Positions 1 to 64,000 of a stretch of DNA of 64,000 bases are shown piece after piece. The DNA lies in contig DASURA010000369.1 of the NCBI GenBank assembly GCA_036280295.1, forward strand, positions 1,341 through 65,340, given 5' to 3'. The translations under genes were made by a program, and so were the position numbers. Within the stretch, counting starts at the first letter, position 1; each line of letters starts with the position of its first letter. Below the pieces are notes generated by a model. That model had not been told where the DNA came from and did not search any database. It was given only the letters and a program-made list of their open reading frames with translations. This stretch comes from Hyphomicrobiaceae bacterium. Its GTDB lineage: Bacteria > Pseudomonadota > Alphaproteobacteria > Rhizobiales > Hyphomicrobiaceae.

Positions 1-618
1 CCGCTCGCACCGGCCAACAGACCTGGGCGCAGCGCGTCGGTCACATCGCCATCCAGCTACCTCGGTCGCTTTGCGCCCGCCTACGCCGGCCCGGCTGCGC
101 ACGACCTACCCCGAAATCCCCACCATGCCTGACATGCGTCGCACCAGACCGCAGCGACTCCGCGACATCGACTCGAGCCTGCGCCAGGCCTACCGGCACT
201 GGCAGGCGCCGACCCTGCACCCGTCCGTACACGCACCGCACCAATCTCGACCACGACCACCAACGAGGACTCCCATGGCATCCCCCCGCCGCTTCCCCAG
301 CACGTCACCGCTACAGCGAGCTGCCGCCCAGATTCGGGCCGCTCTACGAGTCGGCCGACTCCGACGATGAGTTGTCCGTTCCCGGCAAGGTCTTGGCTGG
401 CTACAGGCTCGAGGGCGCCAACAATCCCCACGCCAGCGCGCAGGCCACGCGTTTGACGCGCTCTGTGGTCGCTGCTTGTGAGTTGCGCCACGTCCGGTGC
501 GGAACGCGAAGCGCAAACGCTGCGAGGCTCAGAGTCGTGGCTCAGAGCCCGACGCAGCATCGTCGCCGCAATGGCGCGACCAGCATCTTGCGTGGTCCCG
601 CTCACATCGTAGACGCTC

Positions 619-650
619 GGTGCAATGCGCTTCGCTTATTGCACCCTACA
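619..650. repeat. REP-like hairpin, variant of family A, just 3' of the TIGR02302-family gene stop
   Basis: GGTGCAAT-gcgcttcgctt-ATTGCACCCTACA. It has the same hairpin plus CCCTAC tail as the copies at 8167-8251 and 11888-11970, and like them lies within about 20 nt of a minus-strand stop codon. Confidence 0.45.
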
Positions 651-666
651 CAGAGCACTCTACGGA

Positions 667-3273
667 TCAGAACCGCTTCAGCAGCCGCTCCAGGTACTCC
701 AGCTCGAGCGGCGGTCGCGTGGTCTCGCCGAGACGACGGCGCAGCTCTTCCAGGATTTCGCGCGCCCGCTGCACGTCGATCTCGTCCGGCACCTTGACGG
801 TGCTGCCGGGATCCTGGCCGTCCGTATGCTGCGGCGGCCGGCCCATCGGGTCGAGCTCGGTGCGGCCGCCCGTCATGCCGTAGCGCGACGGCATCTGCTT
901 CAACATCTGCTGGGCCATGTCGCGGGCACCCTGGCGCAGCTGCTCCAGCGCCCTGGTCTCCTGATCCGCCCCACCGCCCAGATCACCGTTACGCAGCGAC
1001 CGCTGGGCCCGCCCCATCGACCCTTCGGCACCACCGAGCTGCCCCGGCGGCTGCACGCCCAGCTCCCTGAGCTCCTGCTGCAGGCGGCCCAGCCGCTCGC
1101 GCAGCGCGCGCTGGCGCTCGCTGAGCCCGCTGCCATCCTGATCGCCGGAGCCGCCTTCGCCCTGACCCTTCTTCTGCCCTTGGCCCATCTGTCCTGGGCC
1201 CTTCTGGCCCTGGCCGTCCTTCTGGCCGCCCCTCTGGCCGCGCTGGCCGTTCTTGTCGCGCTGCTGCTGGCCGAAGGTATCGTCAAGCAACTTCTGCTGC
1301 TGGCTGACGATATCGCCGAACTCGTCCATCATCTTGCCGAAGCGGCGGCTCTGGCCCTGGTCCGCCATCCGACCCGACTGCAGGCGGTCGAGCAGGTCGC
1401 GCAGATCGCTCAGCATCTGCTGGGCCATGTCGCGATTGCCGGAGCGGGCCATGTTCTCCAGATTGCGCAGCATCTGGTCCAGGTCCTGCTGCGTCAGCAT
1501 CTCCATGTTGCGGTTCATGCCCTGCATCGGCTGCTGGCCGTCGGCCTGCCTGGCGAGCTGGTCCATGAACTGCGCCAGCGCCTGGCGCAGCTCCTGCATC
1601 AGCCGCGCGATCTCCTCCTCGCTGGCACCGTCGCGCAGCGCCTCCTGCAGCCGATCCTGTGCGGCGCGCAGCGCCCGTTCGGCATCCGACAAGTCGCCGT
1701 CCTCGATACGCAGCGCCACATGCCAGAGCTGCGCCATCACGCTGCTGCGCGTCTCGCGCGTCAGATCACCGAGGAGCAGACGCCGGTCGGCCGAGCGCAG
1801 GCCGAGAAACACCTTGAGGTCATCAATGAAGCCTTCCGGCTCCATGGTGAGCCCGTCGATGGCCTTGGCCACCAGCAGCCGATTGCGCGAGTCCTCTCCC
1901 AGGTGGCGGCGCTGCTCCACCACGGCCCGTGCCAACGGCTTGGTGAAGCGCCGCTCCGGCAGCGTGATCTCGATGGTCTCGCTCTTGCCCACCTGCCCGG
2001 CTAGGTCGCGCGCCACCAGCGTGAGCTCAACCCGCATGCCGGCCCAGGGGTGGTCGCCGATCTCATGCAGCGTGTGCCCCTCGACCCGTTTCGGGTAGGA
2101 GCGCTTCAAGTTCAGGGACAGCACCGGCGGCCGCTCGTAGGGCAGCCGCGGGCCCTCGTTCGGCGGCCGCGCCCAGGCGGTCGAGGACGTATCGGGCTTC
2201 TCCGGGATGCGCCTTATCTTTGCCTCGGCCGAGGTGATGCCATAGTCGTCCTCGGCCTTGTAGAACACCTTGAGGCCACCGCGTGGCGTCCGCTCGGGCG
2301 GCTTCACCAGCGTGATCTTGGGCGCATGGTCGGGCGTGACGGCAAAGCTCCAGGATGCCACCTCGGTGTCGCTGCTGAAGGCGCGGATGGTGCCGGATTT
2401 CCTGACCTCCAGCTTCAGCTCAAGCGCCTCGGCCGGGTTGGCCGCCACCGGCGCCTCCAGCCGTCGCGGCGCGTCGCCATCCGCATCCGGCACCTCCAGC
2501 GCCAATCCGTGCATGCCGGCCCCGCTGGCGCGGACGATCAGCACGCTGCGGTCGGGCACCTCGATCGTTCCGGCCGGGCGGTTCTCCTGGTTGCGCGCGA
2601 GCGACAGCCCGCCGTCAGCCAGCATCACCGGCGGCTTGCCGGTGTAGGCGGGCGGCGTGATCCAGGCATCAAGGCGCGCTTCCGCCCCCTTGGCCAGCGG
2701 GCTCAGGCGGAAAGCCGACCACAGCCGGTCGGCAGCGCTGTCGCCCACCACAACGGTCAGCACCAGCACCGTCAGCAGCAGCAGGGCACGCAGCGCCAGG
2801 GGATCATGCCGGTCGGTGCGCGGCGTCGGCGTGCCGACGCGCAGCCGGGCCAGGGCCTCCGCCAGCCGCCGCCGGTGCACCGCCCACAACGCCGCGGTGC
2901 GGGCGTCTCCGCCATCCTGGCTCAGCGTGTCCTCATAGGAAGACGCCGGGCGGTGCCGGACGCCTGAGACACTTTCAACGCGCCGGATCGCCTCCGCGCG
3001 CGTCGGCCAGCGCACCCGCGTGAGCGCGATGACGCCCGCCGCCGCGGCGAGACCAAACAGCCCGAGGACAATCTTGTGCGGCAGCTCGGGCAGGCGTGGC
3101 CACAGGCCGACAAGCGAGACCAGAATGAACAGTCCGGCGATGCCCAGCAGCAGCCAGATGCGCGGCCACAGCCGCTCAAACAGCAGCGCCAGCTTGCTCA
3201 GCAGCACCTTGCGCTCGAACGTGCGCTCCGGGCCGGGCTCGATGATCCTGTGTCGTCCTGACATGGCTGTCAC
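667..3273 (-). CDS. TIGR02302/DUF4175-family membrane protein (alphaproteobacterial, with low-complexity region)
   Basis: 868-aa ORF. N-terminal TM segments (LLLGIAGLFILVSLVGLW, VLGLFGLAAAAGVIAL), a long charged middle part, and a Gly/Gln/Lys low-complexity stretch (GQRGQRGGQKDGQGQKGPGQMGQGQKKGQGEGG) typical of this family. GTG start at 3273, alternative ATG at 3264. Confidence 0.8.
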   Translation of the reverse strand: MTAMSGRHRIIEPGPERTFERKVLLSKLALLFERLWPRIWLLLGIAGLFILVSLVGLWPRLPELPHKIVLGLFGLAAAAGVIALTRVRWPTRAEAIRRVESVSGVRHRPASSYEDTLSQDGGDARTAALWAVHRRRLAEALARLRVGTPTPRTDRHDPLALRALLLLTVLVLTVVVGDSAADRLWSAFRLSPLAKGAEARLDAWITPPAYTGKPPVMLADGGLSLARNQENRPAGTIEVPDRSVLIVRASGAGMHGLALEVPDADGDAPRRLEAPVAANPAEALELKLEVRKSGTIRAFSSDTEVASWSFAVTPDHAPKITLVKPPERTPRGGLKVFYKAEDDYGITSAEAKIRRIPEKPDTSSTAWARPPNEGPRLPYERPPVLSLNLKRSYPKRVEGHTLHEIGDHPWAGMRVELTLVARDLAGQVGKSETIEITLPERRFTKPLARAVVEQRRHLGEDSRNRLLVAKAIDGLTMEPEGFIDDLKVFLGLRSADRRLLLGDLTRETRSSVMAQLWHVALRIEDGDLSDAERALRAAQDRLQEALRDGASEEEIARLMQELRQALAQFMDQLARQADGQQPMQGMNRNMEMLTQQDLDQMLRNLENMARSGNRDMAQQMLSDLRDLLDRLQSGRMADQGQSRRFGKMMDEFGDIVSQQQKLLDDTFGQQQRDKNGQRGQRGGQKDGQGQKGPGQMGQGQKKGQGEGGSGDQDGSGLSERQRALRERLGRLQQELRELGVQPPGQLGGAEGSMGRAQRSLRNGDLGGGADQETRALEQLRQGARDMAQQMLKQMPSRYGMTGGRTELDPMGRPPQHTDGQDPGSTVKVPDEIDVQRAREILEELRRRLGETTRPPLELEYLERLLKRF

Positions 3274-3526
3274 TCTATCACGGCAGACTGTCGGCGCAGC
3301 GAGATTTTATCGGCACTTCAACGCCAAGTGACCGAACGTTGTGCGAGCATTGCGGCACGGCGACGGCGCAGATTCGCTGCCGGGCGTTGGATCGCCGCTC
3401 TCGGCGTCACCGCGTGTTCCGCCCTGGCGACTGCACGGATAACTGGTTTCCGAGGAAGTTCATCCTTTGTTCTTGACCATCCGCAGGCCAAGTATTAAGC
3501 CTTTCTGCAGCAGGCGGGGAAGGCAG

Positions 3527-5056
3527 ATGTACGGCCAGATCTCTACCGTTGCGTTTGTCGGCATCGAGGCCAAGCCGGTCGAGGTGCAGGTACGCATCAG
3601 CGGCGGCAAGCATGTGTTCGCCATTGTCGGCCTGCCCGACAAGGCGGTGGCGGAAAGTCGCGAGCGCGTGCGCAACGCCCTGCACGCCGTCGGTCTTGGC
3701 CTGCCGTTCAAGCACATTACCGTCAATCTGGCACCGGCCGACCTGCCAAAGGAGGGCAGCCACTTCGACCTGCCCGTCGCGCTGGCCATGATGGTGGCGA
3801 TGGGTGCGATCTCGCCCGACGCCATCGAGGGCTTCGCCGCCATCGGCGAGCTGGCTCTCGATGCCGCGGTGCGGGCAGTGCCGGGCGCGCTGCCGGCGGC
3901 GATCGGCGCCAATGCCCTGGGCAAGGGACTCATCTGCCCAGCCGCATCGGGGCCGGAGGCGGCCTGGGCCGATGCAGACATGTCGGTGCTGGCGCCGCCG
4001 CATCTCCTCTCCCTCGTCAATCATTTCAAAGGGTTGCAAACCCTGGCGCGGCCCAAGCCATGCATGGACGCGGATGACGAGGCGCAGCCGGATCTCGCCG
4101 ATGTGAAAGGCCAGGAGAGCGCCAAGCGCGTGCTTGAGGTCGCGGCGGCCGGCGGCCACAACCTGCTGATGATTGGTGCCCCTGGCGCGGGCAAGTCGAT
4201 GCTGGCCGCCCGCCTGCCCTCGATCCTGCCGCCGCTCAGTCCCGAGGAGATGCTGGAGGTCTCCATGGTGCACTCGCTGGCGGGAGAGCTGCTGGGCGGG
4301 AGGATCGCCACCCGGCGCCCGTTCCGCGCCCCGCATCATTCCGCCAGCATGGCGGCGCTGGTTGGAGGCGGCTCCAAGCCGCGCCCGGGCGAGGTATCGC
4401 TCGCGCACCTGGGCGTGCTGTTCCTGGATGAGCTGCCGGAGTTCCAGCCGAATGTGCTCGACGCCTTGCGCCAGCCGCTGGAGGCTGGCGAGACGGTGAT
4501 CGCCCGCGCCAACCACCGCATCTCCTACCCCTCGCGCATCCAGCTGGTCGCGGCCATGAACCCCTGCAAATGCGGGGCGAGCACGCCGGGCCAAAGCTGC
4601 CGGCGCGGCCCGCGCTGCGCCGATGATTACCAGGCGCGCATATCCGGCCCGCTGCTCGACCGCATCGATCTGCAGATCGAGGTGCCATCGGTCTCGGCCG
4701 CGGATCTGGTGCTGCCTGCGCCCACCGAAGGCAGCAGCGAGGTGCGCGCCCGCGTGATCGCCGCCCGCGAGCGCCAGCGCGCCCGCTTCGCCGCGCTCGG
4801 CGCCAAGGGCGTGCGCACCAATGCCGAGTGCTCAGGCAAGCTGCTGGAAGCGGTCGCCATGCCGGAGCAGGACGGCGTCGCCCTGCTGCGCCAGGCATCG
4901 GAAGCGCTGGCGCTGTCCGCCCGCGGCTTCCACCGCGTCCTGCGCGTGGCCCGCACGCTGGCAGATCTCGACGGCGTGGAAAAGGTGCTGCGCGTTCACG
5001 TCGCCGAGGCACTGAGCTACCGCGGCGAGACATTGCGCCAGCAGCGGGCAGCGTGA
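3527..5056 (+). CDS. comM: YifB/ComM family Mg-chelatase-like AAA+ ATPase
   Basis: ORF 3467-5056. ATG 3527 is preceded by GGGGAAGG. N-terminus MYGQISTVAFVGIEAKPVEVQV, Walker A GAPGAGKSMLA, Walker B VLFLDELPEF, ChlI-type C-terminal domain. Confidence 0.9.
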   Translation: MYGQISTVAFVGIEAKPVEVQVRISGGKHVFAIVGLPDKAVAESRERVRNALHAVGLGLPFKHITVNLAPADLPKEGSHFDLPVALAMMVAMGAISPDAIEGFAAIGELALDAAVRAVPGALPAAIGANALGKGLICPAASGPEAAWADADMSVLAPPHLLSLVNHFKGLQTLARPKPCMDADDEAQPDLADVKGQESAKRVLEVAAAGGHNLLMIGAPGAGKSMLAARLPSILPPLSPEEMLEVSMVHSLAGELLGGRIATRRPFRAPHHSASMAALVGGGSKPRPGEVSLAHLGVLFLDELPEFQPNVLDALRQPLEAGETVIARANHRISYPSRIQLVAAMNPCKCGASTPGQSCRRGPRCADDYQARISGPLLDRIDLQIEVPSVSAADLVLPAPTEGSSEVRARVIAARERQRARFAALGAKGVRTNAECSGKLLEAVAMPEQDGVALLRQASEALALSARGFHRVLRVARTLADLDGVEKVLRVHVAEALSYRGETLRQQRAA

Positions 5057-5152
5057 GACCCGGTGTTTCAGTCGCGTGTCCGGAATGATGATATGATTAT
5101 TTGGGAGGGAAATTGACCGAGCTGGAGCAGAGAGTTACCCGACTGAAGCGGG

Positions 5153-5308
5153 ATGAAGTCGATCCCCGAGATCATTGATCTACAAGCTCGTGCGAACGAA
5201 TCGCGGTTCATCGCGCTGTTCGCCGAACTCAATACGATCAAGTGTGAGGTGAAGGCACTGCCACGTATTCTCGCCGAGACGTTGGCGGAGCGTGGCAAGG
5301 AGGGCTGA
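5153..5308 (+). CDS. Small hypothetical protein (51 aa) in a low-GC islet between convergent comM and ureG
   Basis: My own translation: MKSIPEIIDLQARANESRFIALFAELNTIKCEVKALPRILAETLAERGKEG. It falls below the ORF-track length cutoff. Its 5' end is overlapped by a 21-codon TTG ORF (5113-5178, LTELEQRVTRLKRDEVDPRDH) in another frame that has a GGGAGGG RBS. The RBS for this ATG is weak. Confidence 0.25.
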   Translation: MKSIPEIIDLQARANESRFIALFAELNTIKCEVKALPRILAETLAERGKEG

Positions 5309-5324
5309 GCGTTGTTGTCTTGCG

Positions 5325-5942
5325 CTACCCCAGCCCCCCGGCCCGCTCAACGAACGCCGCCACCTCCGCGGCGCCGTCGCCCGACTTGAGGTTGGTGAAC
5401 ACGAACGGCCGCACGCCTCGCATGCGCCGGGTATCCGCCTCCATCACCTCCAGCGACGCGCCAACGTGGGGCGCGAGATCGGTCTTGTTGATGACAAGCA
5501 GGTCCGAGCGGGTGATGCCGGGGCCCCCCTTTCTGGGGATCTTCTCGCCCTGGGCCACATCGATCACATAGATCGTGAGATCGGCCAGCTCGGGGCTGAA
5601 GGTGGCGGCGAGGTTATCGCCACCCGACTCGATCAGGATCAACTCCAGCTCCGGAAAGCGCCACTGCATGTCCGCCACGGCGGCCAGATTGATCGACGCA
5701 TCCTCGCGGATCGCCGTGTGCGGGCAACCGCCGGTCTCGACGCCCATGATGCGCTCAACGGGGAGCGCACCGGCGCGCGTCAGGATCAGCGCGTCCTCCT
5801 TTGTGTAGATGTCGTTGGTGATGGCGCAGATGTCGTAGCGGTCACGGAACGCCTTGCACAGCGCCTCCATCAGCGCCGTCTTGCCGGAGCCGACCGGCCC
5901 GCCGATGCCGACGCGCAGCGGACCATTGGGGGAATTGCTCAT
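5325..5942 (-). CDS. ureG: Urease accessory GTPase UreG
   Basis: 205 aa. P-loop [27 protein letters not shown] and NKTDL motifs; located in the urease cluster. Confidence 0.97.
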
Positions 5943-6325
5943 GCGCGTGCTGGCTCCTGCCTCGCTGTCGAATGGGGCATGCCGCCAGCGGCGGCCCTGC
6001 AGGCAGGGACATTAGAGCGTGATCGCCGGAGGTGGAACCACCGCAGGCGTGATTCACGCGGCCAAACAGAAACTGGAGCATGAACCGAGAACGCAAGCGA
6101 ACGGATCGCGCTCAAGCGATTGCTCCACGCGCCCGCAAAGGGCGGACCAGCGAAAACATGCCCGGACCGCACGCACGGCAAGCAAAGACGGCCCGCAGCG
6201 CGCCGTCGCACACCGCAGGCTGCCCGGCAGATCAGCGTTGCGCCGCCGATCGTGCGGATGACGCCTGGCTCGCGACCAGGCTCTTGAGCGAGTCCCAGAT
6301 GCTGTGCAGACCGGCACCGCCCGCA

Positions 6326-6682
6326 TCAGCCACCAGGCCGTTGCCGGCGGCACCGGCGGCTGCGTCCACCGAAATCCGCGGCGCTGCGACCGTGGCCGCC
6401 GTGATCTCCTTTGAACAGCGCCATCTGTGCCAGCGTCGCCGGGCCGGCAACGCCGTCGGCCGTCAGGCCGTTCCTCTTCTGGTGCTCGCGCAGCGCTACC
6501 GCCGTACCGGCGCCGAACACCCCGTCGGCTTCGACGCCAAGCCTTTCCTGCAGCTTCTTGACGGCGTTGCCACGCGCGTCCTGCTGCAACAGCACCAGCT
6601 CATGGAGGCCGATCGTCATGAAGGTAACCGGGCCGGCGACGCCGTCCGCAGCCAGACCGTTCCTGGTCTGCCAGTCCTTCAT
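6326..6682 (-). CDS. Peptidoglycan-binding (PG_binding_1-like) domain protein embedded in the urease cluster; 3' end probably frameshifted
   Basis: 118 aa. One complete PG_binding_1-like repeat (AVKKLQERLGVEADGVFGAGTAVALREHQKRNGLTADGVAGPATLAQM) and a half repeat at the N-terminus (KDWQTRNGLAADGVAGPVT). RBS GGAGAAGG lies before ATG 6682. An alternative frame continues plausibly to 6232. Confidence 0.6.
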   Translation of the reverse strand: MKDWQTRNGLAADGVAGPVTFMTIGLHELVLLQQDARGNAVKKLQERLGVEADGVFGAGTAVALREHQKRNGLTADGVAGPATLAQMALFKGDHGGHGRSAADFGGRSRRCRRQRPGG

Positions 6683-6904
6683 CGCCTTCTCCGATATCCA
6701 TTGGGCACGCTCCCGGATGGGCCGGCTGCAACCAATTGAGCCGCAGCGGCGACGATGACTGCGGAACTACTCAGTCTTATCTCCCCGCCCGGGGCCTATC
6801 CAAGTCTAAGCGCGTCTGAAGGCATTGCGGCTGTGCGCGACGCCGGAAGCCGTGCCGCCGTGTCGTGCAGCCATCACCGCCGCCGCAACCTCCACCCAGT
6901 CGCG

Positions 6905-7624
6905 TTACGACCGGAACAGCCGCGTATACTGCGTTTCATGCCGCATCGAGGCGATGTCCGCCATCACCGCAGCACCGCCGACATCTTCAACGCTGGCCTC
7001 CAGCGCACCGGTCACGATCTCCGGGAACAACGGCTCCAGCCGCGCCAGCACCCGCAGCCCGTCGGTCTGCCCCAGCGGCACAAGCCGCACGCCGGCCGAG
7101 ACCAGGTTGGCGGCGAACGCCTGCACGAACGCCTGCGCCGTCGCCGCCAAGGGCAGGCCATGCGCCGCCGCACAGGCGCCGACGGCGATGGGATAGGCGA
7201 TGTCCGGCGCCATCACCGTCAGCCGCTCGAGCGCCGGCACCGGCCACACGGCCCGTGTCGCGGAAAGAAACGCCGCTCCCTGCGCCAGCGTTTCCAGACG
7301 CCGCTCTGCCGACGAGGTGAAGGCCGCTGCCAGCTCGGCAACCTCGGCGAGGCGGCGCTCGTCGCGGGCTTCAGTTGCGCGCCAGGCCTCGGCCAGCAGG
7401 ATGGCATCCGACCGGCCGGTGCCGTGTCTCAGGATGTCCTCGATCCAATCCCCAAGGGTGGTGGCGTCGCGTATCCTGCCGGCCTCGACGATCCACTCCT
7501 GTCCGTGCGAGTAGCTGAAGGCGCCCACCGGATATGCCGGCGACAGCCAGATCATCAGTCGGCAAAGGGATGCCGAGCCCACAGGGTCCGACACAGTCCG
7601 CGGCGTGCCCTGGTCAGACGACAT
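6905..7624 (-). CDS. ureF: Urease accessory protein UreF
   Basis: 239 aa. LMIWLSPAYPVGAFSYSHGQEW N-terminal signature of UreF; lies between ureE and ureG. Confidence 0.93.
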   Translation of the reverse strand: MSSDQGTPRTVSDPVGSASLCRLMIWLSPAYPVGAFSYSHGQEWIVEAGRIRDATTLGDWIEDILRHGTGRSDAILLAEAWRATEARDERRLAEVAELAAAFTSSAERRLETLAQGAAFLSATRAVWPVPALERLTVMAPDIAYPIAVGACAAAHGLPLAATAQAFVQAFAANLVSAGVRLVPLGQTDGLRVLARLEPLFPEIVTGALEASVEDVGGAAVMADIASMRHETQYTRLFRS

Positions 7625-7629
7625 CGGCT

Positions 7630-8151
7630 CTAGTGGCTGTGATCGTGGTCGTGGCTGTGATGATGCAGATGGCCATCGCCGTGGTCGTGGCTGTGCCCGT
7701 GCGCATGCCCCCGCACCGCACCCTGACCATAAGCCCCGCCCTCCGGATTGAATGGCCGCTCTACGCTGTGCACCGCCGCCCCCAGGCCCCGCGCCATGTC
7801 GGCGATGACGTGGTCCTCGCGGATGTAGACGACGCGAGCGCCGATCTCGGTGGCGAGGTGGCGGTTGCCGAGGTGCCAGGCGATGCGCGCCAACGCGCGC
7901 TCGTCGGCGCAGCCGATCTCCAGCAGCCGCTCCCGCGCCGCTTCCACCGCGACGACGCGGCCGTCCTCCAGCTTCAGGCCATCACCGGCAAGCAGCACGG
8001 GCGTCTTGGCGAGGTCGAGCAGGAACTCCAGGCCGCCCACCGCCCGCAACGCGATGCGCCGCCTTGTGCGGCGGTCGTAGTCGAGTCGCACGACATCGAC
8101 GGGTGTCGCATTCCAAAGGCCGGCACGGACGATTTCGGTGGCTCTCAGCAT
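7630..8151 (-). CDS. ureE: Urease accessory metallochaperone UreE
   Basis: 173 aa. UreE core (LGNRHL motif) and a His-rich Ni-binding tail HAHGHSHDHGDGHLHHHSHDHDHSH. Confidence 0.93.
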   Translation of the reverse strand: MLRATEIVRAGLWNATPVDVVRLDYDRRTRRRIALRAVGGLEFLLDLAKTPVLLAGDGLKLEDGRVVAVEAARERLLEIGCADERALARIAWHLGNRHLATEIGARVVYIREDHVIADMARGLGAAVHSVERPFNPEGGAYGQGAVRGHAHGHSHDHGDGHLHHHSHDHDHSH

Positions 8152-8166
8152 CGCGGGGTCTCGTAC

Positions 8167-8251
8167 GGTGGGTTAGCCGCGCAGCGGCGTAACCCACCGA
8201 GTTCGGGGCGTCCGTGGTGGGTTACGGCCCTGCGAGCCTAACCCACCCTAC
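8167..8251. repeat. REP family A: tandem pair of GGTGGGTTA...TAACCCACC hairpins between ureC and ureE
   Basis: GGTGGGTTAgccgcgcagcggcgTAACCCACC (8167-8198) and GGTGGGTTAcggccctgcgagccTAACCCACCCTAC (8216-8251). The second hairpin ends 2 nt from the ureC stop. Confidence 0.8.
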
Positions 8252-8252
8252 A

Positions 8253-9965
<1,713 letters not shown>

Positions 9966-10058
9966 GGGTCTTCTTCCCTATCTAGAATCGGCAATAGCGG
10001 GACGCGGAAAGAGGCCGGACCGGGAATTGTTTGCCACGCTCGCAGCAGGCGCGGCAGG

Positions 10059-10190
10059 ATTCCCCTCCCCCCTTGCGGGGAGGGTTGGGGGTCGGGGGTT
10101 TCGCGACCTTATATGTTCTGCAATCCACCCATTTCGACGTCCTGCAAGCCTCCCCACCCTGTCCCTCCCCCACAAGGGGGGGAGGGAACG
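10059..10190. repeat. REP/MITE-like family B element (copy 1) between ureB and ureC
   Basis: Two G/C-rich palindromes, CCCCTCCCCCCTTGCGGGGAGGG and CCCTCCCCCACAAGGGGGGGAGGG, flank a roughly 80-nt core. Related copies at 12691-12799 and 13671-13789. Confidence 0.85.
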
Positions 10191-10241
10191 ATGTGGCAGA
10201 CGGTTCGCTCCAGACCGCCCCCAGATGCGCTCCCGCCGCCA

Positions 10242-10547
10242 TCACAACCTCCCCATCACCTCCTGCCGGAACCCGTACACCTCGCGCTTGCCGGCGAACG
10301 GCACGAGCTGCACGTCGCGCGTCTGGCCAGGCTCGAAGCGCACGGCCGTGCCGGCAGCGATGTCGAGGCGGTGGCCGCGGGCTAAAGCGCGGTCGAACTT
10401 GAGCGCCGGGTTGGTCTCGGCGAAGTGGTAGTGCGAGCCGACCTGGATCGGCCGGTCGCCGGTGTTGGCCACCGTGAGGGTGATGGCGGAGCGTCCGGCA
10501 TTGAGCTCGATGTCGCCGTCAACAGTGATGATCTCACCTGGGGTCAT
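10242..10547 (-). CDS. ureB: Urease beta subunit UreB
   Basis: 101 aa. MTPGEI...[20 protein letters not shown] signature. Confidence 0.97.
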
Positions 10548-10557
10548 TGGTCTTCCT

Positions 10558-10648
10558 TGTCATCCCGGCGCTTGTCGCCGGGATCCATCTCGCAACTCAG
10601 GCCAGCGCATACTGATGGCTGGATGCCGGGGACAAGCTCCGGCATGAC
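10558..10648. repeat. REP/MITE-like family C: 31-bp terminal inverted repeat element between ureA and ureB
   Basis: TGTCATCCCGGCGCTTGTCGCCGGGATCCAT ... CTGGATGCCGGGGACAAGCTCCGGCATGACG, imperfect inverted arms around a loop of about 30 nt. The element fills nearly the whole 104-nt gap. Confidence 0.75.
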
Positions 10649-10651
10649 GAC

Positions 10652-10954
10652 CTAACGGATCGGCTTATGCACCGTCACCAGCTTGGTTCCGTCCGGGAAC
10701 GTCGCCTCCACCTGCACGTCGTGGATCATCTCGGCGATGCCCTCCATCACCTGGTCGCGCGCAATCACATGCGCGCCGGCCTCCATCAGGTCGGCGACGC
10801 TGCGGCCGTCGCGGGCGCCTTCGACGACGAAGTCTGTGATCAATGCCACCGCCTCTGGATGGTTGAGCTTGACGCCGCGCTCCAGCCGGCGCCGCGCCAC
10901 CATCGCGGCCACGGAGATCAAGAGCTTGTCCTTCTCGCGGGCGGTGAGGTTCAT
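10652..10954 (-). CDS. ureA: Urease gamma subunit UreA
   Basis: 100 aa. [13 protein letters not shown]...[12 protein letters not shown] signature. Confidence 0.97.
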
Positions 10955-10980
10955 CAGCTCCTCTAAGCGTTTCCCATGCA

Positions 10981-11007
10981 GGTGTCAGACCCTCAGGGTC
11001 TGGCACC
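10981..11007. repeat. REP family D hairpin between ureD and ureA
   Basis: GGTGTCAGACCCtcaGGGTCTGGCACC. The same hairpin type occurs at 25287-25312 and, degenerate, at 25339-25368. Confidence 0.7.
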
Positions 11008-11050
11008 ATAGCTACAACCGTTCTGCCTTGGTGTCGGATTTAGCACCAAC

Positions 11051-11866
11051 TCAGCATTGCCACACACGCGGCAGCGGACGGCCGGTGAGAGCGGCGATGA
11101 GCGGCTCCAGCGCCATCTGCAGCGTGCGCCCATTCTGGGCCACCAGGCGGGCTACCAGCAAGCCGTTCCAGGTGCTTGCCCCCGCCGCGCACGGTGCCGC
11201 ACCCAGAAGACCTCGCACCTCATCGAGCCGCGAGGCCGCATCCGGAGCGACCCAGAGCAGCATGGCAACCGCCCGTGCACCGTCCAGGGTTGCACCGCGG
11301 TCGAGAATACTGGCAACGGCGCCATCAACGCGGAAAGTATCGGCGAAGACCAGCCGGCCGTCACGGCGTATGCGCCAGGAGTCACGGCAGACACCGCGGT
11401 TCACCTCCTCGCCCATGGCGGAACGGCCGAACACCAGGCTCTCCACCGCCAGGAAGGTGGCAGTGCCGGCCAGGGCAATATCGGTGCGGCGATCGAGCTT
11501 GGCCTTGTCGAAGACGATGGTGGGCTGCGGCAGCCAGGCGAGGCGGGCGTGCTCATCCAGCTCGATGCGCACCCGGATCTCGGCTGCACCGTCAAGCGCG
11601 CGGTAGATCTTCTCGGCGGCGGCGGAGGTCAAGGTCGCCCCCGAGCAGGCACCGAGTGCCACCTCCATGTCGATGTGGTCGCCGCCGGTAAGCCCGCCGG
11701 CCGTATTGAGCAGCACCGCCTCGGGGTCCTGGCCGCCGGGCGGCTTCGGGAAGCGCACCCGCGCGGCACCGGATTGGCGCAAGCTGGCAAGCGCCGTTTG
11801 CCCCGCGGCCCGCACGAAGCCGAGCCGAACCGAGCCTTCGGTACGCGGCAGCCTGGCGGGCGGCAT
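11051..11866 (-). CDS. ureD: Urease accessory protein UreD (UreH)
   Basis: 271 aa. LLNTAGGLTGGD motif and overall UreD-like sequence; first gene of the ure block. Confidence 0.93.
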   Translation of the reverse strand: MPPARLPRTEGSVRLGFVRAAGQTALASLRQSGAARVRFPKPPGGQDPEAVLLNTAGGLTGGDHIDMEVALGACSGATLTSAAAEKIYRALDGAAEIRVRIELDEHARLAWLPQPTIVFDKAKLDRRTDIALAGTATFLAVESLVFGRSAMGEEVNRGVCRDSWRIRRDGRLVFADTFRVDGAVASILDRGATLDGARAVAMLLWVAPDAASRLDEVRGLLGAAPCAAGASTWNGLLVARLVAQNGRTLQMALEPLIAALTGRPLPRVWQC

Positions 11867-11887
11867 GCAGGTCTCCTATGTAAGGCA

Positions 11888-11970
11888 GGCTTAGCGCGCA
11901 GTGCGTAACCCACCGATTGCGCTCCACACAAATGTTGGGTTACGGCGCTTCGGGCCTAACCCACCCTACG
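11888..11970. repeat. REP family A (second locus) between urtE and ureD
   Basis: ggcTTAgcgcgcagtgcgTAACCCACC (left arm degenerate) followed by TTGGGTTAcggcgcttcgggccTAACCCACCCTACG. Ends 2 nt from the urtE stop, the same layout as 8167-8251. Confidence 0.8.
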
Positions 11971-11971
11971 T

Positions 11972-12667
11972 CTACACCGTCAAGTACCGCCTAACGTCCG
12001 GCTCCACCATGTCCCTGCCGTTGCCGGCCAGCACCACCTCGCCGCGCTCCATGACGGCGTAGGTATCTGCCAGCTCGCGCGCGAAATCGAAGTACTGCTC
12101 CACCAGCAGGATCGCAATTCCGCCTTGGTCACGCAGATAGCGGATGGCGCGGCCGATATCCTTGATGATCGAGGGCTGGATGCCCTCGGTGGGCTCGTCG
12201 AGCACTAGCACGCCGGGCCTGGTGACGAGCGCGCGGGCGATGGCGAGCTGCTGCTGCTGACCGCCCGAGAGATCGCCGCCGCGCCGGCCCAGCATGGTCT
12301 TCAGGATCGGGAACAGCTCGTAGAGATCCTCCGAGAGCTTGCGCTCCCCGGCCGGCAGCCGGGCGAAGCCGGTTTCCAGGTTCTCGCGCACCGTCAGCAG
12401 CGGGAAGATCTCGCGGCCCTGCGGCACGTAGGCGATGCCGCGGCTCGCCCGCTCGTAGGCCTTGAGGCCGGTGATGTCCTCGCCGTTGAGCAGCACACGC
12501 CCGTTGCTGGTGGGCTGGTGGCCGACGATGGCGCGGAGCAGCGAGCTCTTGCCGACGCCGTTGCGCCCGAGCACGCAGGTGATCCTGCCCGGCTCCGCGC
12601 TTACCGACACATGCCGCAGCGCCTGCGCCGCGCCGTAGTGGAGATCGATGGATTCGACTTTCAGCAC
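11972..12667 (-). CDS. urtE: Urea ABC transporter ATP-binding subunit UrtE
   Basis: 231 aa. Walker A GRNGVGKSS, signature LSGGQQQ, Walker B VLVLDEP, UrtE-typical EGIQPSII; last gene of the urt block. Confidence 0.93.
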   Translation of the reverse strand: MLKVESIDLHYGAAQALRHVSVSAEPGRITCVLGRNGVGKSSLLRAIVGHQPTSNGRVLLNGEDITGLKAYERASRGIAYVPQGREIFPLLTVRENLETGFARLPAGERKLSEDLYELFPILKTMLGRRGGDLSGGQQQQLAIARALVTRPGVLVLDEPTEGIQPSIIKDIGRAIRYLRDQGGIAILLVEQYFDFARELADTYAVMERGEVVLAGNGRDMVEPDVRRYLTV

Positions 12668-12690
12668 GACACCGAGCCCTCGTGCTTAGC

Positions 12691-12799
12691 GTCCCCTTCC
12701 CCCTTGTGGGGGAGGGACAGGGTGGGGGGGATCGCAGAACGTCGAAGGTCGGGGTTCCCCCCGCCCCTGACCCCTCCCCACAAGGGGGAGGGGAATCCC
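12691..12799. repeat. REP/MITE-like family B element (copy 2) between urtD and urtE
   Basis: GTCCCCTTCCCCCTTGTGGGGGAGGGAC ... CCCCTCCCCACAAGGGGGAGGGGAATCCC. The core (gcagaacgtcgaaggtcgggg) is inverted relative to copy 3. Confidence 0.85.
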
Positions 12800-12826
12800 G
12801 TCGGTGCTTTCGACAAGGACATCACC

Positions 12827-13609
12827 TCACCTTCCCAGATACACCTCGACCACACGCTCGTTGGCGCTGACCTCGTCGATGGAGCCTTCGGCCAGCACCG
12901 CGCCCTCGTGCAGCACCGTCACCTTCACGCCAAGCCGGCGGACGAACTCCATGTCGTGCTCCACCACGATCACCGTGTGGCTGCGGGCGATGTCCTTCAA
13001 CAGCTCTGCCGTCGTCATGGTCTCGGCGTCGGTCATGCCGGCCACCGGCTCGTCGACCAGGAGGAGCTTGGGGTTCTGGGCGATCAGCATGCCGATCTCC
13101 AGCCATTGCTTCTGGCCATGTGAAAGCGCGCCCGCGAGGCGGGCGCGATGCGGTGCCAAGCCGATGGTGGCGAGGATCTCGCCGATGCGCTCAGCATCGC
13201 CATTCGGGCGCCAGAACAGGTTGCGGCGAACCGAGCGCGCGCCTTCAAGCGCCAGCAACACGTTGTCCTCGACCGTATGGTTCTCGAACACGGTCGGCTT
13301 CTGGAACTTGCGGCCGATGCCGAGCTGGGCGATCGCCGCCTCGTCCTCCCGAGTGAGATCGATGCTGCCGTTGTTGAACAGCACCTCCCCCGCATCCGGC
13401 CGGGTCTTGCCGGTGATCACATCCATCATCGTCGTCTTGCCGGCGCCGTTGGGGCCGATGATGGCGCGCATCTCGCCGTGCGAGAGGTCGAGCGCCAGGT
13501 TGTTGAGGGCCCGAAAGCCGTCGAAGCTGACGCTCACGCCGTTGAGATAGAGCAGGCTCTGCGTGACCTCGCGCGGCCTGGCGATGGCGGGGTTGGACAT
13601 GGCTCTCAC
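12827..13609 (-). CDS. urtD: Urea ABC transporter ATP-binding subunit UrtD
   Basis: 260 aa. Walker A GPNGAGKTT, signature LSHGQKQ, Walker B LLLVDEP. GTG start at 13609 or ATG at 13600. Confidence 0.93.
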   Translation of the reverse strand: MRAMSNPAIARPREVTQSLLYLNGVSVSFDGFRALNNLALDLSHGEMRAIIGPNGAGKTTMMDVITGKTRPDAGEVLFNNGSIDLTREDEAAIAQLGIGRKFQKPTVFENHTVEDNVLLALEGARSVRRNLFWRPNGDAERIGEILATIGLAPHRARLAGALSHGQKQWLEIGMLIAQNPKLLLVDEPVAGMTDAETMTTAELLKDIARSHTVIVVEHDMEFVRRLGVKVTVLHEGAVLAEGSIDEVSANERVVEVYLGR

Positions 13610-14883
13610 TCCGCGGGTTGGGTCGCTGAACGATGGAGAGAAGCGAGACCCTTTCCGCCCGGCGCAACCGGTCCCCCTCCCCCTTGTGGGGAGGGGTTAG
13701 GGGTGGGGGGACTCCCGACCTCGAACGTCCCGCCGTCCCCCCCGCCCTGTCCCTCCCCCACAAGGGGGGAGGGGACCCCTGAACGAGCGATTGACTCGTC
13801 TCGCCGGCCTGAAAGCAGGCCGAGAACACCCTTCGGCAAGAAGATCGTCACCAGCACGAAGATGGCGCCGAGCACGAACAGCCAGTAGGGAGCGAGCGCG
13901 CCGATGGTGAAGATGGTCTTGAGGTAGTTGACGATGATGGCGCCGAGCGCCGCGCCCACCAGTGTGCCGCGGCCGCCGAGGGCCACCCAGATGACGACCT
14001 CGATGGAGTTGGCAGGGTGGAACTCGCTCGGGTTGATGATGCCGACCTGGGGAACATAGAGGGCGCCGGCCACGCCCGCCATGCAGGCGGACAGGGCGAA
14101 GACGCAGGTCTTGTAGGTCTCGACGCGGTAGCCCAGGAACCGCGTGCGGCTCTCGGCATCGCGGATGGCGATCAGCACCTTGCCGGCCTTGGAACGGACC
14201 ACCGCCTGGGCGATGAGATAGCCCAGCGCGAGAGCGATGGCCGAGATCGCGAACAGCACAGCTCGCGTCTCAGGCGCACGAACGGAGAAGCCGAGGAGAT
14301 CGTAGAAATCGGTGAGGCCGTTGTTGCCGCCAAAGCCGAAATCGTTGCGGAAGAAGGCAAGCATCAGCGCGAAAGTGAGCGCCTGGGTGATGATCGACAG
14401 GTAGACGCCGGTGACGCGGCTGCGGAAGGCGAACCAGCCGAACACGAACGCCAGCACGCCAGGCACCAGCACGATCATCATCACGGTATACGGAAAATGG
14501 TTGAAGCCGTACCAGTACCAGGGCAGCTCCTTCCAGTTCAGGAACATCATGAAGTCGGGCAGGATCGGATGCGCGTAGCTGCCGCGCGTACCGATCTGGC
14601 GCATCAGGTACATGCCCATGGCGTAGCCGCCGAGCGCGAAGAACGCGCCGTGGCCGAGCGAGAGAATGCCGCAGTAGCCCCACACAAGGTCGAGCGAGAG
14701 GGCTAGCAGGGCGAAGCACAGGTACTTGCCCCACAGCGCCACGGTGGTGGTGGTGATGTGGAACGGAGAGGTCTGCGGCACGAAGATGTTGAGGCACGGC
14801 ACGATGGCCGCCGCCGCCAGCAGAATGCCGAGAAAGACCCAGCCGCGGCCGTCTGTCGCCTCGAAGAGCTTGCGTGTGATCAT
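13606..14883 (-). CDS. urtC: Urea ABC transporter permease UrtC, with a C-terminal extension that reads through a REP element
   Basis: ATG at 14883 forms an ATGA overlap with the urtB stop. Begins MITRKLFEATDGRGW and has a polytopic LivM-like core. No stop codon until 13606, so roughly the last 60 aa derive from repeat copy B3. Confidence 0.88.
   Translation of the reverse strand: MITRKLFEATDGRGWVFLGILLAAAAIVPCLNIFVPQTSPFHITTTTVALWGKYLCFALLALSLDLVWGYCGILSLGHGAFFALGGYAMGMYLMRQIGTRGSYAHPILPDFMMFLNWKELPWYWYGFNHFPYTVMMIVLVPGVLAFVFGWFAFRSRVTGVYLSIITQALTFALMLAFFRNDFGFGGNNGLTDFYDLLGFSVRAPETRAVLFAISAIALALGYLIAQAVVRSKAGKVLIAIRDAESRTRFLGYRVETYKTCVFALSACMAGVAGALYVPQVGIINPSEFHPANSIEVVIWVALGGRGTLVGAALGAIIVNYLKTIFTIGALAPYWLFVLGAIFVLVTIFLPKGVLGLLSGRRDESIARSGVPSPLVGEGQGGGDGGTFEVGSPPTPNPSPQGGGGPVAPGGKGLASLHRSATQPAE
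13671..13789. repeat. REP/MITE-like family B element (copy 3), lying inside the 3' end of the urtC ORF
   Basis: GTCCCCCTCCCCCTTGTGGGGAGGGGTTAGGGG ... CCCTCCCCCACAAGGGGGGAGGGGACCCC. It is translated in the urtC frame as GVPSPLVGEGQGGGDGGTFEVGSPPTPNPSPQGGGG. Confidence 0.85.
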
Positions 14884-16580
14884 GCCTCGACCGCGCGGCC
14901 CTTGAGCGCAAACAGCCCGCGCGGCCGCTTTTGAATGAACAGGATGACGAGCACCAGCAGGGCGATCTTGCCCAGCACCGCACCGGCATATGGCTCCAGG
15001 AACTTGTTGGCGACGCCCAGCGTCAGGGCGCCGACCAGCGTACCCCAGAGATTGCCGACCCCGCCGAATACCACCACCAGGAAGCTGTCGATGATGTAGC
15101 TCTGGCCGAGGTTGGGCGAGACGTTGTCGATCTGCGACAGCGCCACCCCGGCGAGGCCGGCGATGCCGGAGCCGAGGCCGAAGGTGAGCGCATCGATGCG
15201 TCCCGTGTTGATGGCCATCGAGCTCGCCATGCTGCGGTTCTGGGTGACGGCACGCATATGCAGCCCGAGGGTGGTGTATCGAAGCGCGGCCAGCAGCGCG
15301 GCGAACACCGCGCAGGCGAAGACGATGATCCACAGCCGGTTCAGCGTGATGGCGAGTCCGCCCACCTCAACGGTGCCCGACATGAAGCTCGGCGTGCCGA
15401 CCTCGCGGTTGTTGGCGCCGAACGCCGTACGTACCGCCTGCTGCAGGATCAGGCTGATGCCCCAGGTGGCGAGCAGCGTCTCCAGCGGCCGGCCGTAGAG
15501 GAACTGGATCACGCCACGCTCGATGACAATGCCGACGACGCCAGCGACGAGGAAGGCGAGCGGAATGGAGATGGCGAGGGAATAGTCGAACAGGCCCGGC
15601 GCCCAGCCACGGATCGCCTCCTGGACAACGAACGTGGTGTAGGCGCCCAGCATCACCATCTCGCCGTGCGCCATGTTGATGACGCCCATCACGCCGAAGG
15701 TGATTGCGAGGCCGATGGCGGCGAGCAGCAGCACCGAGCCGAGCGACAGTCCGTACCAGGCATTCTGTGCACCGGCCCACATGGCAAGGCTGCTCTTGAT
15801 CTTGGCAATCGCAGCGGTAACCGCAGCTTGAACCTCGGCCGGCTGGCCTGCCGGCAATCCTTCGAGCAGGGACAGCGCGTCGAGATCGCCGCGCTCGAGG
15901 ATGGCGCCCACTGCCTTGATCCTGTCCACGGGGTTCGCGTCTGCCTTGTTGAGGATGACCGCGGCGCGCGCTTCGGTGAGGGCGCGCCTGACCTGCAGGT
16001 CTGTCTCCGCGCCGAGGGCCTTCTCCAGCGCGGGAAGCGCGTTCTCTTCGTGCGATTTGAAGACGGCCTGGGCGGCCCCGCGGCGCCGGTCCGGGTCGGG
16101 CGCCATCAGCATCAGGCTGCCAAGGGCGGCATCGATGACGATGCGCAGCCGGTTGTTGACGCGCACGTTGTCGATGTCGGCGGGCGCCTCGCCTGCGATC
16201 TCCTTGCCGGTGGCTGCGTCCGTGAGCTTGCCGGCCTCGGACTTGATGTAGACTTTCTTCTCGGCGGCGCTGAAGAGCAGGCGCGCGTCTCTGAGGGCCC
16301 CGAGCAGCGGAGCAGCCATCGGGCTGCCGCTGGCCGCTACCTTGTCTATGGCATCGCCGGTGTCGCTCAGCGAGTCCTCCGCAAACCCGGGCAGCGCATC
16401 CTCATAGGGGCCGGCGTAGGCCCGGCTTGTGACAAGGCCTATCGCCGCCAGGCCGATGCCGAGCGTGCAGAGGAGCACGGCGATGCAGTGTGAGATCCTA
16501 CGTAGCACAAGCAATGTAACCGAGCCCCGGCATGGCGTTGAGAGGTGGGAGGCGGCGAAACCGTGCCGCCTCCGGACCAT
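14880..16580 (-). CDS. urtB: Urea ABC transporter permease UrtB (long form with N-terminal periplasmic domain)
   Basis: LivH-like core (GVINMAHGEMVMLGAYT) preceded by a signal-like segment (CIAVLLCTLGIGLAAIGLVTSRAYA) and a domain of about 230 aa. Start uncertain: ATG 16580, or TTG/GTG near 16520. Confidence 0.85.
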   Translation of the reverse strand: MVRRRHGFAASHLSTPCRGSVTLLVLRRISHCIAVLLCTLGIGLAAIGLVTSRAYAGPYEDALPGFAEDSLSDTGDAIDKVAASGSPMAAPLLGALRDARLLFSAAEKKVYIKSEAGKLTDAATGKEIAGEAPADIDNVRVNNRLRIVIDAALGSLMLMAPDPDRRRGAAQAVFKSHEENALPALEKALGAETDLQVRRALTEARAAVILNKADANPVDRIKAVGAILERGDLDALSLLEGLPAGQPAEVQAAVTAAIAKIKSSLAMWAGAQNAWYGLSLGSVLLLAAIGLAITFGVMGVINMAHGEMVMLGAYTTFVVQEAIRGWAPGLFDYSLAISIPLAFLVAGVVGIVIERGVIQFLYGRPLETLLATWGISLILQQAVRTAFGANNREVGTPSFMSGTVEVGGLAITLNRLWIIVFACAVFAALLAALRYTTLGLHMRAVTQNRSMASSMAINTGRIDALTFGLGSGIAGLAGVALSQIDNVSPNLGQSYIIDSFLVVVFGGVGNLWGTLVGALTLGVANKFLEPYAGAVLGKIALLVLVILFIQKRPRGLFALKGRAVEA

Positions 16581-16692
16581 GTTGCGCACTCGTCGCAATC
16601 GTTCATCCGACTGACCGCCAGCGTGCTTCAGATCGAGAAGTGCGCTTCTCCACCCAGTCGCGCGCGATGGTGCGAACTTCTCGAACATCGCA

Positions 16693-17982
16693 CTAGCCGG
16701 CGCCACCGCACTTCGTGGTGGCCTTGTTGTAGTTGCCGCACTTGAGCTTGACCCAGTCGGCCTCCAGGTCCTTCGAGCCGGGCAGGAAGTCGGACCAGGC
16801 ATCGCCGGGGACCAGGCTCTTCGTCTTCCACACCACGTCGAACTGCCCATCGGCGCGCACCTCGCCGATCAGCACCGGCTTGGTGATGTGGTGGTTGGGC
16901 AGCATCTCCGACGTGCCGCCGGTGAGGTTGGGCGCCTTGATGCCGGGCAGCGCATCGATCACCTTGTCGGGGTCGGTGGTGCCGGCCTTCTCCACCGCCT
17001 TCACCCACATGTTGAAGCCGATGTAGTGGGCTTCCATAGGATCGTTGGTGGTGCGCTTCGGGTTCTTGGTGAAGGCGTGCCACTGCTTGATGAAGGTGGC
17101 GTTGACCGGCGCCTTCACCGACTGGAAGTAGTTCCAGGCCGCGAGATGGCCGACCAGCGGCTTTGTGTCGAGACCGGCAAGCTCCTCCTCGCCGACCGAG
17201 AACGCCACCACCGGGATGTCGGTGGCCTTGATGCCCTGGTTGCCGAGCTCCTTGTAGAAGGGAACGTTGGCGTCGCCGTTGATGGTGGAGACCACGGCGG
17301 TCTTCTTTCCGGCCGAACCGAACTTCTTGATGTCGGACACGATCGTCTGCCAGTCGGAATGCCCGAACGGCGTGTAGTTGATCAGGATGTCGTCTTCCTT
17401 GACGCCCTTCGCCTTCAGGTACGCCTCGAGGATCTTGTTGGTGGTGCGCGGATAGACGTAGTCAGTGCCCGCCAGCACCCAGCGCTTCACCGAGCCGCCG
17501 TCCTTGCTCATCAGGTAGTCGACAGCAGGGATCGCCTGCTGGTTCGGAGCGGCACCGGTATAGAACACGTTGCGCTCGCTCTCCTCGCCCTCGTACTGCA
17601 CCGGATAGAACAGGACCGAGTTCAGCTCCTTGAAAACCGGGAGCACGGACTTGCGCGACACCGAGGTCCAGCAGCCGAACACGGCCGCGACCTTGTTCTT
17701 GGTGATGAGCTCGCGCGCCTTCTCGGCAAACAGCGGCCAGTTCGAGGCTGGATCGACAACAACCGGCTCCAGCTTCTTGCCGAGCAGGCCGCCCTTCTTG
17801 TTCTGATCCTCGATCAGCATCAGCATCACGTCCTTGAGCGTGGTCTCGCTGATGGCCATCGTTCCCGAGAGGGAATGCAAAATACCGACCTTGATGGTCT
17901 CCTGCGCCCGGGCTTGTCCGCCAAGCGGCGCCACGGCCAGCACGAGCGCGGCCGCCGCAATCCTGAGGAAGTTGCGAGTCAT
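16693..17982 (-). CDS. urtA: Urea ABC transporter substrate-binding protein UrtA
   Basis: ATG 17982 with AAGGTGG RBS. Signal peptide MTRNFLRIAAAALVLAVAPLGGQARA. LivK-like periplasmic binding fold (IKVGILHSLSGTMAISE); heads the urt operon. Confidence 0.93.
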   Translation of the reverse strand: MTRNFLRIAAAALVLAVAPLGGQARAQETIKVGILHSLSGTMAISETTLKDVMLMLIEDQNKKGGLLGKKLEPVVVDPASNWPLFAEKARELITKNKVAAVFGCWTSVSRKSVLPVFKELNSVLFYPVQYEGEESERNVFYTGAAPNQQAIPAVDYLMSKDGGSVKRWVLAGTDYVYPRTTNKILEAYLKAKGVKEDDILINYTPFGHSDWQTIVSDIKKFGSAGKKTAVVSTINGDANVPFYKELGNQGIKATDIPVVAFSVGEEELAGLDTKPLVGHLAAWNYFQSVKAPVNATFIKQWHAFTKNPKRTTNDPMEAHYIGFNMWVKAVEKAGTTDPDKVIDALPGIKAPNLTGGTSEMLPNHHITKPVLIGEVRADGQFDVVWKTKSLVPGDAWSDFLPGSKDLEADWVKLKCGNYNKATTKCGGAG

Positions 17983-18047
17983 GAGAGTGACACCACCTTT
18001 TGATGCGAAAGCAAATTGCGGGTGCACCAGGCCCCCGGCAGTGCAAG

Positions 18048-18063
18048 AGCAATCGACGTGCCA
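18048..18063 (-). promoter_or_regulatory. Sigma-54 (RpoN) -24/-12 promoter candidate for urtABCDE
   Basis: The minus strand reads TGGCAC-GTCGA-TTGCT, a match to TGGCAC-N5-TTGCW. Its -12 element lies 66 nt upstream of the urtA ATG. Confidence 0.6.
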
Positions 18064-18367
18064 TGCGGAAAGCACGCGAATAACGCGCTGATAACAAAGG
18101 CAAATTATCTGCAGCTCACGACATGCCACCTGGCAACGATGCGAACCTGGCGCCTAAATTTTGGGCGATTGACCGCGCTTGCAGCGTGGGGCGCTCACAA
18201 AGTTTGGGCATATGGCGCGCACCTGGGCGCCGGCAACTTGGCAGTTGACCAAGGTTCCGGCACCGGCTCATGTGCGTATCGGGAAAACGCGCAAACGCCC
18301 TTTTGAAGGGTGCACGAGGAGCGGGCAGCCTGGCCGCTCCAACGATAGCGATGAGCGTTCCCGAGGG

Positions 18368-20758
18368 ATGGAGGGAATGCTGAAGGTTTCGCATTTGTCG
18401 GTCAGCTACGGCAAGCATCTGGCGATCGACGACGTGTCTTTGCAGGTCGGACGCGGCGAGATCGTTGTCATGCTTGGCGCCAACGGTGCCGGCAAATCGT
18501 CGTGCCTCAAGGCGCTGGGGGGCCTTGTTCCGCACCTCGCCGGGGCGCGCATCGCCTTGGGCGACACCGATCTCACAGCGCTGCCGCCGCACATGCTGGT
18601 CGACGCCGGCTTGGCCCTGGTGCCTGAGGACCGAGGCATCTTCCCCGAGCTGTCGGTGCGCGACAACCTTGAGCTCGGCGCCTTCCCAGCCAGGGCCCGC
18701 CCCCGCGCCGGGGAGAATCTGAAGCGCGTCGTGGCGCTGTTTCCGCGCCTCGCCGAGCGCATGAGCCAGGCTGCAAACACGATGAGCGGCGGCGAGCGCC
18801 AGATGGTGGCCGTCGGCCGCGCGCTGATGTCCGACCCGGATGTGCTGCTGCTCGACGAGCCGTCGCTTGGCCTGTCGCCGCTGATCTGCAGCGAGCTGTT
18901 CCAGGCGCTGGCCAGGATCAAGGCACTGGGCGTGGGCGTGCTGCTCGTTGAGCAGAATGCCCGCCAAGCCCTGGCGATCGCCGACCGCGGCTACCTGTTG
19001 GAGAACGGCCGCATCGTCGGCGAGGGCTCATCTGAGGGCTTGCGCAACGACCCGGCTGTGCGGCGCGCCTATCTGGGCGGCACGGCGGAAAGCGGCAAGG
19101 GCCGGCGGCCCGGGCAAATTGCCAGCGCGGAGCCCATGCGCGACGGCGATGCGCTGCCACAAGCTGCTTGCGGGCATCTGCCGGTGAACGGCAGCCCGGT
19201 CTTGCGGCGAGCCGTGACAAGACAGATGGCGGCAGAGGCGCAAGCGACTGGAACGGCGGTTGCGGCTGGACCGCAGCCGAACAACAAGTCCCTGGGGAGC
19301 AAAACGATGATTGCAGTCGACCTGTTGATCAACAACGCCGACGAGAGCGCCGCCGGCAGCGCCACCTTCGATCGTCTTGACCCGATGACCGGCAGTACCG
19401 CCACCCGCGCCGCCGCCGCCAGCGCGGCCGACGCCAGCCGCGCCGCTGACGCTGCCGCGGCCGCGTTCCCGGCATGGTCGGAGATGGCACCAGCCGCGCG
19501 CCGCGCCCTGCTTAACAAGGCTGCCGATCTGATCGGCGCCGCCGGCGGCAGGTTCGCCGCCGTCATGGCCGGCGAGACCGGTTCTACCGCCATGTGGGCC
19601 GGCTTCAATTGCATGCTGGCCGCCGGCATGGTGCGCGAGGCGGCGGCCATGACCACGCAGATCGCCGGAGAGATCATCCCCTCGGACGTGCCCGGCAGCC
19701 TGGCCATGGGCTACCGCCAGCCGGTGGGCGTGGTGGCCGGCATCGCGCCGTGGAACGCGCCGGTAATCCTCGGCGTACGGGCCATCGCCATGCCGCTGGC
19801 GTGCGGCAACACGGTGGTGCTGAAAGCCTCGGAGATGTGCCCCGGCACGCACCGGCTGATCGGCGCGCTGTTCCGCGAGGCCGGCTTCCCGCCCGGCGTC
19901 GTCAACGTCGTCACCAACGCGCCCAAGGACGCCGGCGAGGTGGTGGACGCGCTGATCGCCCATCCGGCGGTGCGGCGCGTCAACTTCACCGGCTCCTCGC
20001 GCGTCGGCAAGATCATCGCCAGGAAGTGTGCGGAATACCTGAAGCCCGTGCTCCTGGAGCTGGGCGGCAAGTCTCCCCTGGTTGTGCTCGATGACGCCGA
20101 CCTCGACGAGGCGGTGAACGCCGCCGCGTTCGGCGCCTTCGCCAACTCGGGCCAGATCTGCATGTCGACCGAGCGCATCGTCGTCGACGAGGCAGTGGCC
20201 GACGCGTTCGTGGCCAAGCTTGCCGCCAAGGCCAAGTCGCTGTCGGTCGGCGACCCGCGCGAAGGCAAGGCGATCCTGGGCTCCGTGGTGGACCACGGCG
20301 CCGCCGAGCGCGTCACCGCACTGGTGCTCGACGCCGTCGCCAAGGGCGCCAGGCTGGTGGCCGGGGGCGAGATCAAGGGCACGCTCATCGGCGCCCACGT
20401 GCTCGACCACGTCACCCCGGCCATGCGCATCTACGAGGAGGAATCGTTCGGGCCGGTGACCACGGTAGTACGGGCCAGGGGCGTCGACGATGCGGTGCGC
20501 ATCGCCAACGACACGCCCTACGGTCTCTCCTCGGCGGTGTTCGGCCGCGATATCACCCGCGCGTTCGCGGTGGCGCGTCGGCTGGAAACCGGCATCTGCC
20601 ACATCAACGGCCCGACCGTGCACGACGAGGCGCAGATGCCCTTCGGCGGCGTGAAGGACTCAGGCTACGGCCGCTTCGGCGGCAAGGCGGCCATCAACGA
20701 GTTCACCGAGCTCCGGTGGATCACCATCCAGTCGGGGCACCGGCATTATCCGTTTTAA
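18368..20758 (+). CDS. Continuous ORF joining a LivF-like ABC ATPase domain to a full aldehyde dehydrogenase (fusion, or ATPase gene with lost stop)
   Basis: N-terminal part: Walker A GANGAGKSS, signature MSGGERQ, Walker B LLLDEPS, ending ...DPAVRRAYLGG as LivF proteins do. A linker of about 75 aa follows, then the ALDH. No stop codon in this frame from 18179 to 20758. Confidence 0.55.
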   Translation: MEGMLKVSHLSVSYGKHLAIDDVSLQVGRGEIVVMLGANGAGKSSCLKALGGLVPHLAGARIALGDTDLTALPPHMLVDAGLALVPEDRGIFPELSVRDNLELGAFPARARPRAGENLKRVVALFPRLAERMSQAANTMSGGERQMVAVGRALMSDPDVLLLDEPSLGLSPLICSELFQALARIKALGVGVLLVEQNARQALAIADRGYLLENGRIVGEGSSEGLRNDPAVRRAYLGGTAESGKGRRPGQIASAEPMRDGDALPQAACGHLPVNGSPVLRRAVTRQMAAEAQATGTAVAAGPQPNNKSLGSKTMIAVDLLINNADESAAGSATFDRLDPMTGSTATRAAAASAADASRAADAAAAAFPAWSEMAPAARRALLNKAADLIGAAGGRFAAVMAGETGSTAMWAGFNCMLAAGMVREAAAMTTQIAGEIIPSDVPGSLAMGYRQPVGVVAGIAPWNAPVILGVRAIAMPLACGNTVVLKASEMCPGTHRLIGALFREAGFPPGVVNVVTNAPKDAGEVVDALIAHPAVRRVNFTGSSRVGKIIARKCAEYLKPVLLELGGKSPLVVLDDADLDEAVNAAAFGAFANSGQICMSTERIVVDEAVADAFVAKLAAKAKSLSVGDPREGKAILGSVVDHGAAERVTALVLDAVAKGARLVAGGEIKGTLIGAHVLDHVTPAMRIYEEESFGPVTTVVRARGVDDAVRIANDTPYGLSSAVFGRDITRAFAVARRLETGICHINGPTVHDEAQMPFGGVKDSGYGRFGGKAAINEFTELRWITIQSGHRHYPF
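19307..20758 (+). CDS. NAD(P)-dependent aldehyde dehydrogenase (alternative model: independently translated from an internal start)
   Basis: ATG 19307 is preceded by GGGGAG at a 7-nt spacing. 483 aa. ALDH motifs ELGGKSP, FANSGQICMSTER (catalytic Cys), EESFGPV. Confidence 0.75.
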   Translation: MIAVDLLINNADESAAGSATFDRLDPMTGSTATRAAAASAADASRAADAAAAAFPAWSEMAPAARRALLNKAADLIGAAGGRFAAVMAGETGSTAMWAGFNCMLAAGMVREAAAMTTQIAGEIIPSDVPGSLAMGYRQPVGVVAGIAPWNAPVILGVRAIAMPLACGNTVVLKASEMCPGTHRLIGALFREAGFPPGVVNVVTNAPKDAGEVVDALIAHPAVRRVNFTGSSRVGKIIARKCAEYLKPVLLELGGKSPLVVLDDADLDEAVNAAAFGAFANSGQICMSTERIVVDEAVADAFVAKLAAKAKSLSVGDPREGKAILGSVVDHGAAERVTALVLDAVAKGARLVAGGEIKGTLIGAHVLDHVTPAMRIYEEESFGPVTTVVRARGVDDAVRIANDTPYGLSSAVFGRDITRAFAVARRLETGICHINGPTVHDEAQMPFGGVKDSGYGRFGGKAAINEFTELRWITIQSGHRHYPF

Positions 20759-21032
20759 TCGAAACGCGCGGCCGGGACCCAGGGCAGTCCGGGGGGAGCG
20801 GGGCAAAGCCCGTGGGTCCGGAGCAGCGGCGGGTTCACCGCGCTCCCGGAAGACAGGTGCGTGTCTGTCATCCGCGGCCAGTCGCGTTGCTATGAAGATG
20901 GGATGAAGCGCGAGCGTTGGAAGGGGTGCTCGCGCAGGCGTGACCGGCGTTGATCGACATGAACAGCCTGTTATTTCAGCCAGATAAGAACACCGCTCGG
21001 CGACAGCGACCGTGCGCACCATGCTGAGCGCC

Positions 21033-21289
21033 ATGAGCATCACCCTGTCACCCGAGTAGCAGCAGGAGCTGGAGCCGCTGTTGCCACCGGACGGTTCCCG
21101 TCGGTCGAGGAGGCGGTCCGCTTTTCTGTCGGGCAGCTCTTGCTGGAGGAGGAGGAGGCGAAGCTCGGTGACCTCTCGTGAGTCAAGCCGTACCTCGACG
21201 AGGCACGCGCAGAGATTGCGCGCGAGGAGACGATTTCACTGGAGGCGTTCAACGCGCACGTTGAAGAGCACGTGTCGAAGCTGCGCTAA
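21033..21289 (+). pseudogene. Decayed ParD/RHH-type antitoxin gene
   Basis: My own translation: MSITLSPE-TAG(21057)-QQELEPLL, then a frame change to VATGRFPSVEEAVRFSVGQLLLEEEEAKLGDLS-TGA(21179)-VKPYLDEARAEIAREETISLEAFNAHVEEHVSKLR. It resembles the ParD consensus as I recall it (MS.TL..E...F....V.SGRY.SASEV.R..LRLLEE). No intact toxin partner is present. Confidence 0.55.
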
Positions 21290-21379
21290 TGCATGGAGCC
21301 CTTCGCGTTCTTGACCGCCCGCCGTAACATCGCGGCCAAGATGATCGCGCACGGCCGCAAGCCGCAGGCCGTCTGACCC

Positions 21380-23101
21380 TCAATGGATCTCCGGCTCCGG
21401 CACGGGGGCGCCGTGCTCCAGGAAGTCGAAGTCGCACCCCGAATCGGCCTGGCCGATGTGCTCCTGGAACATGCGGCCGTAGCCGCGCTCATAGCGCGGG
21501 GCGGGCGCCACCCACGTCGCCCGGCGGCGCGCCAGCTCCTCATCCGACACATGGAGGTGAAGGCGGCGCTGCGCCACGTCCACCTCGATCACGTCGCCTG
21601 TCTGTACAAGTGCCAGCGGGCCGCCGACGAAACTCTCCGGCGCCACGTGCAGGATGCAGGCGCCGTAGCTGGTGCCCGACATGCGTGCGTCCGAGAGGCG
21701 CAGCATGTCGCGCACGCCGGCGCGCACCAGCTTGCGCGGGATCGGCAGCATGCCCCATTCCGGCATGCCCGGCCCGCCCTTCGGCCCGGAATTCTGCAGC
21801 ACCAGCACGTCGTCGGCCGTCACCTCGAGGTCGTCGCGATCGATCTCCGCGGCCATGTGGTTGTAGTCGCGGAACACCACGGCACGGCCGCGGTGCTGGC
21901 ACAGCCGGGGCTCCGCGGCCGATGGCTTCATGACGGCACCGCCGGGCGCCAGGTTGCCGCGCAGCACCGCCGTGCCGCCCTCGGCGTAGATCGGCTTGTC
22001 GAGTGGGCGGATGACATCAGGGTGGAACACCTCGGCGTGGGCGATGTTTTCGCTGAGTGTCCGGCCGTTCACGGCCACCGCCCGGCCATCCAGCCGGTCC
22101 GCCAGCACCTTCATCAGCGCCAGAATGCCGCCGGCATAGAAGAAGTCCTCCATCAGGTGGGCCCCGGACGGCCGCACATTGGCGATCACCGGCACCTTGC
22201 GCGAGATGCGGTCGAAGTCGTCAAGGGAAAGGGCGATGCCGGCCCGGCGCGCCATGGCAATCACATGGATCATGGCATTGGTGGACCCGCCCATGGCCAT
22301 GTGCACGGCAATGGCATTCTCGAACGCCGCCGGAGTCAGAATGTCGGCCGGCTTGACGTCCTCCCACACCATCTCGACGATCCGCCGCCCGGCTTGGCCG
22401 CACATGCGCGGATGACCGGCATCGGCAGCGGGGATTGACGAAGCGCCGGGCAGCGCCAGTCCCAGCACCTCGGCAATCGCCATCATGGTGGCGGCGGTGC
22501 CCATCGTCATGCAGGTGCCGAACGAGCGTGCCACGCCGCCCTCGATCGCCGCCCAGTCCTCCTCCGAGATATTGCCCGCACGCTTCTCGTCCCAGTACTT
22601 CCAGGCGTCAGAGCCGGAGCCGAGCGTCTGGCCGCGCCAGTTGCCGCGCAGCTGCGGGCCGGCCGGGACGTAGATCGCCGGCAGCCCCATGGAGATGGCA
22701 CCCATGATGAGGCCGGGCGTGGTCTTGTCGCATCCGCCGAGCAGCACCGCGCCGTCGATCGGGTGCGAGCGCAGCAACTCCTCCGTCTCCATCGCCAGGA
22801 AGTTTCGATAGAGCATCGTGGAGGGCTTCACGAACGGCTCCGCCAGGGAGATCGCCGGCAGCTCCATGGGCAGCCCGCCCGCCTGAAGCACGCCGCGCTT
22901 AACGTCCTCGGCGCGGTCGCGCAGGTGGGCGTGGCAAGCGTTGATGTCGCTCCAGGTATTGACGATGCCGATCACCGGCTTGCCCTGCCAGTCCTCGGCG
23001 TCGTAGCCCATCTGGCGCAGGCGGGCGCGATGGCCGAAGGCGCGCAGATCCTGCACGCCGAGCCAGCGATGGGAGCGCAGCTCCTCGGGGCGTTTACGCA
23101 T
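21380..23101 (-). CDS. IlvD/Edd-family dehydratase (sugar-acid dehydratase-like)
   Basis: 573 aa from ATG 23101. GGCDKTTPG Fe-S cluster motif, ...MAMGGSTNA..., C-terminal SDARMSGTSYG. Overlaps the upstream permease gene by 8 nt. Confidence 0.9.
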   Translation of the reverse strand: MRKRPEELRSHRWLGVQDLRAFGHRARLRQMGYDAEDWQGKPVIGIVNTWSDINACHAHLRDRAEDVKRGVLQAGGLPMELPAISLAEPFVKPSTMLYRNFLAMETEELLRSHPIDGAVLLGGCDKTTPGLIMGAISMGLPAIYVPAGPQLRGNWRGQTLGSGSDAWKYWDEKRAGNISEEDWAAIEGGVARSFGTCMTMGTAATMMAIAEVLGLALPGASSIPAADAGHPRMCGQAGRRIVEMVWEDVKPADILTPAAFENAIAVHMAMGGSTNAMIHVIAMARRAGIALSLDDFDRISRKVPVIANVRPSGAHLMEDFFYAGGILALMKVLADRLDGRAVAVNGRTLSENIAHAEVFHPDVIRPLDKPIYAEGGTAVLRGNLAPGGAVMKPSAAEPRLCQHRGRAVVFRDYNHMAAEIDRDDLEVTADDVLVLQNSGPKGGPGMPEWGMLPIPRKLVRAGVRDMLRLSDARMSGTSYGACILHVAPESFVGGPLALVQTGDVIEVDVAQRRLHLHVSDEELARRRATWVAPAPRYERGYGRMFQEHIGQADSGCDFDFLEHGAPVPEPEIH

Positions 23102-25250
23102 GGGGCCTTTGCGGCTTTCCTGCGGCCGCAGCGCCGACCGAAGCCGGGACCGGGGCGGGACCGGCACGAACAAGGAGCTCGAAAACGATCACCGCCGCCA
23201 TGATCGCGAGGCCGGCCAGATCGGCCCACAAGGTCGGGACGACCAGCAGAATGGCGCCGAGAATGGCAACGCCGCGCTCCCACATCGGCATCCATCTGAG
23301 AAAATAGCCGTGCAGGCCTCCAGCCAGCAGCGCGATGCCGACGCAGGAGAGCACCAGACGCCAGACGATATGCGGCCAGTCGCCGATCATCAGCAGCGAC
23401 GGGTCGTACACGAACATGAACGGCACGACGAACCCGGCCGCCCCCACCTTCACGGCGGCCAAGCCGGCCTTCCACAAGTCCGCCTTGGCCAGCCCGGCCG
23501 CGGCGAACACGGCAAGCGCCACCGGCGGCGTGATGGACGAGAGGATCGCGAAGTAGAACGCGAACATGTGCGCGGCGGGGATGATGACGCCCAGCTTGAT
23601 GAGCGCCGGCACCAGCAGCGAGACCATGATGATGTAGGCGGGCGTGGTCGGCATGCCCATGCCGAGGACAATGCCGGCCATCATCGTGAGCACCAGGGCC
23701 AGCAGCAGCACGTTCTGCGAGATGTCGACCACCCATTGCGTGAAGGTGATGCCAAGACCGGTCAGGATGACGATGCCGATGATGATACCGGCGGCGGCGC
23801 AGGCAAGTGCCACGGGCAGAGTGTTGCGGGCGCCATCGATCATCGCGTCGACAATCGGCCGCCCTTCGATCTTGAGGTAGATCGTCTTGCCCTGCACCGC
23901 CCACAGCCAGAGCCCGATGATTGCCGCGAAGATGGCCGCCTCGATGAGCGGGTGCAGCCCGAAAATCGCCGGGATCAGCGCCGGGAATCCGTGCCACACC
24001 ACCGGCAGGGCCGTCAGCACTGGCAGGATGAGCGTAACGGCCGGTCCGAACCAGGCGGCAGGGAAGCACATCAGCGTTCCCGTCAGCGCCGCCAGCGGCG
24101 CGCTGTAGCCCGAGTACATGACGAACAGGATCGAGCAGACGGGGATGAACAGATGCCCGCGTGCCGCGAGCACGTCGCGCAGCACCGGCAGCTCGTTGCG
24201 CGGTACGCCCAGCAGCCCCTGGCGCTTGGCCTCGAAGTGCACCGCGGCGAAGCAGGCGACGTAGTACAGCACCGCCGGGATGGCAGCCCAGATCACCACC
24301 TGGGCGTAGCTCACGCCCTGGAACTCGGCCATCACGAACGCCGCGGCGCCCATGATCGGCGGCATGATCTGGCCGCCGGTGGAGGCCGTCGCCTCCACTG
24401 CGGCCGCGAAGTGCGCCTTGAAGCCGGTGCGCTTCATCAGGGGAATCGAGATCGGCCCGTCCACCATCACGTTGGCGACGGCGGAGCCGGAGATGGTGCC
24501 GAACAGCGACGAGGATACCACCGAGACCTTACCGGGGCCGCCGGCGGTGTGGCCGGTGATGCCCATGGCAAAGTCCATGAACAGCTGGCCGGTGCCAGTG
24601 CGCTCCATGAAGGCGCCGAACAGCACGAAGATCATCACGTAGGATGCCGACACCGCCAGCGGCTGGCCGAAGATGCCCTCGGTCGACAGGTAGAGCTGAT
24701 CGACAAGGCTCAACGGCTCGACCTGCGTGAATCCGAAGGCGTAAATGACGAATACCAGGCAGGTGATCGGCAGGGCTGGCCCGAGCACGCGGCGCGTGCC
24801 TTCAAGGACGAGCAGGATCAGGACCACGCTGCAGGCGATGTCCGACCACGCCATTTCATCGATGTAGATGATGCGGTTTATGATGTAGTCGTAGTTCCAG
24901 AAGATGTAGCCGATGCACACCACGCTCGCGACGACCAGCAGCAGGTCGAGCCACGATGGCGTCCGGTACCTGCTTTCCACCTCGGCCCGCGCGTCCGGCT
25001 TCAGCATCGCAAGGTCGTCGTCGGTCGGCGACTTCAGGCGGAAGTAGAGAAAGGTGAGGACCAGCGCGAAGCCCAGGTGAAGGGCGCGGAACAGGTAGTC
25101 GGTGAGCGGCCCACGGAACACCTCGCGCAGGGACGGCGAGATGAAGTCGAGCGGCGGTACGGTGACGTAGAGGTGGTAGAGCGCCATGGCCAGGGCGACA
25201 GCCGCCGCGACATGGCGCAGCCAATCGCGCTTGGTAGTATTGCTCGTCAT
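23094..25250 (-). CDS. TAXI-type TRAP transporter fused permease (DctQ-DctM-like)
   Basis: 718 aa and highly hydrophobic; the size and the N-terminus DWLRHVAAAVALAMALYHLY are typical of TAXI-associated fused permeases. Adjacent to a TAXI binding protein gene. Confidence 0.85.
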   Translation of the reverse strand: MTSNTTKRDWLRHVAAAVALAMALYHLYVTVPPLDFISPSLREVFRGPLTDYLFRALHLGFALVLTFLYFRLKSPTDDDLAMLKPDARAEVESRYRTPSWLDLLLVVASVVCIGYIFWNYDYIINRIIYIDEMAWSDIACSVVLILLVLEGTRRVLGPALPITCLVFVIYAFGFTQVEPLSLVDQLYLSTEGIFGQPLAVSASYVMIFVLFGAFMERTGTGQLFMDFAMGITGHTAGGPGKVSVVSSSLFGTISGSAVANVMVDGPISIPLMKRTGFKAHFAAAVEATASTGGQIMPPIMGAAAFVMAEFQGVSYAQVVIWAAIPAVLYYVACFAAVHFEAKRQGLLGVPRNELPVLRDVLAARGHLFIPVCSILFVMYSGYSAPLAALTGTLMCFPAAWFGPAVTLILPVLTALPVVWHGFPALIPAIFGLHPLIEAAIFAAIIGLWLWAVQGKTIYLKIEGRPIVDAMIDGARNTLPVALACAAAGIIIGIVILTGLGITFTQWVVDISQNVLLLALVLTMMAGIVLGMGMPTTPAYIIMVSLLVPALIKLGVIIPAAHMFAFYFAILSSITPPVALAVFAAAGLAKADLWKAGLAAVKVGAAGFVVPFMFVYDPSLLMIGDWPHIVWRLVLSCVGIALLAGGLHGYFLRWMPMWERGVAILGAILLVVPTLWADLAGLAIMAAVIVFELLVRAGPAPVPASVGAAAAGKPQRPHA

Positions 25251-25286
25251 GAGATGCTTTTCCTGCCCTAGGCACTCGGTTCTTGG

Positions 25287-25368
25287 GGTGTCAGACCACT
25301 GGGTCTGACACCAATTTCCTAGGACCTGCGTAGATCCAGGATGTCAGACTCGGAAGGGCCTGACGTCC
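25287..25368. repeat. REP family D: two hairpins between the TAXI binding-protein and permease genes
   Basis: GGTGTCAGACCactGGGTCTGACACC (25287-25312) and GGATGTCAGACTcggaaggGCCTGACGTCC (25339-25368). Confidence 0.7.
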
Positions 25369-25385
25369 GCGTCGCTTCGAGCGAC

Positions 25386-26336
25386 CTATTTCACGGAGAT
25401 GCCCTTCTCCTTGTACCACTTGGCGGCGCCGGCGTGGAACGGCACGCCGATGTCCTGCGCCATGATCTCAGGCGTCATCTTGGCCAGCTCCTTGTAGACC
25501 GCCGCCATGCCGTCCTTCTTGTCGTAGATGGCCGCCGTCATCTTGTAGACGGTGTCCGCCGGCAGCGAACAGGCGGCGATGACGTGGGTGTAGTAGCCGA
25601 TCACCTGCACGTCCTTATCCTGCTTGGGGTAGGTGCCCTTGGGGATCGTGACCAGCTTGTAGGCCGGGTTGATCTTGCGCATCGGCTCGTAGATCGCGGC
25701 CATGTCGAGCAGCTTCATGTCGCGCGCCGACGCCAGGTCCATGAGCGAGCTGGCCGGGATGCCGGTGCCCAGCCCGAACGCGTGCATGCGGTTGTCCTTC
25801 AGCTGCTCGACGCTGTCTGTATAGCTGTTGGTGAAGCTCGCCTTCACGTCGTTGTAGGTCAGGCCCACCGACTTCAACACGTGGCGGGTAATGAGCTCGC
25901 CGGTGTTGCCCTTGACCTGGGTGGCGACGCCCTTGCCCTTCAGATCCTTCAGCGAGTTGATGCCGGAATCGGCGGTCACCACGAGCTGGAAGTATTGCGG
26001 GTAGAGGGTCGCGACGTTGCAGACCTTGTCGTGCTTGGTGTTGAGCGGCGGCTCGCCCGTGCCCGCCACGGCATCGGCCGTCGAGATGGTGTTGGCAAAG
26101 CCCACGTCCGCCTTGCCGGTCTGGATGGCACGCACGTTGGCGATGCCGGCGCCGGGGAGGTTCTGCACCTTGAGCCCCGGAATGGTCTTTTCCCAGCCAT
26201 CCTTGAGCTGGCCGCCCAATGGCACCCAGAAGCCGGCCTGCGGGCCGGTCATAAACTTCACGTCCATCGCGCTCGCCGCTCCGGCAAGGGCGAAGGCGGC
26301 AGCAATGACCGCGCCCCGCAAAATCGTTCCCTTCAT
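25386..26336 (-). CDS. TAXI-family TRAP transporter solute-binding protein
   Basis: ATG 26336 with GGGAGGA RBS. Signal peptide MKGTILRGAVIAAAFALAGAASA. TAXI-like FMTGPQAGFWVPLGG and NVRAIQTGKADVGF motifs. Confidence 0.85.
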   Translation of the reverse strand: MKGTILRGAVIAAAFALAGAASAMDVKFMTGPQAGFWVPLGGQLKDGWEKTIPGLKVQNLPGAGIANVRAIQTGKADVGFANTISTADAVAGTGEPPLNTKHDKVCNVATLYPQYFQLVVTADSGINSLKDLKGKGVATQVKGNTGELITRHVLKSVGLTYNDVKASFTNSYTDSVEQLKDNRMHAFGLGTGIPASSLMDLASARDMKLLDMAAIYEPMRKINPAYKLVTIPKGTYPKQDKDVQVIGYYTHVIAACSLPADTVYKMTAAIYDKKDGMAAVYKELAKMTPEIMAQDIGVPFHAGAAKWYKEKGISVK

Positions 26337-26559
26337 ATCATCCTCCCTGCTGGGTTGGGTTTTCTCGCTAGAGCCCGGCACGACACTAGCGTCCCGTGCA
26401 GCGATTGGCCAGTCAACGCAGACGCCGCCGCCAGCCCACTTGGTGTTAAACTGATCCGGCCGCGCGCGGACCCCGACGTTGGTCGCAAGCACGATCCATC
26501 GCGCATCGTCCAGCCTGCGCCCGTGCATTTCGCGATAGTGAAAGAGGAGCCTGCCAGCC

Positions 26560-27753
26560 ATGCGCATCGTCAAGATCGAGGACCTGCACGCAGACGGTGG
26601 CTGGCGCACCACCTCGTTCCTGAAGATCACGACAGACGAGGGGCTGACAGGCTGGTCCGAGTTCTATGACGGCTTCGGTGCGGGCGGCATCAGCGATTTG
26701 ATCCGCCGCTATGCGGGCGTTGTGCAGGGCATGGACCCGCGCGATGTCGGGCGCCTCAGTGCGTCGCTGCACGCGATCTCGCGCATGGCTGCCGGCGGTG
26801 CCAACCACCAGGCGATCGCCGCGATCGAAAATGCCTGCCTGGACGTGAAGGCGAAGGCCCTCGGCGTGCCAGTCTATGCCCTGTTCGGCGGCGCCATGCG
26901 CGACAGGCTTGACCTCTACTGGTCCCACTGCGGCAGCTTCCGCGTCTGGCAGCGCGATTTTTTCGAAAATGAGCTCCGCCTGCCTCCCTTGCGCACGCTT
27001 GACGACGTGAAGGACCTCGGCCGGGAAGCCGTGCGCCGCGGCTATAAGGCGCTCAAGACCAACCCGCTGCAAGTGGGCGAGGGTGCGCGGCCCTTCAATC
27101 CCGGCTTCCGCATCGTGCCCGGCCTCCTCGACCGCAAGGCTGACGCCGCCTGGATCGGCCAGATCAGCGACGTGCTCGCCGCCTTCCGCGAGGGTGCCGG
27201 CCCGCAGATGGGCATCATGTTCGACCTGAACTTCAGCCAGCGCACCGACGGCTATCTGCGCATCGCACAGGCCGTCGAGCCGTTCAAGCTGGCGTGGCTC
27301 GAGGTTGACATCCACGACGCCGATGCGCTTGCCCTGATCCGCCGCTCGACACGCACGCCGATCGCATCGCTGGAGTCGCTCTACGGCCTGAAGCAGCACC
27401 GGCCGTTCCTGCAACAGTACGCGGTCGACGTTGCCATCGTCGATGTGCCGTGGAACGGCCTATGGGAGTCGATCCGCGTCGCAACCCTGGCGGATGCGTT
27501 CGAGATCGATGTTGCCCCGCACAACTACTATGGCGATCTGGCGACGCTGATGAGCGCGCATTTCTGCGCCGCGGTGCCCAACTTCCGCATCATGGAGTAC
27601 GAGGGCGACGACGTGCCTTGGCGCGGCGAGTATCTGACGCATCCACCTGTGGTGGAGAACGGCCAGCTCGTGGTGCCGACGCGCCCGGGCTGGGGCAGCG
27701 ACATCAACGAGGAGGCGATCCGGGCGCGGCCGCCGCGCCAGCGCCGGACGTGA
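26560..27753 (+). CDS. Enolase-superfamily enzyme (mandelate racemase/muconate lactonizing family, acid-sugar dehydratase-like)
   Basis: 397 aa. N-terminal capping domain MRIVKIEDL...LKITTDEGLTGWSE, AIENACLDVKAKALGVPVYALFGG, and a barrel region with acidic metal-ligand positions. Confidence 0.85.
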   Translation: MRIVKIEDLHADGGWRTTSFLKITTDEGLTGWSEFYDGFGAGGISDLIRRYAGVVQGMDPRDVGRLSASLHAISRMAAGGANHQAIAAIENACLDVKAKALGVPVYALFGGAMRDRLDLYWSHCGSFRVWQRDFFENELRLPPLRTLDDVKDLGREAVRRGYKALKTNPLQVGEGARPFNPGFRIVPGLLDRKADAAWIGQISDVLAAFREGAGPQMGIMFDLNFSQRTDGYLRIAQAVEPFKLAWLEVDIHDADALALIRRSTRTPIASLESLYGLKQHRPFLQQYAVDVAIVDVPWNGLWESIRVATLADAFEIDVAPHNYYGDLATLMSAHFCAAVPNFRIMEYEGDDVPWRGEYLTHPPVVENGQLVVPTRPGWGSDINEEAIRARPPRQRRT

Positions 27754-27786
27754 CGGCGTCGATGGCGGCGCAGGAGGACACGACGA

Positions 27787-28389
27787 TCACCGGCGCCGGC
27801 CCTGGCGCGGGTGCCTGGGCACTTTCCCGGGGCGGGGCGGGCGCTCTGCCGGCGGCACGGCAGGGAGGGCCGCCGTGGAGAGAGGCTCGTCAGGCAGAGG
27901 CTCGCCATCCGCCACCGTGGCCTGCATGCGATCGATCAGCGCCGTGAACAGGTCGATCTCCACCTTGGTCAGGTCGGCCACCAGGTCGCTCTGCCGGTCG
28001 AGCGCGACGGGCACCATCTCATCGTGCAAGGCACGCCCCTTGGCGGTCAGGGTGATGTTGTTGCGCCGATTGTCGATGCCGTCCTCCTCCACGCTGACCA
28101 GGCCCATGCGCTGGAGGGTGTTGAGGCTGCGGCTCACCGCGCCCTTGTCGAGGTCGGTTTCGCTGCAGATGCGATTGGCGCGCGTCTCCACCGCGTGGCC
28201 GATGAACATCACCAGCCGCCAGTCGACGACACCGATGCCATAGCGCTTGCGATAATAGCGGGAGGCGGAGCGCGAGAGCCGATTGGCGAACACCGCCACC
28301 TTGGTCGCGATATGGCTGTTGAGGTCAAGAACAGGACCGCAGGACGCGGTGTCGCCTCCTGCGCGACGCTTTTTTCGAGGCCGCGGCAT
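27787..28389 (-). CDS. MarR-family transcriptional regulator
   Basis: About 200 aa from ATG 28389. Winged-helix core ...ICSETDLDKGAVSRSLNTLQRMGLVSVEED..DNRRNNITLTAKG. Has a basic N-terminus and a Pro/Arg-rich tail. Confidence 0.85.
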   Translation of the reverse strand: MPRPRKKRRAGGDTASCGPVLDLNSHIATKVAVFANRLSRSASRYYRKRYGIGVVDWRLVMFIGHAVETRANRICSETDLDKGAVSRSLNTLQRMGLVSVEEDGIDNRRNNITLTAKGRALHDEMVPVALDRQSDLVADLTKVEIDLFTALIDRMQATVADGEPLPDEPLSTAALPAVPPAERPPRPGKVPRHPRQGRRR

Positions 28390-28718
28390 TGCGAGGCTGC
28401 TCCCCTCAGGGACCGATATCAAATTGCGCATAGCGGATTTTGGGCACATCGAGCAAGCCCCAATGCGGTCGCGCAATACCACATATTTCGCCAAATGAGC
28501 TCGATGGCCGATGCGGCCTCAAACATGCTGGATCTTTGCTGGTGTCCTGATCGCGAAATTCGTGCTCATCGTGCCGCAAGGTTGGAACGAATTTCGCAAT
28601 CTGAAGGACACGAGCCAACTTTATGATGGCTAGTGCGATTCAGACCAAGAAGTCCGCTTCGCCACCCAGCCAAACCGATGAAGTGGGCTTCTCGATCATC
28701 GCACTAGCGCCATCCGAC

Positions 28719-31700
28719 CTACTCCGCCGCCGCGCGATCGGGCGCCTCCTGCTCCACGCGCCGCGCCGCCCCGCCGCCCATCCAGCTCGCCAGCCGGTCC
28801 AGGTAGACGTAGATCACCGGCGTCGTGAACAGGGTGAGTGCCTGGCTCACCAGCAGTCCGCCCACCATGGCGTAGCCGAGCGGCTGGCGGATCTCGGCGC
28901 CGGTGCCGTGGCCCAGCATCAGCGGCACGCCGCCCAGCAGCGCCGCCGCGGTCGTCATCATGATCGGCCGGAAGCGGAGCAGCGCCGCCTTGCGCACCGC
29001 ATCCACAGCGGAGAGATGCTCCTCGCGCTCGGCGGCGATGGCGAAATCGACCATCATGATGCCGTTCTTCTTCACGATGCCGATCAGCAGGATGACGCCG
29101 ATCATCGCCACCAGGCTGAAGTCGAAGCCGAACAGCATCAGCGTGGCGATCGCCCCGGCGCCGGCGGACGGCAGTGTCGAGAGGATCGTGAGCGGGTGGA
29201 TGTAGCTCTCGTAGAGAATGCCCAGGATCAGGTAGACCACGAGCAGCGCCGCCAGGATCAGCAGCGGCACCGTGCGCAATGATTCCTGGAATGCCTGCGC
29301 GTTGCCCTGGAAGGTGCCGATCAGCGAAGCCGGTGCCTGCATCTCGCGCTCGGCCCTCCGGATCGCGTCCGTAGCGGTGCCGAGGGCCACGCCCTGCGCC
29401 AGGTTGAAGCTGATGGTGATGGCGGGAAACTGGCCCTGGTGGCTGATCGACAGCGGCACGGTCTCGCGGGTCGTCCACTTGGCAAAGGCGCCGAGCGGTA
29501 CCTGCTGCCCGGTAGTGGGCGAGGTGATGTAGATTTTGTCGAGGCTGGCCACGTCGCCCTGCAGCTCGGGCAGGATCTCCATCACCACGTGGTAGCTGTT
29601 CTGCTGCGTGAAGTACTGCGCAACCTGGCGCTGGCCGAAGGCATCGTAAAGCGTGTCGTCGATCAGCTGCGGCGTCAGCCCATAACGGGCCGCCTGGTCG
29701 CGATCGATATCGAGCGTCAGGGAGGTGCCGGAGATCTGCTGGTCGGAGGCCACGTCGCGCAGCTCCGGCAGTGCCTTCAGCGTCTCCAGGATCTTGGGCG
29801 CCCACTTGTTGAGCTCGTCGAGATTGGCGTCCTGCAAGGTGTACTGGAACTGCGTGCGCGCCAGCCGTGCGCCCACGTTCACATCCTGCGACACCTGCAG
29901 GAACAGGCGCGCGCCCTCCACCTTCTCCAGCTGCGGTCTGAGGCGCGCAATGACCTGGAACGCGGAGACGTCGCGCTCTTCGCGCGGCTTCAGTGTAATG
30001 TAGAAGCGGCCGGTGTTCAGCGTCGACGTCGATCCGCCGACGCCGACAGACATGGCGTAGGCAGCGATGGCAGGGTCCTTGCCGATGATGGCGCCCAGCG
30101 CCTCCTGGCGGCGCATCATCTCGGCGAACGAGACATCCTGCCCGGCCTCCGAGATGCCGGTAATAAGGCCGGTGTCCTGCTGCGGGAAGAAGCCCTTGGG
30201 GATGATGACGAACAGCCAGACGGTGACGGCGAGCGTCGCCAGGAACAGGCACAATGTCATGAAGCGGTGCCGGAGGAAGAAGCCGAGCCAGCGGGCATAG
30301 CCGGCGAGCAGCCGGTCGAAGCCGCGCTCAGTCCAGCGGTAGAACCCACCGTGCCGCACCTGGCCGGCGGGACGCAGGAACCGCGACGCCATCATCGGTG
30401 TCAGCGTGAGCGATACGAACGCCGAGACGGCAATGCACAGTGCCACCGTCACGGCGAACTCGCGGAACAGCCGGCCGATGATGCCGCCCATCAGCAGCAG
30501 AGGGATGAACGCCGCCACCAGCGAGATCGAGATCGACAGCACCGTGAAGGCGATCTCGCCGGCGCCCCGGTAGGCCGCCTGCAGGGGGCGCATGCCAGCC
30601 TCGACGTGGCGCACGATGTTCTCGAGCACGACGATGGCATCATCGACGACGAAGCCCACCGAGATGGTCAGCGCCATCAGCGAGATGTTATCGAGGCTGT
30701 AGCCCAGCTGGTACATGAGCGCGCAGGCGCCGAGCAGCGACAAAGGCACCGTGACGCTCGGAATGACGGTGGCCCAGAACGAGCGCAGGAACACGAAGAT
30801 CACCGCCACCACCAGCGCAACCGTCAACAGCAGGGTGAGCTGCACATCCCAGATGGAAGCGCGGATGGTCTGGGTGCGGTCGCTCATCACCTCGACTCTG
30901 ACGGAGGGCGGCATGGACGCCCTGAGGCGCGGCAGCTCGGCCTTGATGCGATCAACCGTGGTGATGACGTTGGCGCCCGGCTGCTTGTACACCACCAGGA
31001 ATACGCCGCGCTTGCCCGAGGCCCAGGCTGCCTTCTTGGCATCCTCGGGGCCCGCCACGGCGCGGCCGATGTCGCGCACGCGCAAGGGCGCCCCGTTGCG
31101 GTAGGCGACGATGACATCGTTCCACGCATCGGCGGCGGTGAGCTGGTCGTTGGCGTAGATGGTGAAGCTGCGCGTCGCGCCGTCGATGCTGCCCTTGGGA
31201 GAGTTGACGGTGGTGATCGCAAGCTTCGCCCGCACGTCCTCCAGCGACAGGTTCTTGGCCACCAGCCGCGCCGGGTCGATTTGCACGCGAATGGCGGGCT
31301 TCTGCTCGCCGCCGATGTTGACCTGCCCGACGCCGGAGAGCTGGCTGATCTGCTGGGCAAGCTTGATATCGGCGTTGTCGTTGAGCTCCGTCAGGGGCAG
31401 TGTGTCGGAGGTTACGGACAGGATCAGGATCGGCGCATCTGCCGGGTTCACCTTGCGGTAGATGGGCGGCGACGGCAAGTCGCTCGGCAGCTGGCCGGCG
31501 GCGGCGTTGATGGCCGCCTGCACGTCGTTGGCGGCAGCATCGATGTCGCGGTCGAGCTCGAATTGCACGGAGATGCTGGTGGCGCCCTGGCCGCTGTTGG
31601 AGGTCATCTGCGCCACGCCCGGGACCTGCGCCAGCTGCCGCTCCAGCGGCTGCGCCACCGACGAGGCCATCGTCTCAGCGCTGGCGCCGGGGAAACGCGC

Positions 31701-31844
31701 CGACACCTGGATGGTCGGGAAATCCACGCTCGGGAGTGCCGCAACCGGCAGGTTGAAGTAAGCGGCGATGCCGACCAGCAGGATCCCCACCATCGCCAGC
31801 GAGGTGCCCACGGGATAGCGGATGAACGGCGCCGAGAGGTTCAC
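28719..31844 (-). CDS. RND multidrug efflux transporter, inner-membrane permease (AcrB/MdtB/MdtC-like)
   Basis: 1041 aa. N-terminus MNLSAPFIRYPVGTSLAMVGILL, 12-TM/large-loop organisation. 4-nt overlap with the adaptor gene. Confidence 0.93.
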   Translation of the reverse strand: MNLSAPFIRYPVGTSLAMVGILLVGIAAYFNLPVAALPSVDFPTIQVSARFPGASAETMASSVAQPLERQLAQVPGVAQMTSNSGQGATSISVQFELDRDIDAAANDVQAAINAAAGQLPSDLPSPPIYRKVNPADAPILILSVTSDTLPLTELNDNADIKLAQQISQLSGVGQVNIGGEQKPAIRVQIDPARLVAKNLSLEDVRAKLAITTVNSPKGSIDGATRSFTIYANDQLTAADAWNDVIVAYRNGAPLRVRDIGRAVAGPEDAKKAAWASGKRGVFLVVYKQPGANVITTVDRIKAELPRLRASMPPSVRVEVMSDRTQTIRASIWDVQLTLLLTVALVVAVIFVFLRSFWATVIPSVTVPLSLLGACALMYQLGYSLDNISLMALTISVGFVVDDAIVVLENIVRHVEAGMRPLQAAYRGAGEIAFTVLSISISLVAAFIPLLLMGGIIGRLFREFAVTVALCIAVSAFVSLTLTPMMASRFLRPAGQVRHGGFYRWTERGFDRLLAGYARWLGFFLRHRFMTLCLFLATLAVTVWLFVIIPKGFFPQQDTGLITGISEAGQDVSFAEMMRRQEALGAIIGKDPAIAAYAMSVGVGGSTSTLNTGRFYITLKPREERDVSAFQVIARLRPQLEKVEGARLFLQVSQDVNVGARLARTQFQYTLQDANLDELNKWAPKILETLKALPELRDVASDQQISGTSLTLDIDRDQAARYGLTPQLIDDTLYDAFGQRQVAQYFTQQNSYHVVMEILPELQGDVASLDKIYITSPTTGQQVPLGAFAKWTTRETVPLSISHQGQFPAITISFNLAQGVALGTATDAIRRAEREMQAPASLIGTFQGNAQAFQESLRTVPLLILAALLVVYLILGILYESYIHPLTILSTLPSAGAGAIATLMLFGFDFSLVAMIGVILLIGIVKKNGIMMVDFAIAAEREEHLSAVDAVRKAALLRFRPIMMTTAAALLGGVPLMLGHGTGAEIRQPLGYAMVGGLLVSQALTLFTTPVIYVYLDRLASWMGGGAARRVEQEAPDRAAAE

Positions 31845-33208
31845 GGCCGGGCCTCCCTCCGCGCCGGCGACTTGCGGGCAGGCTTGGCTGAAGCGGGCCG
31901 GCGCGGCTTGGGCGGGCTGCGCGCTTTCGCCGGTTCTGCCTCCTCCGCCACGGCGGCAGGTGATGCCAACGATACCGGCCGGGCGGCGCCGCCGACGATT
32001 GCGACCGGCGCGCCGGGCTGCACCCGGTAATGGCCGGCGGTGATGACCCGATCGCCCGGCGCCAGGCCCTTCTCGACGAGTGCCATGCCCTCGGCGATGC
32101 GCTCCACCTGGAGATCACGCAACTCGGCGTGCCGTTTGTCGGTCACGACGTAGGCAAACAGGCCATCGGGTCCGCGCTGCACGGCGCTGTCCGGCACAAC
32201 CACCGCATTCCGGACGGTGCTCACCAGGAGCCGTGTGGTCACCGAGAGGCCGGGCCAGAGCGCATTGTCGTCATTGGGAAAGCTCGCCTTCAGCTTGATC
32301 GTGCCGCTGGCGGTGTCCACCTGGTTGTCGACCAGCCGCAGCGTGCCGTCGCCGAGGCGTTTCTGGCCGTCGGAGGCGAATGCCGTCACCTGCAGCGGAC
32401 CCGACTTGAGCGCCTCGTTGATGGCGGGAAGCTGCTGCTCCGGCGCCGTGAACACCACCGAGATCGGCTGCAGCTGGGTGATGGTGAGGATGCCGGTCTG
32501 GTCGCTGGCATGCACGATGTTGCCAGGGTCGACGAGACGGAACCCGGCGCGCCCTGCCAGGGGCGCCTTGATGGTGGTGTAGTCGAGCTGCACCTTGGCG
32601 CTCTCGATCGCTGCCTGGTCGGCCTGCACCAGCGCCGTAAGACTGGCGACGGCAGCCGTGCGCTGGTCGAGCAGTTGCCTGGTGGACACGCCCTGCTTGG
32701 CGAGCGGGATCGTGCGCTCCAGGTCCTGCCTGGCATTGGCGAGGCTGGCCTGATCCTGAGCCAGCTTGGCCACAGCCTGTTCCAGAGCGGCCTTGAACGG
32801 GGCCGGATCGACCTGCACCAGGAGGTCGCCCTCCTTGAGCATCTGTCCCTCCTCGAAGGCGACCTTCACGATCTGCCCGTCGACGCGGGAGCGCACGGTC
32901 ACCATGTTGGTGGCCTGGACGGTGCCCAGCCCGGTCAGGACGATGGGAAAATCCTTGCGGCTCACGGTTTCCACGCGCACCGGGGCCGGCGCTGGCTTGG
33001 CGGGCGAAGGCGATGCTGGCTGTTCGAGCCTGGCGGAGAGCGCCGCCCAGCCCCGTTGCGCCTCGCCGGCCAACTGGCGCAACTCCGGCTGGCGGTTTTC
33101 CCAGAGCCAGTAGCTGCCCGCGAGCAGGCCTGCGACCAGCAGAATCCGGCGCAAGCGGCGGAGGAGCGTCCTGAAGGTTGAGGGTGGAGTCTCTGTGCGC
33201 GGCGCCAT
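31841..33208 (-). CDS. RND efflux periplasmic adaptor (MdtA/MuxA-like membrane fusion protein)
   Basis: ATG 33208 (the ORF extends to 33271). TM anchor ILLVAGLLAGSYWLW, coiled-coil hairpin, and lipoyl/beta-barrel segments (TVRSRVDGQIVKV, IKAPLAGRAG). Basic Pro-rich C-terminal tail. Confidence 0.9.
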   Translation of the reverse strand: MAPRTETPPSTFRTLLRRLRRILLVAGLLAGSYWLWENRQPELRQLAGEAQRGWAALSARLEQPASPSPAKPAPAPVRVETVSRKDFPIVLTGLGTVQATNMVTVRSRVDGQIVKVAFEEGQMLKEGDLLVQVDPAPFKAALEQAVAKLAQDQASLANARQDLERTIPLAKQGVSTRQLLDQRTAAVASLTALVQADQAAIESAKVQLDYTTIKAPLAGRAGFRLVDPGNIVHASDQTGILTITQLQPISVVFTAPEQQLPAINEALKSGPLQVTAFASDGQKRLGDGTLRLVDNQVDTASGTIKLKASFPNDDNALWPGLSVTTRLLVSTVRNAVVVPDSAVQRGPDGLFAYVVTDKRHAELRDLQVERIAEGMALVEKGLAPGDRVITAGHYRVQPGAPVAIVGGAARPVSLASPAAVAEEAEPAKARSPPKPRRPASAKPARKSPARREARP

Positions 33209-33467
33209 GCGGTCCTGCTTCCCGCGTGCGACACTGCACGCGCGAGGTCCGCCCTCCGCTCTATGCGCCATAACGCCGGTGCTCCTTTCGGCCCGTCGCG
33301 TTCACTGGCGCATACTAAGTCTGTGGCGGACGGGGTTCGGCCGCTCCTGGCGCGGTTGCTAAAGATTCGTCGTTAACGGCAAACGGGGCCAAGCCATGGA
33401 AAAGGATCAGACCCCTCGTCAGAGGGGTCTCACTCCGCCTAAAGCCCCGGTTGAAAGCCCGCCTCGT

Positions 33468-33481
33468 TTGACCGCGGTCAA
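33468..33481. promoter_or_regulatory. FNR/FixK-type box TTGAC-CGCG-GTCAA upstream of the tandem-USP gene
   Basis: Perfect 14-bp palindrome. Its centre lies 73.5 nt upstream of ATG 33548. Confidence 0.55.
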
Positions 33482-33547
33482 GGCGAGCCAGCTCATGCGC
33501 CAGCTAATGACTTCCAATGCAGCTTGGCTCTGACGCGAGGCGGCGAT

Positions 33548-34390
33548 ATGTCGTACAAGACCATTCTGATCCACTGCAATGACAAGCGCCGCATCGACGC
33601 GCTGCTGGCGCCGGCGGTGCGGCTGGCTGAGACGTTCCAGGCGCATCTGATCGGGTTGTCGGTGGTGCCGCCGATCGCCGTCATGGGCGGCGGCGTGCCG
33701 GGTGCCCCGCCGATGGTGGTCGATGGCCACTGCCAGCTCTATCGCTCGGAGAACCCGGCAATGCGCGCGGCCTTCGATGACGCCGTGCGCGGGCGTGGCT
33801 TCGCCGCGGAATGGATCGATGACGACGCCGGCACCTTCAATGTCACCGACTGCGTTCTGCCTCACGCCCGCACCGCCGATCTTGTCGTCGCCAGCCAGAC
33901 CGATCCGGAATGGCCGGGATCGGACCGGCTGGACATCGCCGACCGCCTCGCCATGGAGAGCGGGCGCCCGGTGCTGATCCTGCCCAACGCCGGGGTGCGC
34001 GAGCAGGTGGGCCAGAAAGTCGTCGTCGCCTGGAACGGCCGCCGCGAGGCCGCGCGGGCCATGTTCGATGCGCTGCCGCTCCTGCAGCGTGCCGACGCCG
34101 TCAAGGTGATCTGGATCAACCCTCAATCATGGCGCGAAGCGGCGCCCACGATGCCCGTCGGCGAGGTCTGCATCGCACTCTCCCGGCACGGGGTGAAATG
34201 CGAGGCCACCGAGGAGGTCCCGCCCAGCGGCGGCGTCGGCGAGACGTTGGTCCGCTACGCCAAGGACTGGGACGCCGACCTCGTCGTCATGGGCTGCTAC
34301 GGCCACACCCGCTTCCGCGAGCTGGTATTTGGCGGCGCCAGCCGCTATCTCCTCGCCCACATGTCCGTCCCGGTGCTGATGTCGCATTAG
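33548..34390 (+). CDS. Universal stress protein, tandem-domain type
   Basis: 280 aa from MSYKTILIHCND. Two USP domains; the second ends with ...DLVVMGCYGHTRFRELVFGGASRYLL. Confidence 0.88.
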   Translation: MSYKTILIHCNDKRRIDALLAPAVRLAETFQAHLIGLSVVPPIAVMGGGVPGAPPMVVDGHCQLYRSENPAMRAAFDDAVRGRGFAAEWIDDDAGTFNVTDCVLPHARTADLVVASQTDPEWPGSDRLDIADRLAMESGRPVLILPNAGVREQVGQKVVVAWNGRREAARAMFDALPLLQRADAVKVIWINPQSWREAAPTMPVGEVCIALSRHGVKCEATEEVPPSGGVGETLVRYAKDWDADLVVMGCYGHTRFRELVFGGASRYLLAHMSVPVLMSH

Positions 34391-34531
34391 GCAATCATAT
34401 TCATCCCCGTCGCCGTTATGCTCATGCCGCCGAGATCTTGCCGCTGTTGCCGACTAGACGGCGTCGGGCGCGTCGCATGCGCGTCGCGCCCAATCATGTA
34501 AGCGGGCAAGTCTAGAGACGGGAGCGGGCCG

Positions 34532-35083
34532 ATGCAGACGGTCGAGTGCAAGGATGCTGTCATCGAGAGCACGATGGCAGCAGGTGGAGCGGTGCGCCGG
34601 CGAGCTGCGCCAGGGTTGCATTGGGCGGGCATCCCCTGCGCGCTGGCGGCAATGCTCTGGCAGGCTCCCCTGGTCCACGCCGACACGTTGTTTGACAGTT
34701 TGCGTGGCTCCTGGTCCGGTACCGGTCACATCCGCTACGACAACGGGCAGTCGGAAGGCATTCGCTGTAACGCCTACTACACGGGCGAGGGCGCCAAGCT
34801 GCGCATGGCCATCCGCTGCAACAGCGGCAGCACCAAGGTCGAGATCCGCGGCCAATTGACGGCGCAGGGCAAGCGGCTCACCGGCACGTGGGAGGAGCGA
34901 ACGTTCAACGCCAGCGGCCAGGCCACGGGCAGCGTCAGCGCCGACAAGATGAAGCTTTCCATCAGCGGCGGCGGCTTCAAGGGCTCCATGCAGGTTGCAT
35001 CGGCCGGCAAGAAGCAGACGGTGACAATCTTGACCGAAGGCATCAGGATGAAGAGCGTCACCGTCACGCTTGGCAAAAGCTGA
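34532..35083 (+). CDS. Secreted hypothetical protein
   Basis: 183-aa ORF (alternative start 34574). Signal-like AGIPCALAAMLWQAPLVHA, then a beta-rich mature part with two Cys. I recognise no family. Confidence 0.6.
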   Translation: MQTVECKDAVIESTMAAGGAVRRRAAPGLHWAGIPCALAAMLWQAPLVHADTLFDSLRGSWSGTGHIRYDNGQSEGIRCNAYYTGEGAKLRMAIRCNSGSTKVEIRGQLTAQGKRLTGTWEERTFNASGQATGSVSADKMKLSISGGGFKGSMQVASAGKKQTVTILTEGIRMKSVTVTLGKS

Positions 35084-35199
35084 GGCCGGTGCCCTTGCCC
35101 CGATCGGCGGCGGCGCGAGGCTGCACTTGATTGCGGTCGACACGACGTTTATCCAGACGCCGCGGGCACGGTCGCCGAGTCGGAGGGGGAGCGTCAGGC

Positions 35200-36330
35200 G
35201 TGAAGCCTCTGTTGAATGGCCGCATCGTCGACGGGCACCTGACGCTGACAGCAGAGGGCGCCTGGACGGCGGCGCATGCGCGTGCGCTTGAGGCGCTGAT
35301 CGACGGCGTGCAGTCGGAGGGCGCAACAGCCGGCTCCCTGGCACTCGATATGAGCGGCGTGCAGGCGCTCGATACCTTTGGCGCCTGGTTGGTGGAGCGC
35401 CTGGTGCGGAACTGGCGCAGCCGCAACCAGGACGCGCAGGTGGTCGGTCTCGCCGAGCCCTATCGCGGCCTGCTCGATAATCTTGAGGCCGCCAACAGCT
35501 GGACGCCGCCACCGCCCGTGCGCGAAAATCCTGTGGTCGCTGCTCTCGCAGCGCTCGGCCGCAGCGTGGCCGACAGCGGACGCGGGGCGATTCCGTTCCT
35601 CGACATGCTCGGCGCCTTCGGGGCCGTGCTGGCGCGCACCGTGCAGCGCCCGCGCAGTTTCCGCTTCACCTCGTTCGTGCACCATCTCGACCGCGTCGGC
35701 CTGCAGGCGGTGCCGATCATCCTGCTCATCACCTTCCTGATCGGCGGCATCATCGCCCAGCAGGGCATCTTCCACTTCCGCAAGTTCGGCGCCGATGTCT
35801 ACGTAGTCGACATGGTCGGCATCCTGGTGCTGCGCGAGATCGGCGTACTGATCGTCGCCATCATGGTGGCCGGCCGCTCGGGCAGCTCCTACACCGCCGA
35901 GCTCGGCTCCATGAAGATGCGCGAGGAGGTGGATGCCCTGCGCACCATGGGCCTCGACCCGGTGGAGGTGCTGATCCTGCCGCGCATCCTCGCGCTGATG
36001 GTGGCGCTGCCGCTGCTCACCTTTTTGGGCTCGATGGCGGCGCTCTACGGCGGCGGCCTGGTCGCCTGGCTCTACGGCGGCATGAGCCCAGACATCTTCA
36101 TCACCCGCCTCAAGGAGGCGATCTCGCTCACCCACTTCAAGGTCGGCATGATCAAGGCGCCGTTCATGGCGCTGGCGATCGGGGTCGTCGCCTGCTCGGA
36201 GGGGCTGCGCGTGAAGGGCAGCGCCGAGTCGCTCGGCACGCAGACCACGACGTCGGTGGTGAAGTCGATCTTCCTGGTGATCGTGCTCGACGGCGTGTTC
36301 GCCATCTTCTTCGCCTCCATCAACATGTGA
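35200..36330 (+). CDS. mlaE: MlaE-family ABC transporter permease with N-terminal STAS domain
   Basis: GTG 35200 lies behind GGAGGGGGAG. N-terminal STAS-like region (LTLTAEGAWTAAHARALEALI...LDMSGVQALDTFGAW), then an MlaE core (REIGVLIVAIMVAGRSGSSYTAELGSMKMREEVDAL). Confidence 0.88.
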   Translation: MKPLLNGRIVDGHLTLTAEGAWTAAHARALEALIDGVQSEGATAGSLALDMSGVQALDTFGAWLVERLVRNWRSRNQDAQVVGLAEPYRGLLDNLEAANSWTPPPPVRENPVVAALAALGRSVADSGRGAIPFLDMLGAFGAVLARTVQRPRSFRFTSFVHHLDRVGLQAVPIILLITFLIGGIIAQQGIFHFRKFGADVYVVDMVGILVLREIGVLIVAIMVAGRSGSSYTAELGSMKMREEVDALRTMGLDPVEVLILPRILALMVALPLLTFLGSMAALYGGGLVAWLYGGMSPDIFITRLKEAISLTHFKVGMIKAPFMALAIGVVACSEGLRVKGSAESLGTQTTTSVVKSIFLVIVLDGVFAIFFASINM

Positions 36331-36334
36331 GCGG

Positions 36335-37123
36335 GTGAAAATCGTGGCTGAAGCCGTCATCCGCGTGCGCGATCTGGTGGTGGGGTTCGGAGCCCACGCC
36401 GTCCTCGACGGGCTGTCGCTTGACGTACGCCGTGGCGAGATCCTGGGTCTCGTCGGCGGCTCCGGCAGCGGCAAGTCGGTGCTGTTGCGCACCATCATCG
36501 GGCTATTGCCGAAGCGGCGCGGCAGCATCGAGGTGCTGGGCACCGATCTCGACAGCGCCGACGATGCCACGCGCCGAGGGGTGGAGCGCCGCTGGGGCGT
36601 GCTGTTCCAGCAGGGCGCGCTGTTCTCGTCGCTGACCGCGATGGAGAACATCGAGCTGCCGATGCGCGAGCACCTCGAGCTTTCCGACCGGCTGCGCCGC
36701 GAGGTGGCAACCGCCAAGCTGGAGATGGTGGGCCTCAAGGCCGCCGACGGCACCAAGATGCCCTCCGAGCTGTCCGGCGGCATGGTGAAGCGCGTGGCGC
36801 TCGCACGCGCGCTGGCGCTCGACCCGGAGATCGTGTTCCTGGACGAGCCAACCTCGGGCCTCGATCCAATCGCGGCCGGCGACTTCGACGCCCTGATCCA
36901 GACGCTGCAGCGGACCTTGGGGCTGACCGTCTTCATGGTCACCCACGACCTGGAGAGTCTGTACACGGCGGCGGACCGCATCGCCGTGCTGGCGGACGGC
37001 AAGGTGGTGGCCGACGGACCGATCGCGGCGATGCTCGCCTCGGAGCATCCCTGGGTCAGGAGCTACTTCCGAGGCAAACGGGCCCGCCTGCTCGCCGAGC
37101 GGCTGGCGCAAGCTGCAAGCTGA
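36335..37123 (+). CDS. mlaF: MlaF-like ABC transporter ATP-binding protein
   Basis: 262 aa, GTG start. Walker A GGSGSGKS, signature LSGGMVKR, Walker B IVFLDEPT. Confidence 0.9.
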   Translation: MKIVAEAVIRVRDLVVGFGAHAVLDGLSLDVRRGEILGLVGGSGSGKSVLLRTIIGLLPKRRGSIEVLGTDLDSADDATRRGVERRWGVLFQQGALFSSLTAMENIELPMREHLELSDRLRREVATAKLEMVGLKAADGTKMPSELSGGMVKRVALARALALDPEIVFLDEPTSGLDPIAAGDFDALIQTLQRTLGLTVFMVTHDLESLYTAADRIAVLADGKVVADGPIAAMLASEHPWVRSYFRGKRARLLAERLAQAAS

Positions 37124-37139
37124 GCTGAGGCGGATACCC

Positions 37140-38300
37140 ATGGAAAACAAAGCGCGTTACGCTGCCATCGGCCTGTTCACGCTCGCCGTGATGCTTGCCG
37201 GCTTCCTGTTCGTTTACTGGCTGCAGAATGTCGGCGGGCTCGGGCAACGGGCCATCTATCAGGTCCGCTTCCAGTCGCCGGTATCGGGGCTCCTGAAGGG
37301 CGGGGCCGTGCTGTTCAACGGCATCCGTGTCGGCGAGGTGACGGAGGTCGGCCTCTCGGCGGAGAACCCCAAGCAGGTGATGGCCACGGTAGCCATCGAT
37401 CCGGCAACCCCGGTGCGCGCCGATACCCATGTCGACGTCGAGTTCCAGGGCCTGACGGGCGCCACCGCCATCGCCTTGCGCGGCGGCAGCGCCACGGCGC
37501 CTGCCCTCGCCGCCGGGGCCGGAACGCCGCCGCTGCTGGTTGCCGACGATGCGGCCACCCAGAGCCTCACATCGGCCGCGCGCGAGGCGCTGCGGCGGCT
37601 GGACATGATCCTGGTCGAGAATGCCGAGCCGCTGAAGAGCACGCTCCAGAACCTCAACACCTTCTCCGGCGCGCTGGCGCGCAACTCCGACAAGCTCGAC
37701 GGAATTGTCGCCGGGCTGGAGCGGTTCACCGGTGGCGGGGTGAAAGGGCCGGTCACCACCTACGACCTGACGGCGCCACGCACCTTCCCACCCGTTGATA
37801 AGGTGGCGCCGGTGCAGATCGCGGTGCCGGACCCGGGCGCGCCGATATCACTCGACAACCAGAAGGTCCTGCCGCCGTTCGAGGGCGCCGAGGGCTTCGG
37901 CAACGCGCAGTGGGCGGATTCGATTCCGAAGCTGGTGCAGGCCAAGGTCATCCAGGCCATGGAGAACGCCCACTACGTGAGCGCCGTGAGCCGTCCGCTG
38001 GATGCGCTCAACGCCGACTATCAACTGCTTATCGACATCCGCACCTTCCGCATGCCGGCGAAGCCCGGTGGACCAGCCGAGGTGGAGCTCAGCGGCAAGG
38101 TGCTCGGCACCGGCGGCCGAATCCTCGCCAGCAAGGTGTTCGCCGGCAAGGCAGCGCGGGACGGCACCGATGCCGCCGCCATCATCGGCGCCCTCGACAC
38201 CGCCTTCGGCCAGGCGGTGACAGAGCTGGTGCCCTGGGTGGCCGGCGTGGTGCGGAACGCCCCGCCACCGGCGCCGCCCGCGGCCGTTCATCAGCAGTGA
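37140..38300 (+). CDS. mlaD: MlaD (MCE) domain protein fused to a PqiC/YmbA-like ABC-transport auxiliary domain
   Basis: 386 aa. TM anchor plus MCE domain (FQSPVSGLLKGGAVLFNGIRVGEVTEV), then a C-terminal half (TYDLTAPRTF...ADYQLLIDIRTFRM...) resembling the ABC_trans_aux lipoprotein family but with no signal peptide or lipobox of its own. Confidence 0.8.
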   Translation: MENKARYAAIGLFTLAVMLAGFLFVYWLQNVGGLGQRAIYQVRFQSPVSGLLKGGAVLFNGIRVGEVTEVGLSAENPKQVMATVAIDPATPVRADTHVDVEFQGLTGATAIALRGGSATAPALAAGAGTPPLLVADDAATQSLTSAAREALRRLDMILVENAEPLKSTLQNLNTFSGALARNSDKLDGIVAGLERFTGGGVKGPVTTYDLTAPRTFPPVDKVAPVQIAVPDPGAPISLDNQKVLPPFEGAEGFGNAQWADSIPKLVQAKVIQAMENAHYVSAVSRPLDALNADYQLLIDIRTFRMPAKPGGPAEVELSGKVLGTGGRILASKVFAGKAARDGTDAAAIIGALDTAFGQAVTELVPWVAGVVRNAPPPAPPAAVHQQ

Positions 38301-38405
38301 CATGGTGGCTTGCCGGAAGGCGGATTAGCGGAGCGCAATCCGCTGCCTCCGCCGCGACAGATCGCGGATTGCGGGCTGCGCGCTCGTCCGCCTGCCGACC
38401 CGGCG

Positions 38406-38419
38406 TTGACGCCGGTCAA
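38406..38419. promoter_or_regulatory. FNR/FixK-type box TTGAC-GCCG-GTCAA upstream of the single-domain USP gene
   Basis: Perfect palindromic half-sites. Its centre lies 72.5 nt upstream of ATG 38485, about the same offset as the 33468 box. Confidence 0.55.
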
Positions 38420-38484
38420 GGCTGACGCGCAGCGTGGCGCTAGCTTCCTGCCATCGGCGTCAGCGCCGGGTCTGGAGGCCATAA

Positions 38485-38922
38485 ATGTTCCAGCATATTC
38501 TGATCGCAACCGATGGGTCCGAGCTGGCGGAGCGAGCCGCGTCGCAGGGCATCGCGCTGGCCCAGCGGCTCAAGGCCAAAATAACTGTGGTTCACGCCAC
38601 TGATCCATGGGTTGCCGTGGTCGCCGGCGATGCGGCCATCGGCTTCCCGTCCAGGGACTACGACGAGAGCGCCGCCAAGGCTGCCGCCGCCATCCTGGCG
38701 CGCGCCGCCGACAAGGCCAAGGCCGCCGATGTGCCATGCACGCTCGTCCACATGAAGGACTCGTTCTCGGCGGACGGCATCCTCGCGGCGGCGAAGGAGC
38801 ACGGCTGCGACCTGATCGTCATGGGCTCGCACGGCCGGCGCGGGCTCGCCAAGCTGCTCCTCGGCAGCGTCGCCACCAGGGTGCTGACGCTGAGCCCGGT
38901 GCCGGTGCTGATCTGCCGGTAG
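38485..38922 (+). CDS. Universal stress protein UspA family
   Basis: 145 aa. MFQHILIATDGS..., C-terminal ATP-binding motif MGSHGRRGLAKLLLGSVA. Confidence 0.92.
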   Translation: MFQHILIATDGSELAERAASQGIALAQRLKAKITVVHATDPWVAVVAGDAAIGFPSRDYDESAAKAAAAILARAADKAKAADVPCTLVHMKDSFSADGILAAAKEHGCDLIVMGSHGRRGLAKLLLGSVATRVLTLSPVPVLICR

Positions 38923-38971
38923 CCCGGTCCGCTGCCCCAGGCACATCGTTCGATGCGGGCCAGCAATCCGC

Positions 38972-39937
38972 TCAAGGCCCGCCCATAAGCCGCGCCAGGG
39001 TGCCGGACTGCACCAGCCACATCACGCCGATCAGCGTCGGCACCGAGAGCATCGTGCCGATCAGTACCACGCTGGAGGCCTGCTCAATCCAGATGCCATA
39101 CTGGCGGGCGAAGACGTAGGCGGTCAGCGCCGGCGGCAACGCGGCCATCAGCACGGCCGTGGCGATCCACACCGGATCGAACGGCCCGAGCAATTGCAGC
39201 AGGGCCAGCACGACCACCGGATGCACGATGAGCTTGATCGCCGCCAGCACCGGCACGTCCGGGAGCACGCCACCGACCGGCCGCAACGCCACCGTGACCC
39301 CGAGAGCGAACAACGCGCACGGGGCAGCCGACGTGGACAGGAACTGCAGCAGCCGGTCGATCCCTTCCGGCGCCTCCAGGTGCAGCGCGGCAGCGACGGT
39401 TCCGAGGGCGGCCGCGATCAGCAGCGGATTGACCAGCACGCTGCGCACCACGTCCTTGATCGCCCGCCGCAGACCTGTGCTCGATGCGCCGGCGAGTGCC
39501 ATCATCATGGGCACCATGAGAAAGAACATCAGCGCGTCAAAGCAGAACACCAGCGCCACCGGCGTAGCGGCTTGCGGCCCGAGCAGGGCCAGCGCCAACG
39601 GCGGCCCCATGTAGCCGACATTACCGAAGCCGCCGCCCACGCCAGAAAGCACCGCCTCGCCGAGCTTGCCGTGCCGCAGCACGAGGCCAGCGATGAACGC
39701 CAGGCTGAAGACCGCCACCGTCGCCAGCACGGTCGCCGCAATGAAGCTCGGCTGGGCCAGCTGCTCCAGCGGCGTCCTCGAGAAGGTGCGGAAAAACAGA
39801 GCCGGCAGAGTGACGAAGAGAACGAAGAAGTTGAGCCACGCCAGCCCCTCATCGGGCAGCCGCTGCCACTTGCCGCAGCCAAAGCCGATCAGGATCACGC
39901 CGAAGAACGGCAGTGCCAGATTGATGATGTCGAGCAT
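38972..39937 (-). CDS. AEC (auxin efflux carrier) family transporter
   Basis: 321 aa, about 10 TM segments. N-terminus MLDIINLALPFFGVILIGFGCGK is typical of the family. Confidence 0.85.
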   Translation of the reverse strand: MLDIINLALPFFGVILIGFGCGKWQRLPDEGLAWLNFFVLFVTLPALFFRTFSRTPLEQLAQPSFIAATVLATVAVFSLAFIAGLVLRHGKLGEAVLSGVGGGFGNVGYMGPPLALALLGPQAATPVALVFCFDALMFFLMVPMMMALAGASSTGLRRAIKDVVRSVLVNPLLIAAALGTVAAALHLEAPEGIDRLLQFLSTSAAPCALFALGVTVALRPVGGVLPDVPVLAAIKLIVHPVVVLALLQLLGPFDPVWIATAVLMAALPPALTAYVFARQYGIWIEQASSVVLIGTMLSVPTLIGVMWLVQSGTLARLMGGP

Positions 39938-40035
39938 ATGCGGGCGGGCTTGGGGTGGCGGGCGGAATGTGGAGCCACCTCACCTAGCACGCAGGCGCAT
40001 GCTGCGGTTGCAACCCAGCGTCGCAGCCGGGCGGC

Positions 40036-40080
40036 GAATTGCGAATGGTCAATCGAAATGCGGTCAGCCATTCGCAATTC
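40036..40080. repeat. Perfect 13-bp inverted repeat just 3' of the 123-aa ORF
   Basis: GAATTGCGAATGG-N19-CCATTCGCAATTC, followed by a partial third copy, ACCATTCGCCATTC. No U-tract. Confidence 0.6.
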
Positions 40081-40102
40081 ACCATTCGCCATTCCCGTTT
40101 TC

Positions 40103-40474
40103 TCAATCGTCCAGATCTCGCACCATGACGATGCGGAAGGTGCGCATCTCGCCGTCTCGCTCCTTGATGGACACATACTCGCCCGGGGCGAAGCGGTGGC
40201 GATCGAACTTGAAGCCGGGCTCGTCATCGTCGGTGGACTTGGGGTCGTAGTCGAACGCCCAGCCGCCGCCGCGGTGCACGAGATGCCCCACCTCGTTCTT
40301 CGCCCCGGGCCAGAAACGGATGACGCGGCAGCGCTCGCGCTGCTTGCGCCACTCGTCGTGGACGATATGACCGGCATCGTCGAGCGGCGCAGCGAACTCG
40401 TAGCCACGCTCGCTTGAGCCATTCGGGAACTGGCGGTCGCGCGCCAGCTCGATCTTGATGCGCTTCATCGTCAT
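40103..40474 (-). CDS. Conserved-looking hypothetical protein (123 aa)
   Basis: MTMKRIKIELARDRQFPNG...; soluble and charged, with good third-position GC bias. I recognise no family. An FNR-type box lies about 65 nt upstream. Confidence 0.6.
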   Translation of the reverse strand: MTMKRIKIELARDRQFPNGSSERGYEFAAPLDDAGHIVHDEWRKQRERCRVIRFWPGAKNEVGHLVHRGGGWAFDYDPKSTDDDEPGFKFDRHRFAPGEYVSIKERDGEMRTFRIVMVRDLDD

Positions 40475-40532
40475 TTTTACGCTCCTGCCGGCTTATCGGG
40501 ATCCGAGATGCCCGCATGGGGCGTCACTCTCA

Positions 40533-40546
40533 TTGACGGCCATCAA
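40533..40546. promoter_or_regulatory. FNR/FixK-type box TTGAC-GGCC-ATCAA in the divergent region between the 123-aa ORF and the Pat-like gene
   Basis: Both consensus half-sites are present. The centre is 65.5 nt from ATG 40474 (minus strand) and 188 nt from ATG 40728 (plus strand). Confidence 0.5.
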
Positions 40547-40727
40547 AGAGTGGCACAGTGAGAAGCGCCAAGGTTGGCGAATGTCCCGCTGTTGGTTAGC
40601 GGTTAGCGGCGTCTCCTGATGCGGTCAGCCCCACGCCGCTGCGGCCGTGCGTCAGGCAGATGTCTGGTGCAAGGGTCTGCCCCCGCAGGAAGCCTCTTGC
40701 GAAGCCGTTTGCAGGGTGGTGCCACTC

Positions 40728-43403
40728 ATGACCGTCCGCAATCTCGATCACCTGTTGAAGCCGCGCTCGGTGGCCTTGATCGGCGCCAGCGACCGGCCCG
40801 GAAGCGTCGGGCTGATTACCGGGCGGAACCTGCGCGCCGGGGGGTTCTCCGGCCCCATCCGTCTGGTCAACCCCAGGCATGCCGAGATCGACGGCAGCCC
40901 CTGCTACCCGAGCGTGGCGGCGTTGCCCGAGACGCCCGATCTCGCCGTCATCGCCACGCCGCCGCAGACTGTCCCGGCCCTGATCAGTGAGCTGGGTGCC
41001 ACGGGCGGGCGCGCGGCGGTGGTCATCACCGCCGGCATTCGCGGCGAGCTGAAGCAGACCATGCTGGATGAGGCGAAGCCGTATACGCTGCGCATCCAGG
41101 GGCCCAACTGCATCGGCCTGCAGCTGCCGCGCATCGGCCTCAACGCCAGCTTCGCACCGAAGCCACTGCCCGGCGATATCGCCTTCCTTTCCCAATCCGG
41201 CGCGCTCATCACCGGCATCGTCGACTGGGCCACGGGCCACAACATCGGCTTCAGCCACGTCGTCTCGCTGGGAGACATGGCCGACGTCGACTTCGGCGAC
41301 ATGCTCGACTACCTCGCGGTCGACCCGCAATGCCGCTCCATCGTGCTCTATATGGAATCGATCACGAGCGCGCCGAAGTTCCTGTCCGCCGCCCGGCGCG
41401 CAGCGCGGTCGAAACCGGTCATCGTGGTGAAGGCCGGACGCAGCACCACCGGCGCCAAGGCGGCGCTCTCGCACACGGGCGCGCTGGCCGGCGCCGATGC
41501 GGCCTATGACGCCGCCTTCTGCCGCGCCGGCCTGCTGCGTGTGCGCGAGCTGCATGACCTGTTCAGCGCCGCCGAGATGCTGGCGCGGCATCCACGCCGG
41601 CTGGCCGGCAACCGGCTCGCCATCCTCACCAACGGCGGCGGCGCCGGCGTGATGGCGACGGACAGACTGGGCGATCGAAACGGCACGCTGGCCGTGCTCG
41701 CCGATGCAACGCGGACGTCGCTCGACTCGGTGCTGCCGCCGACCTGGTCGCGTGGCAATCCCATCGACATCATCGGCGATGCCGACGCGGCGCGCTACCG
41801 GGCGGCGCTGGAAATTCTGCTCGGCACCGACGACTGCGATGCCGTTCTCATCATGAACTGCCCGACGGCCCTCACATCGAGCACCGCCATCGCCAGGGAG
41901 GTGGTGGCGGTGGCCGAGGAACGGCGGGCGAGTGGCCGGCCGGTGAAGCCGGTGCTCGCAGTCTGGCTCGGCGATGCGGCAAGCCATGATGCGCGCCAGC
42001 TGTTTGCCGCCAAGGGCATCGCCAGCTTCGAGACACCGGACGACGGAGTCGACGGCTTCATGCAGCTGGTCGATTATGCCCGCGTGCAGGAACAGCTGAT
42101 GCGCACGCCGCCGTCGCTGCCCGGCGGTCTGACATTCGACGATGCCAAGGCTGCCGCCATCATCCAGGCGGCGCTCGACGCCCGACGCCCGGTGCTTTCC
42201 GAGACCGAGGCCAAGGCGCTGCTGGCTGCCTGCGGCATCCCGGTGGTGCCCACCGCCATCGCCACCACCCCGCAAGAGGCGGGGCACCTGGCGCGGAGCA
42301 TCATTGCCGAGCACGGCGCCTGCGTGATCAAGATCCTCTCCGACGACATCCCGCACAAGTCGGACGTGGGCGGCGTACGGCTCGGGCTGGAGCGCCCCGA
42401 GGAGGCCGAACGGGCCGCGGCAGACATGCTGGCGCGCATCGCCCACAACATGCCTGACGCGAAGATTGCAGGCTTCACGGTGCAGCCGATGATCCGCCGC
42501 TCGCGCGCGCATGAGCTGATCCTCGGCATGTCGGTCGATCCCACCTTCGGGCCGCTGATGATGTTCGGCGCCGGCGGCACGGCGGTCGAGGTCGTACGCG
42601 ACACCGCGCACGCCTTGCCGCCGCTCGACATGAACCTGGCGCGGGACATGATGCAGCGGACGCGGGTGTGGCGGCTGCTGCAGGGCTATCGCGACCGCCC
42701 TGCCGCCGATCTCGACGGCATCGCCGAGGTCCTCGTGCGGCTGAGCTATCTGGTGGCACGCCACCCCGAGATCCGCGAGATCGACATCAATCCGCTGCTC
42801 GCCGATCACAGCGCCGTGGTCGCGGTCGATGCCAGGGCGCGGGTGGCAGATGCCAGCGCCGAGCCGCGGGTGCCGATGTCGATCCGGCCGTACCCATCGC
42901 AATACGAGCTCCAGACCGATGTGGCCGGCCTGGGCAAAATCTGCATCCGGCCGATCCGGCCCGAGGATGAGACTCTCTACCAGGAGTTCTTCGCCGCCGT
43001 CACCATCGAGGACCGCCGCCTGCGCTTCTTCGGCGCCGGCCCCGACATCTCGCACAGTTTCCTGGCCACCCTGACGCAGATCGACTATGCGCGCGAGATG
43101 GCCTTCGTGGCCGTGCTGGAGGCCACCGGGGAGCTGCTGGGCGTCTCCCGCTTCATCGCCGATCCTGACTACACGCGCGGCGAGTATGCCGTCCAGGTGC
43201 GATCCGACCTCAAGGGCCTCGGCCTGGGATGGATGCTGATGCAGCATCTGATCGACTATGCCAGGACAGAGGGGCTGAAGGAGCTGTACGGCAGCGTGCT
43301 GGTGGACAACGGCACGATGCTCAGGATGTGCCGCGAGCTCGGCTTCGCCATCGAGCCCGCCCCGGAGGACGTGGGCGTCCGGCGCGTGGTGCTGAAGCTG
43401 TAG
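40728..43403 (+). CDS. Pat/Pka-like protein acetyltransferase: NDP-forming acyl-CoA synthetase-like domains plus C-terminal GNAT
   Basis: 891 aa from MTVRNLDHLLKPRSVALIGAS (CoA-binding). Succinyl-CoA-synthetase-like and ATP-grasp regions. C-terminal GNAT (RSDLKGLGLGWMLMQHLIDYAR). Confidence 0.88.
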   Translation: MTVRNLDHLLKPRSVALIGASDRPGSVGLITGRNLRAGGFSGPIRLVNPRHAEIDGSPCYPSVAALPETPDLAVIATPPQTVPALISELGATGGRAAVVITAGIRGELKQTMLDEAKPYTLRIQGPNCIGLQLPRIGLNASFAPKPLPGDIAFLSQSGALITGIVDWATGHNIGFSHVVSLGDMADVDFGDMLDYLAVDPQCRSIVLYMESITSAPKFLSAARRAARSKPVIVVKAGRSTTGAKAALSHTGALAGADAAYDAAFCRAGLLRVRELHDLFSAAEMLARHPRRLAGNRLAILTNGGGAGVMATDRLGDRNGTLAVLADATRTSLDSVLPPTWSRGNPIDIIGDADAARYRAALEILLGTDDCDAVLIMNCPTALTSSTAIAREVVAVAEERRASGRPVKPVLAVWLGDAASHDARQLFAAKGIASFETPDDGVDGFMQLVDYARVQEQLMRTPPSLPGGLTFDDAKAAAIIQAALDARRPVLSETEAKALLAACGIPVVPTAIATTPQEAGHLARSIIAEHGACVIKILSDDIPHKSDVGGVRLGLERPEEAERAAADMLARIAHNMPDAKIAGFTVQPMIRRSRAHELILGMSVDPTFGPLMMFGAGGTAVEVVRDTAHALPPLDMNLARDMMQRTRVWRLLQGYRDRPAADLDGIAEVLVRLSYLVARHPEIREIDINPLLADHSAVVAVDARARVADASAEPRVPMSIRPYPSQYELQTDVAGLGKICIRPIRPEDETLYQEFFAAVTIEDRRLRFFGAGPDISHSFLATLTQIDYAREMAFVAVLEATGELLGVSRFIADPDYTRGEYAVQVRSDLKGLGLGWMLMQHLIDYARTEGLKELYGSVLVDNGTMLRMCRELGFAIEPAPEDVGVRRVVLKL

Positions 43404-43414
43404 TGCGCATCGCC

Positions 43415-44380
43415 TCAAGGGACCAGATTGACGAGCGGCTCTCCCTGCATGAGCCGTGTGAGATTGCCGGTGGCGCTCTCGGCCAGCCGCACGAGGCTCG
43501 GCAGGCTGCCGCCACCGGCGAAGTGCGGCGAGACAATCAGGTTGGGCGCGGCCCACAGCGGATCGTCCGGCGGCAGCGGCTCGGGATCGACGGCATCAAG
43601 GCCGGCTGCGCTCACCCGCCCGGACGCGAGGGCATCGGCCAGCGCCAGCTGGTCGACGAGCCCGCCACGGGCGACGTTCACCAGCACCACGCCGGGCTTG
43701 CAGGCGGCCAGCCGGCGACGGTCCAGGAGATGATGCGTCTCTGCCGTCAAGGCGATCGTCAGCATGATCACGTCGGCGCGTGCCAGCACGCGATCGAGCT
43801 CGTCGAGCGGATGGCACTCGTCGAGAAGCGCATCGACCTTGCGCGTGCGCGAGATCCCGATTGTCCTGATGCCGAACGCCTTGGCGCGCTGCGCCACCTC
43901 GCGGCCGATCTGTCCGTAGCCGACAATGGCCATCGACTTGCCTTCGACAGACATAGCCTTGGCCGAGACGCCGATGCGTGACCAGTCGCGCCTGGACTGA
44001 TGGTCGAGCATGTCAGGCACGCGGCGCACCAGCGCCAGCAGCAGCGCCATCGCATGCTCGGCGACGGTCGGAGCCACGCATCCGGCCGGCGTGGTAACCG
44101 CGACACCGCTTGGCAGGCCGGCCGCCTCGAACCCTTCGCGCCCGGCGGTGAGGAAATGCATCCAGCGCAGCGCATTGCCGGGTGCTGCCAGCGCCTCGAC
44201 AACCTGTCGGGCCTGCGCGGCGGGCGCGTCGTAGAGGATCAGCGCCTCCGCGCCCTTTAGCGCCGCGAGCAGATCGGCGACCTCCTCGACAACGACAAGC
44301 TCCACGCCGGGAATCGCCTGCAGCCCCGCAATCACCTGCTTCCGGGCCAGCTGCATGCGAGCCCAATAGACAACGCGCAT
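43415..44380 (-). CDS. D-isomer-specific 2-hydroxyacid dehydrogenase family protein
   Basis: 321 aa from MRVVYWAR. NAD motif IVGYGQIGREVA, ...VNVARGGLVD..., ...SPHFAG. Confidence 0.88.
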   Translation of the reverse strand: MRVVYWARMQLARKQVIAGLQAIPGVELVVVEEVADLLAALKGAEALILYDAPAAQARQVVEALAAPGNALRWMHFLTAGREGFEAAGLPSGVAVTTPAGCVAPTVAEHAMALLLALVRRVPDMLDHQSRRDWSRIGVSAKAMSVEGKSMAIVGYGQIGREVAQRAKAFGIRTIGISRTRKVDALLDECHPLDELDRVLARADVIMLTIALTAETHHLLDRRRLAACKPGVVLVNVARGGLVDQLALADALASGRVSAAGLDAVDPEPLPPDDPLWAAPNLIVSPHFAGGGSLPSLVRLAESATGNLTRLMQGEPLVNLVP

Positions 44381-44448
44381 TGATGCCTTCCTTGCCAAGC
44401 CTGCCGTCGCGACGGAGAGAGCCCATGTGTGCCCTCCGTATCGGTCCT

Positions 44449-45033
44449 TCACGCCAAATGGTCCTGGTAGGTGGCCGCGGGCGCCGGGATAACCGTGCCG
44501 TAGACGGCGAGCAGCTTGCGCAGGACGTTGAAGGTGACGCGGCGCTCCTCCGTCGTGAGTGCCCGCAACAGCTTCAGCTGCTCGGCAACCGCCTCAGGGA
44601 ACACCGCCTCGGCAAGCGCGCGCCCGGTGGGCGTGATGTCGACGATGCGTCGGTGCCGGTGTGCGGAATCGACGCTGATCCAAACGAGCCCACGCCCGCT
44701 CAGGCCGCGCAGGACGCGGGTCGCCTGTGCCTTGTCGAAATTGGAGATCCGGCACAGCGTGGTGAGCCCCATCGGTGCCGACTCACTGAGCCGTCCGAGA
44801 ATCCGCCACTCCGGCAGGGAAAGGCCATGCCGACGCGCGTAAACCGCGGTGCTCTCCTGATGAATGACGTTGGCAACCCGCAACAGCAGTGCACTCGGGT
44901 ATTCGGCCAGATCGAGCTGGCACCCCTGCTCAACGGCGGCATTCCAGGGATCGGCACCGGTGCCATCCGGGCGAGGCGCCGGCTTGGCGGCCAGCTCCGC
45001 TTGGCCCCTGCCCGGCGGGCGCTGCATCGACAT
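44449..45033 (-). CDS. MarR-family transcriptional regulator
   Basis: 194 aa. LSLPEWRILGRLSESAPMGLTTLCRISNFDKAQATRVLRGLSGRGLV winged-helix core. Confidence 0.88.
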   Translation of the reverse strand: MSMQRPPGRGQAELAAKPAPRPDGTGADPWNAAVEQGCQLDLAEYPSALLLRVANVIHQESTAVYARRHGLSLPEWRILGRLSESAPMGLTTLCRISNFDKAQATRVLRGLSGRGLVWISVDSAHRHRRIVDITPTGRALAEAVFPEAVAEQLKLLRALTTEERRVTFNVLRKLLAVYGTVIPAPAATYQDHLA

Positions 45034-45140
45034 GGCGTTCTCCTACCCCAGGTGACGAGAGCGGCCTTGGATCACCTGCTGCAGACAGTCTAGGCCGGAA
45101 TGTAGACAGGTCAACTTCTCGGTCTCATTCGCATGCTGCT

Positions 45141-46094
45141 TCAGTCGAACGGGTAGACACCGGGCTGCGGCTCGTAGGCCTGTTTGATGCCGCGGATGCC
45201 CGAGCGCAACATGGCCTCCCAGGATTCGCGGGTGGTGGCACCAATGTGAGGCGAGCCAAAGAAGTTGGGCACGTCGAGCAGCGGATTGCCATTGGCCGGC
45301 TCGACCGCAAACACGTCGAAGGCGGCACCGGCGATATGGCCGCTCTCCAGCCGCGCCTTCAGCGCCACCTCGTCGACCATGCCACCGCGCGCGCAATTGA
45401 CCAGGACCGCGCCGGGCTTCATCCGGTCGAGCACCTGCGCCGAATACATGCCGATGGTGGTGGTATTGCGGGAGAGGTGGATGGTGAGCACGTCCGAGCG
45501 CGCCCACAGCTCGTCGGCGTCGACCTTCTCGACGCCATACTGCCTGTAGAAATCGGAATAGTCGACACGGTCGCAGGCAAGGATCTTTACCCCGTATGGC
45601 TGCAGCAGCTTCACCACCTCCTTGCCAATGTGGCCGCAGCCGTGGATGCCGACAGTGCGGCCCCTGAGATCGGTGCCGAAGCCGATTGGCCCCTTCCACT
45701 CGCCGCGTGCCAGCACGCCGGAGAAGACGTGCAGCCGGCGCACGGCCAGCACCATGTAGCAGACGGCCAGCTCCGACACGGAGATCTTGTTGATGCCGGC
45801 TGCCCACCACATGCGCTTGCCGTGCTTCTTGAGGATGGCGGGATCGATATGGTCGACGCCGGCCGAGCACAGCGATATCACCTTGAGCTCCGGGAGCGCG
45901 GCACAGACCCGGTCTGAGAAGCGGTCCAGCCCGATGATGGCGGTGTCGCAGCCGGCGACGTACTCGATCAGCTCATCCTCCGTTAGCGGGCGCCGCTCGG
46001 TGCGGAACCTGGTGTCGGGATAGGCGGCGGCCAGCTCGGCCTTCAGCTCGGGGAAGAAGTCGAAATAGGGGGTGGTGACGGCGATGCGAGGCAT
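45141..46094 (-). CDS. D-isomer-specific 2-hydroxyacid dehydrogenase (phosphoglycerate dehydrogenase-like)
   Basis: 317 aa. NAD motif IHGCGHIGKEV, VNCARGGMVDE, SPHIGATT. Confidence 0.88.
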   Translation of the reverse strand: MPRIAVTTPYFDFFPELKAELAAAYPDTRFRTERRPLTEDELIEYVAGCDTAIIGLDRFSDRVCAALPELKVISLCSAGVDHIDPAILKKHGKRMWWAAGINKISVSELAVCYMVLAVRRLHVFSGVLARGEWKGPIGFGTDLRGRTVGIHGCGHIGKEVVKLLQPYGVKILACDRVDYSDFYRQYGVEKVDADELWARSDVLTIHLSRNTTTIGMYSAQVLDRMKPGAVLVNCARGGMVDEVALKARLESGHIAGAAFDVFAVEPANGNPLLDVPNFFGSPHIGATTRESWEAMLRSGIRGIKQAYEPQPGVYPFD

Positions 46095-46238
46095 GCGGGC
46101 GTATCCGGGATGAGCGATGAAGGTGGGAGAAAGCCTGGGCGAAGCCGCACGCTAACAGGGCACCGAAGCGATGAAAAGCGATGCGGCTATGGGCATTGGC
46201 AGCCCCAGTTGGCCGGGCGCCGGAAATTTTTTCAGGTC

Positions 46239-46271
46239 GGTGTCGGCATCGGCTACCCTGGTCCGTCCTTG
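46239..46271 (+). promoter_or_regulatory. Candidate ECF-sigma promoter upstream of the yciI-sigma operon
   Basis: GGTGTCGG-N17-CGTCCTTG. The -10-like element ends 40 nt upstream of ATG 46311. The same 8+17+8 pattern occurs at 48166-48198. Confidence 0.6.
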
Positions 46272-46310
46272 ACACGACCCGTGACAGCCGACCGTACCGA
46301 AGGAGCCCCG

Positions 46311-46682
46311 ATGCAGTACGCCATCCTCTGCTATAACGACGAGCGGATTACCTGTGCCTGGTCGAAAGAGCATGACGACGCCGTCGTGGCCGCACTTGGC
46401 GCGGTAGCGGAGAAATACGCGAGGGCCGGCAAGCTCGGCCCGGTTGCGCGCCTGCTGCCGACGACGGCGGCGACGACCTTGCGCAAGGATCGCGAGCCCG
46501 CGCTCGTCATCGACGGCCCGTTCGCAGAAACAAAAGAGCAGCTGCTCGGCTTCTACCTCATCGATTGCGACACACTCGATGAAGCGCTGGAGTTCGCGCG
46601 CGAGCTGGCGGCCGTGAACCCCGGCGGCGCGTACGAGATCCGCCCGGTGGCCACCTACATTCCTGGGCGAGCCGTGTCGTGA
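46311..46682 (+). CDS. YciI-like / DGPF-domain protein
   Basis: 123 aa. AGGAG RBS. MQYAILCY... and VIDGPFAETKEQLLGFYLID (DGPF motif). Confidence 0.88.
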   Translation: MQYAILCYNDERITCAWSKEHDDAVVAALGAVAEKYARAGKLGPVARLLPTTAATTLRKDREPALVIDGPFAETKEQLLGFYLIDCDTLDEALEFARELAAVNPGGAYEIRPVATYIPGRAVS

Positions 46683-47932
46683 GCGAGCACGACTGGATCG
46701 GCAGCGTAATCGCCGCGGCGCGGCCCCAGTCGATGGCGGCGCTGCTGCGAGCCTTCCGCGATCTGGACGCGGCGGAGGAGGCCTTTCAGGAAGCGTGCCT
46801 GCGCGCACTGCGGCTCTGGCCCAGAAACGGCCCGCCGCGCGATGCTGCCGCCTGGCTGATCATGGTGGCACGGAATGCCGGCATCGACACGGTGCGCAAG
46901 CAGAGCCGGCTGCAGCCCCTTCCCCCCGACGAGCTCATCTCGGACCTGACGGATGTAGAGAGCGCCGAGGCCGAGCGCATCGACGAGGCCGACTATCGCG
47001 ACGACATCCTGCGGCTGCTGTTCGTGTGCTGCCATCCCGGACTGCCGGCGACGCAGCAGATCGCACTCGCCCTGCGCATCGTCTCCGGGCTCTCCGTGCC
47101 CCAGATCGCACGCGCATTCCTCGTGACCGAGACGGCGATGGAGCAGCGCATCACGCGGGCGAAATCGCGCATCGCCGGCGCACAGGTTCCATTCGAGACC
47201 CCTGGCGCCGTCGAGAGAAGCGAGCGCTTCGCTGCGGTGGCCGCCATGATCTACCTCGTCTTCAACGAGGGCTACACGACGAATGTGGCCGAGCACGCGG
47301 CCAAGGCCCCGCTGTGCGAGGAGGCCATACGTCTGGCTCGCCTTCTGTTGCAGTTGTTCCCGGCCGAGCCGGAGCTGATGGGGCTTGCCGCCCTGATGCT
47401 CCTTCACCATGCCCGCGCGGCAGCGCGCTTCGATGCCGACGGTGCTGCGATTCTGCTCGAGGACCAGGACCGCACGCTCTGGGACGGGCGCCTGATTGCC
47501 GAAGGCCTCGCCCTTGTCGACAAGGCGATCCGCCACCGCCGTCCCGGCCCCTACCAGGTGCAGGCGGCGATCGCGGCGCTGCATGCCCGCGCCGCACGCT
47601 CTTGCGATACCGACTGGGCCGGGATCGACCGCCTCTATGCAACGCTGGAGCGCATGCAGCCGTCGCCGGTGGTTACCCTCAACCGCGCGGTTGCGGTGTG
47701 GAAGGTGCGCGGCGCGGCCGAAGCGCTCGCGATGATCGAGCCGCTGGCGGCAAAGCTCGCCAGCTACTTCTACTTCCACGGCGCCCGCGGCGCGTTCCTG
47801 AAGCAGCTCGGGCGCAGCGAGGAGGCCCGCGTCGCCTTCGACCGCGCCATCTCCCTTGCCAACACGCCTGCGGAAGCCGCCAATATCCGCGGCCAGATCG
47901 AGCGGCTGGCGGGTGCCGGGCCGCAGTCGTGA
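46679..47932 (+). CDS. ECF sigma factor with long C-terminal TPR-like extension (ECF42-type)
   Basis: 417 aa. GTG start overlaps the yciI stop (GTGA). Sigma-2 region (AAWLIMVARNAGIDTVRK) and sigma-4 region (LRIVSGLSVPQIARAFLVTETAMEQRITRAK), then about 230 aa of C-terminal extension. Confidence 0.88.
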   Translation: MSEHDWIGSVIAAARPQSMAALLRAFRDLDAAEEAFQEACLRALRLWPRNGPPRDAAAWLIMVARNAGIDTVRKQSRLQPLPPDELISDLTDVESAEAERIDEADYRDDILRLLFVCCHPGLPATQQIALALRIVSGLSVPQIARAFLVTETAMEQRITRAKSRIAGAQVPFETPGAVERSERFAAVAAMIYLVFNEGYTTNVAEHAAKAPLCEEAIRLARLLLQLFPAEPELMGLAALMLLHHARAAARFDADGAAILLEDQDRTLWDGRLIAEGLALVDKAIRHRRPGPYQVQAAIAALHARAARSCDTDWAGIDRLYATLERMQPSPVVTLNRAVAVWKVRGAAEALAMIEPLAAKLASYFYFHGARGAFLKQLGRSEEARVAFDRAISLANTPAEAANIRGQIERLAGAGPQS

Positions 47933-48165
47933 TACAGGGCGCCTGCCGGTGTACCTGTCGTATCGCAGAGCCCCCGTGCGGGCCTGCTGCCGGAGGATGC
48001 GAATGGGCGGGCGCGAGCGATCGCTTGGATGTTTGCCGCGCTCAGCGCCGACTAGCGTGCTTTCGACGCGCAATTGCCGGTTTTCACCGGCAGGCTATAG
48101 GGCCGGGCAGTCGTCGAACCCGGCGGGAGCTTGGAGGTCAGGTCAGTCGAAAAATGTTTCGACCC

Positions 48166-48198
48166 GGTGTCGGATCCAGAGCTTGCCGAACGTCCTTG
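48166..48198 (+). promoter_or_regulatory. Candidate ECF-sigma promoter upstream of the tandem SRPBCC gene
   Basis: GGTGTCGG-N17-CGTCCTTG, identical in both boxes and in spacing to 46239-46271. It ends 27 nt upstream of ATG 48225. Confidence 0.6.
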
Positions 48199-48224
48199 CC
48201 GCAGACAACGACGAGGAGCACATC

Positions 48225-49181
48225 ATGTCCCAGAAGGCACAATCAAAGTCGGCCAAGCCGAGCACCAACACGGTCCGGCTGCACCGCGTGCTCGCCACCA
48301 GGCCCGAGAAGGTCTATCGCGCGTTCCTGGATGCGGGGGCAATGGCCAAGTGGCTGCCGCCCAGCGGTTTTACATGCAAGGTCCACCATTTCGATGCCAA
48401 GGTGGGCGGCACGTTCAGGATGTCGTTCACGAACTTCACGACCGGCAACAGCCACTTCTTCGGCGGTCAATTCCTGGAGCTTCTTCCCCAGGAGCGCATC
48501 CGCTACACGGATCAATTCGACGATCCGAACCTTCCGGGCGTCATGGAGGTGACTGTTTCACTCAAGTCCGTTTCCGTGGGCACGGAGATGGAGATCGAGC
48601 AGGCAGGGATCCCGGCCGCCATCCCGCTCGAAGCCTGCTATCTGGGTTGGCAGCAGTCGCTGCGTCAGCTCGCCGAGCTTGTTGAGCCGGCGATTGCCGA
48701 AGAGGCCAGCCAGGCCGAGCCAGCTCAGGCGGCAGATCGCCAGCAGGCGAGTGCAGCCACCCCCACGAAGATCACCGTGGAGACCACAGTCGCCGCGCCC
48801 ATCGATCGGGTCTGGCACGCCTATACGGCGCCCGAGGACATCATGCGGTGGAACGCGGCATCGGCCGACTGGCACACGACGGCTGCAAGCGTGGACCTGC
48901 GCGAAGGCGGCGCCTTCTCGTCGCGCATGGAGGCCAAGGACGGCAGCATGGGGTTCGACTTTGCGGGAACCTATACGAAGATCGTGGCGCACAAGCTCAT
49001 CGAATATTCGTTCGGCGATCGCGCGGCGCAAATCACCTTCACGCCAGGCAAGAAGGGCGTCTCCGTCCGCGTCGCCTTCGACAGCGAACCGACCCACTCC
49101 ATCGAGCAGCAGCGCGCGGGTTGGCAGGCGATCCTCGACAACTTTGCGAGGCACGTCGAGGCAAAGCAGGCCAAATCGTAA
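48225..49181 (+). CDS. Tandem SRPBCC (Aha1/AHSA1-like) domain protein
   Basis: 318 aa from MSQKAQSK (GAGGAG RBS). Two repeats (RVLATRPEKVYRAFLDAGAMAKW... and VAAPIDRVWHAYTAPEDIMRWN...) joined by an acidic/Ala linker. Confidence 0.82.
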   Translation: MSQKAQSKSAKPSTNTVRLHRVLATRPEKVYRAFLDAGAMAKWLPPSGFTCKVHHFDAKVGGTFRMSFTNFTTGNSHFFGGQFLELLPQERIRYTDQFDDPNLPGVMEVTVSLKSVSVGTEMEIEQAGIPAAIPLEACYLGWQQSLRQLAELVEPAIAEEASQAEPAQAADRQQASAATPTKITVETTVAAPIDRVWHAYTAPEDIMRWNAASADWHTTAASVDLREGGAFSSRMEAKDGSMGFDFAGTYTKIVAHKLIEYSFGDRAAQITFTPGKKGVSVRVAFDSEPTHSIEQQRAGWQAILDNFARHVEAKQAKS

Positions 49182-49338
49182 GCCCGCATCGATCCGGCCA
49201 TGCGCGCCCGGCTGCCGGACAACAGTACCTTGACCGATGTCGATGCATCTATCGGGGGTGCCGGTTGCTGCGCGCATGTTGCGGCGCCCCCTCGGCCGGA
49301 TCCGAACCGATACGGTCTTTAGGTAAACTGAAGCCGGC

Positions 49339-51585
49339 GTGAGCCGTCCGGCTTCTCACCTGCGCACGAGAGTGCAATGGTACCCCGAAAGCCTCCTTGG
49401 AGGGGTGCGATACGTGGCGGACGCAGGCAAATCCCGGCTGCCGACCTGTATTCTTGCTGGCGCCGCACTCGGGCTCATTGTCGGCCTCGTCGTGGGTGAG
49501 CGCGCCGCTGTGCTGCAACCTCTTGGCATTGCCTATGCCAAGATGCTGGAGATCGCGGTCTTCCCCTATCTCATTTGCTCCCTCTTGGTTGCATTGGGCG
49601 GGCTTACGCGAGAGCGGGCGGGCCGCCTGTTGCGCTCGAGCTGGTCGGTCTATCTCGTCCTGTGGGGGCTGGCCTTTCTCACCATTTTCCTGATTGGCAC
49701 CTTCATCCCTCCTGCACCCGCGCCAAGCATCCTCACCGCCGACTCGTCACGCGCCGCCGCGAGTCTTTTCGATCTGCTCATCCCCGCCAACATCGCCGTC
49801 GCGTTGGAGCGAAATTTCGTGCCTGCTATCGTGGTGTTCGCGGCACTTTATGCCGTAGCCATCCAGGAGCTGCCGAAAAAGGCGGCTTTGCTCGACATCA
49901 TGGAGGTTCTGCGCAAGGCCAGTGTCGTCATTTGGAGCTGGATCGTCTATTTTGCCCCGCTCGGCGTCTTTGCGCTCTTCGCGAGCACCGCGGGAACGGT
50001 CGATGCGTCCGGCGCCGGCCACCTTGCCGTCTATGCGGCGCTGTTCCTGTTCGGCACGGTCGTGCTCGCCTTCGTGATATTGCCCCTGCTGCTCAGTTGG
50101 CTGGTACCGCAGGGCTACGGTGCCATCCTCGCCGAGTTGCGACCGGCGCTGACACTCGCCCTCGTGACCACGCTGTCCGTTGCGGCTCTGCCGTTCATCC
50201 AAAAGGCCGCGGACGAATTGTGCCGCCAACAGAAGATAGCAGGCGGGGAGGCCAGCGACGTCATCAATGCCAGCCTCTCCATCGGCTACGTGCTCGCCCA
50301 GCTCGGCAACTATTTCATTGCGCTCTTCATTGTCTTCGCCGCCTTTCATCAGCGGATTGCGCTCACCGGGACGGAATGGGCCCTGCTGCCCTTCATGACC
50401 TTGCTCTCCGGCATCGGCTCGCCGAGCGCGTCAGTGGACGCCGTCGCCTTCCTCGCAGGATGGCTGCGGCTGCCGGTGGAAGCGACGACGAACCTCTATG
50501 TCGAGACCATGACTGTCACGCGCTATGGACAGGTGGCGCTTTCCGTGATGGCCTTTGCCTTCGTCACATTCGCCGTGACAATGGTGTATTTCGGCCGCGC
50601 CAAGGTGGCGCTGCGTCCGGTCGCCATCGCTTTCGCGCTGACCGGGGTGGTGTTCGGCGCATTGGCCGTCGGCGGCCGCATGCTGTCCAATCGCCTCTTC
50701 CCGGCGCCGACTGACGCGGAGATCATGGCGCGCACGCTCGATCCAGCCCTTGTGAAGGCGGTCGATGTCGTCATCCATCGTGATCGGCCGGCCGGACTGG
50801 AGCCGCTCTCCGGCGTCGCGACCCTGGAGGGTATCCGCGCACGGGGCCGCCTGCGCGTCGGTTATGGCAAGAACATCCTGCCGTTCAGCTATTTCAACGG
50901 GGCCGGAAATCTCGTCGGTTATGACGTCGCGGCTGCCTATCGTCTCGCCCGCGACTTGCATCTCGGCATTGAATTTGTGCCTGTCAGTTGGTCTGGCCTC
51001 GAAGAGGACCTCATCGCTGGGCGCTTCGATATCGTGATGGCGGGCGCCTATGCGACCCCGGAGCGGCTGCGGATGCTCAGCGTTTCTGATTTCTATCTGG
51101 TCAATCCTGTCGCGCTCATCGTCCGATCCGGAGATGTAACGCGCTTCATGTCCTATGGCGAGATCGCCGCACAGCCCGGCGTGCATATAGCGGTGTTCCG
51201 CGATCCGGTTCTTGAACCGCTGGTCCAAGGGCTGTTTCCCAAGGCGAAACTCACAGTGCTGGAAAGCTATGACGAGCTGCCCGCCCGCCCGGATATCGAT
51301 GCTGCAATCTGGACCCGCGATCAGGCGGCGGCGTGGACGGGGGCGCGCTCCGGCTTTACGGCGGTGGTGCCGTCAGACATGGGCGGGCCGCTGCCTTTCT
51401 CCTATCTGCTGCCGCCGGACTCGCACGACATGCTGCGCTATGTGAACCTGTGGATCCAGCTCGAACAGGCCCGGGATATCCGCCAGCGGGCGTTCGATTA
51501 TTGGGTCAAGGGCAAGCCGCGTGAGGCGACGCGCCCGCGGTGGACTCTCATCGACAACGTTTTGCTTCCGATGTTTGGGCGGTGA
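49339..51585 (+). CDS. DAACS-family (dicarboxylate/amino acid:cation symporter-like) transporter fused to a C-terminal family-3 periplasmic solute-binding domain
   Basis: 748-aa ORF; start uncertain (a GTG at 49414 behind GGAGGGG is plausible). N-terminal 400+ aa are polytopic and GltP-like (KMLEIAVFPYLICSLLVALGGL, LVTTLSVAALPFIQKAA). An extra TM segment (VAIAFALTGVVFGALAVGG) precedes an SBP_bac_3-like domain (RLRVGYGKNILPFSYFNGAGNLVGYDVAAAYRLARDL...FDIVMAG). Confidence 0.8.
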   Translation: MSRPASHLRTRVQWYPESLLGGVRYVADAGKSRLPTCILAGAALGLIVGLVVGERAAVLQPLGIAYAKMLEIAVFPYLICSLLVALGGLTRERAGRLLRSSWSVYLVLWGLAFLTIFLIGTFIPPAPAPSILTADSSRAAASLFDLLIPANIAVALERNFVPAIVVFAALYAVAIQELPKKAALLDIMEVLRKASVVIWSWIVYFAPLGVFALFASTAGTVDASGAGHLAVYAALFLFGTVVLAFVILPLLLSWLVPQGYGAILAELRPALTLALVTTLSVAALPFIQKAADELCRQQKIAGGEASDVINASLSIGYVLAQLGNYFIALFIVFAAFHQRIALTGTEWALLPFMTLLSGIGSPSASVDAVAFLAGWLRLPVEATTNLYVETMTVTRYGQVALSVMAFAFVTFAVTMVYFGRAKVALRPVAIAFALTGVVFGALAVGGRMLSNRLFPAPTDAEIMARTLDPALVKAVDVVIHRDRPAGLEPLSGVATLEGIRARGRLRVGYGKNILPFSYFNGAGNLVGYDVAAAYRLARDLHLGIEFVPVSWSGLEEDLIAGRFDIVMAGAYATPERLRMLSVSDFYLVNPVALIVRSGDVTRFMSYGEIAAQPGVHIAVFRDPVLEPLVQGLFPKAKLTVLESYDELPARPDIDAAIWTRDQAAAWTGARSGFTAVVPSDMGGPLPFSYLLPPDSHDMLRYVNLWIQLEQARDIRQRAFDYWVKGKPREATRPRWTLIDNVLLPMFGR

Positions 51586-52490
51586 TGCGCGCGAGGGGCT
51601 CGATATGCCGGCCGATTGCTCCGATGGTGGCGCCAACGAAAATCGGCGCGTCTTCCTGGCCTAGACTGTCGCTGTGAAAAGGTAGTAGCCGATGCTGCAA
51701 AACAGCCGGCGGCTCCTGTGTCGCTCGGCGATCGCTTCGGTCCACGCGGAGAGCTCGCTTGCACTGATTGCGGCAGCCACGTGCGCGTTGCGCCCGAGCC
51801 GGGTGAAATAGTCCGCAGGAGATTGGGCTCAAACAGCACGATACGGGTCACAATCTCGATACGATCAAAGCCCTCGTCCTCAAGCATCCCTCTCAACGAG
51901 CGCACCAGCCAGCCCTGGCGGACCCCAACGTCACATTCATGCTGGAGAATGCGTCGCGTCAGCGCGCGATCGGCGGCATTGATCGCGTTGGTTTCGAAAT
52001 CAGGCTCGATCAGCGCGATCGAGCCTCCCGGGCGCACGACGCGCTTGAGCTCGGACAGCGCGGCGCCCGGATCGTCGAGATAGATCAGCAACCGCTCCGC
52101 GCGGCCGATATCGAAGCTGCCAGCGTTGAAAGGCAGCTGCGCAGCGTCGCCTTGCCGAAAGTCGATGGAGAGACCCGTCGCCTCGGCTCGCCGCCGCGCC
52201 TCCGCAATAAAGACGGCACTCGCATCAAGGCCTGTGACCGATCCGGTCGGGCCAACGCGCTTCGCCAGACGCAAGGTTTCAAGCCCAAATCCGCAGCCGA
52301 CGTCCAGCACGGAACGGCCAACCGTGACTCCGGTCCGTTCCAACGCGATCGCCTTGAGATCTTGGATCTCCTTCTGTGCATCGAAGGTCTCGAGAGCGCG
52401 GACATAGGCGGCGGCGTCCGTGACATCATCCAGATGCTCGAAGTTCTGCAACGAGACACCGCCTGATCCGGTTGCATCGGTGGGCGTCAT
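51498..52490 (-). CDS. Class I SAM-dependent methyltransferase, probably frameshifted near 51.82 kb
   Basis: ATG 52490 with GGAGG RBS. SAM motif VLDVGCGFG, RVVRPGGSIALIEPD. After ...RIVLFEPN the frame degenerates into Arg/Ser/Pro-rich sequence and overlaps the convergent gene. Another frame gives a plausible C-terminus ending at TAG 51661. Confidence 0.7.
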   Translation of the reverse strand: MTPTDATGSGGVSLQNFEHLDDVTDAAAYVRALETFDAQKEIQDLKAIALERTGVTVGRSVLDVGCGFGLETLRLAKRVGPTGSVTGLDASAVFIAEARRRAEATGLSIDFRQGDAAQLPFNAGSFDIGRAERLLIYLDDPGAALSELKRVVRPGGSIALIEPDFETNAINAADRALTRRILQHECDVGVRQGWLVRSLRGMLEDEGFDRIEIVTRIVLFEPNLLRTISPGSGATRTWLPQSVQASSPRGPKRSPSDTGAAGCFAASATTFSQRQSRPGRRADFRWRHHRSNRPAYRAPRAHHRPNIGSKTLSMRVHRGRVASRGLPLTQ

Positions 52491-53737
52491 ATTCGCCTCC
52501 GTGGAACGGCAACTCGATCGCAGTTCGTTACCGCCCCTGTTCAGGCTGGCCTGATCCATGCATCAGGCGTTGAGCCTTGGTTGAGGGGTGTGGCCAAGAT
52601 CGCTGGAACGCGCAGCAATTCCTTGCCACACGAGTGCTTCGCGTCACCGCGCCAACGCCACACCGCATCCACGGCCACGAACGCCAGGATCGCCTCCTTG
52701 GCCGCGCTGTCGTTCCAGGACAGGAGCGGATCAAAGGTCTGGGCCAGAGCAGGCGTCCTGAGCATGGGCACCGTCAGGATAGGGGACGCCGCCAATTACG
52801 CGCCGTCGCCGCCTGGATTGCCAGCACCTCCTCGTAGGCCTTATGGCCCTCTCGTAGGCGTGTTTGTGGGCCTACGCGTTGCCGAACGCGAACCGCCCCG
52901 CCGGCGTGTCGACCTGCCGGAATGCCTCCGCCGCGGCCAGGTAGTCGTTGCGATGCGGCCGCACCTCCACCAGGTGGTGGTCGTTGGACACGATGCCGCC
53001 CACCCCATCGCCGGCGCCAAGGATACGCCAAGCCGCGATAGCGGCGGCGGAAGCCGCCGGCCACGCTGTGCCATCCGCCTGCACCGATCACATCGCAGTC
53101 TGCATGCTGTCGGGGACTCTTGAATGTTGGGCAGAACGAGGAAATAGGGAGTAACCCGTAAATCCTATCCTCGTTTCTCCTGGGTGCCTGGCGGACAGCG
53201 CCTCATACGAATAGAGCCCATCAAATAGAGCCAATCGCCGCCATGCGAAACGGGATCGCCGACCCTCCTACGGCATCCGTCCGCAGCAGGTGATCGGGTC
53301 CATGGGCGTGACGAAATACGAGATGCGCCCGGACGGCACGCCGGCGCTGGGTCGCAGAGGCCACCGCCCTGTTCATCGACGACAGACCGGGCAAGCGGAG
53401 GGCATCAAGCATATCATCGGCCGATGGCCGATCTTCGCCTCCGGCAATTTCCGACGGCGACAAGCAGATCCCGGAGTACATCGCAGCCTGCAGCGGCGCT
53501 GTTTCATGGCCGACGCAAGTGCTGGCCTGATCATGACCTGCCTTTTCGACTTGCGCCGCCTGGCCAATCCCGGCATCGGCCGCTGGGCCAGCGATTCCGG
53601 CCTCGGCTACACGTATTTCGACAGATGATCTTGCTCGCGGCGATAGCAGGCGATAGACGGTGCGAATTTTCGCTTTTGATTTCAGCGAGTTGTGTGGTGA
53701 TTCCGAGCGCCAGCGATAGTCCGCGAAGGACGCCAAA

Positions 53738-55285
53738 TCATTCCCACTCGATCGTTCCCGGCGGCTTGGATGTCACGTCGTATACGACCCGGTTGATGCC
53801 GTTCACCTCGTTGATGATCCGGGTCGCGGCCCGGCCCAGTACGTCGTGGGGGAACTCGAAGTAATCCGCGGTCATGCCGTCGGTCGAGGTGACGGCGCGC
53901 AGGGCGCAGACCTTGTCGTAGGTCCTCGCGTCTCCCATGACCCCGACCGTGCGCACCGGCAGCAGCACTGCGAACGCCTGCCAGATCCTGTCGTACAGAC
54001 CGGCCTTGCGGATCTCGTCCAGGAAGATGGCGTCGGCTTGGCGCAAAACCTCCAGGTCGCCGCGGCCCACCTCCCCCAGCACACGGATCGCCAGGCCCGG
54101 CCCCGGGAAGGGATGGCGGCCGATGAAGGTCTCCGGCAACCCCAGCTCGCGGCCGAGCGCGCGCACCTCGTCCTTGAACAGCTCGCGCAGCGGCTCGACC
54201 AGCTTGAGGTTCATGCGCTCGGGCAGGCCGCCGACGTTGTGGTGCGACTTGATGGTGACGGACGGGCCGCCGGTGAAGGAAACGCTCTCGATCACGTCGG
54301 GATAGAGCGTGCCCTGGGCCAGGAACTCGGCGCCGCCGAGCCTGGCCGCCTCCTCCTCGAACACCTCGACAAACAAGGCGCCGATGGTCTTGCGCTTTTC
54401 CTCCGGATCCGCCTTGCCCTCCAGCGCCGTCAGGAACCGTGCACTCGCGTCCACATGCACCAGCGGGATGTTGTAATGGCCGCGGAACAGCGACACCACC
54501 TCCTGAGCCTCGTTCTGCCTGAGTAAGCCGTGGTCGACGAAAATGCAGGTGAGCTGGTCGCCGATCGCCTCGTGGATCAGCACCGCGGCGACGGCGCTGT
54601 CGACGCCGCCTGAGAGGCCGCAGATCACACGCCCCTTGCCCACTTGGCCGCGGATCCGGGCGATCTCGCTCGACTTGAAGTGCGCCATGCTCCAGTCGCC
54701 CGGCAGCCCGGCAATCTTGCGTACGAAGTTGCCGAGCAGCGCCGCGCCGCGTGGCGTGTGCGCGACCTCCGGGTGGAACTGCACGGCGTACAGGCGGCGC
54801 TGCTCATCGGCAATGGCGGCGAACGGCGCGCCCTTGGAGATCGCCACCACCTTGAAGCCGGGCGGCAGGGCGGTGACGCGGTCGCCGTGGCTCATCCAGA
54901 CCGTGTCCGTCTCGCCTTCCCGCCACACGCCCTCGAACAGCGCCGACTCGGCCGTCACCTCCAGCTCGGCACGGCCGAACTCGCGGTGGTGCCCGCCCTC
55001 GACGCCGCCGCCGAGCTGCGCCACCATCGTCTGCTCGCCGTAGCAGATGCCGAGAACAGGAAGTCCGGACTGGAATACCCAGTCGGGCGCTCGGGGGGTG
55101 CCGAACTCGGTCACGCTGGCCGGACCGCCGGAGAGGATCACCGCCTTCGGCTTCAGCCGGTCGAGGGCATCCTGGGCGCGGTTGAAGGGCACGATCTCGG
55201 AATAGACCCCTTGCTCGCGCACCCGGCGTGCGATGAGCTGGGTGACCTGGCTGCCGAAGTCGATGATGAGGACGGTATCGGTCAT
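53738..55285 (-). CDS. guaA: GMP synthase (glutamine-hydrolysing)
   Basis: 515 aa from [13 protein letters not shown]. GATase Cys motif GICYG, PP-loop GLSGGVDS, C-terminal ...[14 protein letters not shown]. Confidence 0.98.
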
Positions 55286-55543
55286 GGGGGCTCCAGGGGG
55301 GGTTCCAGGTGGCGAGGCGGTAGCCAGGATGTTGCCGGGCTTTGAGAATCGTCCCGCGTGATGCCGCGATACAGCACCCGCGCCGCAGGGGGTCAAGCGG
55401 AGGCTCCGCCCGCGGTATCCTGGCCGGTTTCCGGGCCGATCCCCTGGCCGACGGCCCGTCTCCTGCTGCGCCGTGTTTGCAATCGGCCGCGCATCTTCTA
55501 CACGGTTTATCTCGCAGCCGCAGCAACAGCGATGGAGGTTCCT

Positions 55544-56476
55544 ATGGCCCACTCCGCATCCGAGCCCGCGCGGAGCGCCGTCGCGGTTGTCGGCCTCGGC
55601 AGCATCGGCGGCGTGGCGGCGGGATGCCTGGCCGACGCGGGGCACCATGGCGTCATTGCCTGCGTGCGCCGGCCGCTGGAGCGGCTCACCGTGGAGCGCC
55701 CGGAGGGCGCGGCGGAGGTGGCCATCCGGGCCCTCACCGATCCGGATATGGCAACGCCGGTCGACTGGGTGCTGCTGGCCACCAAGGTGCCGGATACGGC
55801 TGCCGCCGGGGCGTGGCTGCGCCGGCTGTGCCGGCCCTCGACCAGGGTTGCGGTGCTGCAGAACGGCATCGATCACGTGGCGCGGGTGGCTCCCTTCGCC
55901 AACGGCGCCACCGTTATTCCGATCATGGTCTACTTCAACGGCGAGCGCCTGGCGCCGGACCGCGTGCGCATTCGCCACGTCCACGATACCCCCGATATGG
56001 AGGCCCCGGACGATGACGGCGGGCGGGCATTCGCGCAGCTGTTCGAGGGCAGCTCGCTCAGCGTGCGGCTGCTCGCCGATTTCAAGACCCAGGCCTGGCG
56101 CAAGCTGCTCGTCAACGCCGTGGCCAATCCGATGACCTGCCTGACCCTGCGCCGCCAGGAGGTGCTGCGCCACCCGGATGTCCACGCGCTCAGCTTGGCC
56201 GTGCTGCAGGAGGCCGCCGCGGTGGCGCGTGCCGACGGCGCCAGGATCGCCGACGACGAGCCGGAGCGCACCATGGCCAAGCTCATGACGTTCAGCCCCG
56301 AGCTCGGCACCTCCATGTACTTCGACCGCGTCGCCGGCCGCCCGCTGGAGGCCGACGCCCTCACCGGCGCCATCGTCGCTGCCGGCGCGCGGCTGGGCGT
56401 GCCGACGCCTCTCAACACGGCGCTGCTGGCACTCCTCAGGGCCGTGAGCGAGGCCGCGCAAGGCCCGGCGGGTTAG
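55544..56476 (+). CDS. Ketopantoate reductase (PanE/ApbA) family oxidoreductase
   Basis: 310 aa from ATG 55544 (GGAGG at a 5-nt spacing). Rossmann motif VVGLGSIGG, ...[14 protein letters not shown]..., C-terminal ...[10 protein letters not shown]. Confidence 0.8.
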
Positions 56477-56894
56477 CGAGGCGTCCGAGGTCTAGAACGT
56501 GTACTCAATTACATGGAGCGATGCTGGCTCACGTCTGCGTTTGTTGAGGGTTTCGGATGCCGGCCCGCCGCAACGGTCGGGGCTGGCACGGGGGCCGGCG
56601 TCCGAAAGCCTCCAGGGAAGGAACCCGCGAGTCGTGGGGCACGCCGGTGCCGCGAGCGCTATGGGGATTTCGCCGTAGTGTGCCGATTGGCAGACGAAGG
56701 CGGGCGGCGATGAGGAGAGCAGGCCGGGCTGATGGGGCGCGGCCGTCGCGTCGGGCTGCATTCGGCTCTGCGATTCAGCGGTGACCGAGGCTCTATCGAT
56801 CGCGAAGCGCATCGTTCCCGACAAGCACCAACACGGCCGGCCCGTGGCCAGCGGCAGTGGCGCTCGGCTTTGCGGCGGTTGCAGGCTGGGAGCG

Positions 56895-57940
56895 TCATGA
56901 TGTGTCGATCCTGGTGGTCGGGGCATGGCGTGGCCGGCAGCCTGCCTCGAAGGTCTCGATGACGATCATGCGCCCGCCGCAGCAGGGACACGGGGTGGCG
57001 AGCACCGATTGAGGTCCGTCATCGGTGGGCGCCTCGTCCTCGGGATCGGTGGCGGCGACCTCAGAAGCTCACGCGCCTGGGCGAGGTTCTCCTCGCGGGT
57101 GCCGCCGGCGAGGAGGCCGTAGTGGCGGATGCGGTGGAAGCCCTTGGGCAGGACGTGGATGATGAAGCGGCGGATGAACTCGTCGACCGCGACGGTCATG
57201 GTGGTGTAGCGGCTTGGCCCCTCGACCCGGTAGTCCTTGACCTTGAAGGTGACGCTCTCCGCATCGGCGGCGATCAGGCGACTGTTGGAGATGGCGACGC
57301 GGTGGGTGTAGCGCGCCAGGTAGGCGAGCACGGCCTTGGGACCGGCGAACGGGCGCTTGGAGTAGACGAACCAGCGCGTTCTCTTGAGCGGCGCCAGGAA
57401 GGCGGCGAAGGCCTTGGTGTCGGCGAGGTGGGCATGCGCGCCAAAGAAGGCGAGCTTGCCGGCCTGGTGGGCGGCGGCGAGCTTCTCCAGCATCAGGCGC
57501 CGGAACAGCCTGGAGAGCACCAGCACGGGCAGGAAGAAGTTGGGCTTGGCAGCGATCCGGCGTTTGCCGTCGGGCGAGACGCCGCCGCCCGGCACGATCA
57601 TGTGCACGTGCGGGTGATGCGTCATGGCCGACCCCCAGGTGTGCAGCACCGCCGTGATGGCGATGCGGGCGCCGAGGTGCTTGGGATCGGAGGCAATGGT
57701 CAGCATGGTCTCGGCCGCGGCCTTGAACAGCAGGTCGTAGATCGCCTTCTTGTTCTGGTAGGCGATATCACCAATCGCCGCCGGCAGCGTGAAGACGATG
57801 TGGAAGTAGGGCACGGGCAAGAGCTCGGCCTGCCGCTCCTCCATCCACTCTCTCGCCGCGGCGCCCTGGCACTTGGGGCAGTGCCGATTGCGGCAGCTGT
57901 TGTAGGCGATGGTGGTATGGGCGCAGTCCTCGCAGCGCTT
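56895..57940 (-). mobile_element. IS91-family transposase remnant (5'-truncated, one frameshift)
   Basis: YNSCRNRHCPKCQ zinc-finger motif, HUH region HTWGSAMTHHPHVHMIVPGGG, catalytic-Tyr region YLARYTHRVAISN. The first 50 or so codons are missing: homology starts at RCEDCAHTT near 57937. A frameshift near 57065 is needed to reach the conserved C-terminus CPCCGGRMIVIETFEAG...IDTS, with stop at 56895. The element end may extend to about 56490. Confidence 0.85.
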
Positions 57941-58890
57941 CCGAAGACTGGGCCGATCGAGGTCTGGATGAGCGCTCCATCCCTTCGCTGCAAGAACAAC
58001 GCGTCGAGACCCTCTCTTTGTGCAAGCACCTTGCCTTCCACGGGACCGAGTACCATGAGCGCTGTGGCCCAAGCATCTGCATCCATGCAGCTAGCGGCAA
58101 CGACTGAAACTGACGCGATTCCGTTGTCGACTGGACCGCCGCGCGACCGGTCCATTGTGTGGGCCAGGCGCTTTCCTCCGAGATCGACCCAGTGCCGATA
58201 GTCGCCCGAGGTCGCAACCGCGGCGTCCCGCAACTCAATCACGCCGAGCGGACTCCGCAGCTCGTAGTCGGGCCTTTCCACCGCCACGAGCCACGGTGTT
58301 CCGTCTGCCTTGGCGCCTCGCGCTTTAAGCTCTCCATCGAGACTGACCAGCGCACTGGAGATGCCGAAGGTCTCAACCGCACGCATCATCTCGTCCACGG
58401 CGAAGCCTTTGGCGATGCCCGAAAGGTCGAGCGCGAAATGGGCATGCTTGCGCGCACGCCTTCCGGGTACATCCAGTTCAAGAACAGTATGGGTTGGTAG
58501 CAGCCGCTCGCGAAGGGCAGCCAGAATCGCTTCCTTGTCGGGCGCGGAACGAGCGGCTCCGAAGCCCCAAGCATTGACCAGGCCTCCCAGGCCGATGTCA
58601 AAGGCTCCGCCCGAGGCGTGCCCGAACTGCAACCCCCGCTGGAGAACCTGCATGAGCTCGGCAGGCAAGGATACCCAGGCGCCCGGCGACGCCGCATTGA
58701 AGCGCATCAGATCGCTGTCGGACTTCCATGTGGACATCTGGCGGTCCACGCGGTCGACGGCGCGAGCTAATGCGGCTTCCAGCGCGGCGATATCGATCGC
58801 TGGCGACGCATAGAGCAGCGCCGACCACCGCGTTCCCATGGTGGCCCCGCTCATTGCATGACGAAGGAGGTCAGTAGACATCTTCGGCAT
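57700..58890 (-). CDS. apbE: FAD:protein FMN transferase ApbE, native 3' end replaced by IS91-derived sequence
   Basis: ApbE-like from MSGATMGTRW... through ...ADAWATALMVLGPVEG...LFLQRRDGALIQTSIGPVF (about 310 aa, to about 57960). The ORF then runs a further 85 or so codons out of frame through the transposase remnant. Start is 58890 or 58881. No obvious signal peptide. Confidence 0.8.
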   Translation of the reverse strand: MPKMSTDLLRHAMSGATMGTRWSALLYASPAIDIAALEAALARAVDRVDRQMSTWKSDSDLMRFNAASPGAWVSLPAELMQVLQRGLQFGHASGGAFDIGLGGLVNAWGFGAARSAPDKEAILAALRERLLPTHTVLELDVPGRRARKHAHFALDLSGIAKGFAVDEMMRAVETFGISSALVSLDGELKARGAKADGTPWLVAVERPDYELRSPLGVIELRDAAVATSGDYRHWVDLGGKRLAHTMDRSRGGPVDNGIASVSVVAASCMDADAWATALMVLGPVEGKVLAQREGLDALFLQRRDGALIQTSIGPVFGSAARTAPIPPSPTTAAAIGTAPSARAPRRESGWRSGRPSSCPCPTSTSSSRCRRRLVISPTRTRRRSTTCCSRPRPRPC

Positions 58891-61090
58891 ACCTTCCTTG
58901 GGCTTTGAGCGCGAAGGGCGTCAGGCCGATCGGCGCCAACACATCGACCATCGCCTGCATGACGCCCGCCGCCATGTCGCGCCCGCCGCAAACCATAACC
59001 TGTGCCCCGTTGGCTATGAGAGCGCGTAGGCGATCAGCATCCCTACGCAGACAATCCTGCACATAGCCGCCGCCTTTCACGCGCGAGAAGACGGTAGCGA
59101 GGCTCGTCAGCCGCCTGTCATCCAGCCAGCCGGCAATCTCGCGCCCATAGAGAAAATCCGAGTCTGGATCGCGCCCGCCGAAATAGAGATGCATGGGCCT
59201 GCGCGCGACGTTGGCGCGAATGAATCCCGCCAGCGGGCCAACGCCAGTGCCAGCGCCGATCAGGATCACCGGTTTTGATGCACGTGCCGGACGAAAAACC
59301 GGGTTCACCTTCACGAAGGCCTCGGCGCTGTCGCCCGGCCGAAGACCGTGAAGCATGCCGGAGCAAAGCCCGCCCGGATGCTTGCGCACGCATATCTCGA
59401 CGAAGCCGTCACGAGTCGAACTGGCCAACGAGTAGTAGCGAGGCAAGCTGCAGTCCGGCGGCACAACTGCAATCAGGTCGCCTGCGGCGAAGCGCGGCCA
59501 GCCGTGCCCTGCGAGGCGCGCGAAGACGCCGCTCCTGGGCAGCGCGAAGCGCAGGACGCAGGTCGGCGCCTGGACCTCCGCACCGTAATCAATGCGCTCG
59601 ATAAGCGTTAGTGTGTGAGTACGCGGCCGCTCCGACACATGGGTCAGGACCAGCTTTTCACCCATGACATCCGACACGGTCTCACCCCATCGCGCGAACT
59701 CCTGCCCAGACTGGCGGTCGATGGTCTCCAGCGGCATCAGCGACGCCCAGCCTTTCCGCACCAGAGCCGATTCGACATCACGGGCGAATTGGCAGAATTG
59801 CGGAAATTGACGATCGCCGAAGCCGAGGACCGCGACCGGGAAAGGCGGTGGATCGCTGATCCCGTCGAGGCGTTTGAGGAATGCGCTGGCTGTTGCTGGA
59901 GCCGCGCCGTCACCATAGGTCGCGGTCAGCACGAACATGCGCCGCGCCGACGGATAGGATCGCAACAAGCTGTCCATCGGGGCGGCGTGAACTCTGTGGC
60001 CGTTGGACGTCAGGGCTGCGTGCAACGTGCGGGCAAAGCCCCATGTGCTGCCGCCTTCGCTCCCGACCAGGATCACGGTGTCGGCGCTCTTGGCGGGAAC
60101 GTTGTCGGCGATTGGAGCGCGAGTACGTCGCCCGCTCCACCACATCGCAGCGCCGCTCAAGCCGAGCACTGGAACGCTGAGGGCGCTGACGCCGAGCAGC
60201 AGGCCGAGCCACCAGAGCCCTTGGCCGGTGTGCAGCATGTAGATGAATTCATAGATCTGCTGGGCCGCCGAATGCGCCTGCCAAGCCAACATCTCTCCGC
60301 TCGCTGGGTCGACATAGCCCTCGCCGGCAGCGCTGGTCACGTGGAAGAGGTCATTCGGATTCGCCGGGTTGGGAAAAGTCAGCTCGCGCAGCTGCGAAAG
60401 ATCGATGCCGCGCAAAGCCTCGATTTGCTCGACCGGAAGAGCCTCGCCGCGGGTCGTCACCGTCGGGAGAGCGGGCCCCTGCGACGTGCCGTCCGGAATT
60501 AGTCCGAACGTCGTGAGCGACAGGTAGAGCGCCGTCACCGTCGACAGGAGCAGTCCGAAAACTGCTAACCGGCCCACTTCGGCATGCAGCCGCTGCATGC
60601 CATCGCCCCGCGCGCGACCGAGAATGTGCCGCCATCCTCCCATGCGCCGGGCGGTCATTTGCAGTCCGGACAGCGTCAGGACAAGCATTGCAAGCGCGCC
60701 AACGGCAGCGGCCATCCGTCCGCTATCGCCCAGAAAGAACGAACGATGCAGGTTGGTCATCCAGCGTTCGAACGCCGAGCGCACGTAGTCCGAAACCGGT
60801 CTGCCGCCGGAAGGATCCACCACGCTCGCCGCCGGGCCGTCATTCCCGGAGTAGAAGGCAATGACCTTGCCGGAGGGCAGCCGCTTGAGCTCCTCTACTC
60901 CGGGATAGGTATTGACGACTCGGCCAGCCAAGTCGGCGACGCTAACGCCCTCTGCGGGAAGCGAAACCGCTCCGGCTCTCTCCCAGGCCGGCATCACCGA
61001 CAGCACCGATCCGCTGATGACGAGCGCCATCAGCGGAAGGAGGACGGAAAGGGCCAGGACCTTATGAATCCAGCGCATCATGACATCCAT
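58871..61090 (-). CDS. PepSY-associated TM protein fused to flavodoxin-like and FAD/NAD(P)H (FNR-like) reductase domains
   Basis: 739 aa. N-terminal PepSY_TM-type helices (WIHKVLALSVLLPLMALVISG, MAAAVGALAMLVLTLSGL, LAVFGLLLSTVTALYL, WWLGLLLGVSALSVPVLGL). Flavodoxin-like VILVGSEGGSTWGFA. FNR-like RYYSLASS, GGLCSG, ILIGAGTGVGPLAGF, C-terminal YAEDVY. Confidence 0.88.
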   Translation of the reverse strand: MDVMMRWIHKVLALSVLLPLMALVISGSVLSVMPAWERAGAVSLPAEGVSVADLAGRVVNTYPGVEELKRLPSGKVIAFYSGNDGPAASVVDPSGGRPVSDYVRSAFERWMTNLHRSFFLGDSGRMAAAVGALAMLVLTLSGLQMTARRMGGWRHILGRARGDGMQRLHAEVGRLAVFGLLLSTVTALYLSLTTFGLIPDGTSQGPALPTVTTRGEALPVEQIEALRGIDLSQLRELTFPNPANPNDLFHVTSAAGEGYVDPASGEMLAWQAHSAAQQIYEFIYMLHTGQGLWWLGLLLGVSALSVPVLGLSGAAMWWSGRRTRAPIADNVPAKSADTVILVGSEGGSTWGFARTLHAALTSNGHRVHAAPMDSLLRSYPSARRMFVLTATYGDGAAPATASAFLKRLDGISDPPPFPVAVLGFGDRQFPQFCQFARDVESALVRKGWASLMPLETIDRQSGQEFARWGETVSDVMGEKLVLTHVSERPRTHTLTLIERIDYGAEVQAPTCVLRFALPRSGVFARLAGHGWPRFAAGDLIAVVPPDCSLPRYYSLASSTRDGFVEICVRKHPGGLCSGMLHGLRPGDSAEAFVKVNPVFRPARASKPVILIGAGTGVGPLAGFIRANVARRPMHLYFGGRDPDSDFLYGREIAGWLDDRRLTSLATVFSRVKGGGYVQDCLRRDADRLRALIANGAQVMVCGGRDMAAGVMQAMVDVLAPIGLTPFALKAQGRYAEDVY

Positions 61091-61104
61091 CCCTGCACGT
61101 AGGC

Positions 61105-61575
61105 CTACATGTCGTAGGTGAAGGAGCTGATGTAGCTGCGCCCCGCCACGGGCCGGCCTGCCCCTGCGGACGACAACGGAACGACCACTTCGGACGGGCT
61201 GTCCCGCATGTCCTCTACGGCGGCGTCGATGTGGAGCTTGTAGCCTGCATCGAAGAGCGCGTCCGCGAGGTCGAGCGTGACTGTCAGTGTGCGGCCGGCT
61301 CCGACGCTGGCGCCTGTGATGCCGTTGATGTCGGAGAGGGTTCCACGAGATCCGCGGTTCCAGCCGCTGAGGTGGCTATAATATTTGGACTTGGAGCCCG
61401 CCATCCACAGCGTGCCTTTGTAGGCGCCAGTCGCGTCGGTCACGTAAAGGGCCAGATACGCGCCGTTCCCGCCATAGTTCTTGAGCGTTGTGGTCAGCGT
61501 GACAGGACGCGCCATGGCGGGTCCGGGAGCGGCCAGCGCGGTCGTTACAGCAAGGGCGGCAAGCAGTGATTTCAT
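61105..61575 (-). CDS. Secreted DUF2271-family protein with an ApbE-type flavinylation motif
   Basis: 156 aa. Signal peptide MKSLLAALAVTTALAAPGPAMA. Motif DINGITGAS (nt 61306-61317 encode TGAS). GGAGA RBS. Confidence 0.85.
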   Translation of the reverse strand: MKSLLAALAVTTALAAPGPAMARPVTLTTTLKNYGGNGAYLALYVTDATGAYKGTLWMAGSKSKYYSHLSGWNRGSRGTLSDINGITGASVGAGRTLTVTLDLADALFDAGYKLHIDAAVEDMRDSPSEVVVPLSSAGAGRPVAGRSYISSFTYDM

Positions 61576-61626
61576 TTTTTGTCTCCAGCGGTGGCGTATC
61601 GATCGCGCCGAAACTGAAGACCGCGG

Positions 61627-61675
61627 CTGACGTATTCCTGAAGGCTGACAGGATTCTGCTTCAGGTCACTGTCAG
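61627..61675. promoter_or_regulatory. 49-bp composite operator (site 1) upstream of the DUF2271 operon
   Basis: CTGACgtattCCTGAAG-N15-CTTCAGGtcactGTCAG. The centre lies 76 nt upstream of ATG 61575. An extra CTGAAG half-site is at 61614-61619. Confidence 0.65.
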
Positions 61676-61837
61676 CTTGGCGCTATTTGAAAACGAAAAC
61701 GCCCGCACGAGGCGGGGCGCGCATGAAGGCGATGTGCTGTTCGTTCAGCTCAGGTAGCGTATGTCAGTCGCACCGATGCCGACGCCTTGTGTCCTCTGAT
61801 GATGGCCTCCGATGAAACGCATTCCACACCAAGGACC

Positions 61838-62260
61838 TCACTTGACTTCGACTCTAGGGGCCGCACCGCCCTGAAAAAGCCCGTTGGGAGGCGGCGCTAC
61901 TGTTGGCGCTGGCGCTGCCCCCTGTCCCGACCGTTCGCCTGCCCGGCTTCTGTCTTCCTCATCGTCATGGTCCCTGCCGTGCTCTCCCTGCTTGTACTTC
62001 ACGCGAATCACAGCGAGGGACGCAGGATCCACCTTTACCTTGATGGCACGGCCGTTCTCGTCTTGCCCTCTAATCTCGTAGCATCCGTCGTCGATCTTGA
62101 TTCTGTGCACGGTCCAGCCACGCGCCTTTGCCATTTGTTCGACTGCTTCGCGCGGCTGCCACTGGGCCATGGGAACCTTGCAGTCGTCATCGTCGGCCAC
62201 CGCCATGCCGGGCGCTAGCGCGCCCAGCAGAATGGCAGCAATCAATACCGCCCTTTTCAC
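61838..62260 (-). CDS. Periplasmic PepSY-domain protein
   Basis: 140 aa, GTG start with AGGAG RBS. Signal peptide MKRAVLIAAILLGALAPGMAVA. PepSY-like core (AVEQMAKARGWTVHRIKIDDGCYEIRGQDENGRAIKVKVDPASL). Acidic/His-rich tail. Confidence 0.8.
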   Translation of the reverse strand: MKRAVLIAAILLGALAPGMAVADDDDCKVPMAQWQPREAVEQMAKARGWTVHRIKIDDGCYEIRGQDENGRAIKVKVDPASLAVIRVKYKQGEHGRDHDDEEDRSRAGERSGQGAAPAPTVAPPPNGLFQGGAAPRVEVK

Positions 62261-62311
62261 GTTCTCCTGCTCCCGTTCGAAGCTAACCTATCTTCCTTTT
62301 GAGCCAATTTC

Positions 62312-62360
62312 CTGACGGCGACCTGAAGACGCTGCGGCTTTTGCTTCAGGTCAACGTCAG
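62312..62360. promoter_or_regulatory. 49-bp composite operator (site 2) between the PepSY gene and the response-regulator gene
   Basis: CTGACggcgaCCTGAAG-N15-CTTCAGGtcaacGTCAG. The centre is 76 nt upstream of the PepSY GTG at 62260 and 85 nt upstream of the RR ATG at 62421. Confidence 0.65.
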
Positions 62361-62420
62361 GTTCTCCTCTATGATTACCTATGAGCGGGACAGGCAATTG
62401 GGGGCGGGCGGAATGAGACG

Positions 62421-63083
62421 ATGCGGATATTGCTGATTGAAGACGACACCATTCTGGGCGCGGCCGTGCGCGACCAGATCGTGTCCGACGGACACTCCGT
62501 CGACTGGGTTACCCGGCTTGATGCCGCGTGGGACCATCTTAGCAGCACCGCCTACGACCTGCTTCTCCTGGATCTGATGCTGCCGGACGGTCGCGGTATC
62601 GGACTCCTACGCGCCCTACGCGCCAAGGGTGACGTCACCCCGGTCATCATTCTAACGGCGCTCGATCAACTATCCGATCGCATCGAGGGGCTCAACGCCG
62701 GTGCAGACGATTACATGATTAAACCCTTCGATCTTTCGGAACTTTCATCGCGGCTGAATGCCGTCGCGCGCCGCTATTCCGGTAATCCGAATCCCCTTGT
62801 CCGGGTCGGTGCTCTGCAGATCGATCTGGCCGCTCGCTCGATCACCCGTGCAGGAAAGAACATTCCTCTGACGGCACGGGAATGGGTGCTGCTCGAAATT
62901 TTCGTGCAGCGCCCGCGTCAGGTCATGTCAAGGGCGATTCTTGAGGAACGACTCTACTCATTTGGCGAGGAGGTCGAGAGCAACACCATCGAGGTGCACA
63001 TCAGTCGGCTTCGCAAGAAGCTTGGACATGCCATCATTGAGACCGTGCGTGGCCTCGGTTACCGGCTGGGAAGCGCCTCATGA
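62421..63083 (+). CDS. OmpR/PhoB-family response regulator
   Basis: 220 aa. Receiver domain (MRILLIEDD, LLLLDLMLPDG, ADDYMIKPF) and winged-helix output (LTAREWVLLEIF..., IETVRGLGYRL). Confidence 0.95.
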   Translation: MRILLIEDDTILGAAVRDQIVSDGHSVDWVTRLDAAWDHLSSTAYDLLLLDLMLPDGRGIGLLRALRAKGDVTPVIILTALDQLSDRIEGLNAGADDYMIKPFDLSELSSRLNAVARRYSGNPNPLVRVGALQIDLAARSITRAGKNIPLTAREWVLLEIFVQRPRQVMSRAILEERLYSFGEEVESNTIEVHISRLRKKLGHAIIETVRGLGYRLGSAS

Positions 63084-64000
63084 AAAGGCCGCGTAGCCTG
63101 CAGTGGCGGATCGCACTGTGGCTCGGGCTCGGCGTCGCGCTCCTCTGGATCATCGCAGCCGTCGTGACAGCTCAAAGGCTGCGTCACGAGATGGACGAGG
63201 TGTTCGATAGCGCGCTTGAGGAAACTGCCCAGCGGATTCTTCCGCTTGCGGTGCTCGATATCCTCGGCCGTGAGGCAGGCGACACGTCTCAACGTATCGC
63301 GACGCTGAGGCAGCACGACGAGTACTTTACTTATGTGGTGCGGGACGAGCGCGGGTCCGTACTGGTGCGCTCGCACAGCGCCAACGACGCCATCTTCCCT
63401 CCCTTCTCCAGAATGGGTTTTACCGACACGCCAACCCACAGGATCTACTTTGACGCTGCGCTGCAAGGCACGGTGACGATCGCAGTGGCGGAGCCGCTCG
63501 CGCACCGCCGCGAGGTCGCGAACGAGGCACTCCTCGGGCTTGCCTGGCCGCTGGGATTGCTTATTCCCCTCAGCCTTCTTGCCGTCTGGGGCGTCGTGCG
63601 CGTCTCGATGACGCCGGTCAGGAGCCTGCGGAGAGGTATTGAAGCACGCGGCACTGGCGATCTGTCGCCGGTTCCGGCCGCAGGCCTGCCCTCCGAGATC
63701 AGGCCGCTTGCTGACGCCGTGAACAACCTGTTGGAGAGCCTTCGGCGCGCCCTGGAAGCTGAGCGGAGCTTCGCCGCCAATTCCGCGCATGAGCTACGTA
63801 CACCGATCGCCGCCGCGCTGGCGCAGACACAACGGCTCATCGACGAGACCAAAGACACCGCGGCGCGAACGCGGGCACAGCAGATCGAGACGGCGCTGCG
63901 GCGGCTTTCGCGGCTGTCTGAAAAGTTGATGCAACTCGCAAAGGCAGAGGGCGGACGCCTTCAGGACAGGGAGACGACCGACATCGCATCTGTCCTGAAA
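63080..64000 (+). CDS. Sensor histidine kinase (partial, runs off the window end)
   Basis: My own translation from ATG 63080 (ATGA overlap with the RR stop): MKRPRSLQWRIALWLGLGVALLWIIAAVV..., a second TM (LAWPLGLLIPLSLLAVWGVV), a HAMP-like region, and H-box FAANSAHELRTPIA. Open to position 64000. Confidence 0.88.
   Translation, partial: MKRPRSLQWRIALWLGLGVALLWIIAAVVTAQRLRHEMDEVFDSALEETAQRILPLAVLDILGREAGDTSQRIATLRQHDEYFTYVVRDERGSVLVRSHSANDAIFPPFSRMGFTDTPTHRIYFDAALQGTVTIAVAEPLAHRREVANEALLGLAWPLGLLIPLSLLAVWGVVRVSMTPVRSLRRGIEARGTGDLSPVPAAGLPSEIRPLADAVNNLLESLRRALEAERSFAANSAHELRTPIAAALAQTQRLIDETKDTAARTRAQQIETALRRLSRLSEKLMQLAKAEGGRLQDRETTDIASVLK

Follow-up and report, generated by a model that had tools for sequence, protein, structure and literature searches.

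Toward one end of the window, by which we mean the whole 64-kb stretch of DNA that was analysed, lies a locus that we read, with a probability of about 0.6, as an ordinary PepSY-like extracytosolic flavinylation system, in which a membrane cytochrome has its own cytoplasmic reductase and probably reduces ferric iron. Because its architecture and electron path match the PepSY-like system of PMC8238504, the finding is already known, and the locus adds one more copy to a published class. The operon, which encodes a DUF2271 protein, a reductase fusion and ApbE, is part of a larger module, in which it is joined by genes for a secreted PepSY_2 protein and for a two-component system of the OmpR type.

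An initial annotation of the same DNA was unaware of the published system, of the PepSY_2/two-component module and of the IS91-disrupted tail of ApbE. The last two are described below with the operator of the module, as are the conservation of the [S/T]GAS motif and that of an ApbE without signal peptide, which also go beyond that first reading.

Gene order and the DUF2271 protein

The three ORFs lie on the minus strand, in the order DUF2271 protein (61105-61575), PepSY_TM::flavodoxin::FNR fusion (58871-61090) and ApbE (57700-58890). The DUF2271 stop codon is 14 nt from the ATG of the fusion, whose own stop overlaps the ApbE ATG by 20 nt, so the initial description of three co-oriented genes, overlapping or at most 14 nt apart, was accurate. 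However, the range then given for them, 58871-61575, covers two genes only, most of ApbE falling outside it. The fused architecture is common to 3740 homologues. Among 80 related genomic loci, DUF2271 stands immediately 5' of the fusion in 79 and ApbE immediately 3' of it in 68, which places the arrangement far beyond chance, and the gene order is kept across Alpha-, Beta- and Gammaproteobacteria. The 12 loci with no adjoining ApbE belong to Halomonas, Neptunomonas and other gammaproteobacteria.

The DUF2271 protein (156 aa; PF10029, E = 1e-33) is presumably the substrate of ApbE. Its signal peptide, probably cleaved after AMA at residue 22, is of the Sec type, as it is in 80 of 80 orthologues, none of which has a twin-arginine. 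Residues 82-90 read DINGITGAS, as initially noted for this secreted protein, and within the motif N84-G-I-T-G-A-S90 (codons at 61306-61326, minus strand) the [S/T]-G-A-S core is conserved among the 80 orthologues (T/S 80/80, G 80/80, A 79/80, S 80/80). The flavinylation motif was defined in PMC8238504 and its rules are given in PMC12052999; S90 is the predicted site of the FMN phosphoester. Flavinylation of a DUF2271 protein by ApbE has been demonstrated experimentally (PMC8238504), and the listing of DUF2271 among ApbE-associated domains, initially noted, is borne out by the same paper, which counts it in 2833 of 3220 PepSY-like clusters. The AF2 model of our protein is a low-confidence beta-sandwich, for which we found no significant match in the PDB.

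The membrane-anchored reductase

Most of the domain content proposed at first was recovered by Pfam (PepSY_TM, Flavodoxin_1, NAD_binding_1, DUF2271 and ApbE), but FAD_binding_1 was not found in the 739-aa fusion ORF. The ORF does exist at that length, but the protein probably starts at M4 or M5, which would make it 735-736 aa long, because homologues begin at MLRW.

The membrane part (PepSY_TM, residues 6-318, 60137-61075 on the minus strand; E = 1e-30) has four transmembrane helices, judged by AF2 helices and hydropathy, and two periplasmic PepSY-like alpha/beta inserts. The histidines H9, H115, H169 and H287 are invariant, lie at helix ends and are predicted to be the ligands of two b-haems. 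Lys and Arg are concentrated in the TM2-TM3 loop and after TM4, a distribution that would place the flavodoxin/FNR module in the cytoplasm and agrees with the topology on which the initial annotation depended.

The first domain of that module is flavodoxin-like and putatively FMN-binding (residues 340-461, 59708-60073, minus strand; Flavodoxin_1, E = 6e-13), with conserved loops VGSEGGSTW, TATYGDG and LGFGDRQF. The second is an FNR-like, presumably FAD- and NAD(P)H-binding domain (residues ~546-739, ending EDVY; 58871-59455, minus strand; NAD_binding_1, E = 9e-10). Here NAD_binding_1 covers residues 610-710, FAD_binding_6 gives a weak match under the curated cutoff, and R551-x-Y-S, GAGTGxGP, FSR and the C-terminal Tyr are invariant; the NCBIfam resemblance to the C-terminal part of CysJ stays below cutoff (135 bits vs 668). 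The best Foldseek matches to the soluble part are CPR, the SiR flavoprotein and NOS reductase.

We infer that electrons would pass from NADPH to FAD in the C-terminal FNR-like domain, then to FMN in the flavodoxin-like domain, and then across the membrane by way of two b-haems, for which the four-helix PepSY_TM domain would supply its four invariant histidines as ligands. Their next stop would be the FMN that ApbE attaches to Ser90 of DUF2271, a Sec-exported protein, and their last one periplasmic Fe(III), free or chelated, which is the most likely acceptor and the least secure step. All sequence-level tests agree with such a path, which the initial annotation had already sketched from NAD(P)H through the membrane part to a flavinylated DUF2271, and which matches the model of PMC8238504.

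In that work (Meheust et al. 2021, eLife), 1077 of the 3220 clusters have the C-terminal NAD-binding fusion seen here, and the systems share with ours the PepSY_TM protein, the DUF2271 protein with [S/T]GA[S/T], ApbE, the cytosol-to-periplasm path and the occasional VIT1 or MsrQ-like neighbour. They are described with three transmembrane helices, whereas we count four, and terms for a PepSY_2 and two-component partner are absent from the paper (PMC8238504). Also in the same Pfam family are VciB and FoxB of Pseudomonas aeruginosa, which are PepSY_TM inner-membrane ferric or ferri-siderophore reductases. FoxB has four helices with histidines at their ends, as here, and two haem sites with two conserved histidines each (PMC11334425); H9 and H287 align to FoxB histidines. 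The similarity is weak: in a profile search with the membrane part, FoxB (7ABW) comes first among PDB entries (E = 2e-4), whereas a single sequence finds nothing. FoxB lacks a fused reductase and a DUF2271/ApbE partner, and has no known electron donor, whereas the fusion would carry a donor module of its own.

The order of the soluble domains, flavodoxin-like FMN and then FNR-like FAD/NADPH, is that of diflavin reductases (cytochrome P450 reductase, CysJ, NOS reductase), with which the fusion also shares the FSR and C-terminal aromatic motifs. The fusion differs from them in having no FAD_binding_1 or connecting domain, and in being anchored to a putative haem membrane domain where diflavin reductases serve a soluble partner. 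NOX/FRE/MsrQ-type proteins follow the same logic, in that an NAD(P)H dehydrogenase on the cytoplasmic side is fused to the di-haem membrane domain through which electrons are sent outward, but their membrane fold is PF01794 rather than PF03929, making them analogues and not homologues. Our literature search found no biochemically characterised member of the FNR-fused subclass, and the initial remark that the physiological substrate of this architecture is undefined was correct.

Probable regulatory module and periplasmic acceptor

Upstream of the operon are a gene for a small secreted PepSY_2 protein, DbfQ/BqsP-like (61838-62260, minus strand; PF13670, E = 5e-28), and, on the plus strand, genes for an OmpR-family, PmrA/QseB-like response regulator (62421-63083; Response_reg and Trans_reg_C) and a sensor histidine kinase. 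Of the latter the window holds the 5' part (63080-64000, running past its end), with a 2CSK_N-type periplasmic domain, QseC/PmrB-like; the full-length orthologue in one related locus (L082) is organised as 2CSK_N-HAMP-HisKA-HATPase_c. The best NCBIfam matches are PmrA and QseB for the regulator, below cutoff, and QseC for the kinase, under the equivalog cutoff. The PepSY_2 protein has a hydrophobic N-terminus (12-mer hydropathy 2.93) and an acidic, His-rich C-terminal tail. PepSY_2, regulator and kinase homologues are found upstream in 71, 67 (62-89% identity) and 64 of the 80 loci, respectively.

A small secreted PepSY-type protein also stands beside an OmpR-type regulator and a sensor kinase in DbfQRS of V. 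cholerae and BqsPQRS of P. aeruginosa, albeit with PF03413 instead of PF13670, and the opposite-strand layout of PepSY_2 and two-component genes is as reported for Burkholderia pseudomallei (PMC12714742). The same paper makes no mention of linkage to a DUF2271/reductase/ApbE operon.

The window contains exactly two copies of a 49-bp operator palindrome, CTGAC-N6-CTGAAG-N15-CTTCAG-N6-GTCAG, one at each promoter, against none in 20 shuffles. Both copies are exact matches, the first (62312-62360) in the divergent response regulator/PepSY_2 intergenic region and the second (61627-61675) ending 51 nt 5' of the DUF2271 start codon. The element is at the same place in ~40 related loci, and in alphaproteobacterial ones the half-sites CTGAAG (~-88) and CTTCAG (~-67) are conserved in position. 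Expression of the operon is probably controlled by the adjacent PepSY_2/kinase/regulator module. The operator stands in the same form before PepSY_2 and before the three-gene operon, and the neighbouring regulator would be the protein that binds it. A terminator-like hairpin with a T-run downstream of PepSY_2 (61700-61716, minus strand) is weak, since it comes from a consensus scan only, which gave 6 sites in the region against 3.6 expected.

PmrA/QseB-like control, as opposed to an iron-starvation regulator, fits stress or metal excess as well as iron acquisition. That the same conduit has another job, in an envelope- or metal-stress response under the PepSY_2/kinase/regulator sensor, is a reading we consider unlikely, if worth taking seriously; it might reduce Cu(II), chromate, uranyl, quinones or oxidised proteins, or act in iron excess with a VIT1-type exporter. 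In its favour, the conserved regulation relies on a two-component system dedicated to the module and on a shared operator rather than on an iron-starvation box, DbfQRS of V. cholerae responds to membrane-integrity changes (PMC12714742), and a PepSY_TM protein, CrpH, is reported to support copper-dependent oxidase function in Bordetella (PMC13038864). On the other hand, a Caulobacter PepSY/DUF2271 locus is Fur-regulated and required for fitness under EDTA (PMC12004947), and this, VciB and FoxB all point to iron.

VIT1 and MsrQ-like ferric reductase genes also recur beside the module, the former (VIT1/CCC1) no more than 6 kb away in 13 of the 80 loci and the latter adjoining it in 8. In the closest relative (L001) and six Pseudomonas loci, VIT1/CCC1 is on the same strand, directly 3' of ApbE, and it also follows ApbE in Klebsiella and Rhizobium plasmid copies; these positions support the iron-related role that we prefer. 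In bacteria, VIT1/CCC1 proteins often export iron. The window contains no iron transporter, TonB receptor or DUF4198 gene, and whatever may once have stood 3' of ApbE has been lost through the IS91 junction described below. Next to the Bacteroidota copy of the module there is a TonB receptor.

ApbE and the IS91 junction

The conserved core of the FAD:protein FMN transferase (residues 1-317; 57940-58890, minus strand) matches the full PF02424 profile (E = 8e-80) and ApbEs in the PDB (E = 5e-57), and the V. cholerae triad Ser241-His257-Asp285 corresponds in the alignment to its S228, H244 and D272. As the initial annotation had remarked, the N-terminus has no signal peptide and no lipobox; the ORF cannot be extended, and the stretch that aligns with position 35 of the model for E. 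coli ApbE has only 10 residues before it. An N-terminus without signal peptide is common to all 67 adjacent orthologues in which it was readable (68 loci carry the gene), so that the missing signal peptide, beside an always Sec-exported DUF2271, is a conserved oddity. PMC8238504 is silent on such ApbEs, and the cognate ApbE tested there had a signal peptide. Given that Salmonella ApbE expressed in the cytosol failed to complement (PMC12052999), the step from ApbE to exported DUF2271 has no known route here.

One solution, which we regard as quite improbable, is that a separate exported ApbE flavinylates DUF2271, while the adjacent one has a cytoplasmic target, such as the flavodoxin-like phosphate loop (S348/T349), or a non-transferase role (FAD hydrolysis, flavin delivery). 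Besides the absent signal peptides, it can draw on the 11-20 nt by which the ApbE start overlaps the reductase stop in adjacent orthologues, suggestive of coupled synthesis, and on the 12 loci without adjacent ApbE, whose modules can evidently be served by an ApbE acting in trans. ApbE can accept flavodoxin-type domains as substrates (PMC11334425), and some ApbEs work in the cytoplasm on targets located there: that of Klebsiella pneumoniae, also without signal peptide, flavinylates a soluble fumarate reductase. However, the only canonical substrate encoded nearby here is Sec-exported: DUF2271 holds the sole canonical motif of the module, and the fusion has no conserved D-x-x-[S/T]-G-A-[S/T]-like motif, its loop being GSEG[GN]ST, identical in loci with and without adjacent ApbE. 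The cognate ApbE and DUF2271 of A. ursilacus, furthermore, were shown to work together (PMC8238504).

At its 3' end, the 396-aa ApbE ORF is a chimera. Conserved sequence stops near residue 317 (~57941), and the foreign 79-codon tail (57700-57939, minus strand) is an out-of-frame reading through IS91-derived DNA. Homologues end 5-40 residues past the conserved ...VGPVF, with tails variable in length and sequence, and it is here that the window departs from them. A 5'-truncated IS91-family transposase gene (56966-57941, minus strand; Y2_Tnp and Zn_Tnp_IS91) abuts the core; its Zn_Tnp_IS91 match is limited to profile positions 38-90, and DNA similarity to plasmid IS91 copies stops at 57941. The truncated transposase has replaced the variable tail and left the catalytic core intact.

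It is very unlikely that the module is decaying in this genome, an IS91-associated rearrangement having taken the ApbE tail and what lay downstream and left the locus non-functional or partly functional, because, even if the ORF runs into the transposase at a junction found in several independent metagenome assemblies and the locus lacks the VIT1 gene of the closest relative, the entire ApbE core, triad included, is intact, as are DUF2271, the fusion, PepSY_2, the response regulator and both operators, the lost tail is a variable one, and B. oligotrophicum likewise has no downstream VIT1. The foreign 79 residues might impair the ApbE of the window. The ApbE/IS91 junction is spanned by contigs of three independent soil-metagenome runs.

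The gene cluster and the class to which it belongs

All three genes lie on the minus strand and were assigned domains by Pfam. They encode a 156-aa DUF2271 protein (61105-61575; E = 1e-33), a 739-aa fusion of PepSY_TM, flavodoxin and FNR modules (58871-61090), and a 396-aa ApbE (57700-58890; ApbE E = 8e-80, positions 1-266 of 266 in PF02424). The first two genes are separated by 14 nt and the last two overlap by 20 nt, in keeping with the common orientation and tight spacing described in the initial annotation; its interval, 58871-61575, covered the first two genes but left nearly all of ApbE outside. Within the fusion, PepSY_TM matched residues 6-318 (E = 1e-30; profile positions 1-293 of 295), Flavodoxin_1 residues 340-461 and NAD_binding_1 residues 610-710, and FAD_binding_6 gave a weak, sub-threshold match. 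Hence five of the domains anticipated from the sequence (DUF2271, PepSY_TM, Flavodoxin_1, NAD_binding_1 and ApbE) were recovered, whereas FAD_binding_1 had no match in the fusion in the Pfam search. The real length of the fusion is probably 735-736 aa, because its homologues begin at MLRW.

This cluster type is already in the literature and is annotated in close relatives. "PepSY-like systems" comprise 3220 flavinylation-associated clusters, of which 2833 contain DUF2271 and 1077 a PepSY-like gene with an NAD-binding domain (PMC8238504). In the definition of Meheust et al. (2021), a PF03929 or PF16357 protein is encoded no more than five genes from an ApbE, FMN_bind, DUF2271 or DUF3570 gene, and a signal peptide or a lipidation site is required in at least one target gene; here, the fusion is directly flanked by DUF2271 and ApbE, and DUF2271 has a predicted Sec-type signal. 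In the model put forward by the same authors, electrons come from cytosolic NAD(P)H and serve to reduce iron (PMC8238504). The path suggested in the initial annotation, from cytoplasmic NAD(P)H through the membrane to a flavinylated periplasmic acceptor, is supported by our results and is essentially that published model.

The cluster type is also widespread and catalogued: we found 3740 homologues with the fused architecture, the nearest in Bradyrhizobium (81-84% identity). For the window itself, the result is routine annotation. The interest that is left concerns the conserved ApbE devoid of a signal peptide, the operator shared with a PepSY_2/two-component partner, and the FNR-fused subclass as such, for which we found no biochemical study of any member in the literature; the CrpH and SsoR papers contained nothing specific to the DUF2271/fusion/ApbE module.

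The membrane reductase and its predicted electron path

An AF2 model of the fusion (pLDDT 81), taken together with hydropathy, yielded four transmembrane helices at about residues 11-29, 126-144, 175-193 and 297-315, with two periplasmic alpha/beta inserts between them. Lys and Arg residues crowd in the TM2-TM3 loop and after TM4, a positive-inside pattern by which the reductase module is predicted to be cytoplasmic, with the N- and C-termini of the membrane part inside and one His pair at each membrane face. The predicted topology fits a conduit fed from the cytoplasm.

When 21 diverse fusions were aligned, H9, H115, H169 and H287 proved invariant, as were the flavodoxin loops, the FNR motifs R-x-Y-S, GAGTGxGP and FSR, and the C-terminal Tyr. 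The four His residues are candidate haem ligands, in two pairs. PepSY-like proteins are related to FoxB, which has two haem sites with two conserved His each (PMC11334425), and the fusion shows the features of a FoxB-type di-haem protein, namely a whole PF03929 domain, four transmembrane helices and two pairs of conserved His. When a profile built from the membrane part was searched against the PDB, FoxB (7ABW) ranked first (E = 2e-4), and FoxB His residues aligned with H9 and H287; a single-sequence PDB search of the membrane part missed it, and the profile was needed.

By fold, the soluble part resembles CPR, the SiR flavoprotein and NOS reductase (Foldseek), and a Foldseek search with the whole fusion gave diflavin reductases only, because the soluble module dominates. 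The fusion is diflavin-reductase-like in its working, but it falls outside the diflavin reductase family: CPR and CysJ combine a flavodoxin domain, FAD_binding_1 with a connecting domain, and NAD_binding_1, whereas the fusion is without FAD_binding_1 and its CysJ equivalog score, 135, falls short of the cutoff of 668. FSR lines up with the Ser-Arg pair by which CPR binds the 2'-phosphate, which suggests NADPH as the electron donor.

The secreted DUF2271 protein and an ApbE without export signal

The DINGITGAS stretch, read in the initial annotation as an ApbE substrate motif, is confirmed as residues 82-90 of the DUF2271 protein, so that T87-G-A-S90 falls inside the DUF2271 domain. The motif is kept among 80 orthologues, with T/S in 80, G in 80, A in 79 and the Ser in all 80. 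The precedent is the A. ursilacus DUF2271 protein, shown experimentally to be flavinylated by its cognate ApbE at [S/T]GA[S/T] (PMC8238504); by analogy with that protein, the only one for which covalent FMN has been demonstrated, the window DUF2271 is a predicted ApbE-flavinylated protein. It carries a Sec-type signal peptide (hydropathy 2.25, AMA cleavage site), and such a signal was predicted in 80/80 orthologues. The AF2 model of DUF2271 was of low confidence (pLDDT 61), and its PDB matches were generic Ig-like folds (E > 0.02).

As for the flavin transferase, its core is intact. Its S228, H244 and D272 correspond to Ser241, His257 and Asp285, the catalytic triad of the V. cholerae enzyme (PMC12052999). 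The conserved ApbE sequence stops at about residue 317 (...SIGPVFG, about 57941), after which homologous ApbEs have a variable tail of 5-40 residues. The window ORF instead runs on for 79 more codons, out of frame, through a 5'-truncated IS91-family (Y2) transposase gene that is joined to the 3' end of apbE (56966-57941; Zn_Tnp_IS91 profile positions 38-90 only). The likeness of the DNA to plasmid IS91 copies also stops at 57941. The apbE/IS91 junction is spanned by contigs of three independent soil-metagenome runs and is therefore no assembly artefact; in those contigs, the IS region was fragmented and of high depth, consistent with a repeat.

The missing signal peptide and lipobox of ApbE, listed as an oddity in the initial annotation, proved to be a stable trait. 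The window ApbE has no Sec or lipoprotein export signal, and its ORF is already maximal upstream, ruling out an earlier start. Ahead of the part that matches position 35 of the E. coli ApbE model stand just 10 residues, and there is no hydrophobic segment (maximum 12-mer hydropathy 1.38, versus 2.25 for DUF2271 and 2.93 for PepSY_2). A signal-like stretch was likewise absent from all 67 adjacent orthologous ApbEs with a readable N-terminus; at each of these loci the first 11-20 nt of the ApbE gene overlap the end of the reductase gene, and 14-24 residues come before the MGT motif. The longer ApbE "starts" at some loci come from reading through the reductase gene out of frame and contain no hydrophobic segment. 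The R. leguminosarum copy is annotated in RefSeq with 306 aa and starts MTRYAMNGPTMGT.

An N-terminal lipoprotein or Sec signal is typical of the ApbE family, albeit not strictly defining, whereas the window ApbE has neither. The A. ursilacus ApbE does have a signal peptide (PMC8238504), and this is the sole contrast from outside the fused subclass, as the DUF2271 homologue search listed close orthologues only. Thus, wherever it is adjacent, ApbE is devoid of an export signal, yet its only obvious substrate is exported. We found no discussion of such signal-less ApbEs in two papers on flavinylation (PMC8238504, PMC11334425).

Two ways around this mismatch were considered and rejected. Against Tat export of DUF2271 after cytoplasmic flavinylation stands the absence of a twin-arginine motif from all 80 orthologues. 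Against a flavinylation site in the flavodoxin loop of the fusion, which would provide a cytoplasmic substrate, stand the lack of a canonical motif there and a phosphate loop that does not differ between loci that have an adjacent ApbE and loci that have none.

A tentative reading, to which we assign a probability of about 0.3, is that the ApbE of the fused subclass is truly cytoplasmic. FMN would then be put on the DUF2271 precursor while this is unfolded and not yet exported by Sec, or ApbE would act while docked on the cytoplasmic reductase domain, to whose synthesis its own is coupled. ApbE accepts a 7-residue tag in an unstructured context; the known cytoplasmic ApbE has a cytoplasmic substrate, and for Salmonella ApbE a periplasmic location is essential for function (PMC12052999). 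If cytoplasmic flavinylation were true, it would represent a new route to an extracytosolic covalent flavoprotein, would imply that a chain with an FMN phosphoester on it can get through SecYEG, and would bypass an unsolved problem, as FAD supply to the periplasm would no longer be needed. An answer for the signal-less ApbE would in any case clarify where and how extracytosolic flavoproteins mature.

Regulation, neighbours and distribution

We compared 80 loci in genomes of Alpha-, Beta- and Gammaproteobacteria. DUF2271 was directly upstream of the fusion in 79 and ApbE directly downstream in 68. The other 12, all gammaproteobacterial (Halomonas, Neptunomonas, Marinicella, Denitrificimonas and others; loci L033, L039, L044, L047, L049, L051, L057, L061, L062, L068, L078 and L079), have DUF2271 and the fusion with no ApbE within 6 kb, implying that the module can be served by an enzyme in trans; any flavinylation at those loci would depend on an ApbE gene located elsewhere.

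Upstream of DUF2271 lies the gene for a secreted PepSY_2 protein (61838-62260), and divergent from it are genes for an OmpR-type response regulator (62421-63083) and a 2CSK_N sensor histidine kinase (63080 to the window end). Homologues of the three were found upstream in 71/80, 67/80 and 64/80 loci, respectively. DbfQRS-like modules are marked by a small secreted protein with a PepSY domain, whose gene is no more than four genes away from those of a kinase and a regulator. Such PepSY-protein/two-component modules are known as DbfQRS/BqsPQRS-like (PMC12714742); no link to a reductase operon was made there, whereas here a reductase operon adjoins. By analogy with DbfQRS, PepSY_2 is a putative binder or modulator of the kinase sensor domain. 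It has a DDDDC stretch just past the signal peptide and, at the C-terminus, a tail rich in His, Asp and Glu (HGRDHDDEEDR), which looks like a metal-binding region.

The 64-kb window has exactly two copies of a 49-bp palindrome, CTGAC-N6-CTGAAG-N15-CTTCAG-N6-GTCAG, versus 0 in 20 shuffles. One copy of this operator (62312-62360) lies between the regulator and PepSY_2 genes, 51 nt upstream of PepSY_2, and the other (61627-61675) ends 51 nt before the DUF2271 start. About 40 related loci have it at the same positions, and a shorter-spaced version is seen in Pseudomonas (L046, L054). Both arms take the pentamer-N6-pentamer form that is usual among boxes of OmpR/PhoB-type regulators, and the regulator protein is a putative binder of the operator. 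With the operator common to both promoters, the reductase operon and the sensor genes look like one regulon, and the shared site offers a clean regulatory handle for tests. A GC-rich hairpin followed by a T-run (61700-61716, minus strand) between PepSY_2 and DUF2271 suggests that PepSY_2 and the reductase operon form separate transcripts in the window organism; at many loci of gamma- and betaproteobacteria, PepSY_2 directly adjoins DUF2271 without a hairpin gap. A consensus scan found no sigma-70 consensus promoter, and 56000-64000 contained no Rfam family, hence no FMN riboswitch.

VIT1/CCC1 genes occur within 6 kb in 13/80 loci; in the closest relative (L001) and six Pseudomonas loci, the VIT1/CCC1 gene comes immediately after ApbE and is co-oriented with it. 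Genes for MsrQ-like ferric reductases neighbour the module at 8/80 loci, and a VIT gene is near the module on a Rhizobium plasmid. These neighbours, among them the recurrent VIT1 partners, support an iron-related role for the conduit, and fit both iron uptake and the handling of excess iron. The two-component control keeps a stress-response reading alive. A Caulobacter PepSY/DUF2271 locus is Fur-regulated and required for fitness in EDTA (PMC12004947). An iron transporter, a further ApbE and an MsrQ-like gene are all absent from the window itself.

In PLSDB, a DUF2271 homologue was found on 99 plasmids, 72 of them conjugative, including conjugative Klebsiella and Citrobacter plasmids. Four records were inspected: two (Klebsiella, Rhizobium) have kinase-regulator, PepSY, DUF2271 and fusion genes, a Bacteroidota one has DUF2271 and the fusion only, and the fourth is unannotated. 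The Klebsiella michiganensis conjugative plasmid (CP124767.1, L086; IncHI1B/IncP, from a human rectal swab) carries, in this order, kinase-regulator, ferric-reductase-like (a membrane protein), PepSY, DUF2271, fusion and VIT1 genes, and no ApbE. On the Chondrinema litorale plasmid (L085, Bacteroidota), a distant DUF2271 (31% identity) adjoins a 736-aa PepSY fusion, meaning that the core pair reaches beyond Proteobacteria; a TonB-dependent receptor and an ankyrin-repeat protein are encoded upstream, with no ApbE and no PepSY_2/two-component genes.

In the window, G+C is 61-64% over 58001-64000, which holds the module and its regulators, versus 66-69% over most of the sequence. This low G+C, together with the IS91 remnant, hints at horizontal acquisition of the module. 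G+C is also lower, about 63%, at 48-54 kb. A long minus-strand ORF at 53738-56461 reads, over its C-terminal two-thirds, like the GMP synthase GuaA, and its N-terminal extension is probably spurious.

Follow-up and report, generated by a model that had tools for sequence, protein, structure and literature searches.

A conserved four-box element as candidate operator of a PmrA/QseB-like two-component system beside a PepSY gene and a DUF2271 flavin operon in Alphaproteobacteria

Introduction

In PhoB-dependent promoters the -35 element gives way to a pho box, a 17-18 bp pair of direct repeats whose end is ~10 bp upstream of the -10 element; several such boxes can work jointly, arranged in tandem with the same orientation. 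Head-to-tail binding by PhoB is mentioned in PMC3973317, which describes the binding of PmrA as a head-to-tail dimer to a hexamer-N5-hexamer box and the activation of transcription from it; in Enterobacteria this PmrA box reads CTTAAG-N5-xTTAAT (PDB 4s04/4s05, 8jo2). For BqsR, the box is TTAAG-N6-TTAAG and overlaps the -35 element; the phosphorylated protein switches on the operon that encodes it (PMC4358008). PMC12714742 identifies PA2658/PA2659 of BqsRS/CarRS as PepSY proteins, describes for DbfQRS of Vibrio cholerae a small secreted PepSY protein that binds the sensor domain of the kinase and sets its activity in a module that positively autoregulates, and reports PepSY-TCS neighbourhoods, divergent ones included, to be widespread; we know of no operator motif from that account for DbfQRS.

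Thousands of genomes encode clusters of DUF2271, PepSY-like and ApbE proteins, whose role in physiology is yet to be settled (PMC8238504). DUF2271 carries the flavinylation motif [S/T]GA[S/T] (Meheust et al. 2021, PMC8238504), and in Shewanella and Caulobacter PepSY-like flavinylation clusters are regulated by Fur (PMC8238504). Both the PepSY-plus-two-component module (BqsRS, DbfQRS) and the flavinylation module are already known, while in the literature we found no account of the regulator orthogroup described here, of its motif or of paired inverted arms, nor of two-component control of a DUF2271 operon.

Results

The window, by which we mean the whole 64-kb stretch of DNA analysed, contains two 49-bp elements next to an OmpR-type two-component system (Table 1). 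The initial annotation had described them as duplicates with 17-bp inverted arms and a 15-nt spacer, and a direct read of the letters bears this out: Site 1 is CTGACGTATTCCTGAAG-GCTGACAGGATTCTG-CTTCAGGTCACTGTCAG and Site 2 is CTGACGGCGACCTGAAG-ACGCTGCGGCTTTTG-CTTCAGGTCAACGTCAG, with CTGAC-N5-CCTGAAG-N15-CTTCAGG-N5-GTCAG as their common pattern. Their placement also agrees with that annotation, as the coordinates put both centres (61651 for Site 1, 62336 for Site 2) 76 nt from a minus-strand start codon, at 61575 for DUF2271 and at 62260 for PepSY_2, and the Site 2 centre 85 nt from the start of the divergent regulator gene at 62421. The flanking sequences, held to be unrelated, mostly are so, except for a C-A dinucleotide that both have 11-12 nt beyond their gene-proximal edge; it hardly varies among orthologous loci and probably belongs to a -10 element. 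With up to three mismatches allowed, the full pattern occurs at Sites 1 and 2 and nowhere else in the 64-kb window, and had no match in 100 shuffles; the inner pair CCTGAAG-N15-CTTCAGG, with up to two mismatches, gave three matches against 0.14 expected. Each arm contains, as CTGACG-N5-CTGAAG, the two short direct repeats of 10-11 bp period that mark OmpR/PhoB operators. This 11-bp geometry, pointed out at the outset, fits the hexamer-N5-hexamer PmrA box (PMC3973317), and it is kept in 116 unique sites among the matches listed.

Table 1. Four-box sites, predicted promoter elements and genes of the cluster in the window
Feature	Position	Strand	Description
Site 1 (class B), four-box operator candidate	61627..61675		49 bp, upstream of DUF2271 / PepSY_TM-FNR / apbE operon; exact pattern match
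Site 1 operon-proximal arm	61627..61643		CTGACG-N5-CTGAAG, direct repeats 11 bp apart; predicted stand-in for -35 element
Site 1 distal arm	61659..61675		Inverted copy of Site 1 proximal arm
Site 2 (class A), four-box operator candidate	62312..62360		49 bp, divergent PepSY_2 / regulator intergenic region; exact pattern match
Site 2 PepSY_2-proximal arm	62312..62328		Edge 51 nt from PepSY_2 start
Site 2 regulator-proximal arm	62344..62360		Edge 60 nt from regulator start
Weak -10, DUF2271 operon (predicted)	61611..61616	-	CAGTTT, 10 bp from arm
Weak -10, PepSY_2 (predicted)	62296..62301	-	CAAAAG
-10, regulator/kinase operon (predicted)	62370..62375	+	TATGAT, 9 nt from Site 2
Rho-independent terminator after PepSY_2	61700..61716	-	Terminator scan; parts PepSY_2 from DUF2271 operon promoter
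ApbE (FAD:protein FMN transferase)	57943..58890	-	Pfam PF02424
PepSY_TM-flavodoxin-FNR fusion, membrane electron-transfer protein	58871..61090	-	Pfam PF03929, PF00258, PF00175
DUF2271 periplasmic protein	61105..61575	-	Pfam PF10029; flavinylation motif TGAS (ITGASVG in translation)
PepSY_2, small secreted protein, 140 aa	61838..62260	-	Pfam PF13670, E = 4.8e-28; signal peptide by inspection
Response regulator, OmpR/PhoB family, PmrA/QseB-like subgroup	62421..63083	+	Pfam Response_reg + Trans_reg_C
Sensor histidine kinase	63080..64000	+	2CSK_N periplasmic domain + HAMP + HisKA (Pfam); runs off window end

The response regulator has a predicted phospho-acceptor at D51, and its best PDB matches, BasR/PmrA (3e-43), are its closest solved relatives. 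With 209.7 bits against a cut-off of 330 for the NCBIfam PmrA equivalog it is not a PmrA orthologue, and it likewise scores 200 against 345 for QseB and 196.7 against 250 for RppA. Full-length orthologues of the kinase measure 441-446 aa and conserve a periplasmic stretch, EMDEVFDSAL, that holds an ExxE motif. We considered this motif as an iron-binding site like the RExxE of BqsS or the ExxE of PmrB but draw no support for a metal signal from it, as the stretch looks like a generic 2CSK_N feature such as that of QseC. The locus has the hallmark of PepSY-TCS, the gene for a small, secreted, single-domain PepSY protein no more than a few genes from kinase and regulator; a PepSY gene beside the regulator is kept in 106-110 of 120 loci among the matches listed, and PepSY_2 is a candidate periplasmic partner of the kinase. 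ApbE, a DUF2271 protein with the [S/T]GA[S/T] motif and PepSY_TM are united in one cluster, the combination that defines PepSY-like flavinylation, with the PepSY_TM fusion comprising PepSY_TM, Flavodoxin_1 and NAD_binding_1 domains by Pfam. In the window, an IS91-family insertion has taken the place of the last ~19 codons of apbE: homology to its Bradyrhizobium orthologue stops at residue 316 of 335, and IS91 similarity spans 57700-57941. A megablast search of the cluster against a plasmid collection matched the IS91 element only, and thus revealed no close DNA relative in that collection.

Compared with PmrA/BasR, each arm has the same hexamer-N5-hexamer form and 11-bp period, with a single base change between CTTAAG and CTGAAG; the locus departs from that system in its box sequence, in that two boxes are paired in inverted orientation across a fixed ~15-bp spacer, and in that control is predicted to reach a PepSY protein and a flavin redox operon rather than LPS-modification genes. 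The pho box differs in a similar way, the second box here being inverted across a 15-bp gap. With BqsRS/CarRS of Pseudomonas aeruginosa (bqsPQRST) the locus shares an OmpR-family regulator, a kinase, a small PepSY protein and an 11-bp direct repeat. The pentamer-N6-pentamer box that the initial annotation gave for BqsRS is indeed TTAAG-N6-TTAAG (PMC4358008), whereas the boxes here are CTGAC/CTGAAG, with the 11-bp period in common. BqsR moreover uses a single direct-repeat box and not a four-box palindrome, its PepSY genes share a transcript with the two-component genes while PepSY_2 is divergent, its regulon is broad (cationic stress, Fe2+) where this one appears local, and BqsRS has no DUF2271/ApbE module. 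In DbfQRS (PMC12714742) too, a gene for a small secreted PepSY protein adjoins the two-component genes, but the output there is the biofilm lifecycle, whereas here it is predicted to be the adjacent flavin electron-transfer operon. The PepSY-like flavinylation clusters of Meheust et al. share ApbE, DUF2271 with [S/T]GA[S/T] and PepSY_TM with the present one; they differ in that the control reported for them is by Fur, where a dedicated two-component system is predicted here, and in that PepSY_TM here is fused to flavodoxin and FNR domains. Two Caulobacter systems were rejected as identities, UzcRS since the UzcR motif, CATTAC-N6-TTAA, differs and UrpRS since nothing links it to PepSY or to the four-box motif; literature on Bradyrhizobium NnrR and Mesorhizobium goitrin was set aside as its PepSY proteins are unrelated.

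A scan of one genome per GTDB species with the DNA pattern alone, demanding all four boxes, returned at least 120 loci with at least 152 sites, almost all in Alphaproteobacteria; most of the sample is Rhodobacterales, and sites were dereplicated at 85% identity. Among the matches listed, about 149 of 152 sites lie inside a cluster of OmpR-type regulator, kinase, PepSY, DUF2271, PepSY_TM-flavodoxin-FNR and ApbE genes: for 146 a core cluster protein is encoded within 3 kb, a further four have PepSY or cytochrome b genes nearby, and only ~3 are outliers. Cluster genes directly flank 139 of these 152 sites, and most of the rest are upstream of a small secreted protein that precedes DUF2271 (for 13 unclassified sites, reading frames were picked by third-position GC). 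The regulators beside the sites almost always belong to one orthogroup (57-90% identity), and the motif is present in one to three copies per genome at fixed promoter positions of the cluster, again among the matches listed. With the motif at the same promoters in Bradyrhizobium, in Mesorhizobium and in plasmid clusters of Rhodobacterales, the four-box arrangement is conserved across Alphaproteobacteria. As so few of the listed sites are outliers, the motif is not common genome-wide, and the earlier proposal of a self-contained regulon fits this near-exclusive association. The regulon may nevertheless be larger than it appears, because the scan covered four-box sites, with its counts as lower bounds, and any single-arm targets would add to them.

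Within the cluster, the sites fall into two positional classes among the matches listed: the divergent PepSY_2/regulator layout (class A) was found by pattern alone in ~75 loci, dereplicated or not, and the class B position is occupied in 76 of the 77 loci for which the region upstream of DUF2271 is available. On the effector side the distance from site edge to start codon has its mode at 51 nt, the value seen in 21 of 36 aligned PepSY_2 orthologues, while the regulator start of orthologues is 38-66 nt away (median 45 nt; 60 nt in the window). Arms occur almost only as inverted pairs, with spacers of 15 nt in 136 sites, 16 nt in 21 and 14 nt in three of the matches listed; exact arms that stand alone mostly trace to one chance match within the coding sequence of a ferric-reductase-like gene, shared by near-identical plasmids. 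A single arm is present in the regulator/PepSY intergenic region of two loci, L018 and L079, so the palindrome is not absolutely required; that these are non-divergent layouts was ruled out, as both have a divergent PepSY gene. In class B, the consensus is kept in the distal arm of 40-42 of 42 dereplicated sites, and the proximal arm is in most other taxa a weaker variant, CTGAGs..CCTGACG.

A promoter scan of the region found no sigma-70 consensus promoter or -35 element. Conservation outlines putative weak -10 elements at a set distance from the arms: C11-A12 and T16 are conserved in class B sites (n=42; A in 100%), C11-A12 on the PepSY_2 side of class A sites (n=55; A in 98%), and, on the regulator side, an A that 91% of sites have 12 nt from their edge (11 nt in the window). 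Beyond the CA..T motif, which spans 11-16 nt from the arm, come another CA (22-23) and, at ~31-38, a Shine-Dalgarno sequence. On this basis transcription is predicted to start near 61603-61604 for the DUF2271 operon, near 62289 for PepSY_2 and near 62382-62383 for the regulator/kinase operon. An arm ~10 bp before a predicted weak -10 element, with no -35 element, would fit the layout of class II activators such as PhoB, PmrA and BqsR, and autoregulation of the regulator gene is plausible because the regulator-proximal arm keeps a conserved distance from a -10-like element. In class B sites of Rhodobacterales an arm-like CTGAGGACAATCTGGAG, 24 bp promoter-proximal of the site, overlaps the predicted -10 stretch; this "third arm" may be no more than the -10 and start region (CCAGATTG...CA), and because of the resemblance the predicted -10 stretch could instead be an extra binding site. 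Terminator hairpins equivalent to the one after PepSY_2 are present in loci L003 and L005.

Discussion

We put at roughly 0.75 the probability that both 49-bp elements are operators of the adjacent PmrA/QseB-like regulator, through which it would activate the neighbouring promoters. The predicted targets, most likely switched on, are the regulator's own gene, the periplasmic PepSY protein and the periplasmic flavin electron-transfer operon. Each 17-bp arm would bind one phosphorylated regulator dimer head-to-tail, and the arm nearest the gene, its end ~10 bp short of a predicted weak -10 element (CAnnTT), would stand in place of the missing -35 element; once bound there, the dimer would recruit RNA polymerase in the class II manner of PhoB, PmrA/BasR and BqsR. 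Between PepSY_2 and the regulator gene, a single operator would serve two back-to-back promoters, with PepSY_2 reading leftward and regulator-kinase rightward, and Site 2 would thereby confer positive autoregulation on the regulator-kinase genes. At the DUF2271 operon the distal arm is kept though no gene faces it, and the consensus sequence of the distal arm in most taxa, next to a weaker proximal arm, suggests that the distal dimer may anchor the complex and cooperatively load the proximal one. The regulon would be essentially local, consisting of kinase and regulator, PepSY protein and flavin module; PepSY_2 would probably modulate the kinase, as DbfQ does, and the effector would be NAD(P)H-to-periplasm flavin electron transfer by the PepSY_TM-flavodoxin-FNR fusion, flavinylated DUF2271 and ApbE. 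The sequence architecture, its conservation, its position and, among the matches listed, its near-exclusive tie to the cluster are what the analysis shows; we infer from sequence the binding protein, activation by its binding, cooperativity between the arms and the signal alike, and metal or redox as the inducing signal is a guess.

A more demanding model, doubtful when its two parts are taken jointly, combines an obligate dimer-of-dimers operator acting as a sharp switch with a closed sensor-effector loop. Two regulator dimers would sit head-to-head on the same helix face, the box centres being 11, 22 and 11 bp apart, and the consensus distal arm would load a deliberately weak proximal arm to produce the sharp switch, while PepSY_2 would report a substrate or product of the flavin module, e.g. 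a reduced metal, to the kinase. To our knowledge, no dimer-of-dimers mode has been described for PmrA/QseB-type regulators.

The regulator might also bind the same sites but repress, or both repress and activate, for example by holding the promoters off until it is dephosphorylated or by limiting its own synthesis. Such a role would suit the proximity of the proximal arm to the predicted -10 element (~10 bp), the overlap of the Rhodobacterales arm-like element with the -10 and start region predicted for the DUF2271 operon, and the regulator-side TATGAT of the window, just 9 nt from the site. We nonetheless consider repression improbable: as is typical of promoters that need an activator, neither a -35 element nor a sigma-70 consensus is present, the distance from arm to predicted -10 element is that of pho-box and PmrA-type class II activation, and the characterised analogues BqsR (PMC4358008) and DbfR (PMC12714742) activate their own operons.

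Activation by the neighbouring regulator has also to be weighed against two readings in which the two-component genes play no part. The dyad symmetry CTGAAG-N15-CTTCAG would suit a symmetric dimer or tetramer, and Fur controls DUF2271/PepSY-like clusters in other bacteria (PMC8238504), so that the elements could be operators of another dimeric transcription factor, e.g. a global iron/redox regulator, beside which the two-component genes are incidental. Little weight falls to this possibility, as among the matches listed the sites found by pattern alone almost always adjoin this one regulator orthogroup (57-90% identity), and direct repeats with an 11-bp period within each arm are a signature of the OmpR/PhoB family. 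Nor do we know of any resemblance of the four-box motif to Fur, Irr or RirA boxes. Hardly credible, finally, is a structured nucleic acid, be it a transcript hairpin, an attenuator/terminator or a REP/MITE-like repeat. The arms can pair, with DNA folding energies of -9 and -13.5 kcal/mol (z-scores -2.6 and -4.1), and Site 1 lies downstream of the PepSY_2 gene; however, across the 116 unique sites among the matches listed, unconstrained mirrored positions pair at chance rate and there is no compensatory change, a separate canonical terminator already follows PepSY_2, no Rfam family matches either element, and one to three copies per genome at fixed promoter positions, among those same matches, are unlike REP or MITE. 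What is conserved is the box sequence rather than the pairing, and because the spacers vary without covarying, the four-box element would be a protein site and the hairpin reading is largely refuted.

A dedicated two-component system with a sharply defined candidate operator would offer an experimental entry to the role of DUF2271 clusters, in that a promoter-reporter fusion could reveal the inducing signal and a phosphomimic regulator could turn the module on at will. The locus would enlarge the emerging group of two-component systems partnered by PepSY proteins (BqsRS, DbfQRS) by a well-conserved case, with an operator layout unusual for the OmpR/PhoB family, in which two PmrA-like boxes, inverted, would serve two back-to-back promoters and the paired layout is retained even with one promoter only. 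Should the closed loop between PepSY_2 and the flavin module be real, it would give a first handle on the purpose of DUF2271/PepSY-like electron-transfer systems.

The cluster is also found on conjugative repABC plasmids of marine Rhodobacterales, adjoining a heavy-metal P-type ATPase, a location that makes it a possible component of a mobile toolkit against metal or redox stress.

A four-box element at two promoters of a PepSY-partnered two-component cluster

The initial annotation had described two sites of shared architecture at matching distances from start codons, and direct reading of the sequence bore this out. Site 1, of class B, precedes the DUF2271 operon, and site 2, of class A, lies between the PepSY_2 gene and the divergent regulator gene; both centres are 76 nt from a minus-strand start codon (61575 and 62260, respectively), and the regulator start at 62421 is 85 nt from the centre of site 2. 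Allowing up to three mismatches, the full pattern matched just these two sites within the 64-kb window and gave no match in 100 dinucleotide-preserving shuffles of it, while the inner pair alone, at up to two mismatches, matched three times in the window versus 0.14 expected. A canonical rho-independent terminator on the minus strand separates PepSY_2 from site 1, which thus occupies its own promoter region, and the spacing of the box centres by 11, 22, and 11 bp places all four boxes on one helix face. Conservation, position, geometry, and specificity together support the overall reading first proposed, a sensor kinase and regulator controlling a PepSY protein and a flavin redox module, with the element as the putative PmrA-like operator of this PepSY-partnered two-component system.

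Features of the window cluster and of loci from other genomes and plasmids
Feature	Location	Strand	Detail
Site 1	61627-61675		CTGACGTATTCCTGAAG / GCTGACAGGATTCTG / CTTCAGGTCACTGTCAG; centre 61651
Site 2	62312-62360		CTGACGGCGACCTGAAG / ACGCTGCGGCTTTTG / CTTCAGGTCAACGTCAG; centre 62336
ApbE	57700-58890	-	Pfam
PepSY_TM + flavodoxin + FNR fusion	58871-61090	-	Pfam
DUF2271	61105-61575	-	Pfam
PepSY_2	61838-62260	-	Pfam
OmpR-type regulator	62421-63083	+	Pfam
2CSK_N/HAMP/HisKA kinase	63080 to window end	+	Pfam
Kinase conserved stretch incl. EMDEVFDSAL	63170-63215		kinase residues ~31-46
IS91-family transposase gene	56966-58072
IS91-related DNA	57700-57942
Terminator	61700-61716	-	canonical, rho-independent
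Predicted -10, DUF2271 operon	61611-61616	-	inference
Predicted -10, PepSY_2	62296-62301	-	inference
Predicted -10, regulator operon	62370-62375	+	TATGAT
Third CTGAAG box	61614-61619
Spacer ATTCTG	61653-61658
Single PepSY-proximal arms	L018 1772-1788; L079 2766-2782		Hyphomicrobiales MAGs
Paracoccus sp. match	L023 3548-3596
Bacillota MAG match	L043 1046-1095
Accessory redox genes, e.g. cytochrome b561-like (Ni_hydr_CYTB)	L005 6938-7468; L005 1648-3000; L001 5196-6581 (region set)
Module on repABC plasmids	L001 1-943; L002 1-943 (Celeribacter and Salipiger plasmids)

The window cluster shares 82.5-83.8% DNA identity with Bradyrhizobium loci, which makes its source probably a related member of that group. 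An IS91-family transposase gene adjoins it. The match between the window apbE and its Bradyrhizobium orthologue stops at residue 316 of 335, where the gene runs into IS91-related DNA, so that the insertion has taken the place of the last ~19 codons; the flavinylating enzyme of this copy may be impaired.

The element is conserved in orthologous clusters and nearly confined to them

Close relatives of the regulator are numerous and share 87-90% identity in Bradyrhizobium, about 83-85% in Reyranella and Mesorhizobium, and 76% on conjugative repABC plasmids of marine Rhodobacterales. All fetched loci (Celeribacter and Salipiger plasmids, Bradyrhizobium oligotrophicum, and Mesorhizobium qingshengii) have a core layout in which a small PepSY gene, divergent from regulator and kinase, precedes DUF2271, PepSY_TM-flavodoxin-FNR, and ApbE. 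Some loci additionally encode a cytochrome b561-like protein or a ferric-reductase-like FAD/NAD protein, both of which are missing from the window cluster. The sites proved to be conserved at the same promoters, as every fetched locus carries the four-box element both between the divergent genes and ahead of the DUF2271 operon, where in Rhodobacterales a second small secreted protein is encoded between the site and DUF2271. The pentamer/hexamer boxes are conserved across these loci and the N5 and N15 stretches vary freely. Distances to the start codons are conserved as well. On the effector side, the site edge lies at a modal distance of 51 nt from the start codon (21 of 36 well-aligned PepSY starts), as it does at both window sites; on the regulator side, the median distance between edge and start codon is 45 nt (range 38-66), compared with 60 nt in the window.

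Exact arms were found paired and inverted with spacers of 15 nt (136), 16 nt (21), or 14 nt (3) and almost never alone, the solitary ones occurring at about the chance rate or representing one recurrent coding-sequence coincidence. Where 900 nt upstream of DUF2271 was available, 76 of 77 loci had a four-box site with at most two mismatches, a count in which perfect matches pool class A and class B sites, and none had a one-arm-only DUF2271 promoter; 12 loci brought into the set by their class A site carry a class B site that departs from the pattern at a single position. As rare exceptions, two loci from Hyphomicrobiales MAGs (L018 and L079) have a single arm, the PepSY-proximal one, between regulator and PepSY genes and keep the full four-box site before the DUF2271 operon, suggesting that the regulator gene may not be autoregulated in these genomes.

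Whether the motif is common genome-wide without positional bias, a check proposed by the initial annotation, was addressed by scanning one genome per GTDB species (596 Gb) with CTGAS-N6-CTGAMG-N14-16-CKTCAG-N6-STCAG, for which we calculated a chance expectation of about 1.6 matches assuming equal base frequencies. This revealed at least 152 sites in at least 120 loci, nearly all from Alphaproteobacteria, with Rhodobacterales, Hyphomicrobiales, Phenylobacterium, Reyranella, Iodidimonas, and Geminicoccaceae among the matches listed. A homologue of the regulator, PepSY, DUF2271, cytochrome b, or ferric-reductase-like protein directly flanks 139 of the 152 listed sites, and most of the other 13 are upstream of a poorly conserved small secreted protein preceding DUF2271. 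By a second count, a core cluster protein lies within 3 kb of 146 of the 152, and four further listed sites have PepSY or cytochrome b genes nearby. The motif is thus a marker of this cluster, with the cluster regulator nearly always alongside, and not a common genomic word.

Real outliers among the matches listed number three, which is what chance predicts: loci from an Ilumatobacteraceae member (L010), a Paracoccus sp. (L023), and a Bacillota MAG (L043). The Paracoccus site is a good four-box match, intergenic and far from any cluster gene, ~270 nt from a gene for a secreted RTX-like protein and at least ~180 nt from another gene, which leaves two readings, a match by chance and a rare member of the regulon beyond the cluster. 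The Bacillota match, ~700 nt from an ApbE homologue (31% identity), is a 50-nt perfect palindrome in which the within-arm spacers are complementary too; it has the look of a true hairpin or terminator and was rejected as an operator in favour of a chance pattern match.

The system is mobile. In marine Rhodobacterales the module resides on conjugative repABC plasmids, directly beside a heavy-metal translocating P-type ATPase and near repABC, and it recurs on more than 30 Pseudosulfitobacter plasmids that are near-identical and come from diatom cultures. In about 41 of the 120 loci listed, the small PepSY gene and the cytochrome b561-like gene are co-transcribed, and a Ferric_reduct/FAD/NAD 'ferredoxin reductase family' membrane protein occurs in about 15 of them.

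The adjacent regulator as candidate binder of the boxes

We also considered whether the inverted arms form the stem of a structured RNA. Folding energies are modest and follow from the boxes themselves, Rfam returned no family match for the element, and in 116 unique sites the unconstrained mirrored positions (6-11 versus 39-44 and 18-24 versus 26-32) were complementary at exactly the shuffled-column rate. This chance-rate pairing indicates selection on the box sequences instead of a stem.

The closest solved relatives of the regulator are BasR/PmrA (8jo2 and 4s04, E = 3e-43), and its best NCBIfam scores, against PmrA, QseB, and RppA, fall far below each cut-off (PmrA 209.7 versus 330); by sequence it belongs to an unnamed orthogroup of the PmrA/QseB/RppA subfamily. 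Activated PmrA binds its box, CTTAAG-N5-xTTAAT, as a head-to-tail dimer (PMC3973317). The arms of the present element, CTGACG-N5-CTGAAG, share this hexamer-N5-hexamer geometry and are related to the PmrA box in sequence, in agreement with the OmpR-type direct repeats originally noted within the arms. Given this likeness, and because motif and regulator gene co-occur near-exclusively, the adjacent regulator is much the strongest candidate for binding the element.

In the divergent region, it makes functional sense for each arm to be the promoter-proximal box of one of two back-to-back promoters. On the distal side of the DUF2271-operon site there is no gene and no conserved -10-like signal, yet the distal arm is retained and is the better arm in most taxa, with CTGAC as outer box in 42/42 class B sites and CTGAAG as inner box in 40/42 versus CTGAG in 31/42 and CTGACG in 34/42 for the operon-proximal arm. 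Consensus boxes in both class B arms, as seen in the window and in its relatives from Bradyrhizobium and Mesorhizobium, are unusual. The simplest reading is cooperative loading, in which a dimer on the strong distal arm would help a second dimer onto the weak proximal arm, where it would contact RNA polymerase. Class B spacers read TTyCyG at positions 27-32, directly before the distal inner box (ATTCTG in the window), and have G at position 25 in 69%; the TTyCyG may provide an extended contact, introduce a bend, or act as an UP-like element.

Predicted promoter geometry

Flank profiles were built from sets dereplicated at 85% identity, counting from the site edge in the direction of each gene. 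Position 12 carries A in 98% of PepSY-facing flanks, 91% of regulator-facing flanks, and 100% of flanks on the DUF2271-operon side, usually with C before it at position 11. DUF2271-operon sites give the clearest profile: T follows at positions 15-16 (64% and 81%), then CA at 22-23 and AAGGAGA at about 31-38, and the start codon falls around 46-51. At the two class A promoters, strong conservation is limited to A12, joined by C11 on the PepSY side. The pattern is that of a probable weak -10 element (CAnnTT) with a start ~23 nt from the edge and a leader of ~28 nt. As a consensus scan of 61500-62500 found no sigma-70 consensus promoter, the proximal 17-bp arm would end ~10 bp upstream of the -10 and cover the position of the absent -35, much like pho boxes, which end ~10 bp before the -10 and occupy the absent -35. 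Its predicted position is also that of the BqsR box, which overlaps the -35 element according to transcription-start mapping and from which phosphorylated BqsR activates (PMC4358008).

On the promoter-proximal side of the site 1 inner box, at a start-to-start distance of 24 bp, there is a third CTGAAG box, and Rhodobacterales have a whole arm-like element, CTGAGGACAATCTGGAG, at this position. The third box overlaps the predicted -10 element; it may serve the regulator as an additional site, perhaps in feedback repression, or may be no more than the -10 and start region.

Effector module, PepSY partner, and signal

The effector operon is of the 'PepSY-like' flavinylation type, in which ApbE attaches FMN to DUF2271 at an [S/T]GA[S/T] motif and a PepSY_TM membrane protein is the partner (Meheust et al., PMC8238504). 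The motif in the window DUF2271 is TGAS, and the window PepSY_TM protein is fused to flavodoxin and FNR domains; the system would transfer electrons from NAD(P)H into the periplasm. Such PepSY-like clusters have been tied to iron reduction, with Fur control cited in Shewanella and Caulobacter (PMC8238504), and the literature searched contained no DUF2271 operon linked to a two-component system. PepSY-partnered two-component systems are already known as a kind: according to one report (PMC12714742), the well-studied DbfQ of Vibrio cholerae binds the DbfS sensor domain and sets DbfS activity, its operon autoregulates positively, and PepSY-TCS neighbourhoods, divergent ones included, are >60-fold enriched across bacteria. 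Like DbfQ as described there, the small PepSY protein here is encoded beside a kinase gene. The alphaproteobacterial orthogroup, the operator sequence with its four-box layout, and the coupling to a flavin module all appear to be undescribed. The element is chiefly of value as a clean and testable way into what DUF2271/PepSY-like electron-transfer systems do, and its paired-inverted box architecture is itself unusual.

The kinase periplasmic domain begins with a stretch, LRxEMDEVFDSALxETAQRILPLAV, that is nearly invariant in 80 distinct orthologues and contains ExxE. Judged by QseC, EMDEVFDSAL looks more like a general 2CSK_N feature than a specific iron site, and the ExxE stretch may likewise be generic and not a ligand site. 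Circumstantial hints of metal or redox stress as the signal come from the heavy-metal P-type ATPase neighbour on Rhodobacterales plasmids and from the cytochrome b561-like and ferric-reductase-like genes, which in many loci are inserted between PepSY and DUF2271.
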